From the IMG/VR virus record IMGVR_UViG_3300025889_000071: 64,000 nucleotides of DNA. One strand, given 5' to 3'. The number at the start of each line of letters is the position of its first letter. Positions within the stretch are counted from its first letter, which is position 1. Below, piece after piece: positions 1 to 64,000 of the stretch. Position numbers and translations under genes: made by a program. The notes under the pieces are model-generated. The model made no database searches. It was not told the DNA's origin and saw nothing but the letters and a program-made list of their open reading frames with translations. The DNA is from a virus. Lineage: Duplodnaviria > Caudoviricetes.

Positions 1-1
1 A

Positions 2-52
2 GATAAGGGAATGGAAATTTTTGATCATGATGCGTCCATGATTAAGAATTGA
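2..52 (+). CDS. talC: Probable 3' end of transaldolase (TalC/FSA family), truncated by window start
   Basis: Frame from base 2 reads DKGMEIFDHDASMIKN*, resembling the TalC C-terminal helix (L-T-D-K-G-x-x-x-F-x-x-D); only 16 codons visible. Confidence 0.4.
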   Translation, partial: DKGMEIFDHDASMIKN

Positions 53-145
53 TAAGTAATTGTGTGTTGATACTAAAACACAATTGAAATTCTTAAAATC
101 CTGATTATAATAAGTAGTGATAAGACTCACTACGGAGAACTAAAA

Positions 146-298
146 ATGGATCAACACACCTATGATAATTGGGTGAAAGTAAAAGAAACATTTGAAGCAT
201 CGGGAAATACTAATAACTTCTTCTACAAAAGAGCTCTTCAAATTGTTGCTACAGGAAAAGATCCACTAAAAGATTATCTAGAGTGTAAACAAACATAA
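146..298 (+). CDS. Small conserved cyanophage hypothetical protein (50 aa)
   Basis: Manually read ORF MDQHTYDNWVKVKETFEASGNTNNFFYKRALQIVATGKDPLKDYLECKQT with GGAG RBS; TTGAAA-N16-TATAAT at 84-111. Confidence 0.7.
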   Translation: MDQHTYDNWVKVKETFEASGNTNNFFYKRALQIVATGKDPLKDYLECKQT

Positions 299-350
299 AT
301 TGACATTTACTTTTGTTTATGGGATAATTAATATGCGTAAAAAATAATTT

Positions 351-524
351 ATGGACATTTTTACGGTACATGAGTGGGAAAAAAATTTTGATGAACTCTT
401 TGCGAGAGTTGAAAATGGTGAGACTATAGGAATAATTAATGATAAAGGAGAGGCAGCTATAATGGCACCAGCAGATGACTTTCCTTTTCATCTATATACA
501 GAGAACAATAATGAAGCCCCTTGA
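351..524 (+). CDS. Phd/YefM-like (type II antitoxin N-terminal domain-like) small protein, 57 aa
   Basis: Manually read MDIFTVHEWEKNFDELFARVENGETIGIINDKGEAAIMAPADD...; matches the Phd pattern F-x-E-L-x-x-R-V-E-x-G-E-T-I-x-I. Confidence 0.55.
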   Translation: MDIFTVHEWEKNFDELFARVENGETIGIINDKGEAAIMAPADDFPFHLYTENNNEAP

Positions 525-550
525 CAAGTTGCTCCATTATCGTCTATACT
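521..550 (+). promoter_or_regulatory. sigma70-type promoter
   Basis: TTGACA (521-526), 18 nt, TATACT (545-550) upstream of ORF 573. Confidence 0.6.
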
Positions 551-572
551 AACATCAATAACACTCACAACA

Positions 573-788
573 ATGGCACTGACTGAAAAATTTAAGACCA
601 AAGATATCAGCGTTTTACGTGCTGCATCTAATGGAGATTTTTTTCTTGACGTAAAGAATCCAAAACTTTACAAAAAAGTCCGTCGATATTATGAATCTGA
701 AGGAGTAGTATTCTCTGGAGATCCTCTCGATGATTATGAGATCCTCATGGAATACATCTATCAAGATCTGCTTGTTGAGGTTGCCTGA
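573..788 (+). CDS. Conserved cyanophage hypothetical protein
   Basis: 71-aa ORF downstream of promoter; TGATG overlap with next gene. Confidence 0.75.
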   Translation: MALTEKFKTKDISVLRAASNGDFFLDVKNPKLYKKVRRYYESEGVVFSGDPLDDYEILMEYIYQDLLVEVA

Positions 789-1033
789 TGAAAATCATTC
801 TGGAACGTTTTCCATATCGATATATTGAATGTGGAATTTTAGAAAATGGATTTCCAGACTACAGAATTCAAAAAGCAGATTCTTGGACTAAACGATATCA
901 TGATATGTATCTTTTAGATAATCAAATGCAACTTCTGACAGCAATGGAAGATTTTGATTATACTCTCTGGTTAGATGGACAACCATGTTACAGAGAAATA
1001 AGGGGTGATAGAGTAGTATCTCGGTATAAATAA
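788..1033 (+). CDS. Conserved cyanophage hypothetical protein
   Basis: 81-aa ORF coupled to previous gene. Confidence 0.75.
   Translation: MKIILERFPYRYIECGILENGFPDYRIQKADSWTKRYHDMYLLDNQMQLLTAMEDFDYTLWLDGQPCYREIRGDRVVSRYK
1025..1032 (+). promoter_or_regulatory. T4-type late promoter
   Basis: Exact TATAAATA 21 nt upstream of the HNH gene. Confidence 0.65.
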
Positions 1034-1052
1034 CCAGAGATACTCCAATAAA

Positions 1053-1505
1053 ATGCCATATAAAAACAAAGAAGATGCTGCGGCTCAAAAGAGACGATGG
1101 AGATTGGTTAATCCTGAAAAAGTAGCTGAAACTCAACGAAGATATAGGGAAAACAACCCATACAAATATGCTGATAAAAGAACAAAAGAACAGCATAAAA
1201 TAAAAAATAATCTTCAAAGAGAATCTAGAAGAAAGTTTTTATATGAGCAAAAAGGAGAAAAATGTTGTCAGTGTGGTTCAACTGAAAATCTTGAGTTTGA
1301 CCATATCAATCCCTCTTTAAAGACATCTAGACAGTCATTTCTTTCAATGGGGCTTGAAACTATTAAAGAACAACTTGATAATATTCAAGTTCTTTGTCAT
1401 GATTGTCACAAGAGTAGAAGTACATTTCAAAAAAATGCTGCTTGGAAACTCTTCACTTCTCTTCCCCTTGAAGAACAGGAAAGACTTATATCGGAGCAGA
1501 TATAG
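1053..1505 (+). CDS. Free-standing HNH homing endonuclease
   Basis: CxxC (CCQCG), LEFDHINP, NIQVLCHDCHK zinc/HNH motif; basic N-terminal DNA-binding region. Confidence 0.85.
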   Translation: MPYKNKEDAAAQKRRWRLVNPEKVAETQRRYRENNPYKYADKRTKEQHKIKNNLQRESRRKFLYEQKGEKCCQCGSTENLEFDHINPSLKTSRQSFLSMGLETIKEQLDNIQVLCHDCHKSRSTFQKNAAWKLFTSLPLEEQERLISEQI

Positions 1506-1545
1506 ATTCTTGAATAAATAATAAAGGATTTCAATTATTAATAAT

Positions 1546-1749
1546 ATGGCAACAAGAGGAACAGCAGCAAAATCTGCAAGTGGTGCAGCAATGTCAAAGT
1601 ATGATGTAGAAGTTGAAGCAAGACTTAAAGCACTTGAGTCTAAAGCACATACACCTTGTGGTAGTGGTGGAGATTCTGAAAGAATTGCGGCACTTGAAGC
1701 AAAGGTTGATGATTTAATTTTTAAACTTTCTAAAAAAATGTCTCTCTGA
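1546..1749 (+). CDS. Small coiled-coil hypothetical protein
   Basis: 67-aa ORF with heptad-like RLKALE / RIAALE segments. Confidence 0.75.
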   Translation: MATRGTAAKSASGAAMSKYDVEVEARLKALESKAHTPCGSGGDSERIAALEAKVDDLIFKLSKKMSL

Positions 1750-1754
1750 TATTT

Positions 1755-1788
1755 GATGGGTTGCAATACCCATCTTTTTTTGTATAAT
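1755..1788 (+). terminator. Intrinsic terminator overlapping a sigma70-like promoter for the glycan island
   Basis: GATGGGT/ACCCATC stem + U-tract; TTGCAA (1761-1766) in the hairpin top, 16 nt, TATAAT (1783-1788). Confidence 0.65.
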
Positions 1789-1809
1789 ATATTATAAATC
1801 ATTGTTAAA

Positions 1810-2319
1810 ATGAAAATAGGATTTAATTGTAGTTCATTTGATTTGTTTCATGCTGGTCATGTGACAATGTTAAAGATGGAAAAGCGAATATGTGATTACT
1901 TAATCGTTGCACTTCAGGTTGATCCTACAGTAGATAGGCCTGGGATTAAAAATAAACCCATACAATCTGTATATGAACGGTATGTTCAATTGCAGAGTTG
2001 TAAATATGTCGATGAAATTCTTGTGTATGAAACGGAAGAAGACTTATTGAATCTCATTCAAACACAAAATATAGATGTTAGATTCCTTAGTGAAGAATAT
2101 AAGGATAGGGATTTCACTGGGAAGCAATATTGTATTGACAATGGCATAGAAATTCATTATCATTTGAGGAGGCACAAGTATGCTTCTTCTGAACTTCGTA
2201 ATCGAGTTTATTTTCTTGAAAAGAAAAAAAGAGAACAAACTGTACAAGGAGCAGAGACAAATATTGATGAGTTGGAACAATACTCTCCTAAACTTTTGGA
2301 AAAATATAATCAAAAATGA
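1810..2319 (+). CDS. Cytidylyltransferase (TagD / glycerol-3-phosphate cytidylyltransferase-like)
   Basis: FDLFHAGH (HxGH) motif, YERYVQLQSCKYVDEI, terminal ASSELRNR motif. Confidence 0.85.
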   Translation: MKIGFNCSSFDLFHAGHVTMLKMEKRICDYLIVALQVDPTVDRPGIKNKPIQSVYERYVQLQSCKYVDEILVYETEEDLLNLIQTQNIDVRFLSEEYKDRDFTGKQYCIDNGIEIHYHLRRHKYASSELRNRVYFLEKKKREQTVQGAETNIDELEQYSPKLLEKYNQK

Positions 2320-3242
2320 CAATTTTAGTTACAGGTGGTGCAGGATTTATTGGAAGTAATTTTCTTCATCATATAATTGAAAATACTGATGATGAAATTA
2401 TTTGCATTGATAAACTTACATATGCTGCAAATACTAACAATCTCCCTAAAAATATATCTTTGTATCCATGTGACATTGCAGAAGATGGATGGTATGATAA
2501 TGTCTTCACTAAACATGATGTCAAAACAATTTTTCATTTTGCAGCCGAAAGTCATGTAGATAATTCTATTGAAGATTGTTCAGAATTCATCAAGACAAAT
2601 ATCACTGGAACTGTAAATCTATTGAATGCATCTTTGAAGTACGATGTAGAAAAATTTATTCATGTCTCTACTGATGAGGTTTATGGTTCAATAGAAGAAG
2701 GTTCATTTACAGAACAATCTAATTACTCTCCTAAAAATCCATACTCTGCATCAAAAGCAGCAAGTGATCATTTTGTGATGGCATATCATAATACTTATGA
2801 TCTCCCTGCAATTATTACAAACTGTTCAAATAATTATGGCCCAAGACAATATAAAGAGAAATTAATTCCACAAACAATTTGTAATATTCTTGACAATAAA
2901 AAAATTCCAGTTTATGGTAATGGATTGCAAGTTCGTGATTGGTTGTATGTAAAGGATCATTGTGCAGCACTCACTCAAGTATGGAAGTATGGTGAAGTTG
3001 GTGAAAAATATAATATTGGTGGAGAGTGTGAGATTAGAAATATTGATCTTGTAAAGAAAATACTAAAGTATATGGGTAGAGACGAAAGTATGATAGAATA
3101 TGTCAAGGATAGGCCTGGTCATGACCGACGTTATTCCACTGACATTAAAAAGATCCAAAACCACATTGGATGGGAACCATTATATTCCCTTGACTATGGA
3201 CTTCAACAAACAATTGAATGGTATGAAAATCACAGAAACTAA
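2316..3242 (+). CDS. rmlB: dTDP-glucose 4,6-dehydratase
   Basis: VTGGAGFIGSNF, DKLTYA, HFAAESHVD, STDEVYG, YSASK, NCSNNYGP, DRPGHDRRY. Confidence 0.95.
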   Translation: MTILVTGGAGFIGSNFLHHIIENTDDEIICIDKLTYAANTNNLPKNISLYPCDIAEDGWYDNVFTKHDVKTIFHFAAESHVDNSIEDCSEFIKTNITGTVNLLNASLKYDVEKFIHVSTDEVYGSIEEGSFTEQSNYSPKNPYSASKAASDHFVMAYHNTYDLPAIITNCSNNYGPRQYKEKLIPQTICNILDNKKIPVYGNGLQVRDWLYVKDHCAALTQVWKYGEVGEKYNIGGECEIRNIDLVKKILKYMGRDESMIEYVKDRPGHDRRYSTDIKKIQNHIGWEPLYSLDYGLQQTIEWYENHRN

Positions 3243-3771
3243 TCTAAAAGATGCATTTGTAATCACCTCAAAAAAATATGAGGATGATAGAGGATTTTTT
3301 ATGGAGTCTTTTAATTCCAAAGAATTTAGAGAAAATGTAAGTAGAACAGAATTTTTTGTTCAAGATAATCATTCCAAATCTAGTAAAGGTGTATTGAGAG
3401 GACTGCATTATCAGATTGAACATCCTCAAGCAAAGTTGGTAAGATGCATTTCTGGTGTTGTGTATGATGTAATTGTAGATCTTCGTAAAACATCAGAAAC
3501 ATTTGGAAAATGGTTTGGAATTACACTTGATAGGCCTGAATTACAATTGTGGGTTCCGCCTGGATTTGCTCATGGTTTTTATGTAGTCAGTGATTTGGCA
3601 GAGATAGTATATAAAACTACTGATTATTATTACCCAGAACATGATAGAACTCTTTTATGGAATGATTCGGAACTGAATATTGATTGGGGATTTGAAGGAA
3701 ATCCAGTTCTTTCTCTAAAAGATTCGCAAGGAAAAACTTTTGAAGAGTGTGATAAGTACGAATATGAGTGA
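3223..3771 (+). CDS. rmlC: dTDP-4-dehydrorhamnose 3,5-epimerase
   Basis: DDRGFFMESF, VQDNHSKS, LRGLHYQ, PPGFAHGF; start moved to ATG 3223 (MKITETNL). Confidence 0.95.
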   Translation: MKITETNLKDAFVITSKKYEDDRGFFMESFNSKEFRENVSRTEFFVQDNHSKSSKGVLRGLHYQIEHPQAKLVRCISGVVYDVIVDLRKTSETFGKWFGITLDRPELQLWVPPGFAHGFYVVSDLAEIVYKTTDYYYPEHDRTLLWNDSELNIDWGFEGNPVLSLKDSQGKTFEECDKYEYE

Positions 3772-4585
3772 TAAGATTTCCGTTTATGGTTCCACCGGTT
3801 TTATTGGTGGAACTTTTTGTCGTCTTTTTCCTGACCAAATTACACAAATACCTAGGAATGAGAGAGAACCTCAATCAAATAACATATTGTATTTGATCAG
3901 TACAACAACAAATCACAATGTCTTTGATAATCTTCAGATTGATGTTGATACTAATCTTAAAATCTTGCTGGAAACATTAGAAAAATGTAAAAACGAAAAT
4001 ATTGTATTTAATTATGTGAGCACTGGTTTTGTTTATGGTTTGAATATAAATGATGCATTAGAAACTGATCCTTGTGATCCCAGAGGATTTTATTCGATTA
4101 CAAAGAGAGCTGCAGAGCAATTGATTATTTCATTCTGTCAAACATTTAATGTCAAGTATCGAATCATTCGTCTTGCTAATTTGTATGGGGATGATAAGAC
4201 AGTATCACCAAAGAAAAATGTTCTTGGGTTTCTTATTAATTTGATGAAAGAGGATAAGACAATTACTCTTCATGATGGTGGCAGTCATATTCGGGATTAT
4301 ACTCACGCTGATGATGTGTGTAGGGGTATAAAACTTGTTATGGACAAGGGAGAGATGAACTCTATTTACAATGTAGCTAGTGGAGAATCAATGCCTTTTA
4401 GAAACATTATGGAAAAGGCAAGAGAACTATTGAATAGTAAAAGTCAATTTGTTTCTGTTGAAACTCCAGATTTTAACAAGGCAGTGTTACCATCAAATTT
4501 TTACATCAATACTAATAAATTAAAAACTTTGGGGTTTGTTCCCAGTATTTCTCTTGAGCAAGGATTGAAAAATCTCTGTTCTTGA
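3764..4585 (+). CDS. NAD-dependent epimerase/dehydratase (extended SDR)
   Basis: GSTGFIGG, YSITK (YxxxK), RDYTHADD; start at ATG 3764. Confidence 0.85.
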   Translation: MSDKISVYGSTGFIGGTFCRLFPDQITQIPRNEREPQSNNILYLISTTTNHNVFDNLQIDVDTNLKILLETLEKCKNENIVFNYVSTGFVYGLNINDALETDPCDPRGFYSITKRAAEQLIISFCQTFNVKYRIIRLANLYGDDKTVSPKKNVLGFLINLMKEDKTITLHDGGSHIRDYTHADDVCRGIKLVMDKGEMNSIYNVASGESMPFRNIMEKARELLNSKSQFVSVETPDFNKAVLPSNFYINTNKLKTLGFVPSISLEQGLKNLCS

Positions 4586-4617
4586 TGTATGATATATAAT
4601 AGGAGTTTTATTGAATT

Positions 4618-5664
4618 ATGAGTGAATATAAGAAAACAGCACTGGTGCTTGGTGCTGGTGGCTTTATTGGAAGTCATATGGTAAAGCGTCTTCGTTCAGA
4701 AGGATACTGGGTAAGAGGTGTAGATCTTAAACGACCAGAGTTTTCTGAAACTGAAGCAAATGAATTTATTCAAGGCGATCTTCGTGATGTAGATTTTGTT
4801 CGTCGATGTATTCGTTTCTCTGGATATCTTGGAAACTTTTATCAGCAGATTGCTGAAAAGTTTGTACTACCATTTGATGAGATCTATCAGTTCGCTGCTG
4901 ATATGGGTGGTGCAGGTTTTGTTTTCACTGGTGAGAACGATGCAGACATCATGCATAATTCTGTTACAATTAATCTCAATGTTCTTGATGAACAACGTAA
5001 GTTCAATGAGACAGTAGGAAATAGAACTAAAATATTTTATTCTGGATCAGCATGTATGTATCCAGAGCACAATCAATTAGACCCTGATAATCCCGATTGT
5101 CGTGAAGAATCTGCATATCCCGCTAACCCCGACTCTGAATATGGATGGGAAAAACTTTTCTCGGAACGTTTATACTTTGCTTATAATCGCAATTACGGGA
5201 TCCCTGTTAGAGTTGCTCGCTATCACAATATTTTTGGGCCCGAAGGAACCTGGGAAGGTGGAAGAGAAAAAGCACCAGCTGCAATCTGCCGTAAAGTCGC
5301 TTACCTCCCAGAGGAAGGTGGAGCAATCGAAGTGTGGGGAGATGGCCTACAAACTCGTTCCTTCTTGTTCGTTGACGAATGCATTGAAGCAACTCGAAGA
5401 CTGATGGACAGTGACTTCATGGGTCCTGTGAATATTGGTTCCGAAGAGATGGTTACTATCAATCAACTTGTAGAAACTGCTGCTAGGGTTGCTAATAAAG
5501 AAGTAAGAAAGGTACACAAACTGGATGCTCCTCTTGGTGTTCGTGGACGCAACTCTAACAACGATGTCATTCGTAGGGAACTTGATTGGGACTATTCTCA
5601 AACTCTTGAAGAGGGCATTGCCAAAACTTACAATTGGATTTTGGAGCAGATTGATAAAAAATGA
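4618..5664 (+). CDS. GDP-mannose 3',5'-epimerase-like SDR
   Basis: GAGGFIGSH, FAADMGGAGF, YSGSACMYP, YGWEKL, REKAPAAICRK, VWGDGLQTRSF, GVRGRNSNN typical of GME. Confidence 0.85.
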   Translation: MSEYKKTALVLGAGGFIGSHMVKRLRSEGYWVRGVDLKRPEFSETEANEFIQGDLRDVDFVRRCIRFSGYLGNFYQQIAEKFVLPFDEIYQFAADMGGAGFVFTGENDADIMHNSVTINLNVLDEQRKFNETVGNRTKIFYSGSACMYPEHNQLDPDNPDCREESAYPANPDSEYGWEKLFSERLYFAYNRNYGIPVRVARYHNIFGPEGTWEGGREKAPAAICRKVAYLPEEGGAIEVWGDGLQTRSFLFVDECIEATRRLMDSDFMGPVNIGSEEMVTINQLVETAARVANKEVRKVHKLDAPLGVRGRNSNNDVIRRELDWDYSQTLEEGIAKTYNWILEQIDKK

Positions 5665-6512
5665 AAGTAACTATTTTAGGATCTTCAGGCCAAATCGGTG
5701 CATATCTCACAGAGTATCTTCGTGATAAAAATCATGAAGTTACGGAGTTTGATGTTGCCCGTCATCATGGTGAAGACCTTACCCAGATTCCAAATCATAA
5801 TCTAGATCGTGCAATCAAGAATGCTGACTTTGTATTCTTCCTTGCATTTGATGTTGGTGGGTCGAGATATCTGAAAAAGTATCAACATACTTTTGATTTT
5901 ATCAATAACAATACCCGTATAATGGCTCAAACTTTTGATTTACTCAAAAAGCACAATAAAAGGTTTGTGTTTGCATCATCTCAAATGAGTAATATGAGTT
6001 ACTCTCCTTATGGTGCTTGTAAGAAACTTGGAGAACTCTATACTACCGCACTCAAAGGACTGACTGTTAAGTTCTGGAATGTTTATGGTATAGAAAAAGA
6101 TCTAGACAAAGCTCATGTCATCACAGACTTCATTCGGAAAGGATTTGAAGAAAAAGAATTTGAGATGATGACTGATGGTACTGAAGAACGTCAGTTTTTG
6201 TATGCAGAGGATTGTTGTGAAGCTCTTGAAACCGTAATGGAAAACTTTACTGATTTCAAACCAGAAGATCCTCTTCACATTACCTCATTTCATTCCAATA
6301 CTATTAGAGAAGTTGCTAATATCATTCAAGGTTGCTTCTCAATTGAAGGAATGCATGATGTAAAAATTAAGTCTGGACTTGCTAAAGACAATGTTCAGAT
6401 GGATAAAAGGAACACCGCAGATACATTTATTCTTGATTGGTGGGTTCCTAAAACCACTATTGATGTGGGTATTCGAAAAGTATTCAACGAAATGAAAAAG
6501 GACTATATGTGA
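5661..6512 (+). CDS. NAD-dependent epimerase/dehydratase
   Basis: GSSGQIG, YGACK (YxxxK), DGTEERQFLYAED. Confidence 0.85.
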   Translation: MKVTILGSSGQIGAYLTEYLRDKNHEVTEFDVARHHGEDLTQIPNHNLDRAIKNADFVFFLAFDVGGSRYLKKYQHTFDFINNNTRIMAQTFDLLKKHNKRFVFASSQMSNMSYSPYGACKKLGELYTTALKGLTVKFWNVYGIEKDLDKAHVITDFIRKGFEEKEFEMMTDGTEERQFLYAEDCCEALETVMENFTDFKPEDPLHITSFHSNTIREVANIIQGCFSIEGMHDVKIKSGLAKDNVQMDKRNTADTFILDWWVPKTTIDVGIRKVFNEMKKDYM

Positions 6513-7327
6513 TGAGATATTCTGTATCACATTGGAGTGGTAGATTGGGAAATAATATTCAGCAAGTTGCCAACTCAATTATGGCTGCTGAATATTACTC
6601 ATCTTCTGTTAGCCAAAATTTAGATCATTCGATTATACAAAAATTTAATATTGTTTTTGGAGAAAATGATTTTGGAGGATCTGGAAGATTTTATTCTTGG
6701 GAACCTTTAGTTCATTGTGAAAAAGGTATATATGAAGGTGGTAATGAAATAGGTATACCTAAAGAATATGTGTATGGTAACATTAGAAGAATATGTAAAA
6801 GTATTGTATCTGATAAATTAGATCTTCCTAAAAAAGATGTTATAGGTGATGATACTATTGTTATGCATTTAAGAAGTGGAGATAATTATCATAGAATATT
6901 TGATCCGCCAACTAACTATATTCCAAATCCTCTTATTTTTTATTTAAATTTGATAGAATCTTTCGACAAATGTATTTTGATAACAGAGCCTGATACTGAA
7001 AATCCAATCATTCATGAACTAAAGAAAATAAATAAAGTTGAAATTCAATCATCAAGTGTTGCAGACGATTTTGCAACACTCATGTCAGCAAAAAATGTTG
7101 CATTATCTGGGGTAGGAACTTTTGCTATGGCAGCAGTTTTATGCTCTAAAAGTATAAAAAATTTATATACGACAGATCTTTTATTGACAGAACATTTAAA
7201 TTATAGTATGGTTTTCAATACAGATATAAATGTTCATTTGATGGAATTGGATAATTATCTTCCTGTTTTTCCATGTAGTTGGAAAAATACAGAAGAGCAA
7301 AGAAAATTTATTTTAGAGTATCGATGA
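6512..7327 (+). CDS. GT11-like (alpha-1,2-fucosyltransferase-like) glycosyltransferase
   Basis: GRLGNNIQQ, MHLRSGD, DDFATLMSAKNV...GTFA motifs. Confidence 0.7.
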   Translation: MRYSVSHWSGRLGNNIQQVANSIMAAEYYSSSVSQNLDHSIIQKFNIVFGENDFGGSGRFYSWEPLVHCEKGIYEGGNEIGIPKEYVYGNIRRICKSIVSDKLDLPKKDVIGDDTIVMHLRSGDNYHRIFDPPTNYIPNPLIFYLNLIESFDKCILITEPDTENPIIHELKKINKVEIQSSSVADDFATLMSAKNVALSGVGTFAMAAVLCSKSIKNLYTTDLLLTEHLNYSMVFNTDINVHLMELDNYLPVFPCSWKNTEEQRKFILEYR

Positions 7328-8316
7328 AAATATTTGTTACTGGATGTGCCGGATTATTAGGTGCAAATTATGCAAGACATCTTCTTACCAATGGTCATAC
7401 TGTTATTGGTATTGATGACTTATCTGGTGGACATAAAGCATTTCTTCCAAAGGGTGAGAACTTTCAGTTTGTGAAACTCAATCTGGAGAGGCGCAAGAAA
7501 GTAGAGGCACTCTTTGAGGAGCATCGTCCAGATGTCTTACTTCACTTTGCCGCATATGCTGCAGAGGGACTGTCTCCCTTTATTCGTAATTACAACTATC
7601 GGAATAATCTTATTTGCTCTGCTAACTTGATCAATCCTTGCATTACTTACAATACAAAGATGATCTTTACATCTAGTATGGCAGTCTATGGAGAACAGGA
7701 ACCCCCCTTCACTGAAGATAAGAAACCACAACCAATCGATCCCTATGGTATGGCAAAGTATGCTGTAGAGTGTGATTTAAAGATGGCTAATCAACAGTTT
7801 GGACTGCGATATAATATTGTCCGTCCTCATAATGTTCTGGGTATCTATCAGAATATCTGGGATCGTTATCGTAATGTGATTGGTATCTTTATTCGTAAGA
7901 CTCTGAATGGTCAACCCATTCTTGTCTATGGTGATGGAGAACAGACTCGTGCTTTCTCTGATATCAGATATTACATGGAACCGTTTGATATTCTCTTGTC
8001 AGAGTTTGATGGGGAGACCTTTAATATCGGTGCAGACAAATACTTTACTTTGAATCAAGTTGCTGAAACAGTTCAATCTATTGGTAAGAAGTATGGGTAT
8101 GATGTTCCCATTGAACATGGCCCACCACGACACGAAGCAAAGCACGCATATTGTAATCATGATAAGGCAAAAAACTTGCTTAAATTCAAAGATAATACTA
8201 AACTGGAAGAGTTAATTGAAGATATGTTTGTATGGGCAATGAAACAACCTAATAGAAAAGTGAAAAATATGGAATATGAAGTCACTGAAGGAATCTACGA
8301 TTATTGGAAGAACTGA
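7324..8316 (+). CDS. NAD-dependent epimerase (UDP-glucose 4-epimerase-like)
   Basis: VTGCAGLLG, DDLSGG, HFAAYAAEG, YGMAK, YGDGEQTRAFS; start at ATG 7324. Confidence 0.9.
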   Translation: MKIFVTGCAGLLGANYARHLLTNGHTVIGIDDLSGGHKAFLPKGENFQFVKLNLERRKKVEALFEEHRPDVLLHFAAYAAEGLSPFIRNYNYRNNLICSANLINPCITYNTKMIFTSSMAVYGEQEPPFTEDKKPQPIDPYGMAKYAVECDLKMANQQFGLRYNIVRPHNVLGIYQNIWDRYRNVIGIFIRKTLNGQPILVYGDGEQTRAFSDIRYYMEPFDILLSEFDGETFNIGADKYFTLNQVAETVQSIGKKYGYDVPIEHGPPRHEAKHAYCNHDKAKNLLKFKDNTKLEELIEDMFVWAMKQPNRKVKNMEYEVTEGIYDYWKN

Positions 8317-8318
8317 CT

Positions 8319-8999
8319 ATGCAAGAAGCTAATTGGCCTAAGTGTCCTAGGTATTTTAATTCTGACTTTGATAATCTCAAATATCAGTTTCCTGGATCCG
8401 AAAATATTACAAACAATTATGCACAATCGATGCAAGATATGTTTGTTCTTTCCATGCTTGATGGTAAAAAGAATGGAGTATATGTTGAGATCGGTGCAGA
8501 TCAACCACGAGTTATCAGCAATACCTATCTTCTAGAAACTGAGTTTGATTGGATGGGCGTGTCTTTTGAAGTGGATGGTGATAAAGTTCAGTTCTTCAAT
8601 ACGATGCGAAGGAATCAATGTATCTGTGCAGACGCAACAAAATTTGATTACAAGTTTTTATTTGAAGAGAGAAACTATCCTAAACAAATTGACTATCTTC
8701 AACTTGACATTGAACCTGCAGAGCAAACTCTAAATGCTCTTAAGGCACTCCCTTTAGATGAATATAGATACTCTGTCATCACATATGAAACTGATGTCTA
8801 TTGTGATGGGCCTGACAGTCAAGACGAACAAGCACGTATCCTAAAGTCGCATGGATATCAGTTGGTTGCTAAAAATGTGATGAACGAGGGAAATCCTTAT
8901 GAGGACTGGTGGGTTGATCCTGCAGTTGTCCCAGAGGAAAGATGGAAACCATGTAAGACTATGTTGGGTATTGATTGTAAGGAGGTTATTTGTAAATGA
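8319..8999 (+). CDS. FkbM-family SAM methyltransferase
   Basis: QSMQDMFV, YVEIGA, SNTYLLE, IDYLQLDIE, EDWW. Confidence 0.8.
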   Translation: MQEANWPKCPRYFNSDFDNLKYQFPGSENITNNYAQSMQDMFVLSMLDGKKNGVYVEIGADQPRVISNTYLLETEFDWMGVSFEVDGDKVQFFNTMRRNQCICADATKFDYKFLFEERNYPKQIDYLQLDIEPAEQTLNALKALPLDEYRYSVITYETDVYCDGPDSQDEQARILKSHGYQLVAKNVMNEGNPYEDWWVDPAVVPEERWKPCKTMLGIDCKEVICK

Positions 9000-9751
9000 G
9001 TTGGACTCTACAAGATTCTGCAGTGAAGCCATATCTGCAGGTGTGTCATTATGCAGCAGTTAATTCAGATTATTTCAACACTTTCAAGAGTATTGGAGCG
9101 TATCGTCATGTTCTAGAGCATGTTTCTCAAGAAGAGGGTCAACTCTATCTTGATGAGATTGAAATTGACTACAAAGACAAACTAGATGAAATCAAACAGA
9201 ATGACACGATTGGTAATCCAGTAATGTTTGATTATCCTGATGTAGGTATGATGTCACCTACAACCATTCGTTATATCAAGAATGTTTCTGATATTATTAA
9301 TGCATTTGGCACGGGAATGAAATCTATTGTCGAAGTTGGTGGTGGTTATGGTGGTTTGTGTAAAGTCATGAGTTCTTTCATTGACTTTGATAATTATCTT
9401 CTGATTGATCTTGAAGAATGTAATGAACTCTCTCGTAAATATCTTTCCGAGTTTGATCTACCCACTTTGTCCCATCGGGGAGAAGAGATTGAGATAGAGG
9501 AAAACTTTGATCTGTTCATTAGCAACTATGCTTTGTCTGAATGTGATCGGGAAACGCAGATGGAATATATTAATAAGTTTGTGAAAAAGTCGGACAGATT
9601 TTATCTGATGCACAATGACTTCCATGTTGATCATGGAAATATGTCTCACCAGGAGTTTGTAGAAATCATGTCAGATACTCATGAAGTTAATTTTTATGGA
9701 GAACATGGTGTAGAATCTAATCCAAAAGTAATGTATGGTACTATCAAATGA
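8996..9751 (+). CDS. Putative sugar O-methyltransferase
   Basis: SPTTIRY, IVEVGGGYGG SAM motif, DLFISNYALSEC. Confidence 0.75.
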   Translation: MSWTLQDSAVKPYLQVCHYAAVNSDYFNTFKSIGAYRHVLEHVSQEEGQLYLDEIEIDYKDKLDEIKQNDTIGNPVMFDYPDVGMMSPTTIRYIKNVSDIINAFGTGMKSIVEVGGGYGGLCKVMSSFIDFDNYLLIDLEECNELSRKYLSEFDLPTLSHRGEEIEIEENFDLFISNYALSECDRETQMEYINKFVKKSDRFYLMHNDFHVDHGNMSHQEFVEIMSDTHEVNFYGEHGVESNPKVMYGTIK

Positions 9752-10605
9752 AAGTTTTCGATTCCTTTATCTTCTTCAACGAACTAGAATTGTTGGAGAT
9801 GCGGTTGAATATTCTTAAGGATGTTGTTGATTATTTTGTTCTTACGGAATCTCCATTCACTGTAAGTGGTAATGAAAAACCTCTCTACTATCAAGAGAAC
9901 AAAGATCGTTTTGGTAAGTTGAACGATAAGATTATTCATCATGTGACTGAAGAGATTCCTAATGATTTTAGTCACATGCTTGAAAAGACCAAGTATCATG
10001 TGGCCTATAATGATAAAGATCCATATGGAACCAGGTTTATTGATATTCCTATTCGTTTCCAACGTGCTATCTACAACAGAAACAATAGTGCTTTTGGTAT
10101 TGAGAAAGCAGGAGTATCTGATGAGGACGTGGTGATCACTAGTGATGCTGATGAAATTATTAACCCATATGTCCTAGAAGACCTTTCCTGGTTTGATCCT
10201 AACAATCACTATGTGACTCTCTGCAATGCCTACTACTACAAACTGAACTTCCTGTATCAAGATGATTGGATGGGATCAAGAATTTGTACTTGGAAACATT
10301 TAAAATCAACAACAATTGATCAGCATCGTCAAGATCACAAAAATGCATATAGGATTGAGGATGGTGGTTGGCATTTTAGCTTTTTGGGCAATGCTGAAAA
10401 CTTTAAATTAAAATTAGCATCTTATGAGCATACTGAAAACAACACTGATGTTAATGTTTCTAATGCTGAAGAAAAAGTAGAACAAGGTCTCGATCCTTTG
10501 AATCGTGGCATGACATATAAAGCTGTACCGATTGATGATTCATACCCCGAATATATTGTAGAGAATCAGGACAAGTATGCAGAATTTATTAAACCATGGA
10601 ACTAA
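9748..10605 (+). CDS. GT17 (beta-1,4-N-acetylglucosaminyltransferase-like)
   Basis: DSFIFFNELELLEMRL, VDYFVLTES..T.SG..KP, SDADEI, GGWHFS. Confidence 0.85.
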   Translation: MKVFDSFIFFNELELLEMRLNILKDVVDYFVLTESPFTVSGNEKPLYYQENKDRFGKLNDKIIHHVTEEIPNDFSHMLEKTKYHVAYNDKDPYGTRFIDIPIRFQRAIYNRNNSAFGIEKAGVSDEDVVITSDADEIINPYVLEDLSWFDPNNHYVTLCNAYYYKLNFLYQDDWMGSRICTWKHLKSTTIDQHRQDHKNAYRIEDGGWHFSFLGNAENFKLKLASYEHTENNTDVNVSNAEEKVEQGLDPLNRGMTYKAVPIDDSYPEYIVENQDKYAEFIKPWN

Positions 10606-11525
10606 TTGAAGGTGTAGCATTATCTGAACTGTGTGATTATTCTTTTGGTGATCAGTCAGGACAATGGGGGAACATTTATACCTCTTTTATGAAAGATGCA
10701 AATCTTATGAATGTGGAGTTTGTGTCAAAGTTATTTGAAATAAAGAAGAGTCGTAATTATATGACTTTGTTTATTGACAATATACGACTGTATAAAAGAG
10801 ATATTGTTGAAGTCAAACCTGAAGACCGGCCATATATTGAATCTCTTCATAGAAGGAGTGATCTTCTTAAATTATGTGGCAATTTTCCTGATATGAGATT
10901 TGTCATTTTTACTAATCTGGAAGACACACCTACTGATGAATTTATATTTGGTTCTATTCCTGACAATGTGATTAGAATTGTTGCAGTCAATGCAGTATCT
11001 TTTGGTGAAAAGGTAATTCCTGCTCCTTATGGAGTTCAAAGAAGAATGTCTATGAGTGATAATAGAATTGAACTTCTTCAGGAGGAGATGGAAAAAAGTA
11101 ATCCAAACTCATACAAACTTCTTTATATTAATCATAATGAAAATAATCATTCAGAAAGATCTGGATTGAAAGAAAAGTTTCAAAATGAATCCTGGACCTT
11201 TGTTGAACAAAATCGAGTTGGTTATTCAACTTTTCTTGAGGGGATTAAATCGTGCAAATTTGTTCTTTGTCCTCGTGGTAATGCTATTGACTGTCACCGC
11301 AACTGGGAAGTTCTGTATATGAGAAGGGTTCCTATTATGAAAAGGCACTCTTATCTAGAGGAACTGTTTAAAGATTATCCAGTTCTTTTTGTTGATGAGT
11401 ATAGTGAAATAACAAAAGAACTTTTGGTACAAAATAACGACCTGTTCTTACAGGCACAGAAAATGGAATTATATAATTTAGATTTAAATAATTTTTTTCA
11501 AAAATATATTGAGGATGTAAAATGA
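10596..11525 (+). CDS. Exostosin-like (GT47) glycosyltransferase
   Basis: KFVLCPRGNAIDCHRNWEVLYMRRVPI. Confidence 0.75.
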   Translation: MELIEGVALSELCDYSFGDQSGQWGNIYTSFMKDANLMNVEFVSKLFEIKKSRNYMTLFIDNIRLYKRDIVEVKPEDRPYIESLHRRSDLLKLCGNFPDMRFVIFTNLEDTPTDEFIFGSIPDNVIRIVAVNAVSFGEKVIPAPYGVQRRMSMSDNRIELLQEEMEKSNPNSYKLLYINHNENNHSERSGLKEKFQNESWTFVEQNRVGYSTFLEGIKSCKFVLCPRGNAIDCHRNWEVLYMRRVPIMKRHSYLEELFKDYPVLFVDEYSEITKELLVQNNDLFLQAQKMELYNLDLNNFFQKYIEDVK

Positions 11526-12220
11526 CAACAAAAACATTAGTAGTATCAAATCATAATTCTGATCTTGAGTGGCTAAGCACTACTTATGATTATGGGTTTT
11601 CACCAGAAAATACCATCATTTATGATAGAAGTGATGTTGAAAAGGATTGGAGTCATCTTGGTGAAAGTATTCGTTCTCCCAATGTTGGTGAAAACATCTA
11701 TGATATAATGAGATATATTGTGGAACATTATGAGAAACTTCCCGATGTTTGTATTTTCATAAAAGGAAATATGTTTCAAAGACCTGAAGATAAAGGTGGG
11801 GCAGAGTATTATACAACTCGTGAAAGATTTTATCGTGCTTTGACTGCCGAGTATTTTCTTCCTATTGAAAGATTTCATGACAGTACGGCTTTTGTTTGTA
11901 ATGGTGGAGGATTTATTCAACCGACATGGGAAGCAGTGTCTAATCAAACAATCTATACAAGACACTTTTCAACTTTTCCACAAATGCTTGGTAAACTATT
12001 TCAAAATCCTCCTAATTTTCCTTTTAATAGATTTGCTCCTGGCGGAAACTATGTTGTTCCTAAAGCAAATATTTTAAAATTTAGTAAAGAGTTTTATGAA
12101 AAACTAAAGTTTTTTGTTTCATATGAACCACCTGAAGAATTTCAAAGCACTTCTGGTGAGTCATATTTGATAGAAAGATTGTTATATATGATGTGGACTG
12201 AAGACCTTCAGGAAATCTAA
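11522..12220 (+). CDS. DUF3431-like putative glycosyltransferase
   Basis: LVVSNHNSDLEWL, NVGEN..DIMRYIVEHYEKLPDVCIF, IERL..MW. Confidence 0.6.
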   Translation: MTTKTLVVSNHNSDLEWLSTTYDYGFSPENTIIYDRSDVEKDWSHLGESIRSPNVGENIYDIMRYIVEHYEKLPDVCIFIKGNMFQRPEDKGGAEYYTTRERFYRALTAEYFLPIERFHDSTAFVCNGGGFIQPTWEAVSNQTIYTRHFSTFPQMLGKLFQNPPNFPFNRFAPGGNYVVPKANILKFSKEFYEKLKFFVSYEPPEEFQSTSGESYLIERLLYMMWTEDLQEI

Positions 12221-12262
12221 TAAATATTGGAAATTGACAACTTAATGGGTGTCTTGTAGAAT
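12219..12262 (+). promoter_or_regulatory. Internal promoters: late-type ATAAATA followed by sigma70 promoter
   Basis: AATAAATA (12219-12226); TTGACA (12234-12239)-N17-TAGAAT (12257-12262). Confidence 0.65.
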
Positions 12263-12285
12263 ATGTATTGGTGGAGATAAAGAAT

Positions 12286-13575
12286 ATGTATCAGTTGATT
12301 GAAAATTTTATTGACTCTGCCAAAGAGATGGATGATGATATCTTTCCATTTATGGCAAATAAGAATTGGAAAGAAGGTAAACCTGTTTTTTATTCTGGTC
12401 CTTATTGGGATGACCTTGAAGCCAGAGAACTTATTTACTCTGTTATGAAAGGTAAGTGGTTATCATCTGGAGAAAAGGTTAATAAATTTGAGCATGAATT
12501 TTCACAAAAGTTTGGATTTAAACATTCTGTAATGGTAAATTCTGGGAGTTCTGCAAATCTTGTAATGTTTGCTGCTCTTAAAAAATATTTTGGATGGAAA
12601 GATGGTGACGAAATTATTGTCTGTGCATGTGGATTTGCGACTACTGTAGCTCCTATTGCACAATGTGGATTGAAACCAGTATTTGTTGATATTGTTTGGG
12701 AGGATTTGAATTGGAATCTTGATCAGGTTGCAGATAAAATCACACCAAATACAAGAGCAGTTATATCTTCACCTGTTCTTGGTAATGCATACGATATGGA
12801 TAAACTGGTTGATATATGCAAAACAAATGATGTACATTTAATCGCAGACAATTGTGATAGTCTTGGTAGCACTTGGAAGGGTGACTATTTGACAAAACAT
12901 GCTATTGCAGCATCTTGCTCATTTTATCCAGCACATCACATTTGCACAATTGAAGGTGGAATGGTTTCTTCAAATGAGAAGGCTATAGTAGATCTTGCTA
13001 GAAGTTTTGCATGGTGGGGACGAGGATGTTATTGTGTTGGACAGCAAAATCTTCTTTCGAATGGTGTTTGTGGGAGGAGATTTGACACTTGGTTGCAGGA
13101 TTATCCTGATATTGTTGATCACAAATATGTGTTTGGTAATATGGGATATAATCTTAAACCTTTAGATATGCAAGGTGCAGTTGGTTCAATTCAACTTCTC
13201 AAGTTTGAAGAGATACATAAGATTCGTAGAAGTAATAAGAAAAAAATACAAAAGATTATTGAGAGTATTCCTGGTACTGGAGTTGTAAATGAGCGAGAAG
13301 AATCTGAAACAAGTTGGTTTGGAGTTCCTATTGTTTGTGATGATAAAAATCTGAAAAGATCTTTAGTTTCGCATTTTGAAAAAAATAAAATTCAAACTCG
13401 CAATTATTTTGCTGGTAATATCTTATTGCATCCTGGATATAGTCATTTAGATGATGCTAGAAAATATCCAGAAGCAAATCAAGTTCTTGATAAAGTATTT
13501 TTCTTGGGATGCTCTCCTACAATTACACAAGATATGATTGATTACATTGCAAAAGTTGTTTCTGAATTCAAATGA
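12286..13575 (+). CDS. rfbH: CDP-4-keto-6-deoxy-D-glucose 3-dehydrase (E1/RfbH/DdhC; DegT/DnrJ family)
   Basis: NSGSSANL, SFYPAHHI..IEGG (His in place of Schiff-base Lys), WGRGCYC..C, HKY...GYNLKP, TRNYFAGN; ATG 12286 with GGAG RBS. Confidence 0.85.
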   Translation: MYQLIENFIDSAKEMDDDIFPFMANKNWKEGKPVFYSGPYWDDLEARELIYSVMKGKWLSSGEKVNKFEHEFSQKFGFKHSVMVNSGSSANLVMFAALKKYFGWKDGDEIIVCACGFATTVAPIAQCGLKPVFVDIVWEDLNWNLDQVADKITPNTRAVISSPVLGNAYDMDKLVDICKTNDVHLIADNCDSLGSTWKGDYLTKHAIAASCSFYPAHHICTIEGGMVSSNEKAIVDLARSFAWWGRGCYCVGQQNLLSNGVCGRRFDTWLQDYPDIVDHKYVFGNMGYNLKPLDMQGAVGSIQLLKFEEIHKIRRSNKKKIQKIIESIPGTGVVNEREESETSWFGVPIVCDDKNLKRSLVSHFEKNKIQTRNYFAGNILLHPGYSHLDDARKYPEANQVLDKVFFLGCSPTITQDMIDYIAKVVSEFK

Positions 13576-14507
13576 TTGTTTCTGAATTTTATTATGGTCA
13601 AGGTTTTGGTAACCAGTTATTTGTTTACGTAGCTACTAGAATGCTCGCCCGTAAGAGGGGATTTGATTATGGGTTCACTGGACTGGAAAATTTTGGCGAT
13701 AGAAGATTCAATGATAATGGAATTCATTTTATGGATCTTGATCTTGGTAAACCAGTTTATGGTGGTTCCAGTCCTCCTGGCGGCCCACCAGATAAACTTC
13801 CTGATGGGATAGAGAACTATTATGTAGAACATAGGCACGGGTTATATACTGACCCTATGCTAAAAACAGATATTAGACTCACTGATAAAAAACTTTTTGA
13901 AATAAAAGATAATACAAAGATTGATGGATCTTTTCAATCGGAAGATTATTTTTATGATGAAATGGATTTGGTTCGTAGTTGGTTAAAAGTAAAACCAGAA
14001 TTTGAACACAATGAAACTTGTGGTGATGATATTTGTGTCATCAATTTTCGTGGTAGTGATATGATTGGGAATGCTGGTTGTTGGTTTCCAAGATCATATT
14101 ATGACAATGCAATACAAAATATGTTGAAGTTTAATCCGAACATGAGATTTTGTATTGTTACTGAAGATGTTAAAACTGCAAATATAGTTTTACCAGAGTT
14201 TCCTGCTTATCATGATAGTGTTGCTTGGGATTTTGTTGCACTTAAAAATGCAAAAAATATTATTTGTGGAGCATCAACATTTGCTTGCTGGCCATTGTGG
14301 TTGAATAAAAACATACAAAATTGCATTGCTCCAAAGTATTGGTTTGATCACAATAGATCTCAAGGATGGTGGTCTCTTGGATGTAGCATATATAGTTACC
14401 CAACTTATTATATGGACAGAGTAGGTAAACTCTTTACACCTGATGAATGTAGGTTAGAATGGGAAGAGTATAAGCAAAGAACAAATATCTATAGAGATGA
14501 AGTATGA
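13572..14507 (+). CDS. GT11 alpha-1,2-fucosyltransferase-like
   Basis: GQGFGNQLF, GSFQSEDYF, NFRGSD, STFACW, IAPKYWF. Confidence 0.8.
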   Translation: MIVSEFYYGQGFGNQLFVYVATRMLARKRGFDYGFTGLENFGDRRFNDNGIHFMDLDLGKPVYGGSSPPGGPPDKLPDGIENYYVEHRHGLYTDPMLKTDIRLTDKKLFEIKDNTKIDGSFQSEDYFYDEMDLVRSWLKVKPEFEHNETCGDDICVINFRGSDMIGNAGCWFPRSYYDNAIQNMLKFNPNMRFCIVTEDVKTANIVLPEFPAYHDSVAWDFVALKNAKNIICGASTFACWPLWLNKNIQNCIAPKYWFDHNRSQGWWSLGCSIYSYPTYYMDRVGKLFTPDECRLEWEEYKQRTNIYRDEV

Positions 14508-15193
14508 TTGATCTATCTGATGTTACATTGGTCAGTATTGATACTACAGACCGAATAAATGAAACTCTAACTGCGGTTTATACCAGCATGAATGGTATAA
14601 AATATGGGTCCGTGAAATTAGTAACAGATAAGGATCCTCCAAATTTAGATTCAAATATCACCATAGAACGACCAGTAACTGATATTAAAAACTATAATGA
14701 TTATAATCATTATGTCGTGTACCATCTTCATAATCATATAGACACATCACACTGCTTACTTGTTCAGCAAGATGGTTTTGTTTTGTTCCCAGATAAATGG
14801 GATCCACAATGGTTGAATTATGATTATATTGGAGCTCCATGGGCAGTAGTTGAGGATGCATACATTGATCCTTTTGGTAATCACCATCGTGTTGGTAATG
14901 GTGGATTTTCTTTAAGGAGTAAAAAGTTTCTTGAGGTTCCGACTAAAGTTGAAGTTCCTTGGGAAACTAACAATAGTGACTTTTATTGGATGCCAGAAGG
15001 AGTTGTGAATTATCATGAGGATGGAAATGTTTGTGTTCATAATAGGCATATTTTTATAGAGCAGGGGTGTAAGTATGCACCTGTTGATGTTGCTGTAAGA
15101 TTTTCACAGGAAACAAGAGTTCCGGAATGTGAGGGGGTGACACCATTTGGATTTCATTATAGACTACCACCAGGAGTTAAATTAGAAAGATGA
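14504..15193 (+). CDS. DUF5672-family putative glycosyltransferase
   Basis: LLVQQDGFV, YDYIGAPW, VGNGGFSLRSK, HED, FGFH. Confidence 0.75.
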   Translation: MIDLSDVTLVSIDTTDRINETLTAVYTSMNGIKYGSVKLVTDKDPPNLDSNITIERPVTDIKNYNDYNHYVVYHLHNHIDTSHCLLVQQDGFVLFPDKWDPQWLNYDYIGAPWAVVEDAYIDPFGNHHRVGNGGFSLRSKKFLEVPTKVEVPWETNNSDFYWMPEGVVNYHEDGNVCVHNRHIFIEQGCKYAPVDVAVRFSQETRVPECEGVTPFGFHYRLPPGVKLER

Positions 15194-15999
15194 TAGGACA
15201 TAACCATCTAGGAAAGAATGGCCGATTTGGAAATCAAATGTTCCAATATGCAGCAACTAAAGGAATTGCAAAAGCAAGAGGATATGACTTTTGTATTCCG
15301 AATGGACCGAGGAATGATGATGAGTTTAATGATGAAGAAAATCAACATAAACTCTTCATGGCTTTTAAATTGCCATCACTTAATAATGTTGGTCTTTTAA
15401 ATGGACAATATAAACAGGAATCATCTTTTAGGTATGATAAAGAACTTGTAAAAACTTGTCCTGATAATGTAAATCTATATGGTTACTTTCAGTCTGAAAG
15501 ATATTTCTTTCATGTAGAAGAAGAACTTCGTAAAGACTTTGAGTTTCGTGATGATGTAAAGAAACTCTGTGATGAAATTTGGAAAGAAATTGTCATTGAT
15601 GAGGGACATACAGAAGCAATTTCTCTGCACGTTCGTCGCACAGATCATTTGATCAAACCAACATATCATCCTGTGCTTCCTATCAGTTACTATGAAGAAG
15701 CACTGTCTAAACTTCCCGAAGACATTCCAGTTTTTGTCTTTACTGATGACCCTCAATGGGCTTTTGGACATGAGTTTTTCTCTTCAGATAGATTCTTTAT
15801 CTCTGAAAGTGATAACATACATGATATGTGTTTGATGTCTATGTGTAATTACAACATCATTGCCAACTCTACCTTCTCATGGTGGGGAGCATGGTTGGCA
15901 GGACATAATAGGGTGATTGGTCCTAAACTGTGGTTTGGACCTGATGGGGAGGATCCTACGGATATTTACCAGAAGGAATGGGAGTATCTTGATGTCTGA
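15190..15999 (+). CDS. GT11 alpha-1,2-fucosyltransferase-like
   Basis: GRFGNQMFQYA, GYFQSERYF, SLHVRRTD, IIANSTFSWWGAWL. Confidence 0.9.
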   Translation: MIGHNHLGKNGRFGNQMFQYAATKGIAKARGYDFCIPNGPRNDDEFNDEENQHKLFMAFKLPSLNNVGLLNGQYKQESSFRYDKELVKTCPDNVNLYGYFQSERYFFHVEEELRKDFEFRDDVKKLCDEIWKEIVIDEGHTEAISLHVRRTDHLIKPTYHPVLPISYYEEALSKLPEDIPVFVFTDDPQWAFGHEFFSSDRFFISESDNIHDMCLMSMCNYNIIANSTFSWWGAWLAGHNRVIGPKLWFGPDGEDPTDIYQKEWEYLDV

Positions 16000-16747
16000 A
16001 ATCAGCATTGCTATCCCGTGCCATGATCGTGGTGAGAATGGCCCTAAGTGGTTGAGAGAACTCTTCGATTCAATTAAGAGTCAAACTTTTCAAGATATTG
16101 ATATTGTCATTTCTGATCAAAGTAAGAATGATGGTATCTTGGATGTCTGTAAGGAATATTCAGATGATTTTGAATTCACATATGTTAGATATGAGGGTGA
16201 TGTCCCTTGTGAAAATATAAACGTTGCTCTTGATAACTGTGAAGGTAGAATTATTAAAATCATGTTCTCTGATGATGTGTTTGTAGATAACACTGCTCTT
16301 CAAAACATATATGATCAGTATCAAGACCCTGAGTGTAAGTGGGTATTCAGTGGATTTTGTGAACTGAGAGATGGTAGATATGCAAGTGAAAAGATGCCTA
16401 TATGGTCAGACTACACTTTAGAAGGTAGAAATTTACTCAGCAGCCCTTCTGCAGTTTCTTTTCTAAATGATTGTAAGGTGAAATTTGATATTAATCTCAA
16501 ACTCTTGCTTGACACTGATTTTTATCATAGAATGAGATGGAATAATGGTATGCCTAAATTCATTCATAGTGTATTGATTGCAAATCGTGAGCATGATAAT
16601 AGAGTAAGCAGTCAGGCAACATCACAGTATGACTGTGTAATTGAACATCCAGAGGGAAACTGGATGATGAACAGAGGAGAGTATCGCTATGTTCAAGAAA
16701 AATATCCAGAGTTCATGAAAAACAGAAAGTATCCAGATGAGAATTGA
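15992..16747 (+). CDS. GT2 family glycosyltransferase
   Basis: ISIAIPCH, IVISDQS, KIMFSDD, LLLDTDFY; start at ATG 15992. Confidence 0.85.
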   Translation: MSEISIAIPCHDRGENGPKWLRELFDSIKSQTFQDIDIVISDQSKNDGILDVCKEYSDDFEFTYVRYEGDVPCENINVALDNCEGRIIKIMFSDDVFVDNTALQNIYDQYQDPECKWVFSGFCELRDGRYASEKMPIWSDYTLEGRNLLSSPSAVSFLNDCKVKFDINLKLLLDTDFYHRMRWNNGMPKFIHSVLIANREHDNRVSSQATSQYDCVIEHPEGNWMMNRGEYRYVQEKYPEFMKNRKYPDEN

Positions 16748-17558
16748 TTTAACGAAAGCTACATTCATAATTCCAATACGAATAGAGTCAGAAGATCGGC
16801 TTAGAAATATCATAACGGTAGTTGCATTTCTTTTAGAAACTTTTGATACTAATATTCTCATCAAAGAGGTAGATACTCATTCAGTGTTTGAAGAGAAGGC
16901 AATGCCAATTCTTCATAATATTGTGGATGTAGATATCAATATTAACCACATCTTTGAGAAAAGTGATGATAAGTTATTTCATCGACAAAGAATTATTAAT
17001 GAAATGTTGATGGAAGCAAAGACTGAAGTTATTTTCAATTATGATAGTGATGTAATTCTTCCTCTAGAATCTTATGTAAAATCATATCAAAGTATACTTG
17101 ATAAAACTTTTGATGTGGTCTATCCTTATGAGAGAGGAAACTTTCAAAAACGAGTGTATGCTGACGATGAGGTCGTCTCCAAGTTTTTAATGACAAAGGA
17201 CTATACCGATTTGGATAAGCATACAAATATTTCAACTGCTGATGCTGGATGGGTGCAAGTTTTCAATAGGGATGTTTATATAGAGGGAGGAATGGAGAAT
17301 GAAAACTTTAAAGCCTATGCTCCAGAAGATGTTGAGAGATTGCACAGATTCACCACTTTAGGATATAAGGTTGGTAGAATTGTTGATTTTGTTTATCATT
17401 TGGAGCATGGGAGAAGTGAAAATTCTTGGTTTTCCAATCCACACATGGCAAGTAATGTTGCTGAATGGGAAAAAATAAAAGTCTTAAATAAGAAACAATT
17501 AAAACATTATTATTCACGTCAAAAATATCTGAAAAAATATAATCACTTTCAAATTTGA
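16737..17558 (+). CDS. GT2/GT7-like glycosyltransferase
   Basis: FIIPIR..SEDRLRN, NYDSDV, GGMENENFKAYAPED, YHLEH. Confidence 0.8.
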   Translation: MRIDLTKATFIIPIRIESEDRLRNIITVVAFLLETFDTNILIKEVDTHSVFEEKAMPILHNIVDVDININHIFEKSDDKLFHRQRIINEMLMEAKTEVIFNYDSDVILPLESYVKSYQSILDKTFDVVYPYERGNFQKRVYADDEVVSKFLMTKDYTDLDKHTNISTADAGWVQVFNRDVYIEGGMENENFKAYAPEDVERLHRFTTLGYKVGRIVDFVYHLEHGRSENSWFSNPHMASNVAEWEKIKVLNKKQLKHYYSRQKYLKKYNHFQI

Positions 17559-17608
17559 TGTAGTGATTCAATCATGTGTAAACTGTAATTTTTTAAAGGA
17601 GAAATAAA

Positions 17609-18208
17609 ATGAATAAGTTAAAAATTGATTCTGAAGATCTTCTTGCAAACTATAATCAGTATGAATATCTTACTGATTATATGTGGGCCGGTCAAAAAGG
17701 TAACTGGAACAAACCAGGAGTGAGTGATTATCCACTATATGCATATCTTTCTACATTATTTAATGATATAACGATTCTTGAGATTGGAACATGCTTGGGT
17801 GGATCTGCACTTATGATGTCTCATAATGAATCTAATAATATTATCAGTTATGATATTGCCAAACATTCTAATGATGTTCCTGAAAAATTTAGAAACATTG
17901 AATTTAGAATTGGTAATTTTATGAATGATAATATTGATTACACTAATATTAGATTTTTAACAATTGATGCAGCACATACTGGTAGAGAAGAAGTTGAAAT
18001 GGTTAAACATTTGGAGAGTGTTTGGGAAGGTGGATTGTTATTTTTGGATGATATCCATAATAATGCCGGTGGAAGTATGCAAGAATTTTGGGATGGAATT
18101 GATCGTGATAGGCATGATTGTTATGACTTTTCTGAACTTGGTCATGGTTCCCGATTAGGTACGGGAATTGTTAACTTCAACAAATACTATGATTTAGAAA
18201 TTATTTGA
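17609..18208 (+). CDS. Class I SAM-dependent methyltransferase
   Basis: ILEIGTCLGGS, TIDAAH, GGLLFLDDI; AAGGAG RBS. Confidence 0.8.
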   Translation: MNKLKIDSEDLLANYNQYEYLTDYMWAGQKGNWNKPGVSDYPLYAYLSTLFNDITILEIGTCLGGSALMMSHNESNNIISYDIAKHSNDVPEKFRNIEFRIGNFMNDNIDYTNIRFLTIDAAHTGREEVEMVKHLESVWEGGLLFLDDIHNNAGGSMQEFWDGIDRDRHDCYDFSELGHGSRLGTGIVNFNKYYDLEII

Positions 18209-18212
18209 GATT

Positions 18213-19061
18213 ATGTTATTTTTTAATCACATAGGAAGTCTGGGGAGACTTGGAAATCAAATGTTCGAATATGCTGCTCTTCGTGGAATAGCAGCTAAAC
18301 ATGGTTATCAATTTTGTATTCCTCCATCACATATGAAAGGGATAGAAAATTATAGTCTTCATGATTGCTTTAAACTCTCATCAAATAGACATGAGGGAAT
18401 TGGTGAGGATGTTAAATACGTTCAGGAACCACACTTTCATTTCTCTCAAGAACTCTTTGACAAATGTCCAGACAATACAAGTCTCCATGGGTTCTTTCAA
18501 TCTGAAAAATACTTTCAACACATTTCAGATCAAATAAGAGAGGACTACACATTTCATGATGAACATCTTCTTCCGTGTAAGGAGATGATGTCTACAGTTG
18601 AAGGTGAACCTATTATGCTTCATGTTCGACGTGGAGATCCAAATCTCACTGACCCTCGTGGATTCAAATGGAGTTATACTCAATGTGGTGATCAACACCC
18701 TGTTCAACCACTTGAATATTATGAGCGAGCCCTTGCAGAGTTTGATGATGATCAACCAGTAATTGTATTTTCAGATTCTCCTGAATGGGTCAAAGAACAA
18801 GAATTTTTCTCTGGAGATAGATTTTTAATTTCTGAACCTCAACAGAAATATTCTGATGGTTCTTATACACCATATGCTGACTTGTGCTTGATGTCATTGT
18901 GTTCACATGCTATAATTGCTAACAGTAGTATGAGTTGGTGGGGAGCATGGTTGATTGCAAACCCTAACAAAAAAGTGATTGCACCAAAGATGTGGTTTGG
19001 TCCTGCTTATGCAGATAAAAACATCAAAGACCTTTATTGTTCCGATTGGATTGTGCTATGA
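18213..19061 (+). CDS. GT11 alpha-1,2-fucosyltransferase-like
   Basis: GRLGNQMFEYA, GFFQSEKYF, HVRRGD, IIANSSMSWWGAWL, VIAPKMWFG. Confidence 0.9.
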   Translation: MLFFNHIGSLGRLGNQMFEYAALRGIAAKHGYQFCIPPSHMKGIENYSLHDCFKLSSNRHEGIGEDVKYVQEPHFHFSQELFDKCPDNTSLHGFFQSEKYFQHISDQIREDYTFHDEHLLPCKEMMSTVEGEPIMLHVRRGDPNLTDPRGFKWSYTQCGDQHPVQPLEYYERALAEFDDDQPVIVFSDSPEWVKEQEFFSGDRFLISEPQQKYSDGSYTPYADLCLMSLCSHAIIANSSMSWWGAWLIANPNKKVIAPKMWFGPAYADKNIKDLYCSDWIVL

Positions 19062-19879
19062 ATAGAATTACAGACTATCAACATCTCAAAGAAAATATTG
19101 TTAAATGGTTAAATCAATATGTTTCAGATAATCCTAGTATCAAAGCATTTGTTGTAGGGGTATCTGGTGGAATCGATTCTGCTGTTACAGCTACTCTTTG
19201 TGCTGAAACTGGGTTTCCAACTTATGTTCTTTCAATGCCATTGTATTCTTCTCATGATAGTGATTCTCTTTCAAGAGATTATGTTAATGAGTTGGAAAAG
19301 AAATATGATAATGTGACTAAAGTTCGAGTTGAACTTTCTGGAGTTTATGATAAATTCTTGCAATCATTTGGATGGTGGACTGGTGATGAGTTTACTAAAA
19401 ATGAACTTGCAAATGCGAATACAAAATCACGACTTCGTATGGTAACTTTATATCAAGTTGCTGGTTCTAAAAATGGTATTGTTGTTGGAACTGGTAATAA
19501 GGTTGAGGATTATGGTGTTGGGTTTTATACTAAATATGGTGACGGTGGTGTTGATATTGCACCAATTGCAGATCTTTATAAAACAGAAGTATGGGAACTT
19601 GGAAAATATCTTGGTGTAGATCAACGTATTATTGATGCTCCTCCAACCGATGGGCTTTGGGGAGATAGTAGAACGGATGAGCAACAACTTGGTGTTTCCT
19701 ATGAACTTCTCGAATGGGTAATGGAAAGTGGAATAATGGATTGGAAAGATCCATCTTCACTTGATATGTGGAAAGGTAATCCTTTATCTGATGAACAGAA
19801 ACATGCAGTTAAGCAATATCAAAAGTTTAACACCCAGAATCAACATAAAATGTCATCAATTCCTACGTTTAAACTATGA
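19058..19879 (+). CDS. nadE: NH3-dependent NAD+ synthetase
   Basis: VGVSGGIDSA PP-loop, NTKSRLRM, GTGNKVE, GFYTKYGDG, DLYKTEV, PPTDGL, DEQQLG; no glutaminase domain. Confidence 0.95.
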   Translation: MNRITDYQHLKENIVKWLNQYVSDNPSIKAFVVGVSGGIDSAVTATLCAETGFPTYVLSMPLYSSHDSDSLSRDYVNELEKKYDNVTKVRVELSGVYDKFLQSFGWWTGDEFTKNELANANTKSRLRMVTLYQVAGSKNGIVVGTGNKVEDYGVGFYTKYGDGGVDIAPIADLYKTEVWELGKYLGVDQRIIDAPPTDGLWGDSRTDEQQLGVSYELLEWVMESGIMDWKDPSSLDMWKGNPLSDEQKHAVKQYQKFNTQNQHKMSSIPTFKL

Positions 19880-21012
19880 AAATTGGAGTTATCGGAGCTG
19901 GTAGATTAGGTATTTGCTTTGCTCTTCTTTGCGAACAAGCTGGATATGAAGTTATTGTTTCTGATTGCAGAGAAGACTATGTAAATGGTCTTCAAAACAA
20001 ATTTATTAATACCAATGAACCTGAAGTACAGAAGATGCTACTTGAGGCAACAAACTTTACTGCTACGATAAGTAATCAGAAAGTAATTGATGAGTGTGAT
20101 ATAATTTACACTCTTGTTGCAACACCTTCACGTTCGGATGGAAGTTATAACGTTGAAGCTGTATGGGAGGTAGTGGAAGATATTAAAAAATCTTCTAAAT
20201 CTGCTGGTAAATCTTTTGTTGTTGGGTGTACAACAAATCCTGGAGATTGTGCAGAGATTCAAGAAGAGTTGAAAGAATGCGGTGTAGAAGTATTTTACAA
20301 TCCAGAATTTATTGCTCAAGGATCCATTGTACGTGATTTGAGACGTGCAGATATGGTTCTCATTGGTGGTGATAATAGTTTAGTATATGCAGATCTTTGT
20401 GAACTTTATCACAAGATTCAGGAAACTGAACCAAAGATTCACTTTATGTCAACTACTTCTGCAGAACTTGTCAAACTTGCAGTTAATTGTTTTCTAACAA
20501 CAAAAATTAGTTATGCAAACATGGTTGGACAAGTGATGACTCTCTATGGTTTGGAGAATGAAATATCAACTGTTCTTGAAGCAATTGGTGATGATACGAG
20601 AGTTGGTCGTAAATATTTGAAGTATGGATATGGTTTTGGTGGCCCATGTCTTCCTAGAGATAATCGTTCTTTTGGAGCATTTGCAAAAAAACTTGGTCTC
20701 AAATTTGATCTAGGAAACACCACTGATAACTTTAATAATGAACATGCAAAATTCTTATGTGATTATTTTATTTCTAAAAATGTAAATAAACTTCCTTTTT
20801 ACTTTGATTATGTTTCTTATAAAAAAGGAACTGATATTCTCACAGAGAGTCAGCAGTATAGACTTTGTTTAGACCTTCTTTATGCTGGTTATACTGTTTA
20901 TATTGACGATATTGAAACTATTATGACACAGATTAGAGACGATCTTGATGGATATGGTGAACGGGTTAAGTTTGGCAAACCATCTGAAGAAGTTTATAAG
21001 ATTGACTTTTAA
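19876..21012 (+). CDS. ugd: UDP-glucose/GDP-mannose 6-dehydrogenase
   Basis: GAGRLG, VATPS, YNPEFIAQG, ELVKLAVNCFL, GYGFGGPCLPRD. Confidence 0.9.
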   Translation: MKIGVIGAGRLGICFALLCEQAGYEVIVSDCREDYVNGLQNKFINTNEPEVQKMLLEATNFTATISNQKVIDECDIIYTLVATPSRSDGSYNVEAVWEVVEDIKKSSKSAGKSFVVGCTTNPGDCAEIQEELKECGVEVFYNPEFIAQGSIVRDLRRADMVLIGGDNSLVYADLCELYHKIQETEPKIHFMSTTSAELVKLAVNCFLTTKISYANMVGQVMTLYGLENEISTVLEAIGDDTRVGRKYLKYGYGFGGPCLPRDNRSFGAFAKKLGLKFDLGNTTDNFNNEHAKFLCDYFISKNVNKLPFYFDYVSYKKGTDILTESQQYRLCLDLLYAGYTVYIDDIETIMTQIRDDLDGYGERVKFGKPSEEVYKIDF

Positions 21013-21015
21013 AAA

Positions 21016-21822
21016 ATGACAGAAGCACTTTTAGATAAAAATAAATCTGCCTTTAAACTTAAGGGTATGGGTCCGATATATTGTATCAATCTGGATGATC
21101 AACCAGAAAGATGGAAGTATATGGAAGATCAATTTAAGTATTGGGAAATTGAAAACTATACTCGCATCTCTGGATATGATGGCCGTGATGATGACTTGAG
21201 TGATATACTCACAGGAAAATATCCTGATAGAGTTTCTTCTGGAGAAATTGGATGTTCTACAAGTCATCTTAAAGCCATCAAGCATTGGTTAGAAACTTCT
21301 GATTCTCCTTATGCGATTATGATGGAAGATGACTGTAGTTTAGAAACGGTAAGGTTTTGGAATTTTACTTGGAATGACTTTTATGCACATGTTCCATATG
21401 ATTGGGATGTAGTTCAAATTGCTATTATCTGTACTGGGGATATTCATGTTCGTCTTCACAAAAGATTTGTAAATGATTTTTCAACAGCATGTTATATTAT
21501 CAATCGTCATCATGCAGAAAAACTTTTAAGATTTCATGTTCGTGGTGAAAAGTATAAATTGGACAATGGATGTAAACCAAGACCAGTTGCTGATGATTTG
21601 ATTTATAATTCCGGTAACACTTATTCCATGCCCCTATTAGTCTATAGAACAGAACTTGGGTCTTCTATACACCCAGAGCACGTTGACATCTATCACAAGG
21701 GCAATTACCAGGCTCTCACTAACTTTTGGCAACAGAATGGTGCTAATATTGATATTGTTGATTATATGAACTACGATCCATATCTTGGAAGAATTACGGA
21801 ACCAACACAAAGAGATGCTTGA
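21016..21822 (+). CDS. GT25 family glycosyltransferase
   Basis: YCINLDDQPER, GEIGCSTSHL, MEDD, FSTACYII. Confidence 0.85.
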   Translation: MTEALLDKNKSAFKLKGMGPIYCINLDDQPERWKYMEDQFKYWEIENYTRISGYDGRDDDLSDILTGKYPDRVSSGEIGCSTSHLKAIKHWLETSDSPYAIMMEDDCSLETVRFWNFTWNDFYAHVPYDWDVVQIAIICTGDIHVRLHKRFVNDFSTACYIINRHHAEKLLRFHVRGEKYKLDNGCKPRPVADDLIYNSGNTYSMPLLVYRTELGSSIHPEHVDIYHKGNYQALTNFWQQNGANIDIVDYMNYDPYLGRITEPTQRDA

Positions 21823-21868
21823 CAGAACTTTACATTTCCTATATAATTATGTAACAGTTCTTTACAAA
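21819..21868 (+). promoter_or_regulatory. Consensus sigma70 promoter of hli with HLR1-like repeats
   Basis: TTGACA (21819-24)-N17-TATAAT (21842-47); GTAACAGT-TC-TTTACAAA (21851-68). Confidence 0.75.
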
Positions 21869-21872
21869 GACA

Positions 21873-22091
21873 ATGACCGTAACAACTAATGAGCGTGGAC
21901 AACAGAATATGTGGGCAACTGAACCCACCATGTACATGACTAAAGAAGATCTTGATCGTTATGGTATCGAAACACATGCTGAAAAAGCAGAGAAACTGAA
22001 CGGTCGTGTTGCCATGCTGGGATTCGTCGCAGCAGTCGTTTCCTATGCAACTACTGGTAGCCTGTTCTTCTTCGGTGCATTCGGTATTTGA
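21873..22091 (+). CDS. hli: High-light-inducible protein
   Basis: AEKLNGRVAMLGF chlorophyll-binding motif; NMWATEP N-terminus. Confidence 0.95.
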   Translation: MTVTTNERGQQNMWATEPTMYMTKEDLDRYGIETHAEKAEKLNGRVAMLGFVAAVVSYATTGSLFFFGAFGI

Positions 22092-22093
22092 TT

Positions 22094-22285
22094 ATGGAAC
22101 ACAGCATCGTTGAACTTTTCACATATTATGTGATTGCTGGAGCACTCATCATCGGAGCACCTGCCGTCTTTTTCCTTGTTGCTTTCATGCCTGCTCTTCA
22201 GAATACGAAGGGTCGTATGGTAGGATATAAGGACCACAAGACTTATGGTGATTCATCTATTTACGAAGTAAACAGGAGCACTTGA
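22094..22285 (+). CDS. Small membrane hypothetical protein
   Basis: Hydrophobic segment, then FMPALQNTKGRMVGYKDH. Confidence 0.7.
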   Translation: MEHSIVELFTYYVIAGALIIGAPAVFFLVAFMPALQNTKGRMVGYKDHKTYGDSSIYEVNRST

Positions 22286-22287
22286 CA

Positions 22288-22671
<384 letters not shown>

Positions 22672-22672
<1 letters not shown>

Positions 22673-22965
22673 TGAACAAGTTTCTTCTTTTCTCCAAGGA
22701 CTCTTGTGGCCCTTGTATGTTGGTAGAAAAATACTTTCGTTCTATCAAAGATGAAAGAACCAGCATCATTGAAAAGGTAGATCTTGAAGATTTTGGGTCA
22801 ACTCCATCTCAAGAAGCACTAGATCTTGCTAAAAAGTATGGTGTGACTGCAACACCTGTTCTTGTTGTTACAGATTCTGAAGGAAACAAGTTAGAAGAAT
22901 ACATAGGTGGTATGGGAATTACCCAAAACATCAGAAAGTTATTTGATCAGTATGCCAAATCCTAA
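22672..22965 (+). CDS. Thioredoxin-like protein
   Basis: CGPC active site; YGVTATPVL cis-Pro loop. Confidence 0.85.
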
Positions 22966-23101
22966 TCAACTTCAAGAAGACATAGTTAAATTAAATGCCC
23001 TATACGAAGAACTCTGCTGGGGGCACGATGACGAATTAGTATTCAGTCACGAAAATGGCAGAGTCGTTATTTACAACAAAACTCAGGAGCAAAAACAATG
23101 A
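22952..23101 (+). CDS. Hypothetical protein
   Basis: MPNPNQLQEDIVKLNALYEELCW...; ATGA overlap with hli. Confidence 0.6.
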   Translation: MPNPNQLQEDIVKLNALYEELCWGHDDELVFSHENGRVVIYNKTQEQKQ

Positions 23102-23205
23102 ACGAAAAAGCAGAACGCATTAATGGTTGGGCAGCAATGATTGGAGTCATTGCCGCAATGGGATCTTATGCCGTTAGTGGCCAGATCATTCCAGGTGTAT
23201 GGTGA
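23098..23205 (+). CDS. hli: High-light-inducible protein (35 aa)
   Basis: Manually read MNEKAERINGWAAMIGVIAAMGSYAVSGQIIPGVW. Confidence 0.95.
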   Translation: MNEKAERINGWAAMIGVIAAMGSYAVSGQIIPGVW

Positions 23206-23210
23206 ATGAT

Positions 23211-23336
23211 ATGTTACTTCTAGGTTCTATAATGCTGGGCACATTTATTTTTTATGCCGCCCTGTTTAGTGAGGACGTAGATGATGATGATGACATGGAC
23301 GGCGGTATGATGGTTCCCGCATATAACCCAATTTAA
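23211..23336 (+). CDS. Small membrane peptide with acidic tail
   Basis: MLLLGSIMLGTFIFYAALFSEDVDDDDDMDGGMMVPAYNPI. Confidence 0.6.
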   Translation: MLLLGSIMLGTFIFYAALFSEDVDDDDDMDGGMMVPAYNPI

Positions 23337-23342
23337 TTCTCA

Positions 23343-23376
23343 AACTCTGTTCTAAATAAAGGACAGAGTTTTTTTT
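23343..23376 (+). terminator. Terminator with late-promoter motif in its loop
   Basis: AACTCTGT/ACAGAGTT stem, CTAAATA in loop, U-tract. Confidence 0.6.
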
Positions 23377-23381
23377 GTATT

Positions 23382-23543
23382 ATGTCACATAACCAATTGA
23401 CAAGAGATGAAATCAAGTGTCATGTTCTTAAGTTAAAACATCAAGTTGATCAAGAGCCAAAAACTGTATGGCAAGGAGAAAAGGATCTTGCTCATAAGTA
23501 TCTTAATTTGGTCTTGGACAAGATAGAGGAATATCGATTTTAG
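23382..23543 (+). CDS. Conserved cyanophage hypothetical protein (53 aa)
   Basis: Manually read MSHNQLTRDEIKCHVLKLKHQV...KYLNLVLDKIEEYRF. Confidence 0.7.
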   Translation: MSHNQLTRDEIKCHVLKLKHQVDQEPKTVWQGEKDLAHKYLNLVLDKIEEYRF

Positions 23544-23575
23544 GGGTTGACACCCCTTTTTTTGTGCCTTATAAT
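23542..23575 (+). terminator. Terminator whose loop is a -35 box; overlapping consensus promoter
   Basis: AGGGG-TTGACA-CCCCT-T7; TTGACA (23547-52)-N17-TATAAT (23570-75). Confidence 0.75.
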
Positions 23576-23635
23576 AGACAGGTCTTCGGGAGACACCGCT
23601 TCAACACCTCCAAATGGGTACTACCAAATGGGGAC

Positions 23636-23669
23636 TTGACAAGTAGTGGAGACCGTAGTATACTAAATA
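23636..23669 (+). promoter_or_regulatory. psbA promoter (sigma70 plus overlapping late motif)
   Basis: TTGACA (23636-41)-N17-TATACT (23659-64); CTAAATA (23663-69). Confidence 0.8.
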
Positions 23670-23715
23670 AATCAACGACAAAGAAGTTTACATTTCTTAA
23701 CCGTTGGAACACACC

Positions 23716-23815
23716 CCGCAAACCGAGACCTCTAGGGTGTCTAAATCACGTCTCTTATATCCCAAGGCGAGGGGTCTTGGGAAATAGTAACTCCACCATG
23801 TCCCTGATGGTCTTA
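23716..23815 (+). ncRNA. PhotoRC-II-like structured 5' UTR of psbA
   Basis: Stems GAGAC/GTCTC (23725/23750), CCCAAG/CTTGGG (23761/23776), CCAT/ATGG (23796/23807) directly upstream of psbA, as in the cyanophage PhotoRC-II motif; boundaries approximate. Confidence 0.75.
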
Positions 23816-23831
23816 CTTAAATTTCAAAACA

Positions 23832-24911
23832 ATGTCTTCTACAACACTTTCAAAACAACAATCGAATACTTGGGACCAGTTCACTGAGTGGGTCACTTCC
23901 ACCAACAATCGTCTTTATGTTGGTTGGTTCGGAACTCTTATGATTCCAACCCTGCTTGCTGCTACACTCTGCTTCATCGTTGCCTTCATCGCTGCTCCTC
24001 CTGTGGACATCGATGGCATCCGTGAACCAGTCGCTGGTTCTCTCCTTTATGGAAACAACATCATCTCTGGTGCTGTTGTTCCTTCTTCTAACGCAATTGG
24101 ACTCCACTTCTATCCCATCTGGGAAGCTGCATCACTTGATGAATGGCTTTACAACGGTGGTCCTTATCAATTGGTCGTCTTCCACTTCCTGATTGGCATC
24201 TTCTGCTACATGGGTCGTGAGTGGGAACTTTCTTATCGTCTGGGTATGCGTCCCTGGATCTGCGTTGCATATTCCGCACCTGTTGCTGCTGCATCTGCTG
24301 TATTCCTGGTCTATCCTTTCGGTCAAGGTTCTTTCTCTGATGGTATGCCCCTTGGTATTAGTGGCACGTTCAACTTCATGCTTGTCTTCCAAGCAGAGCA
24401 CAACATCCTGATGCACCCCTTCCACATGCTTGGTGTGGCTGGTGTCTTCGGTGGTTCACTGTTCTCCGCAATGCACGGTTCTCTGGTTACTTCTTCACTG
24501 GTTCGTGAAACCACAGAAAACGAGTCCCAGAACTATGGTTACAAGTTCGGTCAAGAAGAAGAGACCTACAACATTGTTGCTGCTCATGGATACTTTGGTC
24601 GTCTAATCTTCCAATATGCATCCTTCAACAACTCCCGTTCACTTCACTTTTTCCTTGCAGCATGGCCTGTCGTAGGAATCTGGTTCACTGCACTTGGTGT
24701 TAGCACCATGGCATTCAATCTCAACGGTTTCAACTTCAACCAGTCCATCATCGACGGTCAAGGTCGTGTGCTCAACACCTGGGCAGATGTGCTGAACCGT
24801 GCCAACCTCGGGATGGAAGTGATGCACGAGAGGAACGCACACAATTTCCCTCTGGATCTTGCTGCTGCTGAGTCCACTCCTGTTGCACTTACTGCTCCAA
24901 CCATCGGTTGA
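23832..24911 (+). CDS. psbA: Photosystem II D1 protein (intron-less)
   Basis: [51 protein letters not shown]; uninterrupted 359 aa. Confidence 0.99.
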
Positions 24912-24932
24912 GTTTCCTGAAAACTGAATAAT

Positions 24933-24972
24933 AAAAAGGGGGTCTCATTGAGATCCTTTTTTTGTATAAATA
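24933..24972 (+). terminator. psbA terminator followed by T4 late promoter
   Basis: AAAAGGGGGTCTC-ATT-GAGATCCTTTT hairpin, then TATAAATA (24965-72). Confidence 0.75.
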
Positions 24973-24997
24973 GGTATTGAGAATACGCATTACAATA

Positions 24998-25363
24998 ATG
25001 AAAACTTGTAGCATCTGTAAGCAAGAGTTGCCTCTTTCAAACTTTCATAAAAGAACTTATGCTTCTGGAAATATTGGATATCAAAATAAATGTAGAAAAT
25101 GCACCACTACTGTTAGGAGAGAGTATTATAAGCCCCACGAAAAAACTAGACAAAAACTAAAAATTAGTGAGGAGCAGTATAATGATCTAATGAAGAATGA
25201 GAACTGTCAAATATGTGATGCAGAACTAACCAAGAAGTGTATTGACCACTGCCACTCCACAAACAAGATACGGGGTGTCCTCTGCAACAACTGCAACACC
25301 GCACTGGGTCTTGTAGGAGACAACACCCATATCCTCCAAAAGATGATTGAGTATCTCGGTTGA
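24998..25363 (+). CDS. Endonuclease VII-motif homing endonuclease (F-CphI-like)
   Basis: N-terminal CxxC...CxxC; C-terminal CQICD...IDHCHSTNKIRGVLCNNCNTALG (EndoVII); directly downstream of psbA like F-CphI of S-PM2. Confidence 0.85.
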   Translation: MKTCSICKQELPLSNFHKRTYASGNIGYQNKCRKCTTTVRREYYKPHEKTRQKLKISEEQYNDLMKNENCQICDAELTKKCIDHCHSTNKIRGVLCNNCNTALGLVGDNTHILQKMIEYLG

Positions 25364-25389
25364 TATAAAAACTAAATACTGATATAATA

Positions 25390-25415
25390 AGAGGGTCACA
25401 CAGACCCTCTTTTTT
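25390..25415 (+). terminator. Intrinsic terminator
   Basis: AGAGGGTC-ACACA-GACCCTCT-TTTTT. Confidence 0.75.
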
Positions 25416-25416
25416 A

Positions 25417-25593
25417 ATGGCAAAAGTTAGAGACCCACTCAAGTATGGATACTATGGAGTTGATTATGTGCTCTGGGGTAAAGATAGAGTTGCTGTTTAC
25501 TTTGATATGATTACTGCACAACAATCAATGATGTCTATGCTGAAACGTGGAGTTGAAGTCAAAGGAATGAGAGAGATTAAAGTAAATGGGTAA
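25417..25593 (+). CDS. Hypothetical protein (58 aa)
   Basis: Manually read MAKVRDPLKYGYYGVDYVLWGKDRVAVYFD... Confidence 0.6.
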   Translation: MAKVRDPLKYGYYGVDYVLWGKDRVAVYFDMITAQQSMMSMLKRGVEVKGMREIKVNG

Positions 25594-25837
25594 GAGGAAA
25601 AGTGCCTGGAGAATTTGGGCAAAAGCATTAGGACAAAAAGATGGAAAAGATGATCGAGAGGCAGATATTATTGCTGGCATACGCACCCTTATTTTTATTT
25701 CTTACTTGGTTACCAATGTGGCTATCGTGGCCAATGCAGTAAGACACTGGAATGATGGGGTAAATAGAAATGTAGTCACGGGCACACAACCCACACAGAG
25801 GGTTTCCAATGTATCGGGAACCGCATCTCAACGATAA
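25586..25837 (+). CDS. Conserved cyanophage membrane hypothetical protein
   Basis: WRIWAKALG..G..DREAD..A.IRT..F..YLVTN..IVANAVRHW. Confidence 0.7.
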   Translation: MGKRKSAWRIWAKALGQKDGKDDREADIIAGIRTLIFISYLVTNVAIVANAVRHWNDGVNRNVVTGTQPTQRVSNVSGTASQR

Positions 25838-26018
25838 GTCAAAGGAATGTGCGGATATATGGAATGAATGGTATGAAATATTTCAAGATTCGGAAAAAAG
25901 AAACACGCCAAAACGTAAAGAATTGAGAGATGAATGGTGTAAGTGTTGTGATGAATTGAGTGAAATGGTTCGTCAAGAATATCTAACAAACCCTAGGTAC
26001 AATAATTTAAAAATGTAA
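25809..26018 (+). CDS. Hypothetical protein
   Basis: 69-aa ORF MYREPHL... Confidence 0.65.
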   Translation: MYREPHLNDKSKECADIWNEWYEIFQDSEKRNTPKRKELRDEWCKCCDELSEMVRQEYLTNPRYNNLKM

Positions 26019-26023
26019 TAAAG

Positions 26024-26122
26024 ATGATAACGACAGAAACTCCTGATAAGTTGAGGCAAATTATTATGGATACATGGCCTCAACTTTATCGAAGACAAAG
26101 AGTAGGTATTACTTCTTATTGA
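26024..26122 (+). CDS. Small hypothetical peptide (32 aa)
   Basis: Manually read MITTETPDKLRQIIMDTWPQLYRRQRVGITSY. Confidence 0.5.
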   Translation: MITTETPDKLRQIIMDTWPQLYRRQRVGITSY

Positions 26123-26152
26123 CTAATACTGTAAAGTTATGTAAACTAAATA
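26119..26152 (+). promoter_or_regulatory. psbD promoter with HLR1 (RpaB)-like direct repeat
   Basis: TTGACT (26119-24)-N17-TAAACT (26142-47); reverse strand reads TTTACATA-AC-TTTACAGT; CTAAATA at 26146. Confidence 0.65.
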
Positions 26153-26178
26153 TGAGAAGTAATTAAGAGGTAATTTTT

Positions 26179-27240
26179 TTGGCTTCATCTACTCTATCAA
26201 TTCCACAACAAAAAGGAGGTTGGTTCGATGTCCTCGATGATTGGCTTAAGCGTGATCGGTTTGTTTTTGTCGGTTGGTCTGGCATTCTCCTTTTCCCTAC
26301 AGCTTATCTCGCTCTTGGCGGTTGGCTTACAGGAACCACCTTTGCTACCAGTTGGTACACCCATGGCTTGGCGAGTTCATACCTTGAGGGTGCTAACTTT
26401 CTCACTGCTGCTGTTTCTACTCCTGCTGATGCTCTCGGACATAGCCTCCTTCTTCTTTGGGGTCCAGAAGCTCAGGGAGATTTCGTCCGCTGGGTCCAAC
26501 TTGGGGGACTCTGGCCTTTTGTGGCGCTCCACGGAGCTTTCGCTCTAATTGGTTTCATGCTTCGACAGTTTGAAATTGCACGTTTAGTGGGGATTAGACC
26601 GTACAATGCAATTGCTTTTTCGGGTCCTATTGCCGTATTCGTTAGCGTTTTTCTCATGTACCCACTTGGACAGTCCAGTTGGTTCTTTGCACCGTCCTTT
26701 GGCGTTGCGGCAATCTTCAGATTCTTACTTTTTCTACAAGGATTTCATAACTGGACACTCAACCCCTTCCATATGATGGGAGTTGCTGGTATACTGGGAG
26801 GAGCACTCTTATGTGCTATTCATGGTGCTACTGTAGAAAACACACTTTATGAAGATGGCGAACAATCAAATACTTTCAAGGCATTTGAGCCGACTCAAGA
26901 AGAAGAGACTTATTCAATGGTTACCGCTAATCGTTTTTGGTCGCAGATTTTCGGTATTGCGTTTAGCAATAAGCGTTGGTTGCATTTTTTCATGCTGTTT
27001 GTTCCTGTTATGGGTCTCTGGACATCTTCAATCGGGATCATCGGTCTTGCACTCAACCTTCGTGCATACGATTTTGTATCCCAAGAATTGAGAGCAGCAG
27101 AGGATCCAGAATTCGAAACATTTTACACAAAAAATATACTTTTGAATGAGGGGTTAAGGGCTTGGATGGCTCCAGTAGACCAGCCGCACGAGCAGTTTGT
27201 ATTTCCAGAGGAAGTGCTTCCCAGGGGAAATGCACTGTGA
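26179..27240 (+). CDS. psbD: Photosystem II D2 protein (TTG start)
   Basis: [58 protein letters not shown]. Confidence 0.99.
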
Positions 27241-27449
27241 ATCACTATCTGGTTCTTGTATATGGCATATGCTTTTCTCTTATCGCAGGAGGTGCTTTTG
27301 CTTTGATGTGGAGCAATGTTCAATCTATTAATAAGATAATGGATAAACCTCCTAAACCACGTCATCCAGAAGCACCTGAACCAGGAGAACAAGTAATGTA
27401 TGTTGATTTATCTAGAGAAAAACTAGAGAATTTATATGGTGACAAATGA
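27237..27449 (+). CDS. DUF2973-like small membrane protein
   Basis: GTG start overlapping psbD stop; [11 protein letters not shown] ... RHPEAPEPG. Confidence 0.6.
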
Positions 27450-27546
27450 ACCTATACCAAAGTGGGTATATTGGATGGGCATTGGACTAATGTTATTCAC
27501 AGTCTTTTGTTTTGGTATTATGCTTGCAGGTATGATCTATGTGTGA
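27439..27546 (+). CDS. 35-aa membrane peptide
   Basis: GTG-started [35 protein letters not shown]. Confidence 0.45.
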   Translation: MTNEPIPKWVYWMGIGLMLFTVFCFGIMLAGMIYV

Positions 27547-27577
27547 TATAGTAAGAGGGTTAATTCCCTCTTTTTTT

Positions 27578-27886
27578 ATGATCGGAAATCTTGATCCTGA
27601 AGAACGTATTATGGCTAAACCGACTGTGTATGAACAAGTTGCATCCCTAGTCCGAAAATATGGATGGGAAGAAGATGATGAGATTACTGTTGAAATGGCA
27701 GGAACTCAAGTCTCTGGTATTGATGTGGGTGAAGAGTACAATAAAAGGTGGCAATCTCCTATTGGCACTCGTAAGTATAACAAAGATGCCTTTATTGTTA
27801 TTAAGAATCAGTCTCGCAGGGACCTGACCAAATCTCAACCTTTCTCTGAAGGTGAATTTAATCCACGACATCCTCACGAAGGTTAA
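27578..27886 (+). CDS. Conserved cyanophage hypothetical protein
   Basis: VSGIDVGEEYNKRWQSPIGTRKYNKDAFIVIKN; follows terminator at ~27553-27577. Confidence 0.75.
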   Translation: MIGNLDPEERIMAKPTVYEQVASLVRKYGWEEDDEITVEMAGTQVSGIDVGEEYNKRWQSPIGTRKYNKDAFIVIKNQSRRDLTKSQPFSEGEFNPRHPHEG

Positions 27887-27945
27887 ACAACCTCTTGCTA
27901 GAGACCTTTTTTGATGGTATGATGACTTCAAACAAAACTAAATTC

Positions 27946-28269
27946 ATGACTAATAGAGACTGGGAAGCAATGAATAGTCTTGAAGAAGCATTCAATCAAA
28001 TTACTACATTTGAGTTTCTTCTTGAGCAACTACAAGAAGCAGTAAATACCAATAACACTCAACGCATCGTTGATACTACTGCTGCATTGACGGCTTTTTA
28101 TACTCCTTATTGTAATAACTGGGATGATAAATTTACATCTGCATGGAATAAAATAATTCGAAATGAACCTAATTCATCTCATGACACTTCTTCAGCAGAT
28201 GAAAATACAACTGATAGGGATTGGGAAGACTTTTGGAATAGTTTCTGTGAAGAAAAATGCCAACCATGA
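27946..28269 (+). CDS. Hypothetical protein
   Basis: Start placed downstream of TTGCTA-N17-TATGAT (27895-27923). Confidence 0.6.
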   Translation: MTNRDWEAMNSLEEAFNQITTFEFLLEQLQEAVNTNNTQRIVDTTAALTAFYTPYCNNWDDKFTSAWNKIIRNEPNSSHDTSSADENTTDRDWEDFWNSFCEEKCQP

Positions 28270-28305
28270 AATTTGGTAATTAAATATATACTATTAAATT
28301 ATAAA

Positions 28306-28566
28306 ATGACTATGAATTTTTTAATTTATTCAAAGTTTGGTTGTCCATTCTGTGTAAAACTTAAAAGAGCAATGGAAATTGCAAATCTTCAACATAAAGT
28401 TTATATGCTAGATGAAAATTTTGACCGAAATGAATTCTATGCTAAATTTGGCCATGGTTCAACATTTCCACAAGTTGTATTGAATGTTGAAGGTCCTGAT
28501 GATGGAACTCGTTTAGGTGGATGTACAGAAACTATTCAGTATTTGAGAGAAAATAAACTAGTTTAA
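28306..28566 (+). CDS. Glutaredoxin (NrdC-like)
   Basis: CPFC active site, TFPQV, IGG-like LGGCTE. Confidence 0.9.
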   Translation: MTMNFLIYSKFGCPFCVKLKRAMEIANLQHKVYMLDENFDRNEFYAKFGHGSTFPQVVLNVEGPDDGTRLGGCTETIQYLRENKLV

Positions 28567-28571
28567 GATCA

Positions 28572-28919
28572 ATGGAAGAAGTTTACGATATCGTAGAAAA
28601 AGCAATTGATCATGCATTTAATGGTAAATTCTTACTTAAATTTTACGAGTATCTTAAAGAGAGAAAAACCAAAAGAGTGGAGGTAGTTGAATTTATTCAC
28701 AGTTCTACCGCACAAGAAATTACATCTCTTATATGTGAACTTGAAGAATATCTTGAAGGTGGTAGTGATTATAATCATAAATTCCTTCGTGAAGCATATG
28801 GACACATTCCAAAACCACAAGCAAGAAAGATAAAAGTTTATTTAAATGATATTATTGATGATGCAAAGAGGTATGACTATGATAGAAAGCCAGGAAGGAG
28901 AAAAAAGCAATCTAAATAA
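28572..28919 (+). CDS. Conserved cyanophage hypothetical protein
   Basis: REAYGHIPKPQARKIK..L..I..DA..Y. Confidence 0.75.
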   Translation: MEEVYDIVEKAIDHAFNGKFLLKFYEYLKERKTKRVEVVEFIHSSTAQEITSLICELEEYLEGGSDYNHKFLREAYGHIPKPQARKIKVYLNDIIDDAKRYDYDRKPGRRKKQSK

Positions 28920-29106
28920 TGATGAACTCGGGATTAACCGAGGAGTTGAGCTACTATTAAGAAAAAGGAGAAGAAAGGAATCTGAACCCAAAACTTTTGA
29001 AGTAAAGTTTGGTAAAATGATTGCTCTCTTCCGCAGAGAGTTTCATTTTTATTTTGAATTCAGTTTTGATTATAAGAAAAAATTCTCTGGAGAAAGGCAA
29101 TGTTAG
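28879..29106 (+). CDS. Hypothetical protein
   Basis: INRGVELLLRKRRR...KFGK...LFRREF; start uncertain. Confidence 0.6.
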   Translation: MIESQEGEKSNLNNDELGINRGVELLLRKRRRKESEPKTFEVKFGKMIALFRREFHFYFEFSFDYKKKFSGERQC

Positions 29107-29318
29107 CAGTAACTCTTACCATTAGTACTCTTGTTAGTATAATGTTCTTTTTTGTTGGTGGTATGCTAGGATGGCTAGCAAGAGAACATTTCTATCAGAC
29201 TCAACCAATTGTCACTCATCCAGAAATGTTTGATGAAAATGGCAATGTATTACCAGATGAAATTTTAGCAGTACGATTTGAAAACAGTTATGACAACTAC
29301 GAAGAAGAAGACGAGTAA
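29100..29318 (+). CDS. Conserved membrane-anchored hypothetical protein
   Basis: N-terminal TM helix, HPEMFDENGNVLPDEILAVRFEN. Confidence 0.75.
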   Translation: MLAVTLTISTLVSIMFFFVGGMLGWLAREHFYQTQPIVTHPEMFDENGNVLPDEILAVRFENSYDNYEEEDE

Positions 29319-29862
29319 GACAACTCAACCAATTGGAGCAATATTGCCTCCCAATCCATTTGTATATGAAGTTTTAGAACTGGCATCTAAACAAAGGTCA
29401 AGTGCTAAAAAAGTGGAGGTTCTTAAAACATATGAACACATTTCATTAAAGTCTATTTTTATTTGGAATTTTGATGAGACTGTAATTTCTGAACTTCCTG
29501 AAGGCGATGTTCCTTATGGTGATGCAGAAGACCAATCAGTGTATTCTGGATCTCTCTCTGAAAATTTGGCAAGAGAGGCCCGTGGTGGTGAATCTGCCAC
29601 TGGTCAAGACCTTGATGGAAGAGGTAAAACATCTCTTCGTAGAGAGTATCGAAATCTCTATCACTTTGTCAAAGGTGGTAATGGTGGGTTGAATCATATT
29701 CGTAGAGAGATGATGTTCATCAATCTTCTTCGTGGTCTTCATCCTAAAGAGGCTGAAGTTTTGATTTTGACCAAAGATAAAAGACTCTCCACAAAGTATA
29801 AAATTACAAAGGACATTGTTTCACAAGCATATCCTGATATTCAATGGGGAAACCGTTCTTGA
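29290..29862 (+). CDS. Conserved T4-like cyanophage hypothetical protein
   Basis: LPEGDVPY, SLRREYRNLYHF, RREMMFINLL.GLHP.EA. Confidence 0.8.
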   Translation: MTTTKKKTSKTTQPIGAILPPNPFVYEVLELASKQRSSAKKVEVLKTYEHISLKSIFIWNFDETVISELPEGDVPYGDAEDQSVYSGSLSENLAREARGGESATGQDLDGRGKTSLRREYRNLYHFVKGGNGGLNHIRREMMFINLLRGLHPKEAEVLILTKDKRLSTKYKITKDIVSQAYPDIQWGNRS

Positions 29863-29869
29863 TAATATT

Positions 29870-30220
29870 ATGACTGAACAAGTTGCAGAAAAGACAGAAG
29901 TTACTCAAGAATCTAAAATGGAGTCATGGACATCATCTGAAAAGGAAAATTCTAAAAAAGTATATGGTTGTGAAATTATGATTGAAAATGGAACTTGGGA
30001 ACAAGTTACCACTAAAGAATGTCCTAATGATGCCCATATTATAAAGTATGAAGTTGATGGTGAGACTCGATATGATTTAACTCGTAGTCAAAAAGTAGTC
30101 AATATCTTTAACATGTATTGGGATAAATTCCGTGATGGATTAAAGAGTATTGAATATGGTAAGGGTGCATATAACCCTAAACTATGGGGAGCCAAACCTC
30201 CCAAGGAGAAAAAGAAATGA
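29870..30220 (+). CDS. Conserved hypothetical protein
   Basis: YDLTRSQK.VNIF.MYWD...SIEYG.G..NPKLWG. Confidence 0.75.
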   Translation: MTEQVAEKTEVTQESKMESWTSSEKENSKKVYGCEIMIENGTWEQVTTKECPNDAHIIKYEVDGETRYDLTRSQKVVNIFNMYWDKFRDGLKSIEYGKGAYNPKLWGAKPPKEKKK

Positions 30221-30429
30221 GTGCTGGATTTGGTGGAAACCCTGGAGAGGGTAGAACAGGAAAGGATGCAAAAATTACAATTGATTTAGATGCAATTGAT
30301 GGTGTGGTTAAGAAGTATAAGAAAGTTAAAAAATACATGAAGTCAAATATGTATGCCGTGATGTCAATGGATGGAACTGAACAGATTGTTAAAGAGTTGA
30401 TTGAAGAAGCAGAGCAAAACGAAATTTAG
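30217..30429 (+). CDS. Hypothetical protein
   Basis: ATGA-coupled MSAGFGG... Confidence 0.7.
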   Translation: MSAGFGGNPGEGRTGKDAKITIDLDAIDGVVKKYKKVKKYMKSNMYAVMSMDGTEQIVKELIEEAEQNEI

Positions 30430-30495
30430 CTTTTAAATCCATTTTAGGGGGCAAAAAAATCTGGGGCTTTTTTGCTCCTATAAGGTTTTTAAACA

Positions 30496-30509
30496 GTATC
30501 AAATGATAC
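30496..30509. promoter_or_regulatory. NtcA-binding-site-like palindrome
   Basis: GTATCAAATGATAC = GTA-N8-TAC with extended GTATC/GATAC symmetry. Confidence 0.6.
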
Positions 30510-30522
30510 ACAACAAAAGTAC

Positions 30523-30551
30523 TTGACTAAATAAGGTATAAGGTCTATAAT
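30523..30551 (+). promoter_or_regulatory. Near-consensus sigma70 promoter for riboswitch transcript
   Basis: TTGACT (30523-28)-N17-TATAAT (30546-51); predicted TSS ~30558, 2 nt before the aptamer. Confidence 0.8.
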
Positions 30552-30559
30552 AGACCTGT

Positions 30560-30842
30560 CGTTCATCCAAGAGGCAGTCGCTGTGCACATAGCATAGAAA
30601 GACACATCTGGACGCAAGTAAGTCGCGGAACGGAGCGTTCATCCTATGATTGAGTTACTACTATTAGCTAATTTACATAGTCCTCCAAACATGACTTGTC
30701 AGCAAGTTAGAGAGGTGGCAGAAACCGTACTGGATTCTGATATGTCTCAACAAGATAAGCAAAGATTCTTATCTCGTTTGTTTGGACAGCATATGATGCT
30801 AAAGTGTCTTAAGAAATAGGACGCACACGACTGAAGGAACGG
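30560..30842 (+). ncRNA. Glutamine riboswitch (glnA-type aptamer) with greatly expanded P2 and P3
   Basis: P1 CGTTC (30560)/GAACG (30837); P2 TCC..GGA closing 41 nt; GCAAGTA junction; loop-E AGTA/GAA; P3 AGTCG (30621)/CGACT (30828); upstream of a YRG-motif peptide gene. Confidence 0.75.
30646..30819 (+). CDS. 57-aa ORF nested inside the riboswitch P3 loop
   Basis: MIELLLLANLHSPPNMTCQQVREVAETVLDSDMSQQDKQRFLSRLFGQHMMLKCLKK; GGAG at 30632-35; hydrophobic N-terminus. Confidence 0.6.
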   Translation: MIELLLLANLHSPPNMTCQQVREVAETVLDSDMSQQDKQRFLSRLFGQHMMLKCLKK

Positions 30843-30879
30843 GAGATTAAATTCACCCTAGTATTTCAGGAGAAACACA

Positions 30880-31047
30880 ATGAATACACTTCTCATGATC
30901 AAGAAGCAGATCGACAAAGCATCTGCACTTCACGACGCTCAAATTGCTCATACTGCATATCGTGGTGTTGAGTATAACGTATGTGGTCATGAACCACATG
31001 AGACTCACGGTACATTCTGCTATCGTGGTCATACTTATAACAAGTGA
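30880..31047 (+). CDS. DUF4278 / downstream-peptide-like protein (55 aa)
   Basis: MNTLLMIKKQIDKASALHDAQIAHTAYRGVEYNVCGHEPHETHGTFCYRGHTYNK, two YRGxxY motifs; AGGAG RBS. Confidence 0.8.
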   Translation: MNTLLMIKKQIDKASALHDAQIAHTAYRGVEYNVCGHEPHETHGTFCYRGHTYNK

Positions 31048-31070
31048 ATTACTTGTATTAGAATGCATAG

Positions 31071-31105
31071 GAGAGGTTGACTACCTCTCTTTTTTTGTCT
31101 ATAAT
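31071..31105 (+). terminator. Terminator whose top is a -35 box; overlapping promoter
   Basis: GAGAGGT-TGACT-ACCTCTC-T-tract; TTGACT (31077-82)-N17-TATAAT (31100-05). Confidence 0.75.
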
Positions 31106-31126
31106 TGTAGTAGTTGACTCCATTTC

Positions 31127-31300
31127 ATGGATAGAGATAAATTAAAACTCATCATCAAAAACATGGAACTCCTTCTCGATTCTTTGAAAGCAGAAGTGCT
31201 TTCTGAACCTGAATCGTACTTACAGGGAGAATACTTAAATTATCCACAAATTACTGACTATGATGAGGTATTTGATGATGACGATGGATACCCCGATTAA
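31127..31300 (+). CDS. Conserved hypothetical protein (57 aa)
   Basis: Manually read MDRDKLKLIIKNMELLLDSLKAEVLSEPESY...DYDEVFDDDDGYPD. Confidence 0.7.
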   Translation: MDRDKLKLIIKNMELLLDSLKAEVLSEPESYLQGEYLNYPQITDYDEVFDDDDGYPD

Positions 31301-31304
31301 AAGT

Positions 31305-31484
31305 ATGTACGAAGAATTAAATTGCTTCGAAGAAGCCCTTAAACATTTCGGAACTAGAGTAGAGTTTGCTATTGCTATGGAGATGGGTAGAAAACTGACT
31401 CCAGAAGAAGCATATCAAATTATCAAAACTGAACTAAAAGCATTAAAATCCTGTCGTAAGAAATTTAAAAAAGATGAATGTTAG
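31305..31484 (+). CDS. Conserved hypothetical protein
   Basis: MYEELNCFEEALKHFGTRVEFAIAMEMGRKL.PEEAYQ.IK. Confidence 0.7.
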   Translation: MYEELNCFEEALKHFGTRVEFAIAMEMGRKLTPEEAYQIIKTELKALKSCRKKFKKDEC

Positions 31485-32109
31485 ATTGATTAGTGTGACT
31501 CCTGATGCGGAGAAAACAATGGGTTATGTTGCTCGTGTGAGCAATCCCTCTAACCAAGAGAATCCTAAAGTTGCAGGACTTCTCAAATATTGTGTGAATC
31601 ACCAACACTGGTCTGTGTTTGAGCAGGCATTCATGACGCTTGAAATTGAGACTACCAGGGGACTGGCGGCCCAAATTTTGAGGCATCGTAGTTTCACATA
31701 TCAAGAGTTTTCCCAACGATATGCTGATTCTTCTCTGTTAGGTGGTACAATTCCTCTCCCAGAACTCCGTCGTCAAGACACCAAGAATCGTCAGAATTCT
31801 ATTGATGATGTTGACCCATTTATCGTGCAAAAATATGAGATGTTGATGCAAGACCATTTTAAAGAAGCAATGGACTTGTATCAAAAAATGCTTGATGAAG
31901 GTATTGCAAAGGAATGTGCTCGTTTCGTGTTACCCCTCGCAGTGCCCACAAAACTCTACATGTCAGGTTCATGCAGGTCATGGATCCATTATATCTCTTT
32001 GAGGTCGGCCAACGGCACACAGAAGGAGCACATGGACATTGCAGAGGCATGTAAAAAAATTTTTGTGGAGCAATTCCCGACTGTTGCTGAAGCACTAGAA
32101 TGGGTCTAA
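31474..32109 (+). CDS. thyX: FAD-dependent thymidylate synthase
   Basis: HWSVFEQA, ILRHRSFTYQEFSQRY (RHRxxSxxxxSxRY), ECARFVLP. Confidence 0.95.
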   Translation: MNVRLISVTPDAEKTMGYVARVSNPSNQENPKVAGLLKYCVNHQHWSVFEQAFMTLEIETTRGLAAQILRHRSFTYQEFSQRYADSSLLGGTIPLPELRRQDTKNRQNSIDDVDPFIVQKYEMLMQDHFKEAMDLYQKMLDEGIAKECARFVLPLAVPTKLYMSGSCRSWIHYISLRSANGTQKEHMDIAEACKKIFVEQFPTVAEALEWV

Positions 32110-32134
32110 ATATCTTTATCTTGAATTTATAACT

Positions 32135-32380
32135 ATGGCAACATATCCTGTTAAACACAAAGAAACTGGTGAAACCAAAGATGTAAAAATGAGCGTTCAT
32201 GATTGGGATCAGTGGCGTAAAGATAACCCAGATTGGGAAAGATACTATACTCCAGAAAATGCTCCCAACTTTGGTGAAGTTGGTGAAGTATATGATAAAC
32301 TCAAAAAATCTCATCCTGGTTGGAATGATGTTCTTCATAAAGCATCAAAAGTTCCAGGTTCAAAAGTAAAACCAGTCTAA
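32135..32380 (+). CDS. Conserved T4-like hypothetical protein
   Basis: MATYPVKHKETGE..., GWNDVL.KASKVPGS; late motif CTAAATA at 32106. Confidence 0.8.
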   Translation: MATYPVKHKETGETKDVKMSVHDWDQWRKDNPDWERYYTPENAPNFGEVGEVYDKLKKSHPGWNDVLHKASKVPGSKVKPV

Positions 32381-32385
32381 AGTTT

Positions 32386-33141
32386 ATGCCAAGAAGAAAA
32401 AAAGCATCTGATCAACCAATTGGTGTTGGGCTAACCGCAAAACAAATGAAGAGGAAAAAACCAATTAATCTCGATTTAATGCGAGATATTGAACCTCTCA
32501 CAGAAAATCAAAAAATTCTATTTGATTCATATGATGACGAAAAAAATATCGTAGCCTATGGTGCTGCTGGAACAGGAAAAACATTCATTACACTTTATAA
32601 TGCACTTCAAGATGTTCTAGATGAAACAACACCCTACGAAAAAATTTATATTGTAAGATCACTTGTTTCTACCCGTGAAATTGGGTTCCTTCCTGGAGAT
32701 CATGAAGACAAGTCCTCTCTGTATCAGATTCCATATAAAAACATGGCAAAGTACATGTTTGAAATGCCTACAGATGCTGACTTTGAGATGCTTTATGGTA
32801 ATCTCAAAACTCAAGGAACAATTAGTTTTTGGAGTACTTCATTCATTCGTGGAACCACATTGGATAGATGTATTGTAATCGTTGATGAATTTCAAAACTT
32901 GAATTTTCACGAACTTGATAGTATTATTACAAGAGTTGGTGAAAACACCAAAATTATGTTCTGTGGAGATGCCACTCAAAGTGATTTGATCAAACAAAAT
33001 GAAAGAAATGGTGTGGTCGATTTTATGAAAATTTTGAGAGCTATGCCATCTTTCAATGTTATTGAATTTGGTGTTGAGGACATTGTAAGGTCTGGTCTCT
33101 GTAAGGAATATCTACTAACAAAACTGCAAATGAATCTATGA
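32386..33141 (+). CDS. phoH: PhoH-like ATPase
   Basis: GAAGTGKT, IGFLPG, FIRGTTL, IVDEFQN, GDATQSD, IVRSGL. Confidence 0.95.
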   Translation: MPRRKKASDQPIGVGLTAKQMKRKKPINLDLMRDIEPLTENQKILFDSYDDEKNIVAYGAAGTGKTFITLYNALQDVLDETTPYEKIYIVRSLVSTREIGFLPGDHEDKSSLYQIPYKNMAKYMFEMPTDADFEMLYGNLKTQGTISFWSTSFIRGTTLDRCIVIVDEFQNLNFHELDSIITRVGENTKIMFCGDATQSDLIKQNERNGVVDFMKILRAMPSFNVIEFGVEDIVRSGLCKEYLLTKLQMNL

Positions 33142-33818
33142 ATTTTATTCATCATAATTATCTCGGTGAAATTGAACTTGAAAAAAAAGAAACTAATGGA
33201 ATGCGCCTATACCATCTTCCTGATGGTCAATGGGTGCCTTCTATTACATCAGTAACCTCTTTTTATAATCGACAAATTTTCGTAGAGTGGAGAAAACGAA
33301 TTGGTGTTGAAAAAGCAAATGCGATTACAAAAAAAGCAACTGCAAGAGGAACAGATTTTCACGAAGCAGCTCAGGCATATTTGATGAATTTGGAAATGGA
33401 CTGGAATGAGTTCATGCCAATGACTAAAATTATGTTCACTCATGCAAGACCCTATCTTGATAAGATAAATAATATACATGCCATTGAAAGAACGCTGTAT
33501 TCTAAATATCTTGGATTGGCAGGAAGAGTTGATTGTATTGCAGAATATGAGGGAGAACTTGCAGTAATCGACTTTAAGACATCTGATAAAATTAAACCAG
33601 AAAAGTGGATTGAAAACTATTTCGTGCAAGAAATGTTTTATGCATCTGCTTATTATGAGATGACTGGTATTCCTGTTAAAAAGTTAATTACTTTGATGGT
33701 CACTCCTGGTGGAGACGTAAAAGTATTTGACAAAAGAAACAAAGAGGATTATATTAGAATGCTAGTTCGGTATATTAAAGAATTTGTACATCACAATACT
33801 GGGTCAGATGGAGAATGA
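33138..33818 (+). CDS. PD-(D/E)xK exonuclease (RecB/Cas4-like; cyanophage exonuclease A)
   Basis: PSITSV, RGTDFHE, LAGRVDCIAEYEGELAVIDFKTS. Confidence 0.9.
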   Translation: MNFIHHNYLGEIELEKKETNGMRLYHLPDGQWVPSITSVTSFYNRQIFVEWRKRIGVEKANAITKKATARGTDFHEAAQAYLMNLEMDWNEFMPMTKIMFTHARPYLDKINNIHAIERTLYSKYLGLAGRVDCIAEYEGELAVIDFKTSDKIKPEKWIENYFVQEMFYASAYYEMTGIPVKKLITLMVTPGGDVKVFDKRNKEDYIRMLVRYIKEFVHHNTGSDGE

Positions 33819-34065
33819 ATTAGAAAAGGTTTTAGAGCAAAAGTTTTTTTGCCCATCCCGCTTTGCACAAGAAATAGAAAAAATTGTTCTTGAGCAGGAG
33901 AATGTGAGTTATATTGATGCAATTATTTATTTTTGTGATCAGAATAAAATAGAATTAGAATCAGTACCAAAACTAATTTCAAAACCACTTAAAGAAAAAA
34001 TTAAGTGTGAAGCAATCGAATTGAATTTCATGAAAAAAAATTCCAAAGCAAAACTTCCTCTTTAA
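33808..34065 (+). CDS. g33: Late-transcription coactivator gp33
   Basis: FAQEIEKIV, YIDAII.FCDQN.IE.ESVPKLISKPLKEKIK.EA..LNF. Confidence 0.85.
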   Translation: MENELEKVLEQKFFCPSRFAQEIEKIVLEQENVSYIDAIIYFCDQNKIELESVPKLISKPLKEKIKCEAIELNFMKKNSKAKLPL

Positions 34066-34066
34066 T

Positions 34067-34669
34067 ATGAAAGTGACTCCTTTCGAAACTTATAAGACGT
34101 ATTTGGCACTCAAAAATCATTTTTCGAAAGATAAGTATGATTATCATAAGTACTGTAAGAAAACGAGAGCTACCGTCCAATCGTTTTATAAGAGAAAAGA
34201 TAGATTCTGGTTTGAAAAAATATCCAGACAAAAAAGTGATAAAGAAATAGAACAATTTTTTGTTTCAAATTTTGTTGCTACCGACACCCCAGAAAATTTA
34301 TGGATTGGAGAGATTATCAATTCTGGCGAAAGAAATTACGTCGAATGGACAAAACGACATCAGAGTTTGACGTACTTGTTCAAAGAACAAAGCAGCGAAT
34401 TGTTCTTGGAAAACGAATTAGAGAGTGTTTTCGATTGTTCGAAAGGCCATCCTCCCATTCTAAAAAAGTTTTTAAGTGGAGAAATTTCAATCGAAACTCT
34501 GGTGATTTATGATAAAATATTTTCTTTCAAAAGCAAATTTGACAAGCAACTTTCAGACCCAGTGTGGGAAACCGTAAGTATGAAGATAAAAAAATATTCT
34601 TCTTTCATACATATAGATGTATTTCGTTATAAGAAAATTTTAAAACAAATTGTACTTGGAGAGGTATGA
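34067..34669 (+). CDS. g59: Helicase loader gp59
   Basis: YKTYLALKNHF..DKYDY.KY, F.KRKDRFWFEK, ISIETLVI.D. Confidence 0.9.
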   Translation: MKVTPFETYKTYLALKNHFSKDKYDYHKYCKKTRATVQSFYKRKDRFWFEKISRQKSDKEIEQFFVSNFVATDTPENLWIGEIINSGERNYVEWTKRHQSLTYLFKEQSSELFLENELESVFDCSKGHPPILKKFLSGEISIETLVIYDKIFSFKSKFDKQLSDPVWETVSMKIKKYSSFIHIDVFRYKKILKQIVLGEV

Positions 34670-35010
34670 GTTTTTTCGAGTCTAAAATGGTTCAAGATGA
34701 ATTAAAAAGCATCAATGACCTACAAGAAATTGTGTATGCAGGGATTTTTAAATTTCCTGCTATGGATCGTTCTGAAAAATTGAATCATATTAAAATGCTG
34801 GAAGAACTTTTAGAAAAACAAAAAGTTCTTTATATGAGATTGTCATTATCCGATGATCCTGATGCTAAATTGATGAAAGAAAGAATTCAAGAATCAGCCG
34901 CTCTTATGGGTATAACAAAAGGTGATGACATTGCAAGTCATCTGAATGGGATGTCCGAAGTTCTAGAAAAATTCAAGCAAACGCTTGACATTTCAGAGTC
35001 TGACGACTAA
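34666..35010 (+). CDS. DUF1825-like protein
   Basis: MSFFES..VQDEL..I..LQ, HI..LEELLEKQ...Y.RLSLSDDP.A. Confidence 0.65.
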   Translation: MSFFESKMVQDELKSINDLQEIVYAGIFKFPAMDRSEKLNHIKMLEELLEKQKVLYMRLSLSDDPDAKLMKERIQESAALMGITKGDDIASHLNGMSEVLEKFKQTLDISESDD

Positions 35011-35059
35011 AATAACGAAGTACACAAAAGCCAAATCTAAACAATCCGAGGTAATCCGA

Positions 35060-35995
35060 ATGTCATTCGCAAATCTTAAGAAGCAATCTTCTCTTGGTTC
35101 TCTCACTTCTAAACTTGTCAAAGAAGTTGAGAAAATGAACACTACTTCAGGTGGCGCTGATGAGCGTCTCTGGAAACCAGAAATGGATAAAAGTGGTAAT
35201 GGTTATGCAGTTATCCGTTTTCTTCCTGCACCTGATGGAGAAGAACTTCCTTGGGCAAAGATGTACTCTCATGCCTTTCAAGGCCCTGGTGGTTGGTACA
35301 TTGAGAACTCCCTGACCACTCTGGGTCAAAAAGATCCTGTTTCCGAGCACAATCGTGAACTCTGGAATAGTGGTAACGAAGCAGATAAAGATACTGTACG
35401 TAAGCAAAAGCGTAAACTTTCTTACTATGCTAACATCTATGTTGTAAAGGATGCTGCAAATCCTCACAATGAGGGTCAGGTCTTCCTTTATAAGTTTGGT
35501 AAGAAAATCTTCGACAAAATCATGGAAGCAATGCAACCTGAATTTGAAGATGAAACTCCTATCAATCCTTTCGACTTCTGGCAAGGTGCAAACTTCAAAC
35601 TGAAACTGAAGAAAGTTCAAGGTTACTGGAACTATGATTCTTCAGAGTTTGATCGTCCTGCTCCTCTGTTGGATGATGATGATGCACTTGAAGCTGTCTG
35701 GAAGAAGCAATATTCTCTGACTGCACTGACTGCTGCTGATCAGTTTAAGGACTATGATCAACTTGCAAAACGTCTTGCAATGGTTCTTGGTCAGAAGTCT
35801 CCTTCACGTCGTTATGATGAAGAAACTGATAATGAAGATACTGGTCGTGGTTCTTTCACTCCAGAATTTTCTTCTCGTCAGCAAAAGAGTGAACTTCCTG
35901 AAGAATTGAGCAATCAACTCAATAATATCTCATCTTCAAAAGATGAAGATGAGGATGATGCACTGTCTTATTTCCAAAAACTGGCAGAAAGTTAA
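35060..35995 (+). CDS. g32: Single-stranded DNA-binding protein gp32
   Basis: DERLWKP, GYAVIRFLP, HAFQGPGGWYIENSLTT, NPFDFWQGANFKLK, acidic tail ending LSYFQKLAES. Confidence 0.97.
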   Translation: MSFANLKKQSSLGSLTSKLVKEVEKMNTTSGGADERLWKPEMDKSGNGYAVIRFLPAPDGEELPWAKMYSHAFQGPGGWYIENSLTTLGQKDPVSEHNRELWNSGNEADKDTVRKQKRKLSYYANIYVVKDAANPHNEGQVFLYKFGKKIFDKIMEAMQPEFEDETPINPFDFWQGANFKLKLKKVQGYWNYDSSEFDRPAPLLDDDDALEAVWKKQYSLTALTAADQFKDYDQLAKRLAMVLGQKSPSRRYDEETDNEDTGRGSFTPEFSSRQQKSELPEELSNQLNNISSSKDEDEDDALSYFQKLAES

Positions 35996-36666
35996 GTATA
36001 AAGTCTGATATTATCAGCTCTTTGAAGGGTTTCACTCACATACTGGGTGGAACCCTCTTTATATTTCATAAGTTCTTCCATATCATCAAGAACAACAGGA
36101 AGATACCTGTCTTTCAAAAGAAAAATTACTCTTTTATCATTATTCAATTTTTCTTCATATTCATAGTTTGTGACTGGTGATGATATATTTGCTAACTCAA
36201 CTTGAGCAGGAACACCTGAATCATAGAAACTTAAACTTTGAGTTTCATCAACTTTTATTCCTTTCGGAAAAATAATTCTTCCCTCACTATCTTTTACTTC
36301 AACTGATTCGTAATGATGTACTCCATTATATAATTCGTTATAATTTCCATATTTTCCAAGGAGATATTTTTCAAAATCATCGTTTCTTAAAGGCCATTCA
36401 TCATAGATATTTAAAATATTATTGCAAGTCAAAACAACCCAATCCAGAAAAGGATTTCCATATACTTTATCTGCAACAATGTCTGGACGATCATCACCTT
36501 CAATAATATATTTGTCAAAAAATACTAGATTTTCAAAAATATCATCTCTTATTTTTCCTTTTTTAAATAAATTTTTTACTCTTGTAAAATCACTAAGTGC
36601 TGATTTGTCACTTTTGCGATCAATGTATTCAATATCTGGAAGTTTGCGGAAGTATGAGTTTGACAT
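35992..36666 (-). CDS. g53: Baseplate wedge protein gp53
   Basis: YFRKLPDIEY, GDDRPDIVA..VYG...LDWVVL..NNI, HHYES. Confidence 0.85.
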   Translation of the reverse strand: MSNSYFRKLPDIEYIDRKSDKSALSDFTRVKNLFKKGKIRDDIFENLVFFDKYIIEGDDRPDIVADKVYGNPFLDWVVLTCNNILNIYDEWPLRNDDFEKYLLGKYGNYNELYNGVHHYESVEVKDSEGRIIFPKGIKVDETQSLSFYDSGVPAQVELANISSPVTNYEYEEKLNNDKRVIFLLKDRYLPVVLDDMEELMKYKEGSTQYVSETLQRADNIRLYT

Positions 36667-36667
36667 T

Positions 36668-38170
36668 TTAGTATCCTATACTGTAATCTGGTGAAGTTTC
36701 GTCATTACCTAGTTCTGTATAATCATCATTAAAGATTGGTTCTAATTCTTGGAATTCGAAAGAAAGTTCGTAAGAAACCATAGAACTATCCCAGTGTGTA
36801 GCATATGTTCCATCAGGAGTATAATTTACATTGAAAGAAAGTAAAGCACACTCTTTTATTCGTGGAAGATATTTGTGTGGGTTATCACCTCCTTTATCAG
36901 CATTTGTATTTCGTCTTCCATCAACAAATGTTAATCTGTATAGATTGGGAGATTGGAGGAATAGGTTGGTTGTTGTTCGTTGAACTGCCATAGATTGCTT
37001 AAACATTCTGATTATCATCAGAGCTCTTTTAGCTTCTTCAGGACTCCTTGGACTTAATTTATATGTAAAATTAAATGGTCTCAATGTGGGACCTTGAAAC
37101 AAAAGTTCTAAATTTGGATTTAATACTCCACCACCAGTTCTTGCTAAAAGACCACTAACTCCTGTTGCTTGCTCTGAAAAATATATAGAAGCTGCAGTTT
37201 GTAAATCTTTACCGGCGGCCATAAGGTTATTTTTTATAGTACTAATTGCATCAGCAGCACCTGATCCACCAGAAATGTAATTTTTTGTTGCGTTTGCTAT
37301 CTGTAATGCAATGGCATTGTCCTCTTTTCCTCCCCAATTGACCCTATTATTATCTCTGATTGCCCCTGGTGCAGGTAAAATAACTCCACCAAGTTCTTGA
37401 TCGATTCTGATTCTATCTCTACTACGGGTATCATATAACCTTGTTACATTTGTTGTTGAGGTATTAATGTCTCTTGGTTGTGATTTGTATATTTTTATTT
37501 TGAGTTGATCCTGACTATTTGAGAGATTCTCTGGATATCTTACGAGACTAGCACCTGGAATCGCGTAAGTTCCTATTTCATTTCTACTTCCATCAACTGC
37601 TTTTCCTGCGTCCAATCCGGTTAGTTGTAAATTCTTAACAGTCGGATCTGTCGGATCTGGATTGCCATCCGGATTTTGCCCGTTTGGAGGAGGAACCGAT
37701 CCTCGCTTAAAGTTTTTAGCAAATATGGCGTTTACTTGGGCATTACTTAAATTGTTTCCCGCTCTGTTTAATAAAGTTCTATATGTTTTTTTAGCATTAT
37801 TAACTGCCATTACATTTAGAGAACTTGGTCCTGAATCACGTAGATCTTTCAATATATTATCACTTAAAACATTTCCCGAAAGACCTGAAGCATTTACAAA
37901 CTTTTTGTCAGAGTTATCATAGTATTGAGAGTCCTCATATGTAATTGGGGCCCATCGTCCATCAGGATTTAATTGTGCTGCTTTGTAAAATTGATTTGAT
38001 GATCTTTCATACAATAACCATGTTGTCAGGGTTTTAGTGTCTGTGTTCAGTTCAGTATAGGTTGAAAAATAAAGTTTATTTCCATTTGGATCGCGATTCC
38101 CATTGCTGTCATATTTAAGATCAAACACTCCCTCTCTTTGAAGAACACCATTAATTCCTATTATTGCCAT
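36668..38170 (-). CDS. g48: Baseplate tail-tube cap gp48 with long N-terminal extension
   Basis: NPNLELLFQGPTLRPFNFTYKLSPRS..EA, IKECALLSFNVNYTPDG, FQELEPI. Confidence 0.85.
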   Translation of the reverse strand: MAIIGINGVLQREGVFDLKYDSNGNRDPNGNKLYFSTYTELNTDTKTLTTWLLYERSSNQFYKAAQLNPDGRWAPITYEDSQYYDNSDKKFVNASGLSGNVLSDNILKDLRDSGPSSLNVMAVNNAKKTYRTLLNRAGNNLSNAQVNAIFAKNFKRGSVPPPNGQNPDGNPDPTDPTVKNLQLTGLDAGKAVDGSRNEIGTYAIPGASLVRYPENLSNSQDQLKIKIYKSQPRDINTSTTNVTRLYDTRSRDRIRIDQELGGVILPAPGAIRDNNRVNWGGKEDNAIALQIANATKNYISGGSGAADAISTIKNNLMAAGKDLQTAASIYFSEQATGVSGLLARTGGGVLNPNLELLFQGPTLRPFNFTYKLSPRSPEEAKRALMIIRMFKQSMAVQRTTTNLFLQSPNLYRLTFVDGRRNTNADKGGDNPHKYLPRIKECALLSFNVNYTPDGTYATHWDSSMVSYELSFEFQELEPIFNDDYTELGNDETSPDYSIGY

Positions 38171-38184
38171 TACATTTATGGTTT

Positions 38185-38556
38185 TTATTTATTTAGTTTA
38201 AATTTTGCATAAGGTATTGTTAGAAGTTCATCAAGTTCATCCCATTGAACCTCATACAATTGGCCTGCAAGTTCTTCCCATGTATAATTTCTGATTGGAG
38301 ACTCTGATTCCATCTGATATTCTCTCCAATGAAAGTTGAATGCTTTAAATCCCCATCTTTGCAATTCAATACAAGCAATCAAAGGATGTTGATCATAATT
38401 AATATTTGGTGTTTTTGGATTATAGACAAAGGTATAATATTTTCCTGGTTCTGGAATAGGTTCAACTGTATCATTCAATAATTGCATAATTTCCAACATC
38501 ATATCTTCTGGATCGTTTGTTCTAAGATTGATGTCGTTTCCTTGCAATCTGCTCAT
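38185..38556 (-). CDS. gp2 (DNA end protector)-like small protein
   Basis: PGKYYTFVYNPKT...YDQHPLI, FNFHW; located between g48 and g4. Confidence 0.45.
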   Translation of the reverse strand: MSRLQGNDINLRTNDPEDMMLEIMQLLNDTVEPIPEPGKYYTFVYNPKTPNINYDQHPLIACIELQRWGFKAFNFHWREYQMESESPIRNYTWEELAGQLYEVQWDELDELLTIPYAKFKLNK

Positions 38557-38996
38557 TTGATTCCTAGTTCGTTTTCGGTGATGATTTTAAATTCTATTTT
38601 TCGATCAGCACACCATTCTCTTGCAGCTTTCCATTTTGCCTGATTTATAGAATAGGTAACACATTCATAAAGATATGATTTAGTTTGTCGTTTTGGTTGT
38701 TTTGGTGGAACAGTTTGTTTCTTTGGTTTTACTTCAACAACATATGTTTTTATTGATCCGTTTGTTTCTTTTACTTTAACCAAGTAATCTGGAAAATAAC
38801 GATGAATTCTATTATCTGCAGGAGATACATATGGAATACAAAATTCTTCTGAAGCCCAAGAAATTATATTTTCATTTGTATCACACCACTTACAGAATCT
38901 TCTTTCCCAAGAACTTCTACAGATAATGTTTTTCCAATCTCCTTTATATTTTTGTGGATTTGAAGGAATATATTTGCTTTTAATACTTTCTGCCAT
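38553..38996 (-). CDS. g4: Head completion nuclease gp4 (TnsA-like fold)
   Basis: NPQKYKGD, RSSWERRFC.WCD, HRYFPD, VEVKPKKQT, NQAKWKAA; TATAAATA on minus strand at 39030-37. Confidence 0.9.
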   Translation of the reverse strand: MAESIKSKYIPSNPQKYKGDWKNIICRSSWERRFCKWCDTNENIISWASEEFCIPYVSPADNRIHRYFPDYLVKVKETNGSIKTYVVEVKPKKQTVPPKQPKRQTKSYLYECVTYSINQAKWKAAREWCADRKIEFKIITENELGIK

Positions 38997-39038
38997 TATC
39001 TTGCCTACATAATATACAAGATCAAAAAGTATTTATAG

Positions 39039-40139
39039 ATGTCTTTAACGGGACCACAATCAATTAGTAAGATCAAATCAACCCTGTTGTCACCAGCAAC
39101 AACTTCTCATTTTGTGGTATCTATACAGAAACCAAATGAACTCAATTCAGATAAAGAAACGGTGGTAGAAACGGGAACTGGTTCAATAGCTAGAGATTTT
39201 GCAAGTTATTTGGCTCAACAAGGAATTACTAGAGATATTAATTCTATAGAATATTTAAATTTAGCTTGTTCTGATGCTTCTTTACCAGGTTCTAGTCTTG
39301 CGACTAGTGAAATAACCGGAGATTATCACGGAGTTACTGAAAGACATGCATATCGTAGAATTTATGATGATAGAATTGACTTAACTTTTTATGTTGATGC
39401 AAAAAAATACTATGCAATTCGCTTTTTTGAAGCATGGATAAGATATATTATGTCCGAAACATATACGGGGACTGCAGATCAACAAGGAAGAAGTGATGAT
39501 GAGAAGAATTTATTTTATAGGTCTAGATATCCCAGTCAGTATACAACAAATCTAGAAATTACGAAATTTGAGAAGGATAATATTTCAGGCAATAAACCAA
39601 GTTTAAAGTATAGACTTTACAATACATATCCCGTGTCTATTGCATCAATGCCAGTTTCTTATGATGCAAGTTCTCTTTTAAAATGTACAGTTTCAATGAA
39701 CTACAGTCGGTATTCTCTTATTCCTACTAACAGTAGTTTTGGAACATTTGGAGGAAATGCCAAATCAGCAAACGAAAATCCCAATTCCCCAGAAGGAACT
39801 GGGGATAATAGTAATCAGTCTGAATTTAGGACTGTACCTAATAATATAGATTTTGGAAGAACAATACCTGCTGATCGGATTAGTGCAACTAATGCATTTA
39901 ATGCATCATTACCTGCTTACGATTTCAATCAATCATTGAACACTACTCCATTAAATATTACTAATACCAGAACTTTCGATCTCAATAAAGATTTTTACAC
40001 TGGAGGATATGGTAATCCAGAAGACGGTCCACCAGAACGACAATCAATTCAGAGTCAAATTGGTGAATTACAGGAAATGGCGGAAAGATCTCAACAACGC
40101 CAAGCTGCCAATTCTAGAGGTGGTGCATCTGCAGAATAA
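39039..40139 (+). CDS. g54: Baseplate tail-tube initiator (gp54/gp19-like)
   Basis: LACSDASLPGSSLAT, YRRIYDDRIDLTFYVD, FFEAW..YI, TYPVSIASMPVSYD. Confidence 0.7.
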   Translation: MSLTGPQSISKIKSTLLSPATTSHFVVSIQKPNELNSDKETVVETGTGSIARDFASYLAQQGITRDINSIEYLNLACSDASLPGSSLATSEITGDYHGVTERHAYRRIYDDRIDLTFYVDAKKYYAIRFFEAWIRYIMSETYTGTADQQGRSDDEKNLFYRSRYPSQYTTNLEITKFEKDNISGNKPSLKYRLYNTYPVSIASMPVSYDASSLLKCTVSMNYSRYSLIPTNSSFGTFGGNAKSANENPNSPEGTGDNSNQSEFRTVPNNIDFGRTIPADRISATNAFNASLPAYDFNQSLNTTPLNITNTRTFDLNKDFYTGGYGNPEDGPPERQSIQSQIGELQEMAERSQQRQAANSRGGASAE

Positions 40140-40223
40140 TATCAGAACAGCACTACTCTTCTAATAATAACTTCAAATCACTCAACTAAATAATATCAAC
40201 TGATTTTTTCATATTAGGACATT

Positions 40224-40943
40224 ATGCCTTTACCAAAAATTTCTACACCAACTTATGAACTTGAGTTGCCATCTACAGGTCAAACAATTGAATACAGACC
40301 CTTTCTAGTCAAGGAAGAGAAGGTATTAGTGATTGCTCTGGAAAGTGAAGATACTAAACAGATTACAAATTCAATTAAAACAGTTATTAGAAATTGTATT
40401 CTTACGAAAGGAATTAAAGTAGAGTCTTTACCAACTTTTGATATTGAATACTTGTTTCTGAATATTAGAGGTAAATCTGTTGGGGAAGATGTTGAAGTCA
40501 ATGTTATTTGTCCCGATGACCGTGAAACAAAGGTTATGGTAAACATCAATCTTGATGATATTAAGGTTCAAAAGGATGAAAATCATACAAATAGAATTAA
40601 ACTTGATAATTCTATTATGATGGAAATGAAATACCCATCTCTTGATGAGTTTATCAAAAACAATTTTGATTTCTCTAATGAATCTTCTATGGACCAATCA
40701 TTTACACTGATTTCTTCCTGTATTGATAAAATTTATACTGAAGAGGAAGTTTGGGCTGCAGGAGATTTTACAAAGAAAGAAGTTAATGAGTTTCTTGAGT
40801 CTATGAATTCTTCGCAATTCAAAGAAATTGAAAAGTTCTTTGAAACTATGCCCAAGTTATTACATAAAATTGAAGTTACAAATCCAAAAACGAAAGTAAA
40901 AAGTGAAGTTGTTTTAGAAGGGTTATCATCTTTTTTCTCATAA
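40224..40943 (+). CDS. g26: Baseplate hub subunit gp26
   Basis: MPLPKISTPTYELELPS, YRPFLVKEEK, FDIEYLFLNIRGKSVGE, FFETMPKL, LEGLSSFF. Confidence 0.9.
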   Translation: MPLPKISTPTYELELPSTGQTIEYRPFLVKEEKVLVIALESEDTKQITNSIKTVIRNCILTKGIKVESLPTFDIEYLFLNIRGKSVGEDVEVNVICPDDRETKVMVNINLDDIKVQKDENHTNRIKLDNSIMMEMKYPSLDEFIKNNFDFSNESSMDQSFTLISSCIDKIYTEEEVWAAGDFTKKEVNEFLESMNSSQFKEIEKFFETMPKLLHKIEVTNPKTKVKSEVVLEGLSSFFS

Positions 40944-40945
40944 GT

Positions 40946-41134
40946 ATGATTCATATGAATTTGGAGTCTTACTTCAAATTAAATTTTTCTTTGATGCAGT
41001 ATCATAAATATTCTTTGACTGAAATTGAAAATATGATTCCGTGGGAGAGAGACGTTTATGTTGGTCTTCTACAACAACACTTGGAAGAAGAACAGTTGAA
41101 ACAACAACAGCAGCAAAGAAATGCCAGGTTCTAA
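40946..41134 (+). CDS. g51: Baseplate hub assembly protein gp51
   Basis: YFKLNFSLMQYHKYSLTEIENMIPWERDVYV.LL. Confidence 0.85.
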   Translation: MIHMNLESYFKLNFSLMQYHKYSLTEIENMIPWERDVYVGLLQQHLEEEQLKQQQQQRNARF

Positions 41135-43532
41135 AGCAGAAAAGTTAAGAAAGGCATATGAGTTTAAACTCGGAAAGAGCTTAGTATCTAAACTTTCCGA
41201 CGATCAAATTAACTTACTTTCTAAATTTTATAATTCTTTAAGTGAATCTGAACAGAGTGATATTGATAATAAAATTTTCAAGGGGCATACTGATACTGAT
41301 CTCCATGAAATGGCAGAGGCATTTTATCAGGAACAGGTAGAAAATAAGGAATCAAAAGAAACTCCAAAAGAAACTCCAAAAGAGACTCCAACAAAATCAT
41401 CTGCGATTGTTCCATCAAATTTTTTCGGAAAAGGTAGATATGAAAAATATCTTGAGGAGATTAATGCTCAAGGGACAATAGAGGGGCATCAATTAACATC
41501 ACAAGAAAGAAAAGAAGCATTTAAGAGTAGAAAAAATAAAATTAATTTTGAAACTTTTGTCGATAAAGTATTAGAAAAAAAAGTTGCAGCTGCATCAGTT
41601 TCAAACACAAATGTATCAAAGTCGTTGATGGGTGGAGGAACTCTTGCGACTGTTGAAAACATAAAAAATACTGTAAATCAGAGCGTATCTACGGGTGAAG
41701 ATTATACTGAAATTTTAGGGAAGATAGATGAAATAATAGATGTTCTTAAGAAAGAGCAGAAACTTAAAGAAAAGATTGAAAATACTAAAAGGAAAGAAAA
41801 AGAAAAACGCAAGAGAAAAGGTGCTGAATCTAATTTAGAAAAAGGATTTAAAGCAGCAAGGAAAGCAGTTGAAAAAGTTGTTGCTCCAGTAAAAGGTATT
41901 TTAGATAGAATTATAAATTTCTTCTTAACTGTTCTGATGGGAAGAGCAGTTGTTAAGTTGATTGATTGGTTCTCTGATGAAAAAAATAAATCAAAAGTAG
42001 ATTCTATTTTTAGATTTTTAGGTGAAAATTGGCCTAAACTTTTAGCTCTCTTTCTTGTCTTTAAAACTGGACTTGGAAAATTTGCAAGAAGTTTAATTAG
42101 ACTTGTAATTAAAGGAACTGCAAGATTAGTTGCTGCAACTGCAGCATTACTAGCAAAAGCAGTTGGTGGTAAAATTGGAGGAAAATTTGGGAAATTTAGC
42201 AAATTCCTTGGAGGAAGGAAAGGAAAACTTTTAACTGCTGGTCTTGAAGTTGCTGCTGTTACTGGTGGCACAATGTTACTAGGTAATCAAATTGAAAATG
42301 TATTTAAAGTTGACTCCCCACCAGAAGAAGGTGAAGAAACTAAAACTCAAAATTATAAAGGTGGGGGAATGGTTTTCCCACAATTTAAAATGCCATCATT
42401 TTTACATTTATTCAAAGGTTCAGAATATGATGGTGATGAAGAAAAACAAAGTTCAGAAAAACCTCAAGGTTATGTGAGTGGAGAGAAGGGCGTAGATAAA
42501 GTTCCTGCCATGCTTTCTGATGGCGAATTTGTGATGTCAACAGGTGCTGTTGAAAGATATGGAATTGATACTCTCGAATCAATGAATGCAGCTGGCGGTG
42601 GTGACAATAATCCAAAAATAAAAAGTGGAAAAATATTTGCTTCTGGTGGTGGTTTTATTAATTCTGCATTACATCATTTAAAGAAAGACGAAGCATTATC
42701 ATCGCTGACAAGGGGGAAAAATGACCATATTAAACCGGGAGGAATGAGTGTTGTTTCCAATACTAACTGGTCATCAATAACACCATCAACTCCAATATAC
42801 GCATATCATACTGGAATTTCTGGAGACCGTCCTACAATAGGATGGGGTTCTACATTCTATGATAGTATATTGAATGGAAAAAAACCAGTAAGGCCTGGGG
42901 ATCAAATTACAAAATCAAAAGCAGATGAAATTTTAAAGGAAAATATAACAGACCTTTATAATACATACAATAAAATAATTCCACTATTTAAACATTTTAG
43001 TGATAATCAAAAAGCAGGTCTTTTAGTATTAGGATACAATGCACCTTATGCTCCTATTGGTGGTTATCCAAATCTAACAAAGGCATTGTTAGACGGTAAT
43101 ATGGCGGCTGCTGCAAATAATATATACCGAGAAGGTCCGAATGCTGAAAGGATTGCATTAGAAAAAGGACTAATATTAAGTGGACCTCCAGTAGTAAAAG
43201 GTCCAAAAATAGTCGGTCCAAAAATAGTCGGTGAAAAAAAAGTTGGTTCTGGAATTCCATTTTTTCCAGATCTTACCATTCAAAATATGTTTAAACCAAA
43301 ACCTTATTTTAGTGGAGGATTAATTACTGGTGCGGGGTCTCAAAAAGGCCTCCCATCAATTCCACCACCAATGAGTTCAAATGTTCAGGTCGAATACGTT
43401 CCTATAGATGCAATGAAAGGAAATTCACCTCCAGTAGTAGCAAGTAGTTATGGTGGTTCTGATATTCCATCATTCTCTGCTTCAGCACCTGGACCTGATT
43501 ATAAGAGACAAACATTAGGTATTACTGCATAG
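41121..43532 (+). CDS. Tail tape-measure/hub-like protein with GH24-like lysozyme domain
   Basis: Lys/Glu coiled-coil and Ala/Gly helices; DKVPAMLSDGEFV; EALSSL...PTIGWGST...ITKSKADEIL...NQKAGLLVLGYN. Confidence 0.65.
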   Translation: MPGSKAEKLRKAYEFKLGKSLVSKLSDDQINLLSKFYNSLSESEQSDIDNKIFKGHTDTDLHEMAEAFYQEQVENKESKETPKETPKETPTKSSAIVPSNFFGKGRYEKYLEEINAQGTIEGHQLTSQERKEAFKSRKNKINFETFVDKVLEKKVAAASVSNTNVSKSLMGGGTLATVENIKNTVNQSVSTGEDYTEILGKIDEIIDVLKKEQKLKEKIENTKRKEKEKRKRKGAESNLEKGFKAARKAVEKVVAPVKGILDRIINFFLTVLMGRAVVKLIDWFSDEKNKSKVDSIFRFLGENWPKLLALFLVFKTGLGKFARSLIRLVIKGTARLVAATAALLAKAVGGKIGGKFGKFSKFLGGRKGKLLTAGLEVAAVTGGTMLLGNQIENVFKVDSPPEEGEETKTQNYKGGGMVFPQFKMPSFLHLFKGSEYDGDEEKQSSEKPQGYVSGEKGVDKVPAMLSDGEFVMSTGAVERYGIDTLESMNAAGGGDNNPKIKSGKIFASGGGFINSALHHLKKDEALSSLTRGKNDHIKPGGMSVVSNTNWSSITPSTPIYAYHTGISGDRPTIGWGSTFYDSILNGKKPVRPGDQITKSKADEILKENITDLYNTYNKIIPLFKHFSDNQKAGLLVLGYNAPYAPIGGYPNLTKALLDGNMAAAANNIYREGPNAERIALEKGLILSGPPVVKGPKIVGPKIVGEKKVGSGIPFFPDLTIQNMFKPKPYFSGGLITGAGSQKGLPSIPPPMSSNVQVEYVPIDAMKGNSPPVVASSYGGSDIPSFSASAPGPDYKRQTLGITA

Positions 43533-43536
43533 GACA

Positions 43537-46482
43537 ATGATTAATACTAAAAAACTCTTACCATCTAGTACAAGTTCTCTTGCAAAAATTTCCAATTCTG
43601 GTAATAGATATTCTAATTTTAACGTTGGTCCTGAAAAAAAATCTAATGGAGTATCAGAAGTTAGTGATAAATTAACCAATATTCATAAATTTTTAAAAGG
43701 TTCTGTTGCTTTTGATAAAAAAGTAGAAGATGATAGGAAAAAAGAAGATGAAGCAGGCAAAAGACAAAAAGAAGAAGAAAAACTAGAGAAGAAAGAAGAT
43801 AAACAAAAATCTAAAAAGAAAGTTAATCTACCAAAAATTGGATTTTTGGATAGAATTAAAAATTTCATTACCAATGTTCTTTTAGGATTTTTTGTTGTTC
43901 GTTTAATTGATCATCTTCCAGCAATACTAGAGTTTTCTAAAAATTTATTCTCAATTGGGGAGTTTGTTCTTGATTTTAGTGGAAAAATACTTGATGGATT
44001 AGTTTCATTTATTGATTGGGGATATAAAGCTAGCGATGGTACTGAAAAGTTTTTAAAGAGTTGGGGTGGTGATAATGCTGTAGAAGTATTTGAAGCATTT
44101 AATGGAGCAATAGGAAAACTGATTGATGTTGCCATCATTGCAGGTTTTGCGATGGCAGATCAAGGACAAGGTGGTGTTCTCGATATTGCTGGAGACATGA
44201 TCTCCGACAAACTTACACAAAGGGCAGGACAACAGGTTGCTGGTAAAGCAGTAGCAAAAGGTGCTGGTATTGGTGCAGGAACAGCAGCTGCTATTGTTGG
44301 TGGTGTTGGATTACTTGCTTCTGCATTAGGTGAAGGTGCTTTTCAACTCAGAGGAACTGGAAAAAATATTGAGAAAGCAGCAAAAAGTGAGTATGATAAA
44401 CATAAAGACAAATGGGCAGTAGATCCAAGAAGAATTGCTTCTTGGGGTATGTATAAATTGGCTCAATTTGGTAATATGTCACTTAGTACAGTTGGATTTT
44501 TACTTGATGTTGTTGGTGCTCCATTTAGATATGCAATAGAATTAATTCGTTATCCATTTTTAAGTGAGCAAGATAAAGAAAAACAAGCACATAATCTTGC
44601 AAAATTTGATGCAAGAATTCGTGAAGATGTGAGAGAAGCATTGAATATGGTGACTCTGGGCATGGCCTTTAAAGAGAAAGGTTCCTTCGGTAATATGTTT
44701 GGTAATGATGCAGCCCAGAAGGAAATGATGGGTAAAATGCAAGGAGGTGGTTCTTTAACTAGAAAAGGTAATAGGGTTACAAGAAAAATACCAAAAGCAA
44801 AACAAAAACAAATTGCAAGAAGACCTGCAAAGATTCAAGTTCCAAAAACACCTGGTGGAGACATTGGTGGCAAAGAAAAATATGCAACACATTTTCCAAA
44901 GTATGATCCAGAAAAACCAAGTGCAACCACAATAGTTACAAAAGCAAATGAAGGATTTAATAATGTAGATTATTTTGGACCTATTTTGAGCATTGCGTCT
45001 AAAATTATTCTTGGAGAGAGACCAAAAGCTGAAGATTATCGAAATGTTGGTCTAGGGATCAATAGAATGTTTGTTATGGGTATGAATGACGGTATTATCA
45101 ATATTACTCAAGTGAAAAAATTTGCTGGTGGAGGAGCAGTTAATAATTCTGGAATACCGATGGATCTTTCGAAATGGACTGAAAGAACGATTGAAAAATC
45201 TTTAACTAAAGAACTTTCAAGAACTTTTCAGAAAATGAATATTGCTGCTGGTCAATCTCCCTCTACGCCCCCAAGAAATCTTGATCCATCAGCGAGAGCG
45301 GGCGGATTGTATGGAGGATATCAAGTAAATCAGGGAATTCAAAAAGAAATATATGAGTATTTGATTAATGAGAAGAAATTGAATGACTATCAGGCTCTTG
45401 GTTTGATGGCAAATATCAGTAGGGAGAGTAGTTTTAATCCAGCGGTAAATACGGGAGATGGTGGAAATTCATGGGGATTATTTCAGTGGAATCATGGTGC
45501 TGGAAGAAGAGATCCATTTGTTGCCGCAGTACCTGATTGGCAAACGAATTGGAAAGCACAAATTGATTATGCTTTGGATGGTGAAGCAGCATATAGAAAC
45601 GTACAATTGAAATTTAAAACCACTCAATGGTCTAGTGCTTATGCTGCAGCAGAATATTGGATGAGAGAATTTGAAAATCCTGCAGACAAGGCAGGTGCTA
45701 ATGCATATCATCAACGTTATTTAGCTAGCGTTCCTAAAGGACCGACCGGATCTGCACAATTCAGAGCAAAAACTACAACTGGAGGTTCGGGCAGTTTTAA
45801 TGTTATTCAATATTTAACGGGTGATACCACATATAGGGCAGGTCCTGGGGTTGATTCAAATCAGTTTTACTATGATCCGGGTCATGGTGGTAATAATTAT
45901 CATGAACATTTTGGATTCAATAATGTTGACGATAAAATTATGGCAATGGAACACTTGGAAAACCAAGGTTTTGAAATTGGCAGTCAAAATCGAAGAAATG
46001 ATCCTGGTCTACATGGAAGCAATCTTGCTTTTGATGTTCCATTTTATAAACCAAGTGGTGGAACACAAAAAGGATTTTCTGATGACACTGCAGGAGAACA
46101 AGCATTTAGTGCAGCAGTTAGAGCATCTATGGGTATGTTTCATGGAGGATCAACAGGAAAAGGTGGTATTATATTCACCCATCCAGGTGAATACATAATA
46201 GATAAGGACAGTGTAGATTTACTTGGAACAGATTTTTTTGATATTATAAATCAAATTGAAAATGAAAGTCACCTTAAACAAAAGTCTGGTTTATTGATTT
46301 CACGATTGTCTCAATATGCTTCATATGACCAAAGAACAAAGAAAACCGTTGTAGTTCCAATACCGCAACCTCAACAACCAATTCCATATCCAGTTACTGG
46401 AAATTCATCTTCAGCAATGTCTGGTGTCTTACCAGTAGGAGGAACTGAAGATGCATTCAAGCAATTATACATGGGTAACTAA
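43537..46482 (+). CDS. Large tape-measure/hub-like protein with phage tail lysozyme-like domain
   Basis: ALGLMANISRESSFNP...WGLFQWN...YWMREFENP; second His-rich domain (HGGNNYHEHFGF...LHGSNLAFDV). Confidence 0.65.
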   Translation: MINTKKLLPSSTSSLAKISNSGNRYSNFNVGPEKKSNGVSEVSDKLTNIHKFLKGSVAFDKKVEDDRKKEDEAGKRQKEEEKLEKKEDKQKSKKKVNLPKIGFLDRIKNFITNVLLGFFVVRLIDHLPAILEFSKNLFSIGEFVLDFSGKILDGLVSFIDWGYKASDGTEKFLKSWGGDNAVEVFEAFNGAIGKLIDVAIIAGFAMADQGQGGVLDIAGDMISDKLTQRAGQQVAGKAVAKGAGIGAGTAAAIVGGVGLLASALGEGAFQLRGTGKNIEKAAKSEYDKHKDKWAVDPRRIASWGMYKLAQFGNMSLSTVGFLLDVVGAPFRYAIELIRYPFLSEQDKEKQAHNLAKFDARIREDVREALNMVTLGMAFKEKGSFGNMFGNDAAQKEMMGKMQGGGSLTRKGNRVTRKIPKAKQKQIARRPAKIQVPKTPGGDIGGKEKYATHFPKYDPEKPSATTIVTKANEGFNNVDYFGPILSIASKIILGERPKAEDYRNVGLGINRMFVMGMNDGIINITQVKKFAGGGAVNNSGIPMDLSKWTERTIEKSLTKELSRTFQKMNIAAGQSPSTPPRNLDPSARAGGLYGGYQVNQGIQKEIYEYLINEKKLNDYQALGLMANISRESSFNPAVNTGDGGNSWGLFQWNHGAGRRDPFVAAVPDWQTNWKAQIDYALDGEAAYRNVQLKFKTTQWSSAYAAAEYWMREFENPADKAGANAYHQRYLASVPKGPTGSAQFRAKTTTGGSGSFNVIQYLTGDTTYRAGPGVDSNQFYYDPGHGGNNYHEHFGFNNVDDKIMAMEHLENQGFEIGSQNRRNDPGLHGSNLAFDVPFYKPSGGTQKGFSDDTAGEQAFSAAVRASMGMFHGGSTGKGGIIFTHPGEYIIDKDSVDLLGTDFFDIINQIENESHLKQKSGLLISRLSQYASYDQRTKKTVVVPIPQPQQPIPYPVTGNSSSAMSGVLPVGGTEDAFKQLYMGN

Positions 46483-47804
46483 TGTCACAAACACCTATTA
46501 CATCTAGTTTATCACAACCAACCGCAGTTAAAAAACTTGATATTGTTTCAAACAAGGATGCAACATCAACTTCCTTATTAGGAGGTCTTTCTAGACTTGA
46601 ATATTTTGAAAGTATTCTTCAAGATACAATAAGAGCAGAGGTTTTTTATGCAGATACTGGAAATGCTGTAAACGGAAGATCTGTTCTTGAGGCATTACCT
46701 CTAGTTGGAACTGAAGAAGTTAAGTTAAAATTAAGTGATAATTTAAATAATAATATAGATTTAACTTTATATGTCAATAAAGTTACTCCATTTTATGAAG
46801 ATACTACCAAATCATTAGTTAATTTGAGTTTGGTTTCTGAAGAATTTATTACAAACGAAATGGGCAGATCTCGCTTGAATATTCGTTTTGATGGAAAAAT
46901 ATCTGATACAATAGAGAAAATTTTAACTCAATTTCTAAAGACAACCAAGAAAAGAGATATTGAAACTACATCAAACAATTATAATTTTATTGGAAACAAT
47001 AAAAAACCATTTTATACTATTAATTGGCTTTCTAAAAAATCGGTATCAACCACAAACAGTGCAATGGGTATGAGTGCTGGATATTTCTTGTTTGAAACAA
47101 CAGAAGGATATAAATTTAAATCTATTGATACATTATTTGCACAGAAACAAAAGAAATCATTTATTTTTACAAATACTTCAGATAGAGGCGGAAAAATTCC
47201 TGCAGGTTATGATGGAAAAATATTGAGTCATAGACAAGACAATAGAATTCAAGCACAAGAAAAATATCAGATTGGTGCATTTGGAACTCGTCTTGTTACT
47301 TTTGACCCCTTTAATTGTTTTTATGATGTAAAAGTGCAGACATCGGAGGAGGCAAAATCTGGAGTAAAATTGGCTGGAAAAGAACTGCCAAAGTTTAATG
47401 ATAAGTTTTCTACGGAAGAGTTATTTACGAGAACAACATATATGCTTATTGATAAAGGCACTTTACCAACAGGGGACACCAATCAACAAATTGAAAAGTC
47501 ACAATTGCAGAATTTTGACGTTCAAAATATATTAAATCAATCAATACGTCGATATAATCAAGTCTTTAGTAATATGGAAACAATTACTATTGCTGCAGAT
47601 TTTAGTTTACATGCAGGAGATGCAATTTACATAGATATACCAAGTGTTCAGCAAGATAAAGGTTCTGATGTAAATCGACAGACTGGTGGTCTATATATTA
47701 TAGCTGAATTATGTCATTACATATCTCCACGAAATACTTTCACTAAATTAAATTTAATACGGGATTCTTTCGGTAGAAAAGGTAATCACACAACAACGTT
47801 ATAA
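46482..47804 (+). CDS. Baseplate hub protein (gp27-like)
   Basis: YFESIL, KPFY.INWL.KKS, GYFLFET.EGYKFKSID, LHAGD.I.IDIP, GGLYII.ELCH; position before gp5. Confidence 0.6.
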   Translation: MSQTPITSSLSQPTAVKKLDIVSNKDATSTSLLGGLSRLEYFESILQDTIRAEVFYADTGNAVNGRSVLEALPLVGTEEVKLKLSDNLNNNIDLTLYVNKVTPFYEDTTKSLVNLSLVSEEFITNEMGRSRLNIRFDGKISDTIEKILTQFLKTTKKRDIETTSNNYNFIGNNKKPFYTINWLSKKSVSTTNSAMGMSAGYFLFETTEGYKFKSIDTLFAQKQKKSFIFTNTSDRGGKIPAGYDGKILSHRQDNRIQAQEKYQIGAFGTRLVTFDPFNCFYDVKVQTSEEAKSGVKLAGKELPKFNDKFSTEELFTRTTYMLIDKGTLPTGDTNQQIEKSQLQNFDVQNILNQSIRRYNQVFSNMETITIAADFSLHAGDAIYIDIPSVQQDKGSDVNRQTGGLYIIAELCHYISPRNTFTKLNLIRDSFGRKGNHTTTL

Positions 47805-47806
47805 AA

Positions 47807-48025
47807 ATGGAAAAAAAATCTTTACAGCAACATATCAATGACGACAAAGATATGTTGGATGATTCAACTTTGTCACCACAAATGCGTCGTCATGTAGAAG
47901 ATGAGTTAGATCATCTGGAACTTTATCAAGCAAATCATCCTGATGATGATCATGACCCAACTCCTCTTGAAATATATTGTGATGAAAATCCAGATGCTGA
48001 TGAATGTAGAATATATGAGGATTGA
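47807..48025 (+). CDS. cp12: Calvin-cycle inhibitor CP12
   Basis: SPQMRRHVEDEL and C-terminal PLEIYCDENPDADECRIYED (CP12 Cys pair). Confidence 0.9.
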   Translation: MEKKSLQQHINDDKDMLDDSTLSPQMRRHVEDELDHLELYQANHPDDDHDPTPLEIYCDENPDADECRIYED

Positions 48026-48029
48026 TTAG

Positions 48030-50693
48030 ATGGAAGGAGGTGCATTATTTAATCCTGGATTTTTAGGTGGCAATTTTTTATGGTGGGTAGGCCAAGTTGC
48101 TGATGATAGAACTTGGAGAGAAAACGTAAAATCAGAAAAATATGAGAATCCAAAAGATAATAAAGGATGGGGATACCGGTATAAAGTAAGAATTATTGGT
48201 CTTCATGACAAACAAGAAACTTTAATACCATCAGACCAATTGCCTTGGGCTCAGGTCATGTATCCCATTACTGCTGGTGGTGGTCAAGGTGGTTCATTTC
48301 AAACACCTGGAATTAAGCAAGGAATGTTTGTGTTTGGATTTTTCTTGGATGGTCAGGATCAGCAGGTTCCTGTTATTATGGGTGTTCTTGGAAATAATGC
48401 ACAAACACCTTTAAGTTTAACGACATCACTGTCTGGTTCTGAAAATTTCACTGCTCAAAGTGGCCATGCAAATTCTTATGATGATCAAACAAAACTTACA
48501 GCAGACAAAAATCTTGCAGTAACACCTCCAGAAGAAGAAAAGGCACCAACTAAAGAAAGCACTGATCCACATCAAAAAACTGTAGCAGATGAAAAAAAAG
48601 ATAGACAATTAAAGAAGAAAAAACCCTTAAAATGTCCTGATAAGAAACAAAAGAGTGGATTAAAATCCATTCAAACTATTCTTGAAGAACTTACAAAAGA
48701 TATACAAGAAGCACAAAAAGCATTTAAAAACTTTAAGGATGCTGCTTCTTTGAGATTGAAAAAAGGATATGTACAAGTACAAAAATGGATAAAATTAAAG
48801 ATGCAAGAAGCATCTAGGGAAATTGCAAAACATGCAAAGGAAATATACATCAATGTTCAGAATTGGATATCTGATCAGTATAATAAAACATTAAAACCAC
48901 TTCTAAAAAATCTTCCAGGTTCTTCTTTAATAGAAGCCTTTAAATTAAAGATGAAAGGTTTAGAAGCAATTGCATGTAAATTTAATGCATTAATGAAAGG
49001 TCTTGGACCATTGATTAATCAATTTTTAAATGATAAAAATTCTCAAGCACATTCTAATTCTAAAAATTCAGCAAGTTCTGGGGGTACTGGAGGTTCTGAT
49101 TCACCATATTTACAATATCAACAAGCACTTCGTGATGCTGGAGGAAATCAAAACTTAACTGGAGGAAATCAAAATTTACCTGACGCAAGAATTATTAGTG
49201 CGCCAACAGAAGAGTTAATTCGTAGTGGATTGATAGAAGATGAAGATGCAAGAACACCTTTAGATGATATAGTTGCACCAGCTCTTCCCATAGATGGATA
49301 TGGAACACCAACTCCAATATGCACCACTGAAGAATTAATGGCATTTCTTTTGGGACAGCATCTTAATGATATAATGACCACTTTTAATGAAGCAGTTAGA
49401 CCAATTGCAGATCAAGTTAGAACTACAGTTGATCAGGCAGATACTACAGAAGCCAATACATTGGCACAATCTAGTGGAAAGACAACTATTAATGATTTTG
49501 CATATACCGTAACATCTGAAAATGTTGATAGAGCACGAAAATCTGGAGATCTTGTAGATGCTTTAGCACGAACTCTTGCATCAAATGGTCTTGGGATGAG
49601 TCAAACACACCCAATTGAACAGGCAAAGGATTATTTTCAATCTAAAAATTATTATGGTGGATTAGTTACATTAAAGGCAAATCAAATAGTAGGACCACAA
49701 CGTTCTAGTGATAATTCTGGTACAATTTCTTCTTTAGTTGGTTCGAAAGGCGATCTTCGATCAACTTTTGTAGATACTGTTGGAGTTTATTTATTAGGAC
49801 AAAATCTTACTAGTCCGCTGATTCAAGAAGGAAAACAACTTTTAGATGAAGTTATTTCATATCTCATACAAAATGACCCAGGAATCACTACAACTTCTGA
49901 GCCAGGAAGGGAGGGACAAACTACTAGCACTACAACGCCAACCCCATTACCTACAATTTTTAATAAAGCATTAAAAGTATTATCTGGTGCACTAACTTTA
50001 GGGGCAGCGGTATCGCCACCCACTGCAGTTGTTGGTGGCATTGTCAATCTTGCCAATACTCTTATTTCTACTGGTTTTAACCTTAATAATATTCCTGGCA
50101 CATTAAAATCTGCTTTTGGAGCTTCTTTTCCTGCAATAGGAATTGCTTCTGATTTTGTTAGTGTAGCAGCCAATTTGGCAAGCGGAAATATGGCAGCAGC
50201 TATCAATTCAATTACTGGAATGCTACCTGGTGTTGGAAATCAGGTGGCAAATGTATTTAATGCTTTAAAAGATGGAAACCTTGGAAAGTTAACTTATGAA
50301 GTTGGTCTTCTTTCGAGAGTGAATCCTAGAATTTTAGATGCAATCATAAAGAATGTAATTCAAGTTGATATGATTAATCCAGAAAATGTACAAAATGTGC
50401 TAAATTCTCTTGGAGTTAATTTTGATATTGGTGCGGCATTAGGATTTATTAGTTCCATTAGTGAATTTTTTGCATGTGATCCAAAACCAAAGTGTTCTCC
50501 AAATACTGATCATACTCTTCAAGAGGGTGGAAATGCAAGACCAGGAAAAGAACAACCAAATCTATCACAAATTGCAAATTTAGCATCTCAAACTGCAACT
50601 GCGTTGGGAAGTGAAGGTGTTTCCGATGCTATTCAAACTGCAAGTGATGTAACAGGAGTTGTTACGAAGTTCCGAACACCATCAACAACTTAA
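48030..50693 (+). CDS. g5: Baseplate hub/spike gp5 N-terminal (OB-fold) protein with long central region
   Basis: WWVGQV, RYKVRIIGLH, LPWAQVMYP, G.FVFGFFLDGQDQQVPVIMG. Confidence 0.8.
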   Translation: MEGGALFNPGFLGGNFLWWVGQVADDRTWRENVKSEKYENPKDNKGWGYRYKVRIIGLHDKQETLIPSDQLPWAQVMYPITAGGGQGGSFQTPGIKQGMFVFGFFLDGQDQQVPVIMGVLGNNAQTPLSLTTSLSGSENFTAQSGHANSYDDQTKLTADKNLAVTPPEEEKAPTKESTDPHQKTVADEKKDRQLKKKKPLKCPDKKQKSGLKSIQTILEELTKDIQEAQKAFKNFKDAASLRLKKGYVQVQKWIKLKMQEASREIAKHAKEIYINVQNWISDQYNKTLKPLLKNLPGSSLIEAFKLKMKGLEAIACKFNALMKGLGPLINQFLNDKNSQAHSNSKNSASSGGTGGSDSPYLQYQQALRDAGGNQNLTGGNQNLPDARIISAPTEELIRSGLIEDEDARTPLDDIVAPALPIDGYGTPTPICTTEELMAFLLGQHLNDIMTTFNEAVRPIADQVRTTVDQADTTEANTLAQSSGKTTINDFAYTVTSENVDRARKSGDLVDALARTLASNGLGMSQTHPIEQAKDYFQSKNYYGGLVTLKANQIVGPQRSSDNSGTISSLVGSKGDLRSTFVDTVGVYLLGQNLTSPLIQEGKQLLDEVISYLIQNDPGITTTSEPGREGQTTSTTTPTPLPTIFNKALKVLSGALTLGAAVSPPTAVVGGIVNLANTLISTGFNLNNIPGTLKSAFGASFPAIGIASDFVSVAANLASGNMAAAINSITGMLPGVGNQVANVFNALKDGNLGKLTYEVGLLSRVNPRILDAIIKNVIQVDMINPENVQNVLNSLGVNFDIGAALGFISSISEFFACDPKPKCSPNTDHTLQEGGNARPGKEQPNLSQIANLASQTATALGSEGVSDAIQTASDVTGVVTKFRTPSTT

Positions 50694-50704
50694 GGTATCA
50701 TAAA

Positions 50705-51925
50705 ATGCCCATAGCACCTACTCCACGCGAACGTATTACAGTTAATTATATTAGTCCTACTATGGGATTAGTAACTGATATTACTATAGAAGAAGCGAAT
50801 GCATATGAAAAAAATAATCCAGGAACAATTTTTATTTTTGTTGATGGTGAGGGAGATATTAACTATTTGGGAATAGAACAGGTTAATCTTCTTACGGTCA
50901 ATAGTTTACTTCGTGTGAGTCCTTGTGATGTGACTCCCAGAAAATGTGGACCTCCAGTGGTTAATATTTACGGAGGTGGAGGAATTGGTGCAATAGCAAA
51001 CCCAATTATTGATCCAAATGGTGTTTTAATTGCAGTTGATCTGGTTTCTGGTGGGTTTGGTTATACTTCTGCTCCAAGAGTTGCAATTATTGATGAATGT
51101 GATCTTGGAAGTGGAGCTGTTGTAAATGCAGAAATTGACGATGGAGGTTCAGTATCTAATATCATTATTTTTGATGGAGGAACTGGATATGTACCAGGAA
51201 CTATATCAGTTGATGCAACACCACAAATAAATCCATCGGATCCAGATTATCCAGTTGTTTTACAATTAGATGATGTAATAGTTGAAAAACCAGGTATTAA
51301 CTACAATTGTTCTGAAGATAATATCGTAATTACCCCCAGTAATGGAACTGAATTAGCATATACATGTGATCCATTTGGAAGAATCAACGGAGTAACTGTA
51401 AAAACTGGAGGTTATTTCACTGAAATTCCTACAATTGGAATTGAAAGTAATACTGGGGTAAATGCAAAATTTATTCCTACGTTCAAAATTATTAGAGAAG
51501 TTGAAGAAATTGTAGAAAGAGGTGCTGTAAAGGTTGTTTATGTAAAGGATTTGGTTGGCCTTACTATAAATGGTTATTTGGATGGAAAACCATTTTATGG
51601 AAAAGTATTTTTTGAAGATGGTATTAAATATGCGGGAGTTTCTGGCCAAGGTGGTGCAAAAATAAGAGTTTATGATACTAGGATTGAAAGTATCAATAAG
51701 GAAAATATAGTGAGAGTAGATGAGGTTGTTCTTTCTAGAGGACAAACAGAAGGAACAGTTGCTTTTATTCAGGAACAAGCATCTACGGAAACTTCCACCA
51801 ATCAAGTTAATTATGGTTATATAACAGAATCACCTTCTCCTTCTCCAGCACCTTCTCCAGCACCTTCTCCAGCACCTTCACCTTCACCACCACCATCTGG
51901 AGGAGATTATGGTGGCGGTTACTAA
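50705..51925 (+). CDS. Virion structural protein with Pro/Ser/Ala-rich C-terminal tail
   Basis: GGGIGAIA, GFGYTSAP, GGTGY beta-repeats; PSPSPAPSPAPSPAPSPSPPPSGGDYGGGY. Confidence 0.75.
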   Translation: MPIAPTPRERITVNYISPTMGLVTDITIEEANAYEKNNPGTIFIFVDGEGDINYLGIEQVNLLTVNSLLRVSPCDVTPRKCGPPVVNIYGGGGIGAIANPIIDPNGVLIAVDLVSGGFGYTSAPRVAIIDECDLGSGAVVNAEIDDGGSVSNIIIFDGGTGYVPGTISVDATPQINPSDPDYPVVLQLDDVIVEKPGINYNCSEDNIVITPSNGTELAYTCDPFGRINGVTVKTGGYFTEIPTIGIESNTGVNAKFIPTFKIIREVEEIVERGAVKVVYVKDLVGLTINGYLDGKPFYGKVFFEDGIKYAGVSGQGGAKIRVYDTRIESINKENIVRVDEVVLSRGQTEGTVAFIQEQASTETSTNQVNYGYITESPSPSPAPSPAPSPAPSPSPPPSGGDYGGGY

Positions 51926-51952
51926 TAAATATTAAAAAGTAATTCTCATTAT

Positions 51953-52480
51953 ATGTCAAAAAAAGAAAATTTTTGGACACAAGTGATTGCTGCAATGAAT
52001 GGTGCAATGACTTTTGGTGGCCTTAGTCCATCAGGAGATGTGCGTTCTAGCATTGAACTTCAAGGTGCTGATGGAAGACATTTTATAGATTTGTCTGAAG
52101 ATGGTGTTCGTGAAGGATGGACCACTATAAATGCTCCAGGTGCAATTCAAATTAATGCAGGAGAAGATTTAGAGAAGGACCAACATGGTATTTTTATTAA
52201 TACTGAAAATGGTGATATTATTCTTCGAGCAAAAGATGGAAGAATAAGAATTGAAGGAACTGATGTTGAAATTGTAGCATCTAATAATTTTTTGGTAAAT
52301 GCAGTTGAAGCTGTCAAGATAGATTCAAAAAATATTACAATTGATGCAGTACAATCACTTAAACTTTTGACAACAGGTGCATTAACAATTGATGGTAAAT
52401 TAGCTACACAAATTTTATCACCAATAGTTCATGCAATAACATGTGCTACAGACCCAGAGAAAAAACCAGGAGAAATTTGA
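51953..52480 (+). CDS. gp5 C-terminal beta-helix/spike-like protein
   Basis: Alternating beta pattern (IILRAKDGRIRIEG.DVEIVA); late motif ATAAATA at ~51926. Confidence 0.55.
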   Translation: MSKKENFWTQVIAAMNGAMTFGGLSPSGDVRSSIELQGADGRHFIDLSEDGVREGWTTINAPGAIQINAGEDLEKDQHGIFINTENGDIILRAKDGRIRIEGTDVEIVASNNFLVNAVEAVKIDSKNITIDAVQSLKLLTTGALTIDGKLATQILSPIVHAITCATDPEKKPGEI

Positions 52481-52492
52481 GGAGAAAATAAA

Positions 52493-53311
52493 ATGGCATT
52501 TCAAGCAGATGAATTTTGGGCTTATGGTGGACAACTTCTTTGTTCAGAACCAAATAAAATACCAATTGCTCTTGGTGTAGGACCAAGTAAAATTATTGGT
52601 TCTTCTTACATTCAGGGTCCAGCAATGGTAGGAAGTCCAGATAGATTTCCTAATGTGTATGCAACGATGATGATTGGACCACCAGCACATTCTGGTCCTC
52701 AACCTGTTATTCCAGGTGCATTATGTTATGGAGTTAATAATCCATATTCACTAGCAGTTTCAGGACCCTCTGCACTTATGGGTCCGGTAGATGCGAATGG
52801 TAATATAAGTGCTCAAGGTAATGTTCAGGCACAGTCTGATGTATTGGCTAAGTGTGGAACAGTATCTTTAACAGAGACATATGCAATTGCAAAGTCCAAA
52901 AAAAGTTTTGATATTCCTCATCCATCAAAAGAAGGATGGAGATTGAGGCATGTTTGTCCGGAAGGTCCATCTAGTGATGTATATTTTAGAGGAAGAGTTA
53001 CAAATAAAAAAGAAATTCAACTTCCATTATATTGGGAAGAACTTGTTGATCCAACAACAATAACGGTCAATTTAACACCAATTGGAGCTCATCAGAATGT
53101 AATTGTAAAAAGAATTGCTGATAATAAAATTTATCTACAAGCAAATGGTGGGATGCCAATCAATTGCTTCTTTCATGTTTATGCAACTCGTATTGATGGC
53201 GAGAGATTAATTCCCGAATATGAAGGAACTTCACCTGCAGATTATCCAGGTGATAATAGTGGATATTCTATTGCTAGTTACACTTACGACATTCCATCTG
53301 GAGAACAATAA
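52493..53311 (+). CDS. Baseplate/spike-associated protein with C-terminal chaperone-like domain
   Basis: KSFDIPHPSKEGWRLRHVCPEGP..DVYFRGR, ITVNLTPIG. Confidence 0.6.
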   Translation: MAFQADEFWAYGGQLLCSEPNKIPIALGVGPSKIIGSSYIQGPAMVGSPDRFPNVYATMMIGPPAHSGPQPVIPGALCYGVNNPYSLAVSGPSALMGPVDANGNISAQGNVQAQSDVLAKCGTVSLTETYAIAKSKKSFDIPHPSKEGWRLRHVCPEGPSSDVYFRGRVTNKKEIQLPLYWEELVDPTTITVNLTPIGAHQNVIVKRIADNKIYLQANGGMPINCFFHVYATRIDGERLIPEYEGTSPADYPGDNSGYSIASYTYDIPSGEQ

Positions 53312-54949
53312 ATGGCAGATCCTAATTTAGAGTTTATTAAACTAGATGTATCACCATTACCAGTGATAGAAGATGGTGCTCCTGGTGTTGATATTGACTC
53401 ATCTGGAATAGCTGTTGTTGGAATTATCACTGCAACAACTTTTGTTGGTGATGATATTACAATTGGAACTGGTGTTACTATTAATGACTCTGGAATACAT
53501 GTAACAGGAGTCATCACTGCAACATCTTTTGTTGGTGATGGTTCTAATGTAACAGGTATTTCAACACTTAACATCACAGGTTATAGTGGTGGTGGAGGAG
53601 GAGCATTTTCGTATGATAACACCACAAATGTCTTTACAACAAATCTAACATCATTACCAGATAGAGATACTGGTTCTAATAATTTCTTTGTAGGGGCAAA
53701 TGCGGGAAATCGTATTACAACGGGTTCTCATAATATAGGAATAGGAACCTCTGCCGGAAATCAACTTACTACTGGAAGTTGTAATAACTTCTTTGGTAAT
53801 TGTGCAGGAAGATGCAACACCACTGGATGCAACAATAACTTCTTTGGTAATCAGGCAGGATACAATAACACCTGTGGATGTCATAATAACTTCTTTGGTT
53901 GTTGTGCAGGACACTGCAACACCACTGGATGCAACAATAACTTCTTTGGTCGTTATGCAGGATGTCTCAACACCTCTGGAAGTCATAATAACTTCTTTGG
54001 TTGTTGTGCAGGAAGATGCACTACCGTTGGAAGTTCAAATAACTTCTTTGGTTATCAGGCAGGATATAGAAACTGTAGTGGAGTATTTAATAACTTCTTT
54101 GGATATTGTGCAGGATACAACAGCACCACTGGATGTGGTAATAACTACCTTGGTTATTGGGCAGGAAGATTAAACAGTTGTGGAAAATTTAATAACTTCT
54201 TTGGATATCTTGCAGGATGCAGGAACAGCACTGGATGTTGTAATAACTTCTTTGGATATCAGGCAGGATACAACAACACCACTGGATTTGAAAACAACTT
54301 TATTGGTGCTCATGCGGGATGTAATAATACCTTTGGGGATTATAATAACTTCCTTGGTACATGTGCAGGAAGATGTAATACCAGTGGAAACCATAATACT
54401 GCCATTGGTTGTAATTCAGGATACAACAACAGCACTGGAAACAATAATGTTTCAATAGGCCAAAGTGCAGGATGTTTAGTAACCGGTTCCAATAATATTA
54501 TGATTGGTTGTGGAACTGGTATTGGTGTGAATGGAATGGGAGACCATACTGGTAGTGATACAATCTATATGGGTAATACTAGTCATACAAAGGCTTGTAT
54601 TCAAATTGCATGGACAACAAACTCTGATGTTCGTAACAAGTGTATTTGGGGTAATGTTTCACATGGAAGAGATTTCTTGAGAAACGTAAATCCAATTAAG
54701 TATTCATTTAAGAGTAGAGATACAGATGAACTTATTGATGAAAAAATGAGATATGGTTTCTGTGCTCAAGAAATTTTATCTCTTGAACTTCCAGAAAATC
54801 CAGTTATTACTAATGTAGATAATGCAGATAATTATGGTGTCACCCATGAGTATTTGATTCCTATCTTGGTAAATGCTATTAAAGAACTTGATGCAGAAAA
54901 CAAAGCAATTCTTGCTCGCTTGGAGGCCCTAGAGAAAGAAAGCCCTTGA
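53312..54949 (+). CDS. Tail fibre/spike with 17-aa Cys-rich repeats and S74-type intramolecular chaperone
   Basis: ~15 repeats of xTTGxxNNFFGxxAGxx; NSDVRNK, GFCAQE, LVNAIKEL coiled-coil end. Confidence 0.75.
   Translation: MADPNLEFIKLDVSPLPVIEDGAPGVDIDSSGIAVVGIITATTFVGDDITIGTGVTINDSGIHVTGVITATSFVGDGSNVTGISTLNITGYSGGGGGAFSYDNTTNVFTTNLTSLPDRDTGSNNFFVGANAGNRITTGSHNIGIGTSAGNQLTTGSCNNFFGNCAGRCNTTGCNNNFFGNQAGYNNTCGCHNNFFGCCAGHCNTTGCNNNFFGRYAGCLNTSGSHNNFFGCCAGRCTTVGSSNNFFGYQAGYRNCSGVFNNFFGYCAGYNSTTGCGNNYLGYWAGRLNSCGKFNNFFGYLAGCRNSTGCCNNFFGYQAGYNNTTGFENNFIGAHAGCNNTFGDYNNFLGTCAGRCNTSGNHNTAIGCNSGYNNSTGNNNVSIGQSAGCLVTGSNNIMIGCGTGIGVNGMGDHTGSDTIYMGNTSHTKACIQIAWTTNSDVRNKCIWGNVSHGRDFLRNVNPIKYSFKSRDTDELIDEKMRYGFCAQEILSLELPENPVITNVDNADNYGVTHEYLIPILVNAIKELDAENKAILARLEALEKESP
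53760..54520 (+). repeat. 51-nt tandem coding repeats
   Basis: AATAACTTCTTTGG.. and GCAGGA recur every 51 nt. Confidence 0.85.
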
Positions 54950-55001
54950 CGACCCCATCGCTCTCTGTTATACTATATGAGTAATCAAGGAAACCCACCG
55001 A

Positions 55002-55184
55002 ATGCAAGACGAGTTTCTCACCCGTTGTGTTGTTGATCCTACTAAAAGGAAGTTCTATTTGTTTTCAAACGAAGGTGACGAGAAAGTGATTGATTGTGAA
55101 ACAATGGAACAATTCATGAGCGTTCTTCAATTTGTTCGTGCTACTTGTAGTGAAGATGTTCTTGCATATTCCAATCCTCTTTGA
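55002..55184 (+). CDS. Conserved hypothetical protein
   Basis: MQDEFLTRCVVDP..RKFYLFSNEGDEKVIDC; TTGACG...TATACT promoter-like at ~54947-54974. Confidence 0.75.
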   Translation: MQDEFLTRCVVDPTKRKFYLFSNEGDEKVIDCETMEQFMSVLQFVRATCSEDVLAYSNPL

Positions 55185-55240
55185 TAAGATGAATGCATAT
55201 TCTCCAGAGCTTTACAAAGATATCCTAGAATGCTATAATT

Positions 55241-55396
55241 ATGAGACCAGAAACCCGACAGTCTATGGAAATGTTATTTGCAGCAAAATGGAATTTACCA
55301 AAAGCAGCGAAAAACGCAGGACTGACCAACAAGGAGATGAAAATTACATTTAACGAGTATTGTACTTTTCATCCACCAACATATAAACCTGAATAA
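55241..55396 (+). CDS. Conserved cyanophage hypothetical protein (51 aa)
   Basis: Manually read MRPETRQSMEMLFAAKWNLPKAAKNAGLTNKEMKITFNEYCTFHPPTYKPE. Confidence 0.6.
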   Translation: MRPETRQSMEMLFAAKWNLPKAAKNAGLTNKEMKITFNEYCTFHPPTYKPE

Positions 55397-55406
55397 GGTT
55401 TTTCTT

Positions 55407-55478
55407 GGGAGTGTCGCATATTGGTTAATGCCCATGCCTTATAAGCGTGTGAACCGAGTTCAATTCTCGGCATTCCCA
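55407..55478 (+). tRNA. trnI: tRNA-Ile(UAU)
   Basis: Acceptor GGGAGTG/CATTCCC; anticodon stem CATGC/GCGTG, loop CTTATAA; T-arm CCGAG-TTCAATT-CTCGG; no CCA. Confidence 0.9.
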
Positions 55479-55481
55479 CTT

Positions 55482-55554
55482 GCTCCTTTAGCTCTCTGGT
55501 GAAAGCTCTCTGCTCATAACAGAAGAAAGGTCAGTTCGATCCTGACAAGGAGCA
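55482..55554 (+). tRNA. trnM: tRNA-Met(CAU), elongator or Ile2-type
   Basis: Acceptor GCTCCTT/AAGGAGC; loop CTCATAA; T-arm GTCAG-TTCGATC-CTGAC. Confidence 0.9.
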
Positions 55555-55557
55555 CTC

Positions 55558-55629
55558 GGGTGATTGGCGCAGAGGTAGCGCAGTAGATTTACATTCTATT
55601 GGTCACTGGTTCGAATCCAGTATCACCCA
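55558..55629 (+). tRNA. trnV: tRNA-Val(UAC)
   Basis: Acceptor GGGTGAT/ATCACCC; stem GTAGA/TCTAT, loop TTTACAT; T-arm CTGG-TTCGAAT-CCAG. Confidence 0.9.
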
Positions 55630-55633
55630 CCTT

Positions 55634-55916
55634 GCGAGTATGGTGGAATCGGTAGACACACCAGACTTATGAAAATTGAGCCTCATTTGAGAAATCTTAT
55701 GAGTGTAACTCCTCAAATTCGGGGAAACCTGTAAAATGGCAATCCCGAGCCAAGCATCGCAAGATGAAGGTGTAGAGACTAGACGGGGAGCACCTAAACC
55801 GAAAGGTATGGTGAAGGGATAGTCCAGACCACAAACCGTAAGGGCAAGGAAACTTGTAGTGGTAAGAAAATCTGTTGACCATTGCGGTCGTGGGAGTTCA
55901 AGTCTCCCTACTCGCA
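55634..55916 (+). tRNA. trnL: tRNA-Leu(UAA), split by group I intron (exons 55634-55668, 55867-55916)
   Basis: Joined exons give an 85-nt type II tRNA with anticodon loop CTT|AAAA, variable arm GACC..GGTC, T-loop GTTCAAGT. Confidence 0.92.
55669..55866 (+). mobile_element. Group I self-splicing intron (trnL-type, 198 nt, no ORF)
   Basis: Inserted U^AA; P1 CTT/GAG with U.G; P AAATTCGGGGAA, Q AATCCCGAGC, R GTGTAGAGACTAGACG, S GGATAGTCCA; GNRA loops in P6, P8, P9; ends in G. Confidence 0.93.
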
Positions 55917-55946
55917 TTAAAATAAATAAGACAAAACGGTAAGTAT

Positions 55947-56258
55947 ATGTCTTATCAATACAAAATCACCAGTTCATATTGTTGGTATAATAATGGCAGT
56001 ATGATTGTGAAAATGTATTTCATAAATGGCCTTCCATTTACTTTTGATGAACTTCCAGATGGACATTTACGCGATAAAGAATTAATTAAAGAAGCAAATA
56101 AATCAATATCTTATGAACCAGATGAAATGTATCGATATTCATTTTATCTGATTGATGAAGAAATGCATCCGATGCTTTTTCCTGTTGATTTGGAAAATCC
56201 GGAAGATATGCCAGACCAAGAAATAGAACTTTGTGATGAGCAAGATTTTATGCGATAA
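55947..56258 (+). CDS. Conserved hypothetical protein
   Basis: YCWYNNGSMIVKMYFINGLPFTFDELP...YLIDEE.HP. Confidence 0.75.
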   Translation: MSYQYKITSSYCWYNNGSMIVKMYFINGLPFTFDELPDGHLRDKELIKEANKSISYEPDEMYRYSFYLIDEEMHPMLFPVDLENPEDMPDQEIELCDEQDFMR

Positions 56259-56291
56259 ATAAAATATAAGGAATTACTTGCAGAAAATAAA

Positions 56292-59200
56292 ATGGGTCTC
56301 TCAAGATTAGAGAATTTTATCAAGAATGTTCGTGGCAATATTTTGTATGTGAGTCCCAATGATTTGGACTCTACTGATAGTATTGAAAATAGTGGAAATT
56401 CACTCACTCGACCATTCAAAACAATACAAAGAGCACTGGTTGAAGCATCTAGATTTTCATATCAAAAAGGATTGAATAATGATAGATTCAATCAAACAAC
56501 TATTTTAGTATATCCTGGTGAGCATACTATTGATAATAGGCCTGGATATATTCCTGATGGTTTGGGTACATTTAAAACTAGAAGTGGATTTAACGCTGAA
56601 GATTTTACAGCATGGGATGGAAACACTGTATATGATTTAAATACCGAGAACAATGCACTATACAAATTAAATAGTGTTCATGGTGGTGTTATTGTTCCTC
56701 GTGGTGTATCAATTATTGGTATTGATTTAAGAAAAACGAAAATAAGACCAAAATATATTCCAAATCCAACTGATAGTAATATTCCAAGTTCTGCCGTGTT
56801 CAGATTAACCGGTGGTTCTTATGTACAAAATTTTACTATTTTAGATGGTGATCCAAATAGCACATCATATAGAGATTATTTGAACAGTGACTTTATTCCT
56901 AATTTTTCTCACCATAAATTAACCTGTTTTGAATATGTTGATGGTACAAATAATGTAAAAATAAGTGATACTTTCTTAACATATGAATCAACCAGAACAG
57001 ACCTTGATATGTATTATGAAAAGGTCGGATTGGTCTATGGTACTGCAAGCGGAAGAGAAATTCAACCAGATTATCCGTCCACTGGTTTAGACATTGAACC
57101 TAAAGTTGATGAGTATCGTCTTGTTGGTCCTACTGGCCAATCTGTAGAAATTTCTGCCATACAAGCAGGTAATGGTGTTGTTGCCACAACAACTATCACA
57201 GTTACAACGGCAACTGCAATTGATGGTTTAGATGTAGATAATGTTATAGTTATTGATGGATTAGCAGATACAGAATATAATGGAAGATATACTGTTACTG
57301 AAAAAATTAATTCAACACAATTTAAATATATTACAAATAATCCTCCTGTAGACCCAAATCCATCATCAACTGCAACTGCAACAGCATCTATTGTCGTTGA
57401 TAATATAACATCAGCATCTCCGTATATCAATACAATCACATTGAAATCTGTTTATGGAATGTGTGGTGTTCTTGCAGATGGATCAAAATCTTCAGGATTT
57501 AAATCAATTGTTATTTCGGAATTTTCAGGTATCTCTCTTCAGAAAGATGAAAATGCCTTTGTAAAATTTAATAAGACCAGTGGTGTATACGAAGATACTA
57601 CAATTCCTGGTAATGAGAACTTAAGTTCTGATATAGATGCAGTTTATAAACCAGCATATTCAAATTTCCATATTAAAGGAACTGGAGATACTTATATTCA
57701 AGCAGTATCTTGTTTTGCTATCGGTTTTTCAGAGCAATTTGTTTCTATTGATGGAGCAAATTTATCGTTAAGTAATTGTAATTCAAATTTTGGAGCTAAA
57801 TCATTATCTTCATCTGGTTTCAAAAATACTGCAACAAGTACTGAAGATTTAGGATACATTTCTCATATTCTTCCACCAAGAGAAGTGGATGAAGATGAAA
57901 TTAGTGTATCTTTTGCTCCAATTGATATTAAAACCACTATTGGAATTGGTACAACTAATGAAAGATTATATTTGTATGATCAAAAAAATGTAGACTCTAT
58001 ACCATCAAGTGAGTTCAATGGATATAAAATTGGTGCAAAAGCATCTGATAAACTTTATATTTTAACCTCAAATGGTGAGCAAAAGGTAGAGCATTTTTCA
58101 AGAATTGTAATGTCTAATTCTCAGTCTAGTTCTGAAAAAGTATTTAATGTTCTCAAAACAAATGTTGGTATCAATAGTATTGTTTCTAATACCATTACAT
58201 TAACAGAAAATCATACTTTCCAGAATGCAGAATCGGTGAGAGTTATCAGTGAAGATGGTTCTCTTCCAGATGGAATAGAATCAAACACCGTATATTATGC
58301 AATTACCTCTGGAGTAGATCCTGACGAGATTAAACTTGCGAGTAGTGAAGCTAATGCAAGAACTTTAAGTGCGATTTCATTTAATAATTTTGGAGGTTCT
58401 TTAAAGATTGTCAGTAGGGTATCTGATAAAAAATCTGGTGATGTTGGCCACCCAATCCAATATGATACTGGTTCTAGTCAATGGTATATTAAGGTAGCAA
58501 CTGCTAATACAGAGAACTTAATTTATTCAAATGTAATTGTTGGTTTAGGAACAACTGCATTTAATAATGACGCATCACCTAAAACATATGTGAAGAGAAC
58601 ACCTGATAATAGGCAATTAAAGGATTCAATTTATCGTCTTCGTTATGTTATACCTGAAGTTGATTCAACAGTGGCAAAACCACCATCTATTGGAGCAGTT
58701 ATTCAAGAATCAAGTACTTCAATTGGTAGCACAGCAATAGAAGTAGGAAAATATTTTGGTTCCGGCACACTGACTAATTCAAATCAATTAAGAAATTTTA
58801 AAATTATATCTGATGTTTCATGGGATACTGAATTAGCATATTTCACAACAGAAGTTCCACACAAGTTGAATGTGGGATCACAAGTTCAAATTAATAATGT
58901 AAAGAGCACCTTGAATGTTGCTGGAGTAGGAAATTCAGGATTTAATAGAACTTATTCTGTTGTTGGGGTAGGAAGTGCTAAACAATTTAGTGTAGGATTA
59001 TCAACAGATCCAGGATCTTTTACGAGTGATATTACAGTAAGAGATACAAATCTTCCAAACTTCTCAAGAAAAAGATATAGAAATACTTATTATGTGCAAA
59101 ATGTTGAAGAAGTTCAAGAATATATTAGTGGAGTTCAACCTGGAGTTTATTATCTAACAGTTTTGAATTCTACTAATTCTCCATCAATATCACCATTCAC

Positions 59201-62117
59201 TGGAGAAAGTTTCTCTCAACCAATACAGAATCTTTATCCAGAAATTGATAGAGATAATTTATTGTCTGACATAAATGCTACAATTTCTGTAGCTTCACCA
59301 TCTCCAATTGGAAAAGTTACTGTTGATGATTCGAAAAATAGCATTACAAGAGAAACATCTGATAAATTTATATCCGATATCAATATTGGTGTGGGATTAA
59401 CTGATATTTTAACAAATGTTGTCGGTACTGGTGGAACTATTCATGAATTACGTACAAAAATTGACCATGGACTTAATGGTGCAATAAAAGTTAGCATTGC
59501 TTCCAGTGGTGCAAATTATGGTACGGGTTCTGCTTCTGAAGTCATTTATTATGGCGCAAAACTAGTTGCATCTGCATCATCAACTGGACCAACAGGAAAA
59601 CATGCATCTGCTAGAGTTACTGTAGATGCAAATGATGGCGGAATTACTGAAGTATTAATAACTGATGGTGGAAGTGGATATTTCCCAGGAAATCAATGCA
59701 AAATTGTTAGTGTAGCAACTACAACAGGACATAGTGCGGCAGAAGTAGTAATTGAAAAAGTCAATGATAATGTTGGAGATGTTGTTAAGATTGTAGGAGT
59801 TTCTTCCGATACTTATGAACCATATAATACATTATACAGAATTACTTCTGTTGGTATTGGTTCCGAAAAAGATTTTAGAGCCGAGTCTATTTCTGAAATT
59901 AGTGGGGTTACAACCACCGGAATTGGTGCAACTGTTCTATCAAATGCAGTTTTATATAATGTTGGAAAATCTGTTGGCATTTCAAGTATCAATTATTTTT
60001 CAAGCACTGGTATTGCAACAGTCACAACAAATTCTAATCATGGATTTGGCGTAAACAATAAAGTTAGAATTGTTACTGGTATTGCAACAATGCCAGAATT
60101 TGATGGTGAATTTATCATCAAAAAAGATGAAAGTCTTACATCATTCTCATTTAATTTGGGTATTGGTGTCACAGACCAACCTGTTGCTATGGGTTCATCT
60201 ATGTTTGTACTTCCAACAGGATGGACATCAAATGCAGGGACACTTGGTGAAAAGGATAGTAGTGTTAATGCTAGAATGGTTTCAAATTATGCTGGAATTA
60301 CAACAACACTTTCATCTGGTATTGCCAATGCCACAACCGATGAAGTATCATTAACAAACGTTGGTGATTTAAATCTTGCCGCAGGTGATTATCTATCCAT
60401 TGATAATGAAATAGTAAGAATCAAAACAAATCCATCAAATCCGTTAAGCAATCCACTTTTAGTCTTTAGAGGGGTTCTTGGATCAAAAGCAACATCTCAT
60501 GATTCTGGATCAATTGTTCGTAAAATACAACCACTTCCAATTGAATTTAGAACACCATCTAAAAATGTAGCTCAAAGTCATGTTTGGGAACATGTTGGTT
60601 TTGGACCAGGAAATTATTCTACAGGTCTTCCTAGTAATCAAACTCGTGGAAAAACACCTGAAGAAGAAATATTATCACAGTCATATAAGAAGGATGGTGG
60701 TCTTAATTTCTTTGATGGAATTGATAATGAAGGATCTAGTTACTTTGGAAATAAGAAAATTAATAATATTTCTGGAGAAGAGGAAGTATTTGATGGACCA
60801 AATCTTAATAGTGAAACTGTAATCAATACAAAATCAACTACATTTGAAGGAAAATTAACTTCAACTTCAGATGAAGGTGTTGAGGCAAAAAATATACTAT
60901 TAAAAGGAAATGTAGACCTTGCCAAAAAACATACTGTAGAAAAAGAAGCACCATCATATACAGGAAATCCTGGCGACATTGTTTATTCGGATCTTCCAAT
61001 TGAGGGTCAAAATTCTGCCTGGATATATGCAAATGATAAGAGTTGGAAGAGAACAGGACCAATAGCATTGTCAGCTGACACCGATTCTTACCTATTCAGT
61101 AGTGTAGGTATTGGAACTACAACGTTATCTCTAAAAGATCATATTGTGCAAATTGGTTCTGGTTCAAGTATTGTTACCATTGGACCAAATGGAAGTGTTG
61201 GTGTTGGATCAACAGGGCATATATTTAAGTTCAGAGTAGAAGGTACATCACATTTCTCCGGTAGTGTTTCTGCAGGTGATGCTATTACTGCGAGTAGCTT
61301 TATTGGTGATGGCTCTGGTCTAACAAATCTGAACGTATCGGCAACTGGATGGGCACAAGTTGAAGCTGGACTTGGAACTGGTATTTACAATACTCAACTA
61401 AACAGAGTTGGTATTAATACTGCTGCTCCACAAGTTGTTCTTGATGTTGGTAGTCCCACATCTGGTGTTGGTGGAACAGATTTAAGAGTACGTAACATTG
61501 CAAAATTTGATAGTTCAGTAGTTGCACAAAATATTAGTGTAGGTGGTATTCTTACGTCAACAAATTATCGTCTTGATAGTACGTTATCTAGAATTAGATC
61601 AGGGATTGTAACTACATCCACATTAGTTGTTGGTACTGCTGGAACTGTTATTACAACAAACTCTTCCCAGAATATTGGTATTGGAACACTTGCAGCAAGA
61701 ACTAAATTGGATGTTGAAGGAAGATTGAGAACTAAATCTCATTCCGAAAATATTGAAGTCGTATCTGTTTCTGCTGGAAACGTTAATATTGATTTGAACA
61801 AAGCAACAATATTTGATTTAGATCTTTCAACTTCTGGCACTGATGTTACCCAATTTACCCTTCTTGGAACTCCAGATTCTGCAGCTTCTTCGGAGTTTGT
61901 TATTAGAATTAAATCAAATGGTTCTAATTCTGTTGGTATCAATACATTCAAGAATCAATCTGGAACTAATTTGAGAGTATATTGGCCATCATCTGTTCCC
62001 AATGTTTCAATATCTACAGATAAGTATGATTTCTATAGATTTAGAACTTTCTCAAGGTCTGGAGCGATTGACGTATTTGGTTTTGTTGATGGACAAAACA
62101 TGGGATATCAATACTGA
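56292..62117 (+). CDS. Large virion structural protein (baseplate wedge/fibre-associated, 1941 aa)
   Basis: MGLSRLENF..N.RGNILYV...GNSLTRPFKTIQRAL; many VGIGT beta-motifs; late motif ATAAATA at ~56256. Confidence 0.8.
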   Translation: MGLSRLENFIKNVRGNILYVSPNDLDSTDSIENSGNSLTRPFKTIQRALVEASRFSYQKGLNNDRFNQTTILVYPGEHTIDNRPGYIPDGLGTFKTRSGFNAEDFTAWDGNTVYDLNTENNALYKLNSVHGGVIVPRGVSIIGIDLRKTKIRPKYIPNPTDSNIPSSAVFRLTGGSYVQNFTILDGDPNSTSYRDYLNSDFIPNFSHHKLTCFEYVDGTNNVKISDTFLTYESTRTDLDMYYEKVGLVYGTASGREIQPDYPSTGLDIEPKVDEYRLVGPTGQSVEISAIQAGNGVVATTTITVTTATAIDGLDVDNVIVIDGLADTEYNGRYTVTEKINSTQFKYITNNPPVDPNPSSTATATASIVVDNITSASPYINTITLKSVYGMCGVLADGSKSSGFKSIVISEFSGISLQKDENAFVKFNKTSGVYEDTTIPGNENLSSDIDAVYKPAYSNFHIKGTGDTYIQAVSCFAIGFSEQFVSIDGANLSLSNCNSNFGAKSLSSSGFKNTATSTEDLGYISHILPPREVDEDEISVSFAPIDIKTTIGIGTTNERLYLYDQKNVDSIPSSEFNGYKIGAKASDKLYILTSNGEQKVEHFSRIVMSNSQSSSEKVFNVLKTNVGINSIVSNTITLTENHTFQNAESVRVISEDGSLPDGIESNTVYYAITSGVDPDEIKLASSEANARTLSAISFNNFGGSLKIVSRVSDKKSGDVGHPIQYDTGSSQWYIKVATANTENLIYSNVIVGLGTTAFNNDASPKTYVKRTPDNRQLKDSIYRLRYVIPEVDSTVAKPPSIGAVIQESSTSIGSTAIEVGKYFGSGTLTNSNQLRNFKIISDVSWDTELAYFTTEVPHKLNVGSQVQINNVKSTLNVAGVGNSGFNRTYSVVGVGSAKQFSVGLSTDPGSFTSDITVRDTNLPNFSRKRYRNTYYVQNVEEVQEYISGVQPGVYYLTVLNSTNSPSISPFTGESFSQPIQNLYPEIDRDNLLSDINATISVASPSPIGKVTVDDSKNSITRETSDKFISDINIGVGLTDILTNVVGTGGTIHELRTKIDHGLNGAIKVSIASSGANYGTGSASEVIYYGAKLVASASSTGPTGKHASARVTVDANDGGITEVLITDGGSGYFPGNQCKIVSVATTTGHSAAEVVIEKVNDNVGDVVKIVGVSSDTYEPYNTLYRITSVGIGSEKDFRAESISEISGVTTTGIGATVLSNAVLYNVGKSVGISSINYFSSTGIATVTTNSNHGFGVNNKVRIVTGIATMPEFDGEFIIKKDESLTSFSFNLGIGVTDQPVAMGSSMFVLPTGWTSNAGTLGEKDSSVNARMVSNYAGITTTLSSGIANATTDEVSLTNVGDLNLAAGDYLSIDNEIVRIKTNPSNPLSNPLLVFRGVLGSKATSHDSGSIVRKIQPLPIEFRTPSKNVAQSHVWEHVGFGPGNYSTGLPSNQTRGKTPEEEILSQSYKKDGGLNFFDGIDNEGSSYFGNKKINNISGEEEVFDGPNLNSETVINTKSTTFEGKLTSTSDEGVEAKNILLKGNVDLAKKHTVEKEAPSYTGNPGDIVYSDLPIEGQNSAWIYANDKSWKRTGPIALSADTDSYLFSSVGIGTTTLSLKDHIVQIGSGSSIVTIGPNGSVGVGSTGHIFKFRVEGTSHFSGSVSAGDAITASSFIGDGSGLTNLNVSATGWAQVEAGLGTGIYNTQLNRVGINTAAPQVVLDVGSPTSGVGGTDLRVRNIAKFDSSVVAQNISVGGILTSTNYRLDSTLSRIRSGIVTTSTLVVGTAGTVITTNSSQNIGIGTLAARTKLDVEGRLRTKSHSENIEVVSVSAGNVNIDLNKATIFDLDLSTSGTDVTQFTLLGTPDSAASSEFVIRIKSNGSNSVGINTFKNQSGTNLRVYWPSSVPNVSISTDKYDFYRFRTFSRSGAIDVFGFVDGQNMGYQY

Positions 62118-62160
62118 TAAATAATAAAAAAAGTAGTATTCTGGGGGAGAGTGAACCCAA

Positions 62161-64000
62161 ATGGCAGGAATTAATAAGAATTTTGTTATTAAGAATGGCA
62201 TTGAGGTCAACACTAATTTAATTGTAGGTAATACTGAATTAGGTCGAGTTGGTATTGGAACCACTCAACCTCTTCAAAATTTACATGTTGTCGGTGGTAT
62301 TGGTGCAACATCCATCGATGTTACTGGGGTTGCAACCATTCGAACATTGAATGTCCTTGGAGTTACAACTCTCCCACAATTGGTTCTTGGTGCTGGAGAT
62401 CCTGTCATAACAGGAACACCAAATCAGATATTAGCTGTTTATGATGGTGTACATATTGAGGGAAATACTGGTATTGGTATCACCTTACCAAATGCCAGAT
62501 TAGATGTTGTTCCACCATCAGATAAAAGTGCAGGTATATTTTCAGGATCATCTTCTGAAGGGATGGTTCATATTGTTCAGAAAGGTGAGGGGGATGCATT
62601 AAGAGTTGAGAGTATTCCTGCAGGTATCAACACAACTGCTTTTGTCGTAACAGGAGTCGGAACAGTTGGTGTAGGAACCACTAATCCAGATGTTAAACTT
62701 ACTGTTTGGACATCAGTATCTACAGGAACCACTGCAATTTATGCAAGAGGTGATGTTGTTGGCACTGGTATTGGTTCCTTTATTAGTTTGCAATCAGAGA
62801 CTGCAAATGTTGCTATTGGAACGATTGGTAAATTAGTAGGTCAGTCTTTAAATTATAGTGGAATTAATACATTAACAAGCATTGAATCTACAGAACTAAC
62901 AGTAAGTGGATTCTCTACGTTAGGTAGTGCCAAGTTATCAAATACAATTCTTGCTGGTGTTAATACTGGATTGTATGCTCCAGGTATTTCTACATTAACT
63001 TATCTAACAGGTCAATCTGCAAACTATAGTGGAATTTCTACATTAACTTCTCTTGATGGAGTATCATTAAATTATACTGGTATTTCTACTATTAGTCATG
63101 TAAGTGGAACAACTTTGGTTGTTTCTGGATTCTCTACATTAGGTAGTGCCAAGTTATCAAATACAATTCTTGCTGGTGTTAATACTGGCCTCTATGCTCC
63201 AGGTATTTCTACATTAACTTATCTAACAGGTCAATCTGCAAACTATAGCGGTATCAATACTCTTGGTTTTGTCGAGTCAATAACCTTAAATGTTTCTGGA
63301 TTTAGTACTCTTGGTGCTACTTCTGCATCATTATTAAGTGTTTCTGGTGTCTCTACACTTACTGGAGGTGTTAATGCTGATGCAGGTATTAAGGCCGCAA
63401 GATTAAGTGTTGCTGGAATTTCTACATTAGGACAAACCACAACTGCAGGTCTCAAGAACACTGGAATTTCTACATTAGGTAATGCAACAGCAGACACATT
63501 AGTTGTTTCTGGATTTAGTACTCTTGGTGCTACTTCTGCATCATTATTAAGTGTTTCTGGTGTTTCTACACTTACTGGTGGAGTAAATGCTGATGAAGGT
63601 ATTAAGGCCGCAAGATTAAGTGTTACTGGAATTTCAACATTAAGTGATGCAACATCAACTAACCTTGTTGTATCTGGATTTAGTACTCTTGGTGGTTCAT
63701 CTGCAACATTATTGAGTGTTTCTGGTGTCTCTACACTCACTGGTGGAGTAAACGCCGATGAAGGTATTAAGGCCGCAAGATTAAGTGTTACCGGTATTAC
63801 TACATTAGGTCAAACTACAGCAACAGGATTAAAAGTTACTGGAATTTCTACATTAGATCAAACTACCACAACTGGTCTTAAGAACACTGGAATTTCTACA
63901 TTAGGGAATGCAACAGCAGACACTTTAGTTGTTTCTGGATTTAGTACTCTTGGTGGTTCATCTGCAACATTATTAAATGTATCTGGATTTAGTACTTTTG
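62161..64000 (+). CDS. Tail fibre-like protein, 3' truncated by window end
   Basis: Open frame from ATG 62161 (MAGINKNFVIKNGIEV...GRVGIGTT) to the window end; repeated SG(I/F/V)STL motifs. Confidence 0.8.
   Translation, partial: MAGINKNFVIKNGIEVNTNLIVGNTELGRVGIGTTQPLQNLHVVGGIGATSIDVTGVATIRTLNVLGVTTLPQLVLGAGDPVITGTPNQILAVYDGVHIEGNTGIGITLPNARLDVVPPSDKSAGIFSGSSSEGMVHIVQKGEGDALRVESIPAGINTTAFVVTGVGTVGVGTTNPDVKLTVWTSVSTGTTAIYARGDVVGTGIGSFISLQSETANVAIGTIGKLVGQSLNYSGINTLTSIESTELTVSGFSTLGSAKLSNTILAGVNTGLYAPGISTLTYLTGQSANYSGISTLTSLDGVSLNYTGISTISHVSGTTLVVSGFSTLGSAKLSNTILAGVNTGLYAPGISTLTYLTGQSANYSGINTLGFVESITLNVSGFSTLGATSASLLSVSGVSTLTGGVNADAGIKAARLSVAGISTLGQTTTAGLKNTGISTLGNATADTLVVSGFSTLGATSASLLSVSGVSTLTGGVNADEGIKAARLSVTGISTLSDATSTNLVVSGFSTLGGSSATLLSVSGVSTLTGGVNADEGIKAARLSVTGITTLGQTTATGLKVTGISTLDQTTTTGLKNTGISTLGNATADTLVVSGFSTLGGSSATLLNVSGFSTF
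62907..63995 (+). repeat. Near-identical intragenic direct repeats in fibre gene
   Basis: ~125-nt block at 62907 and 63126; ~135-nt block at 63292, 63505, 63670 and partial at 63931. Confidence 0.85.

Follow-up and report, generated by a model that had tools for sequence, protein, structure and literature searches.

The locus described here raises the question of why the leader of a small phage gene carries the strands of a glutamine aptamer twice, with a short open reading frame (ORF) between the copies, and what such an arrangement may do. The window, by which we mean the whole stretch of 64,000 nt that was analysed, is from a T4-like cyanophage; it holds a PhotoRC-II RNA, tRNAs and a group I intron, encodes ThyX at 31474, and, in a search that gave roughly 400 phage records, finds its best DNA matches among Synechococcus phages. 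An earlier, sequence-only reading had listed three words that each occur twice (CGTTCATCC at 30560 and 30636, GGACGC at 30610 and 30819, GGAACGG at 30627 and 30836), and all of them are found there. It had taken the duplicated words for P1 strands. The P1 strands are indeed duplicated, but the repetition is not limited to P1: judged by its sequence, each set of copies is a complete glutamine-aptamer core, made of CGUUCAUCC, a hairpin and then GGACGCA-N10-GGAACGG. On balance, we lean towards the view that the leader is a composite glutamine riboswitch of two interlocked cores, with a nested state opposed to a state in which an anti-SD helix forms.

The leader, the nested ORF and the DUF4278-like gene are one small early-type cyanophage operon (Table 1). 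It runs from a sigma-70 promoter through glutamine-aptamer core 1, core 2 and an SD to the DUF4278-like gene and a terminator, and the promoter predicts a transcript start at about 30558, 2 nt 5' of the first core and its CGUUC. The gene controlled by the leader is the DUF4278-like one. Its product matches Pfam DUF4278 (PF14105) over residues 25-53 with an E of 5.9e-4 and 20.6 bits, under the Pfam gathering score of 25.3 bits, being thus family-like and not a member by threshold; it is also a strong match to the phage family phrog_545 (E 1.3e-32).

Table 1. Features of the leader and its operon, in window coordinates.
Feature	Position	Strand	Evidence or remark
Sigma-70-type promoter TTGACT-17-TATAAT	30523-30551	+	11/12 matches; same layout in relatives
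Core 1, 5' strand CGUUCAUCC	30560-30568	+	Rfam Glutamine alignment; CGUUC is the P1 5' strand, UCC starts the first hairpin
First hairpin (P2 in type-I naming), UCC/GGA around a 41-nt loop	30566-30612	+	Closing pairs covary strongly
GGACGCA junction strand and AGUA (E-loop 5' half)	30610-30620	+	Matches GGACGGAAGUA of the RF01739 consensus
P3, 5' strand AGUCG	30621-30625	+	Partner 30828-30832; covariation
Proximal GGAACGG, first copy of the P1 3' strand	30627-30633	+	Coordinates checked by script
Hairpin GAACG-GAG-CGUUC	30628-30640	+	MFE fold and RNAalifold consensus
GGAG, SD of the nested ORF, inside the preceding hairpin	30632-30635	+	10 nt 5' of the AUG
Core 2, 5' strand CGUUCAUCC	30636-30644	+	Coordinates checked by script
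ORF-closing helix, 5' strand UCCUAU, with AU of the start codon	30642-30647	+	Partner 30816-30821
Nested ORF, 57 aa	30646-30819	+	Hydrophobic N-terminus, two invariant Cys, three predicted helices
ATG of the nested ORF	30646-30648	+	TAG stop at 30817-30819
ORF-closing helix, 3' strand AUAGGA, with the UAG stop (30817-30819)	30816-30821	+	Partner 30642-30647
Second GGACGCA, core 2 junction strand	30819-30825	+	Same N10 spacing as core 1
P3, 3' strand CGACU	30828-30832	+	Partner 30621-30625
Anti-SD helix, 5' strand CUGAA	30831-30835	+	Covariation; shares 2 nt with P3; holds the E-loop GAA (30833-30835)
Distal GGAACGG, second copy of the P1 3' strand	30836-30842	+	Coordinates checked by script
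Anti-SD helix, 3' strand UUCAG	30865-30869	+	Partner 30831-30835; overlaps the first G of the SD
SD GGAG of the DUF4278-like gene	30869-30872 (with the anti-SD 3' strand, 30865-30872)	+	
DUF4278-like (IF17-like) gene, 55 aa	30880-31047	+	Downstream gene of the leader
Intrinsic terminator, closing the operon	31069 to about 31091-31100	+	

IMG/VR was scanned by pattern twice, which gave 120 and 91 stretches, and 162 distinct architectures were parsed for comparison. The leader is common to more than 160 distinct cyanophage contigs and has the same layout in Sf-FS3, S-T4, S-CAM9, S-B05, RN05-S, ACG-2014i and ACG-2014d. An ORF is found in the second loop only, as in the window, in 91 of the 162 architectures, in both loops in 38, in the first loop only in 6 and in neither loop in 27, these compact leaders measuring about 115 nt. 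The first-hairpin loop thus has an ORF of 65-75 aa in 44 of the 162 relatives. In several phages an HNH endonuclease gene lies between the two cores, which are then 600 nt apart, so the leader can dispense with the short inner hairpin. A pattern scan of bacterial and archaeal genomes gave 9 matches, mostly MAG contigs, and none was clearly a copy from a cellular host; one of them is a contig binned as Synechococcus whose 194 kb agree with the size of a cyanophage genome.

That these words recur by chance in an AT-rich intergenic stretch, with a spurious ORF between them, seems to us close to inconceivable. The small size of the words speaks for chance, and nothing else does. Against it, the 9-mer CGTTCATCC occurs 2 times in 64 kb where 0.19 are expected, a count attained by 0 of 100 shuffles, and GGACGCA-N10-GGAACGG is present 2 times with identical spacing where 0.00 are expected. 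The repeated words are moreover kept in the 162 architectures, and covariation and coding signatures argue in the same direction. The ORF taken by itself as an artefact of AT-rich sequence was likewise ruled out, by its coding signatures and its conservation.

By these signatures the 57-aa nested ORF is a genuine gene, and its reality, which the earlier reading had presumed, is upheld in the relatives. It is intact in 115 of 117 loci, the inner-loop length is 1 mod 3 in 114 of the 117, and among 125 nested ORFs the entropy by codon position is 53.5, 30.2 and 68.6; no stop falls in frame, whereas the two other frames have 507 and 718. The encoded proteins have 52-66 aa, a hydrophobic N-terminus and two invariant Cys, and AlphaFold models that of the window as three helices (pLDDT 81). 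Relatives 62-66% identical to it are found in S-CAM9, S-T4 and Sf-FS3; in the annotation of S-CAM9 and S-T4 no CDS stands at the position of the nested ORF. In a profile search the homologues were only marine viral or metagenomic hypotheticals, and in an Atlas search all matches scored <0.9. The window's protein had no Pfam or PHROG match, and aligns through the two invariant Cys with the family phrog_504, to which the common nested form belongs. The first-loop form is phrog_6471; both are families of unassigned function. The nested and first-loop ORFs are paralogues (hhalign 92.9%, E 3.6e-7), Cys being aligned to Cys.

The ends of this gene lie in RNA structure: the closing helix, which covaries, has the AUG in one strand and the stop codon in the other. 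The UCC/GGA part is kept, and the Y:R pair between the base after UCC and the base before GGAC is paired in 111 of 112 cases (U:A 25, C:G 82, U:G 4, U:C 1); the A of the AUG is paired in 92 of 112. The helix TCCTAT/ATAGGA with its start and stop letters had already been pointed out from the sequence; it is present, and its inner five pairs are kept in relatives, but the sixth, with the U of the AUG, is paired in only 52 of 112. In 116 of 129 loci with an ORF the offset of the AUG is fixed, and the first-loop ORFs show covariation between the stop codon itself and the 5' strand (AUCC with UAG, AUCU-U with UAA, AUCU-C with UGA). A linker that forms GGAG is found in 12 of 18 ORF-bearing leaders vs 6 of 32 ORF-less ones (p = 0.0016, in a clade sampled without linker bias). 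This fixed geometry of start and stop at two independent loops argues that formation of the helix may gate initiation, and that the loops would be more than tolerated insertion sites. At the 3' end, the ORF of 102 of 117 relatives continues through GAC GCA AAC GAC, and its UGA or UAA stop falls inside CUGAA/CUAAA, the 5' strand of the anti-SD helix; in 12 of 117, including the window, it ends at a UAG on the first G of GGACGCA. The core downstream of this early UAG is still conserved, which indicates a constraint at the RNA level.

The two cores are joined by P3. This stem (AGUCG/CGACU) encloses the proximal GGAACGG, the second CGUUCAUCC, the ORF and the second GGACGCA, and it is flanked by AAGUA (30616-30620) and GAA, which make up an E-loop. 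Pair 5 of P3 is G:C in 112 relatives, A:U in 49 and A:C in 1, which makes 161 paired cases of 162, where shuffles give 127 on average and 138 at most, and pair 2 is G:C in 159, A:U in 2 and G:U in 1 of the 162; further U:A and U:G variants are seen, and since the IMG/VR contigs are phylogenetically non-independent, the covariation counted here and below may stem from a handful of events. The GAA of the E-loop is AAA in 74 of 160 relatives. The UCC/GGA stem of the first hairpin, the variable hairpin of Glutamine-I, covaries at three of its four pairs. A coding effect was considered as the source of the P3 covariation and rejected: the varying base of the 3' strand is a synonymous third codon position (AAC/AAU) in the ORF-bearing forms and covaries equally in ORF-less RNAs, so coding does not explain it and the constraint acts on the RNA. 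P3 and the E-loop would thus complete a canonical type-I glutamine aptamer that spans the inner core, which we hold to be rather probable, if by a small weight. One P3 and one E-loop serve two cores, and P3 is formed between the units, which in this respect are not independent aptamers. The two cores form a doublet, as is known from other glutamine riboswitches, and we give a modest preference to the view that they are interlocked instead of simply side by side.

In the window no glutamine model reached the Rfam gathering threshold (GA), with 15 bits for Glutamine-I (30558-30636) and 13.7 bits for Glutamine-II; at gathering on the whole window and in E-value mode on 6 kb nothing was reported at this locus, and sub-threshold matches, to the first core, came only from a scan of 341 nt. 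The window's low score results from the large inserts, which defeat the model. A compact relative, L100, scores 46.4 bits vs a GA of 35 with Glutamine-I (RF01739) in the outer reading, to which the sequence-only text had merely alluded and which consists of the first CGUUC, the first hairpin, GGACGCAAGUA, the P3 stem with a 41-nt loop and the distal GAAGGAACG. Another compact relative, L140 (positions 3318-3431), is best parsed by Rfam as the tandem fold (T), with two aptamers side by side that score 30.2 and 24.4 bits, both under the threshold. RNAalifold on the 27 ORF-less compact relatives gave the nested fold (N) pair for pair, including the hairpin of the proximal GAACG with the second CGUUC. 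The P1 strands CGUUC and GAACG are present twice and invariant, so covariation does not decide between their partners, and its scores are identical for the nested and tandem registers.

A second helix competes with P3. Of the DUF4278 SD GGAG, the anti-SD helix CUGAA/UUCAG takes in no more than the first G, at which it ends. Its middle pair (pair 3) is G:C in 59 relatives, G:U in 27 and A:U in 74, never A:C, with 160 of 160 paired against a shuffle mean of 132.6 and a maximum of 145, and each of the P3 clades has both states of the helix. It shares 2 nt with P3 and takes up the GAA of the E-loop; because of this overlap the two helices are mutually exclusive, and as both covary they constitute comparative evidence for two RNA states. 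The earlier proposal of two alternative, mutually exclusive pairing sets is borne out in this way, through two helices that it had not named. Its hairpin GAACG-GAG-CGTTC over the GGAG of the nested ORF is also found, and is part of both the MFE fold and the RNAalifold consensus; in these predictions this hairpin and the closing helix would bury GGAG and AUG in the canonical-aptamer fold, as had been suggested. The identical copies likewise allow two registers, with partner exchange in the modelled ensemble. The further claim that the alternative register destroys the aptamer is not supported, given that both registers keep complete cores and that Rfam parses L140 as a tandem.

Energies were computed with a nearest-neighbour model without tertiary or ligand terms, in which the MFE structure of 30558-30890, with -95.1 kcal/mol, has both the inner hairpin and the anti-SD helix. 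Fold N, at -86.1 kcal/mol, is 9 kcal/mol less stable, and -83.0 kcal/mol was obtained for the nested part of fold T. A value of -66.4 kcal/mol from RNAfold for the tandem fold together with the anti-SD helix was discarded, this combination being a pseudoknot. When transcripts of growing length were folded, the first CGUUC changed partner in the model, from the proximal GAACG at 77 nt (probability 0.99) to the distal one at 288 nt (0.94) and back to the proximal one at 443 nt (0.89). The anti-SD helix has a probability of 0.85-0.93 in transcripts of at least 318 nt, in which the P1 of fold N has 0.01 or less; the probability of P3 is low even in the 288-nt transcript (0.15). Such length-dependent pairing would fit a kinetic ON switch. 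Fold N pairs the second CGUUC, the GAG and the AUG, all of which are largely unpaired in the modelled ground state without ligand; this difference in the initiation region is weak evidence for the reciprocity that we propose, an opposite control of the nested ORF and the DUF4278 gene being plausible.

The mechanism may be as follows. In state N the first CGUUC (30560) would pair with the distal GAACG (30837-30841), P3 would form, and AGUA with GAA would make the E-loop. P3 would then enclose the second core, folded as the hairpin 30628-30640 and the UCCUAU/AUAGGA helix around the 57-codon gene, so that UUCAG is free and the DUF4278 SD open, with GGAG and AUG of the nested gene base-paired. In the alternative state CUGAA would pair with UUCAG beside the DUF4278 SD, blocking P3 and the E-loop; the first CGUUC would take the proximal GAACG, and the second CGUUC and the nested initiation region would be mostly unpaired. 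We infer that the leader binds L-glutamine. Glutamine riboswitches turn DUF4278/gifB genes ON, DUF4278/IF17-like genes being their usual cyanobacterial targets (PMC6212724), and an alternative structure that occludes the RBS was postulated for a glutamine riboswitch (PMC6698751). If the leader acts as the ON-type riboswitches of gifB and DUF4278 genes do, glutamine would stabilise state N, capturing it in the transcription window of about 25 nt between the distal GGAACGG and UUCAG, and the DUF4278-like protein would go up and the nested protein down. Ribosomes that translate the nested gene would prevent state N. Our assignment of glutamine binding to one of the two states, and of a direction of control to either gene, is likewise inferred from these considerations.

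It is possible, if doubtful, that the translated genes play a further part inside the aptamer, ribosome traffic and glutamine binding competing for the same helices with opposite expression of the two proteins, and that the inner core is a second, circularly permuted pocket which shares P3 and acts cooperatively. In such a permuted inner pocket, P1 would be closed by the GAG loop and the GGACGCA strand would lie in the groove of that helix.

Other explanations of the duplication have to be weighed against the interlocked reading. The leader might be a plain tandem doublet, two independent aptamers in series that give a steeper dose response, the second of pseudoknot type with CUGAA/UUCAG as its P2 and the ORF as passive cargo; we regard this as unlikely. 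Doublets of glutamine riboswitches have been described (157; PMC9481103), Weinberg et al. aligned one such metagenomic sequence, already in the glnA alignment of 2010, as first core and 3' flank (PMC2864571), and several observations given above suit a tandem: the identical GGACGCA-N10-GGAACGG spacing, the parse of L140, the tolerated HNH insertion between the cores, the model's preference for the proximal GAACG in the full-length RNA (0.89), and the paralogy of the two-loop ORFs, expected if core and ORF were duplicated as a unit. What weighs against it is that P3 joins both N10 linkers, covaries at two positions and runs across the pairings of a tandem, which makes the units dependent on each other. 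Taken singly, each unit lacks a P3 and a full E-loop and scores below the Rfam threshold. A helix does exist at the P2 position of Glutamine-II (RF01704) and covaries, but it competes with P3, and the model stays under its GA of 33, with 13.7 bits in the window and 28.1 and 25 bits in relatives, which have mismatches in the model's P2. A fixed AUG and stop in a helix, and a stop codon that covaries, would also be unexpected of passive cargo.

The inner gene matters more in translational coupling, where ribosomes that end the nested ORF melt CUGAA/UUCAG and turn DUF4278 on, the sensor gating initiation of the nested gene so that both proteins move together. The positions of the codons invite such a reading, since the nested stop lies inside the anti-SD 5' strand in 102 of 117 relatives, the UAG of the window stands 13 nt upstream of that strand, within the ribosome footprint, and just 61 nt separate it from the DUF4278 AUG; in HNH-bearing relatives, moreover, the nested AUG comes 12 nt after the HNH stop. 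However, 33 of the 162 relatives have no inner-loop ORF and keep the anti-SD helix and P3, so the RNA switch works without the nested gene, and a useful rate of ribosomes arriving at the nested stop is an assumption. We rate coupling as quite unlikely. The idea of the sequence-only reading, in which the outer aptamer alone binds glutamine and the inner copies are pure decoys, with the proximal GAACG and the second CGUUC as mere competitors, appears improbable to us. The strands are exact copies that can swap partners, and a single P3 and a single E-loop agree with it, but in every relative, with or without an ORF, the inner copy has kept more than a decoy would require: the A that follows CGUUC, UCC/GGA, all of GGACGCA, and the G that follows GAACG.

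If the interlocked reading is true, what is called a tandem phage glutamine riboswitch would be a single interlaced structure with strands that swap partners. Riboswitches are understood as untranslated leaders that act downstream; here the helices of a metabolite sensor close around protein genes, and one mRNA could integrate nitrogen status with its own translation. T4-like cyanophages probably use the operon to read and manipulate the glutamine and glutamine-synthetase circuit of their host. The element escapes standard Rfam scans altogether, and the nested genes are often left out of genome annotations.

Glutamine riboswitches, their occurrence in cyanophages and their tandem copies are already known (PMC2864571, PMC9481103, PMC9964418). 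For a shared P3, partner-swapping copies and genes inside glutamine-aptamer helices, no description was found in the literature searched, and a prior one is possible. Among the closest known systems is Glutamine-I (the glnA RNA motif, RF01739, found in the Synechocystis gifB leader, PMC6212724, and in 5DDP according to PMC6698751). It shares the words CGUUCA-CC, GGACG-AAGUA and GAAGGAACG, the three-way junction with a predicted P1, a variable hairpin and an E-loop-flanked P3, and the place upstream of a DUF4278/IF17-like gene. It differs in that P3 here is not a local hairpin but closes over a second complete core and a 174-nt gene, that start and stop codons of translated ORFs lie inside the aptamer helices, that the long-range capping pair is C...G instead of the G...C of the type-I consensus (as read from the consensus lines), and that the window scores only 15 bits.

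The second core with CUGAA/UUCAG has the order of Glutamine-II (the Downstream-peptide motif, RF01704; PMC6698751), namely CGUUCA-CC, a hairpin, GG-CGCA, a linker and a helix with GGAACGG in its loop. This type also uses GGACGC...GGAACGG and occurs with DUF4278 peptides of marine picocyanobacteria. However, the scores here are under GA, and the putative P2 rivals the P3 of the outer aptamer, abuts the SD and acts as the helix of an expression platform. Tandem glutamine riboswitches (Weinberg 2010, PMC2864571; Sherlock 2022, PMC9481103) likewise have two cores before one gene, but the texts consulted treat them as aptamers in series, whereas here a single P3 and a single E-loop are common to both units, which could exchange P1 partners and have genes in their loops. 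Finally, in leader-peptide attenuators and translation-coupled mRNA switches the occupancy of a small upstream ORF by ribosomes would likewise choose between exclusive folds; here, in contrast, the upstream ORF belongs to a conserved family of 52-66 aa with two invariant Cys, is not codon-sensing, and is placed inside a metabolite aptamer.

We found a perfect NtcA-type palindrome, GTA-N8-TAC (GTATCAAATGATAC), 5' of the -35 box of the promoter that drives the riboswitch, the composite glutamine-aptamer leader of the DUF4278-like gene, with its centre about 55 nt ahead of the predicted transcript start. The -10 box of this promoter lies at the centre of a 15-nt palindrome, GGTCTATAATAGACC, which may act as an operator or as a 5' hairpin. 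Many relatives carry GGTCTATAATAGACC again, or a similar palindrome around TATAAT. Downstream, a second TTGACT-17-TATAAT promoter overlaps the terminator of the riboswitch operon and is followed by a further ORF of 57 aa whose C-terminus is acidic. Elsewhere in the window, three tRNA genes directly precede a group I intron match (63 bits).

The first hairpin of the riboswitch encloses an ORF of 65-75 aa (phrog_6471) in L001, a relative's stretch with the same leader, and in 43 further architectures, i.e., distinct parsed layouts. This ORF lacks an SD sequence and starts 10-13 nt from the point at which transcription is predicted to begin; covariation links its stop codon to the hairpin's 5' strand. 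In L129, L133, L137 and their relatives, the first core reads CGUUCG...GGGU-UGCA in place of CGUUCA...GGAC-GCA, an alteration confined to this core that turns the A·C at the first hairpin's base into G·U. The S-T4 and S-CAM9 genomes, as deposited, carry no annotation for the nested ORF of the second loop. Some relatives (L001, L003, L100 and others) have an additional element of about 40 nt between the distal GGAACGG and UUCAG, the 3' strand of the anti-SD helix. This element is composed of ACGGAUCC, a GNRA hairpin and GAGAAGGUUAA, in that order, and both of its ends faintly resemble aptamer words; in the window, the interval between GGAACGG and UUCAG contains just one short hairpin.

Coordinates of features in the window and in relatives
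Feature	Stretch	Coordinates
NtcA-type palindrome	window	30496-30509
Palindrome around -10 box	window	30542-30556
Short hairpin, distal GGAACGG to UUCAG	window	30841-30858
Second TTGACT-17-TATAAT promoter	window	31077-31105
Second 57-aa ORF	window	31127-31300
tRNA genes and intron match	window	55407-55848
Group I intron match	window	55659-55848
First-hairpin ORF	L001	1265-1495
Nested ORF	L002 (S-T4)	1236-1403
Nested ORF	L003 (S-CAM9)	1237-1407
Additional element	L001	1705-1760
Additional element	L003	1432-1480
HNH endonuclease gene	L005 (RN05-S)	1296-1868

HNH endonuclease genes also occur at the leader. Sf-FS3 has one immediately 5' of the promoter, and in RN05-S such a gene precisely separates the proximal GGAACGG-AGCGU from the second CGUUCAUCC, the stop codon of the inserted gene being 1 nt 5' of CGUUC. 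The same between-core site is occupied by an HNH endonuclease insertion in S-H68, RB11-B and S-B43.

Follow-up and report, generated by a model that had tools for sequence, protein, structure and literature searches.

How did a group I intron come to lie in the tRNA-Leu(UAA) gene of a cyanophage, and does it still behave as a ribozyme? The question arises from the window analyzed here, the whole 64,000-nt (64-kb) stretch of viral DNA, in which such a gene is split within its anticodon. Despite the many tRNA genes of phages, a 2014 review placed all phage group I introns seen so far in protein-coding genes (PMC3984707), and an earlier description of this DNA from its letters alone (hereafter the sequence-only reading) had given protein genes as their usual place. 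Devoto et al. (2019) described introns in phage tRNAs as previously unreported (PMC6784885). Among open-access papers, our full-text search found none published later that deals with group I introns in the tRNA genes of phages. The distribution of the trnL intron is patchy and has long been debated, and the intron has no known means of moving.

Anatomy and genome context of the split tRNA-Leu gene

The tRNA-Leu(UAA) gene occupies positions 55634–55916 (+) of the window and is interrupted between U34 and A35 by a group I intron (Table 1). The splice sites were set by the group I rule that a U precedes the 5' splice site and a G ends the intron, with U55668 as the −1 U and G55866, the last intron base, as omega-G. 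The 5' exon contains the acceptor strand, the D arm, the 5' anticodon stem and C32, U33 and U34, and ends in GACUU. The 3' exon starts with AAAAUC and contains A35 and A36, the 3' anticodon stem, a long variable arm, the T arm and the acceptor strand up to the discriminator A55916; CCA is not encoded. Joined at U34^A35, the exons give an 85-nt class II tRNA that ARAGORN calls tRNA-Leu(taa).

Aligned to the annotated tRNA-Leu-TAA of Synechococcus phage S-CAM4, which lacks an intron, the joined exons show no gap and 93% exon identity, and uninterrupted tRNA-Leu-TAA genes ~91–93% identical to the exons are present in Synechococcus phages S-CAM4, ACG-2014j, S-TIM5, and Sf-FS3. These orthologues span the junction CUU^AAAA and form a natural empty site. 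Because this site aligns gap-free, the coordinates, intron length and insertion site proposed by the sequence-only reading, namely a 198-nt ORF-less intron at U^AA, are correct. Insertion between anticodon nucleotides 34 and 35 of tRNA-Leu(UAA) characterizes the 'Leu.3Ug' class, named by Williams (2020, bioRxiv 10.1101/2020.01.27.920355), and is the classical insertion point of the cyanobacterial and plastid trnL(UAA) intron, as had been supposed.

Standard tRNA finders miss split tRNA-Leu genes of this kind. ARAGORN with introns disallowed does not report the gene at 55634; with introns allowed, it calls a tRNA-Tyr(aua) at 55633–55917, whose splice site is 2 nt off, and we preferred the U-1/omega-G rule and the empty-site alignment. 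No + strand ORF lies inside the intron. Two antisense ORFs cover it, at 55603–55917 (104 aa) and 55697–55882 (61 aa); both are mechanical, and the 104-aa frame, which has no Pfam or family match, was dismissed as an artefact. Separately, the intronless tRNA-Leu lies under a 'hypothetical protein' CDS, without a tRNA feature, in KJ019069, NC_026926 (ACG-2014j), KF156339, and NC_019444 (S-MbCM25/S-MbCM6).

The window comes from a T4-like cyanomyovirus with psbA (23832–24911), preceded by a PhotoRC-II RNA motif, and psbD (26179–27240). Tail-fibre genes flank the split tRNA-Leu, and the neighbouring ORFs are conserved phage ORFs; the closest cultured relatives are Synechococcus myoviruses, with ~60% protein identity for one flanking ORF. 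Since the spacers between the tRNA genes are 2 nt, the Ile-Met-Val cluster is probably co-transcribed with the split tRNA-Leu. A promoter and terminator scan gave counts not above those of shuffled sequence. The UAU anticodon of the tRNA-Ile that opens the Ile-Met-Val-Leu cluster is genomically encoded, and the S-CAM4 counterpart of the adjacent CAU-anticodon tRNA is annotated as a pseudo-tRNA. The phage psbA product (D1) is 94% identical to that of marine Synechococcus (WH7803) and 91% to that of a lake Cyanobium, and the psbD fragments are 95–97% identical in all compared, so that these genes do not tell a marine host from the freshwater-type host hinted at by the sequence-only reading. As a lead only, 18 of the 47 intron-bearing contigs described below have sample numbers in the block of IMG sample 3300042335, which is tied to a Lake Mendota series.

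Table 1. Position and supporting detail of the exons, intron elements and neighbouring genes in the window.
Feature	Position	Strand	Detail
tRNA-Ile(UAU)	55407–55479	+	ARAGORN and Rfam
tRNA-Met(CAU)	55482–55555	+	ARAGORN and Rfam
tRNA-Val(UAC)	55558–55631	+	ARAGORN and Rfam
5' exon of tRNA-Leu(UAA)	55634–55668	+	35 nt; alignment to intronless S-CAM4 tRNA-Leu-TAA, ARAGORN call on the spliced product
Group I intron, IC3-like, 'Leu.3Ug' site	55669–55866	+	198 nt; RF00028, covariation, MFE fold
P1	55663–55683	+	Exon 55663–55668 with internal guide 55678–55683; U55668-G55678 wobble marks the splice site
P2 hairpin	55684–55701	+	55684–55690 / 55695–55701; L2 GAAA 55691–55694; 7/7 pairs changed on both sides
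P3 5' strand	55709–55714	+	Partner 55785–55790; 6/6 pairs covary, 100% of cells paired
P4 and P5	55719–55748	+	P4 55719–55724 / 55743–55748; P5 55727–55729 / 55738–55740; L5 A-rich
P6 and P6a	55749–55771	+	P6 55749–55751 / 55769–55771; P6a 55755–55758 / 55763–55766; GCAA loop
P7 5' strand	55775–55781	+	G55775, bulged A55776, 55777–55781; partner 55820–55825; pseudoknot with P3
P3 3' strand	55785–55790	+	Covariation alignment
P8	55791–55813	+	GAAA loop 55801–55804; pairs covary
P7 3' strand	55820–55825	+	Covariation alignment
P9, P9a, P9b	55829–55862	+	P9 55829–55832 / 55859–55862; P9a GUAA loop 55838–55841; P9b 55845–55848 / 55853–55856, GAAA 55849–55852
3' exon of tRNA-Leu(UAA)	55867–55916	+	50 nt; S-CAM4 alignment, ARAGORN on joined exons
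Conserved 103-aa ORF, phrog_4134	55947–56258	+	Directly 3' of tRNA-Leu

Ribozyme fold and covariation

The Rfam group I model RF00028 matches the window at 55659–55848 with 63.3 bits (E 1e-13, model positions 1–253), above the gathering score of 50. For the covariation analysis, 36 distinct phage introns were aligned, and P1–P9 were written out from the window sequence with the P7 pseudoknot included. In this structure, 92.9% of the cells form standard pairs, compared with only 25–41% in the control with partners slid by 1–3 columns. Changes on both sides occur in 34 of 58 pairs, and none of 500 shuffles reached any observed pairing measure. Moreover, U-1 (U55668), the wobble G (G55678) and omega-G (G55866) are invariant in all 36 homologues, and the joining segments J3/4, J6/7, and J8/7 are largely so. 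The MFE fold of the intron alone recovers P2, P4–P5, P6a, P8, and P9 (z −2.4).

The U-G, U-A, and C-G pairs of P1 are the same in 36/36 sequences, and the outer P1 pair changes from A-U to G-C in step with the exon. The candidate P10 consists of 2 bp, in which U55676–U55677 are able to pair with A55867–A55868. P4–P5 are paired in 91.7% of cells, with compensatory changes in 3 pairs. Both P7 and P9 are paired in 100% of cells; one P7 pair covaries from A-U to U-A in 3 sequences, and all 4 pairs of P9b covary. As expected for this fold, P7 would be the guanosine-binding helix. The tetraloops are GAAA in L2, L8, and L9b, GCAA in L6a, and GUAA in L9a. Additionally, P8 has an internal loop with CCUAAA (55793–55798) opposite UAUGG (55807–55811), similar to the 11-nt GAAA-tetraloop receptor. 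In the Azoarcus intron, the P8 receptor docks L2; by analogy, the receptor-like motif of the window intron would be its L2 docking site.

An RF00028 score above the gathering score, the U-G wobble with omega-G, and a covarying P3–P8 core with the P3/P7 pseudoknot identify the element as a group I intron. The IC3 architecture, with no P5abc extension, a GAAA L2, a receptor-like P8, and a short P9 with a tetraloop, is read from the sequence and alignment, and its contacts are assigned by analogy. Collectively, the complete P1–P9 pairings of the sequence-only reading, together with P7, the tetraloops and the terminal G, are all readable in the sequence, and covariation backs the pairings.

The same alignment bears on whether the element has decayed, with splicing lost and the tRNA-Leu reduced to a pseudogene that the phage still carries. 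An A-C mismatch in P1, a C-U mismatch at anticodon-stem pair 27–43, and the failure of standard tRNA finders to detect the gene would be in keeping with decay. However, both mismatches recur in relatives, and the one at 27–43 is also present in the intronless S-CAM4 allele. Compensatory changes maintain the core helices across 27 variants of the same type and 12 more distant ones, the catalytic landmarks (U-1, the wobble G, omega-G and P7) are invariant with the J regions largely so, and the exons are intact and fold as a normal class II tRNA. We therefore regard decay as very unlikely. Because the 27 variants exist in 44 loci with exons intact in at least five acceptor-stem backgrounds, we argue for selection on splicing, and the window intron must still splice for tRNA-Leu(UAA) to function.

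Based on the behaviour of its intron family, splicing of the window intron likely proceeds as follows. The Ile-Met-Val-Leu cluster would be transcribed as one precursor, in which the intron folds into P1–P9. A free guanosine held in P7 would attack after U55668, in the U-G wobble of P1. Omega-G55866 would then occupy the G site, and the released 5' exon would attack behind it. CUU would thereby be joined to AAAA, yielding the 85-nt tRNA-Leu(UAA), with trimming and CCA addition left to host enzymes.

Distribution and size of the intron among phages

To define the relatives of the intron, we scanned IMG/VR with two patterns. The conserved P6-J6/7 core was found in at least 120 loci; among the 120 matches listed, 34 are intron-split tRNA genes, and 19 of those 34 are called tRNA-Leu(UAA), their introns being ~180–240 nt long as ARAGORN approximately places them. 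The 22-nt exon/intron junction of the window was found in 47 contigs, which hold 27 distinct intron variants of 198–200 nt in 44 loci, plus a 260-nt form (L132, L138, L143, L152, L162, and L166). This longer form has a 62-nt expansion in P6, along with which a C-G pair of P6 has become G-C. A sister intron type with the guide GAGUGC occupies at least 120 further viral contigs, several of them of 137–490 kb, and the 735-kb 'uncultured phage' LR756501 has an intron at the same tRNA-Leu site. The window's intron was not found in any cultured phage of a 50,697-record collection, and an intronless allele at the same syntenic position is present in at least 120 IMG/VR contigs. Collectively, the survey indicates that introns at the classical tRNA-Leu(UAA) site are widespread in the tRNA genes of phages.

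The sequence-only reading had placed a 198-nt intron near the smallest known. However, smaller introns of 189–197 nt occur in phage relatives among the matches listed, so that 198 nt is not exceptional. Introns of 189–198 nt would be useful as minimal ribozyme models, since they are shorter than the Azoarcus intron of 205 nt (PMC13168695). Rfam alone under-counts these introns, because at the gathering threshold it misses the homologous copies in LR756501 and in Pelagibacter phage HTVC120P (MH598807). In the latter phage, the annotation divides the capsid gene into two CDS, gp29 and gp30, with ~190 nt between them, and this gap (L002:1464–1654) matches the intron core with 73% identity over 123 nt; judged by this match, the major capsid gene looks as if it contains an unannotated group I intron.

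Two further sets of split genes were observed in IMG/VR. In L038, L043, L093, L120, L092, and L051, the same intron type lies at CUU^AAAA in tRNA bodies of class I, ~73 nt long, with a short variable arm and a UAA (Leu) anticodon. In L005, L016, L018, L058, L086, and L104, IC3-like introns split other phage tRNA genes, for which ARAGORN, with approximate splice sites, calls Arg(UCU), Arg(CCU), Pro(UGG), Thr(UGU), Lys(CUU), and Asn(GUU).

The tRNA-Leu genes with the window-type intron have at least five different acceptor-stem backgrounds, and L156 carries a 98–100% identical intron copy in unrelated flanks; together, these observations fit lateral spread. L157 is 98–100% identical to the window from 55599 to ~56350 and then only 65–82% identical inside the tail-fibre gene, which marks a sharp mosaic border. 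The mosaics of L156 and L157 are suggestive of exchange, but we did not count the mosaic as homing evidence because its border falls in a recombination-prone tail-fibre gene. Exon linkage was also considered through the D-stem pair U11-A24, which is present in 42/42 intron-bearing alleles; the pair is uninformative, as 48/117 intronless alleles also have it (both counts among the matches listed).

A probable phage lineage outside the sampled cyanobacterial trnL introns

We then compared the window intron with the introns of phages and cyanobacteria. It is 89–99% identical to other cyanophage-type copies, 66–76% identical to other phage tRNA-Leu introns, including that of LR756501, and 61–66% identical to 22 cyanobacterial trnL(UAA) introns of 212–304 nt, which were taken from a 151-genome sample of Cyanobacteriota. 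In a maximum-likelihood tree of ~200 columns with these 22 introns and an unresolved backbone, the cyanobacterial introns form one clade (96/95) with all phage rows outside, the cyanophage type falls in a separate clade (89/83), and the other phage tRNA introns form an unresolved comb. The window intron is thus not nested among the cyanobacterial introns sampled, and the tree is compatible with a deeper sister relationship to them. In the Synechococcus WH7803 family, to which the likely hosts belong, none of 151 sampled genomes has a tRNA intron, in line with the statement in the sequence-only reading that marine picocyanobacteria lack the trnL intron. All 151 have an uninterrupted match across the insertion site, of which the best six were confirmed as uninterrupted tRNA-Leu(UAA), and RF00028 matched only one of the 151, outside any tRNA. 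That match (L368 in genome G077, 94.7 bits) lies apparently inside a protein-coding frame. Elsewhere among the sampled cyanobacteria, five carry a ~302-nt group I intron in tRNA-Asn(GUU) (L388, L394, L397, L399, and L400), and L381 has one of ~518 nt.

These comparisons weigh on a recent capture, in which the intron or an intron-bearing trnL would have been taken directly from a cyanobacterial host, with the phage as vector. The phage and cyanobacterial introns share the insertion site and overall architecture, as well as the internal guide GAGCC(U), which is common to the window, cyanobacterial and plastid introns, whereas the other phage introns have GAGUGC. However, the guide follows the exon anticodon stem through the A-U/G-C pair, so the common guide may be convergent. 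In addition, the exons match the intronless cyanophage tRNA-Leu at 93% rather than cyanobacterial genes, none of the 151 sampled WH7803-family genomes shows a tRNA intron, and identity to the 22 cyanobacterial introns is low. Because the cyanobacterial introns form a clade without phage rows, no recent capture from any sampled cyanobacterium is indicated, and we consider this origin highly improbable. By its sequence relationships, the intron is a member of a phage-borne lineage, separate from recent cyanobacterial capture. Of the two roles that the sequence-only reading had offered to phages, the reservoir gains from the 47 contigs with the same junction and the at least 120 of the sister type, and nothing in the data supports that of a vector to cyanobacteria, whose sampled introns form a separate clade and are only 61–66% identical to that of the window.

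An HNH endonuclease gene adjoins the intron in relatives

To reveal genes associated with the intron, we compared, among the matches listed, 44 intron-bearing with 126 intronless loci for the ORFs that lie up to ~3 kb from the tRNA. In intron-bearing relatives, an ORF of 153–158 aa on the same strand starts ~46 nt past the tRNA 3' end; examples are L127:3690–4166 (−) and L135:1185–1649 (+). Its product has an HNH domain (PF13392/PF01844) with the motif ELDHIDGN...CPNCH and belongs to phrog_10822 (E 6e-53); a PDB sequence search with the protein gave no match. By tblastn, this tRNA-linked HNH gene, a variant or a remnant lies downstream in 12/36 assessable intron-bearing loci and in 0/102 intronless loci among the matches listed (Fisher p = 2e-8). 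The 12 include L154, with a 203-aa version 1.2 kb downstream, and L147, with only a 21-aa remnant. In the close relative L127, the gene is a ~570 bp insertion between tRNA-Leu and the 103-aa ORF (phrog_4134). Similarly, the same HNH family lies at most 1.2 kb from 16/120 sister-type split tRNAs among the matches listed, compared with one HNH match in 538 kb of distant sequence of those loci. From these loci, linkage of an HNH endonuclease gene to an intron-bearing phage tRNA-Leu appears to be new. Its occurrence only near intron-bearing relatives suggests collaborative homing like that of S-PM2 psbA and F-CphI.

The window itself differs. No member of the tRNA-linked HNH family is present within its 64 kb, and a free-standing endonuclease gene beside the intron-bearing gene is therefore a feature of the relatives (12/36) and not of the window; homing cannot be argued from the window locus alone because the family is absent there. 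The proposal that the intron could shield the gene from nucleases gains indirect support from relatives, in which the HNH gene often adjoins intron-bearing loci and never the intronless ones listed; the window has no such neighbour. A 150-aa ORF with an HNH domain (PF01844, 23.5 bits) does lie at window 1053–1505 (+), 54 kb from tRNA-Leu; it has only the catalytic motif in common with the tRNA-linked family (27% over 63 aa) and, on this comparison, is probably a separate free-standing homing endonuclease.

The ORFs over-represented near intron-bearing tRNA-Leu genes among the matches listed also include two further kinds, noted at L130:10027–10674 (−) and L165:6524–7453 (+). A Mom-family protein (PF25680) lies near 11 intron-bearing loci and 7 without the intron, and a D12 adenine methyltransferase (PF02086) near 7 and 2, respectively.

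The HNH gene is absent from 24/36 assessable intron-bearing loci, and there, as in the window, the intron is intact. This state, together with persistence in at least five tRNA backbones, could be taken to mean that the intron is adaptive without a homing enzyme, either because splicing controls how much tRNA-Leu(UAA) is supplied in response to GTP, Mg2+ or timing, or because the interrupted DNA escapes some other nuclease of the host or a rival. However, at least 120 related contigs do well without an intron at the same syntenic site, nothing sensor-like is seen in the sequence, and an ordinary homing cycle would be expected to leave introns behind once the endonuclease gene is lost. An adaptive role is thus unlikely in our view. 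Since the window shows the state in which the intron is kept and the endonuclease gene is absent, its intron is probably a neutral passenger.

Proposed life cycle of the intron

Collectively, we consider it probable, with good confidence, that the element is a genuine IC3 trnL(UAA) intron of a phage lineage, which undergoes collaborative homing in relatives and of which the window holds a copy without the enzyme gene. Collaborative homing is the most likely life cycle of the intron in these relatives, as judged from the linked genes. The HNH enzyme would cut the intronless tRNA-Leu genes of co-infecting phages, and repair would copy the intron together with the HNH gene into the cut genomes. 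The intron would split the target site of the enzyme, and the genome that carries it would be protected. Both the HNH target and homing are inferred, and the enzyme could cut elsewhere. Most simply, the window copy would be a retained passenger of this cycle, whose enzyme gene was lost or never received. The link between this phage lineage and one particular HNH endonuclease offers the trnL intron a candidate mechanism of mobility that is open to direct test.

A wider reading is that compact tRNA(UAA) introns make up a large mobile pool in phages, spread by dedicated free-standing HNH enzymes, and that this pool is the missing mobile form of the trnL intron. We put it forward as a doubtful but consequential idea. 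If it were true, occasional phage-to-host transfer could explain the patchy distribution of the intron in cyanobacteria and other bacteria, and the pool would contain the smallest natural self-splicing group I ribozymes, at 189–198 nt.

Comparison with known systems

The cyanobacterial and plastid trnL(UAA) intron (IC3) is the closest counterpart. It lies at the same U34^A35 site, is likewise ORF-less, and has the U-G wobble, omega-G, P1–P9 layout and GAAA L2 of the window intron, as well as the same P1 geometry, with an A-C mismatch beside the GAG-CUU pairs. In contrast, the 22 sampled cyanobacterial introns are longer (212–304 nt versus 198 nt), only 61–66% identical, and placed in a separate clade. 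Moreover, phage relatives of the window intron adjoin a free-standing HNH gene, and our searches found no such link for the cyanobacterial intron.

The Azoarcus intron resembles the window intron in its GAAA tetraloops and in the 11-nt-type receptor in P8. This intron, in the tRNA-Ile of Azoarcus sp. BH72 (205 nt, IC3; PMC13168695), is likewise compact, located in the anticodon loop and free of large peripheral domains. However, it is bacterial and lies in another tRNA at another loop position, and its self-splicing has been shown experimentally, whereas the window intron is known from sequence alone.

Lak megaphages (Devoto et al. 2019, PMC6784885) likewise have introns in phage tRNA genes, with presence/absence variation among related phages. 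Those introns were termed enigmatic, with no intron class assigned (PMC6784885), whereas the window element is a full ribozyme with an Rfam match.

The closest model for mobility is the psbA intron of S-PM2. As summarized in PMC6083498, citing Zeng, Bonocora and Shub (2009), this intron is ORF-less, and the neighbouring F-CphI cuts intronless psbA while the intron protects its own genome, a process named 'collaborative homing'. On that summary, the two systems are alike in that each is an ORF-less intron in a conserved gene of a cyanomyovirus, and the relatives of the window have the adjacent endonuclease gene only with the intron. They differ in the host gene (psbA versus a tRNA gene) and the enzyme (Endo VII-like F-CphI versus a putative HNH enzyme), and the window carries the intron without an enzyme gene.
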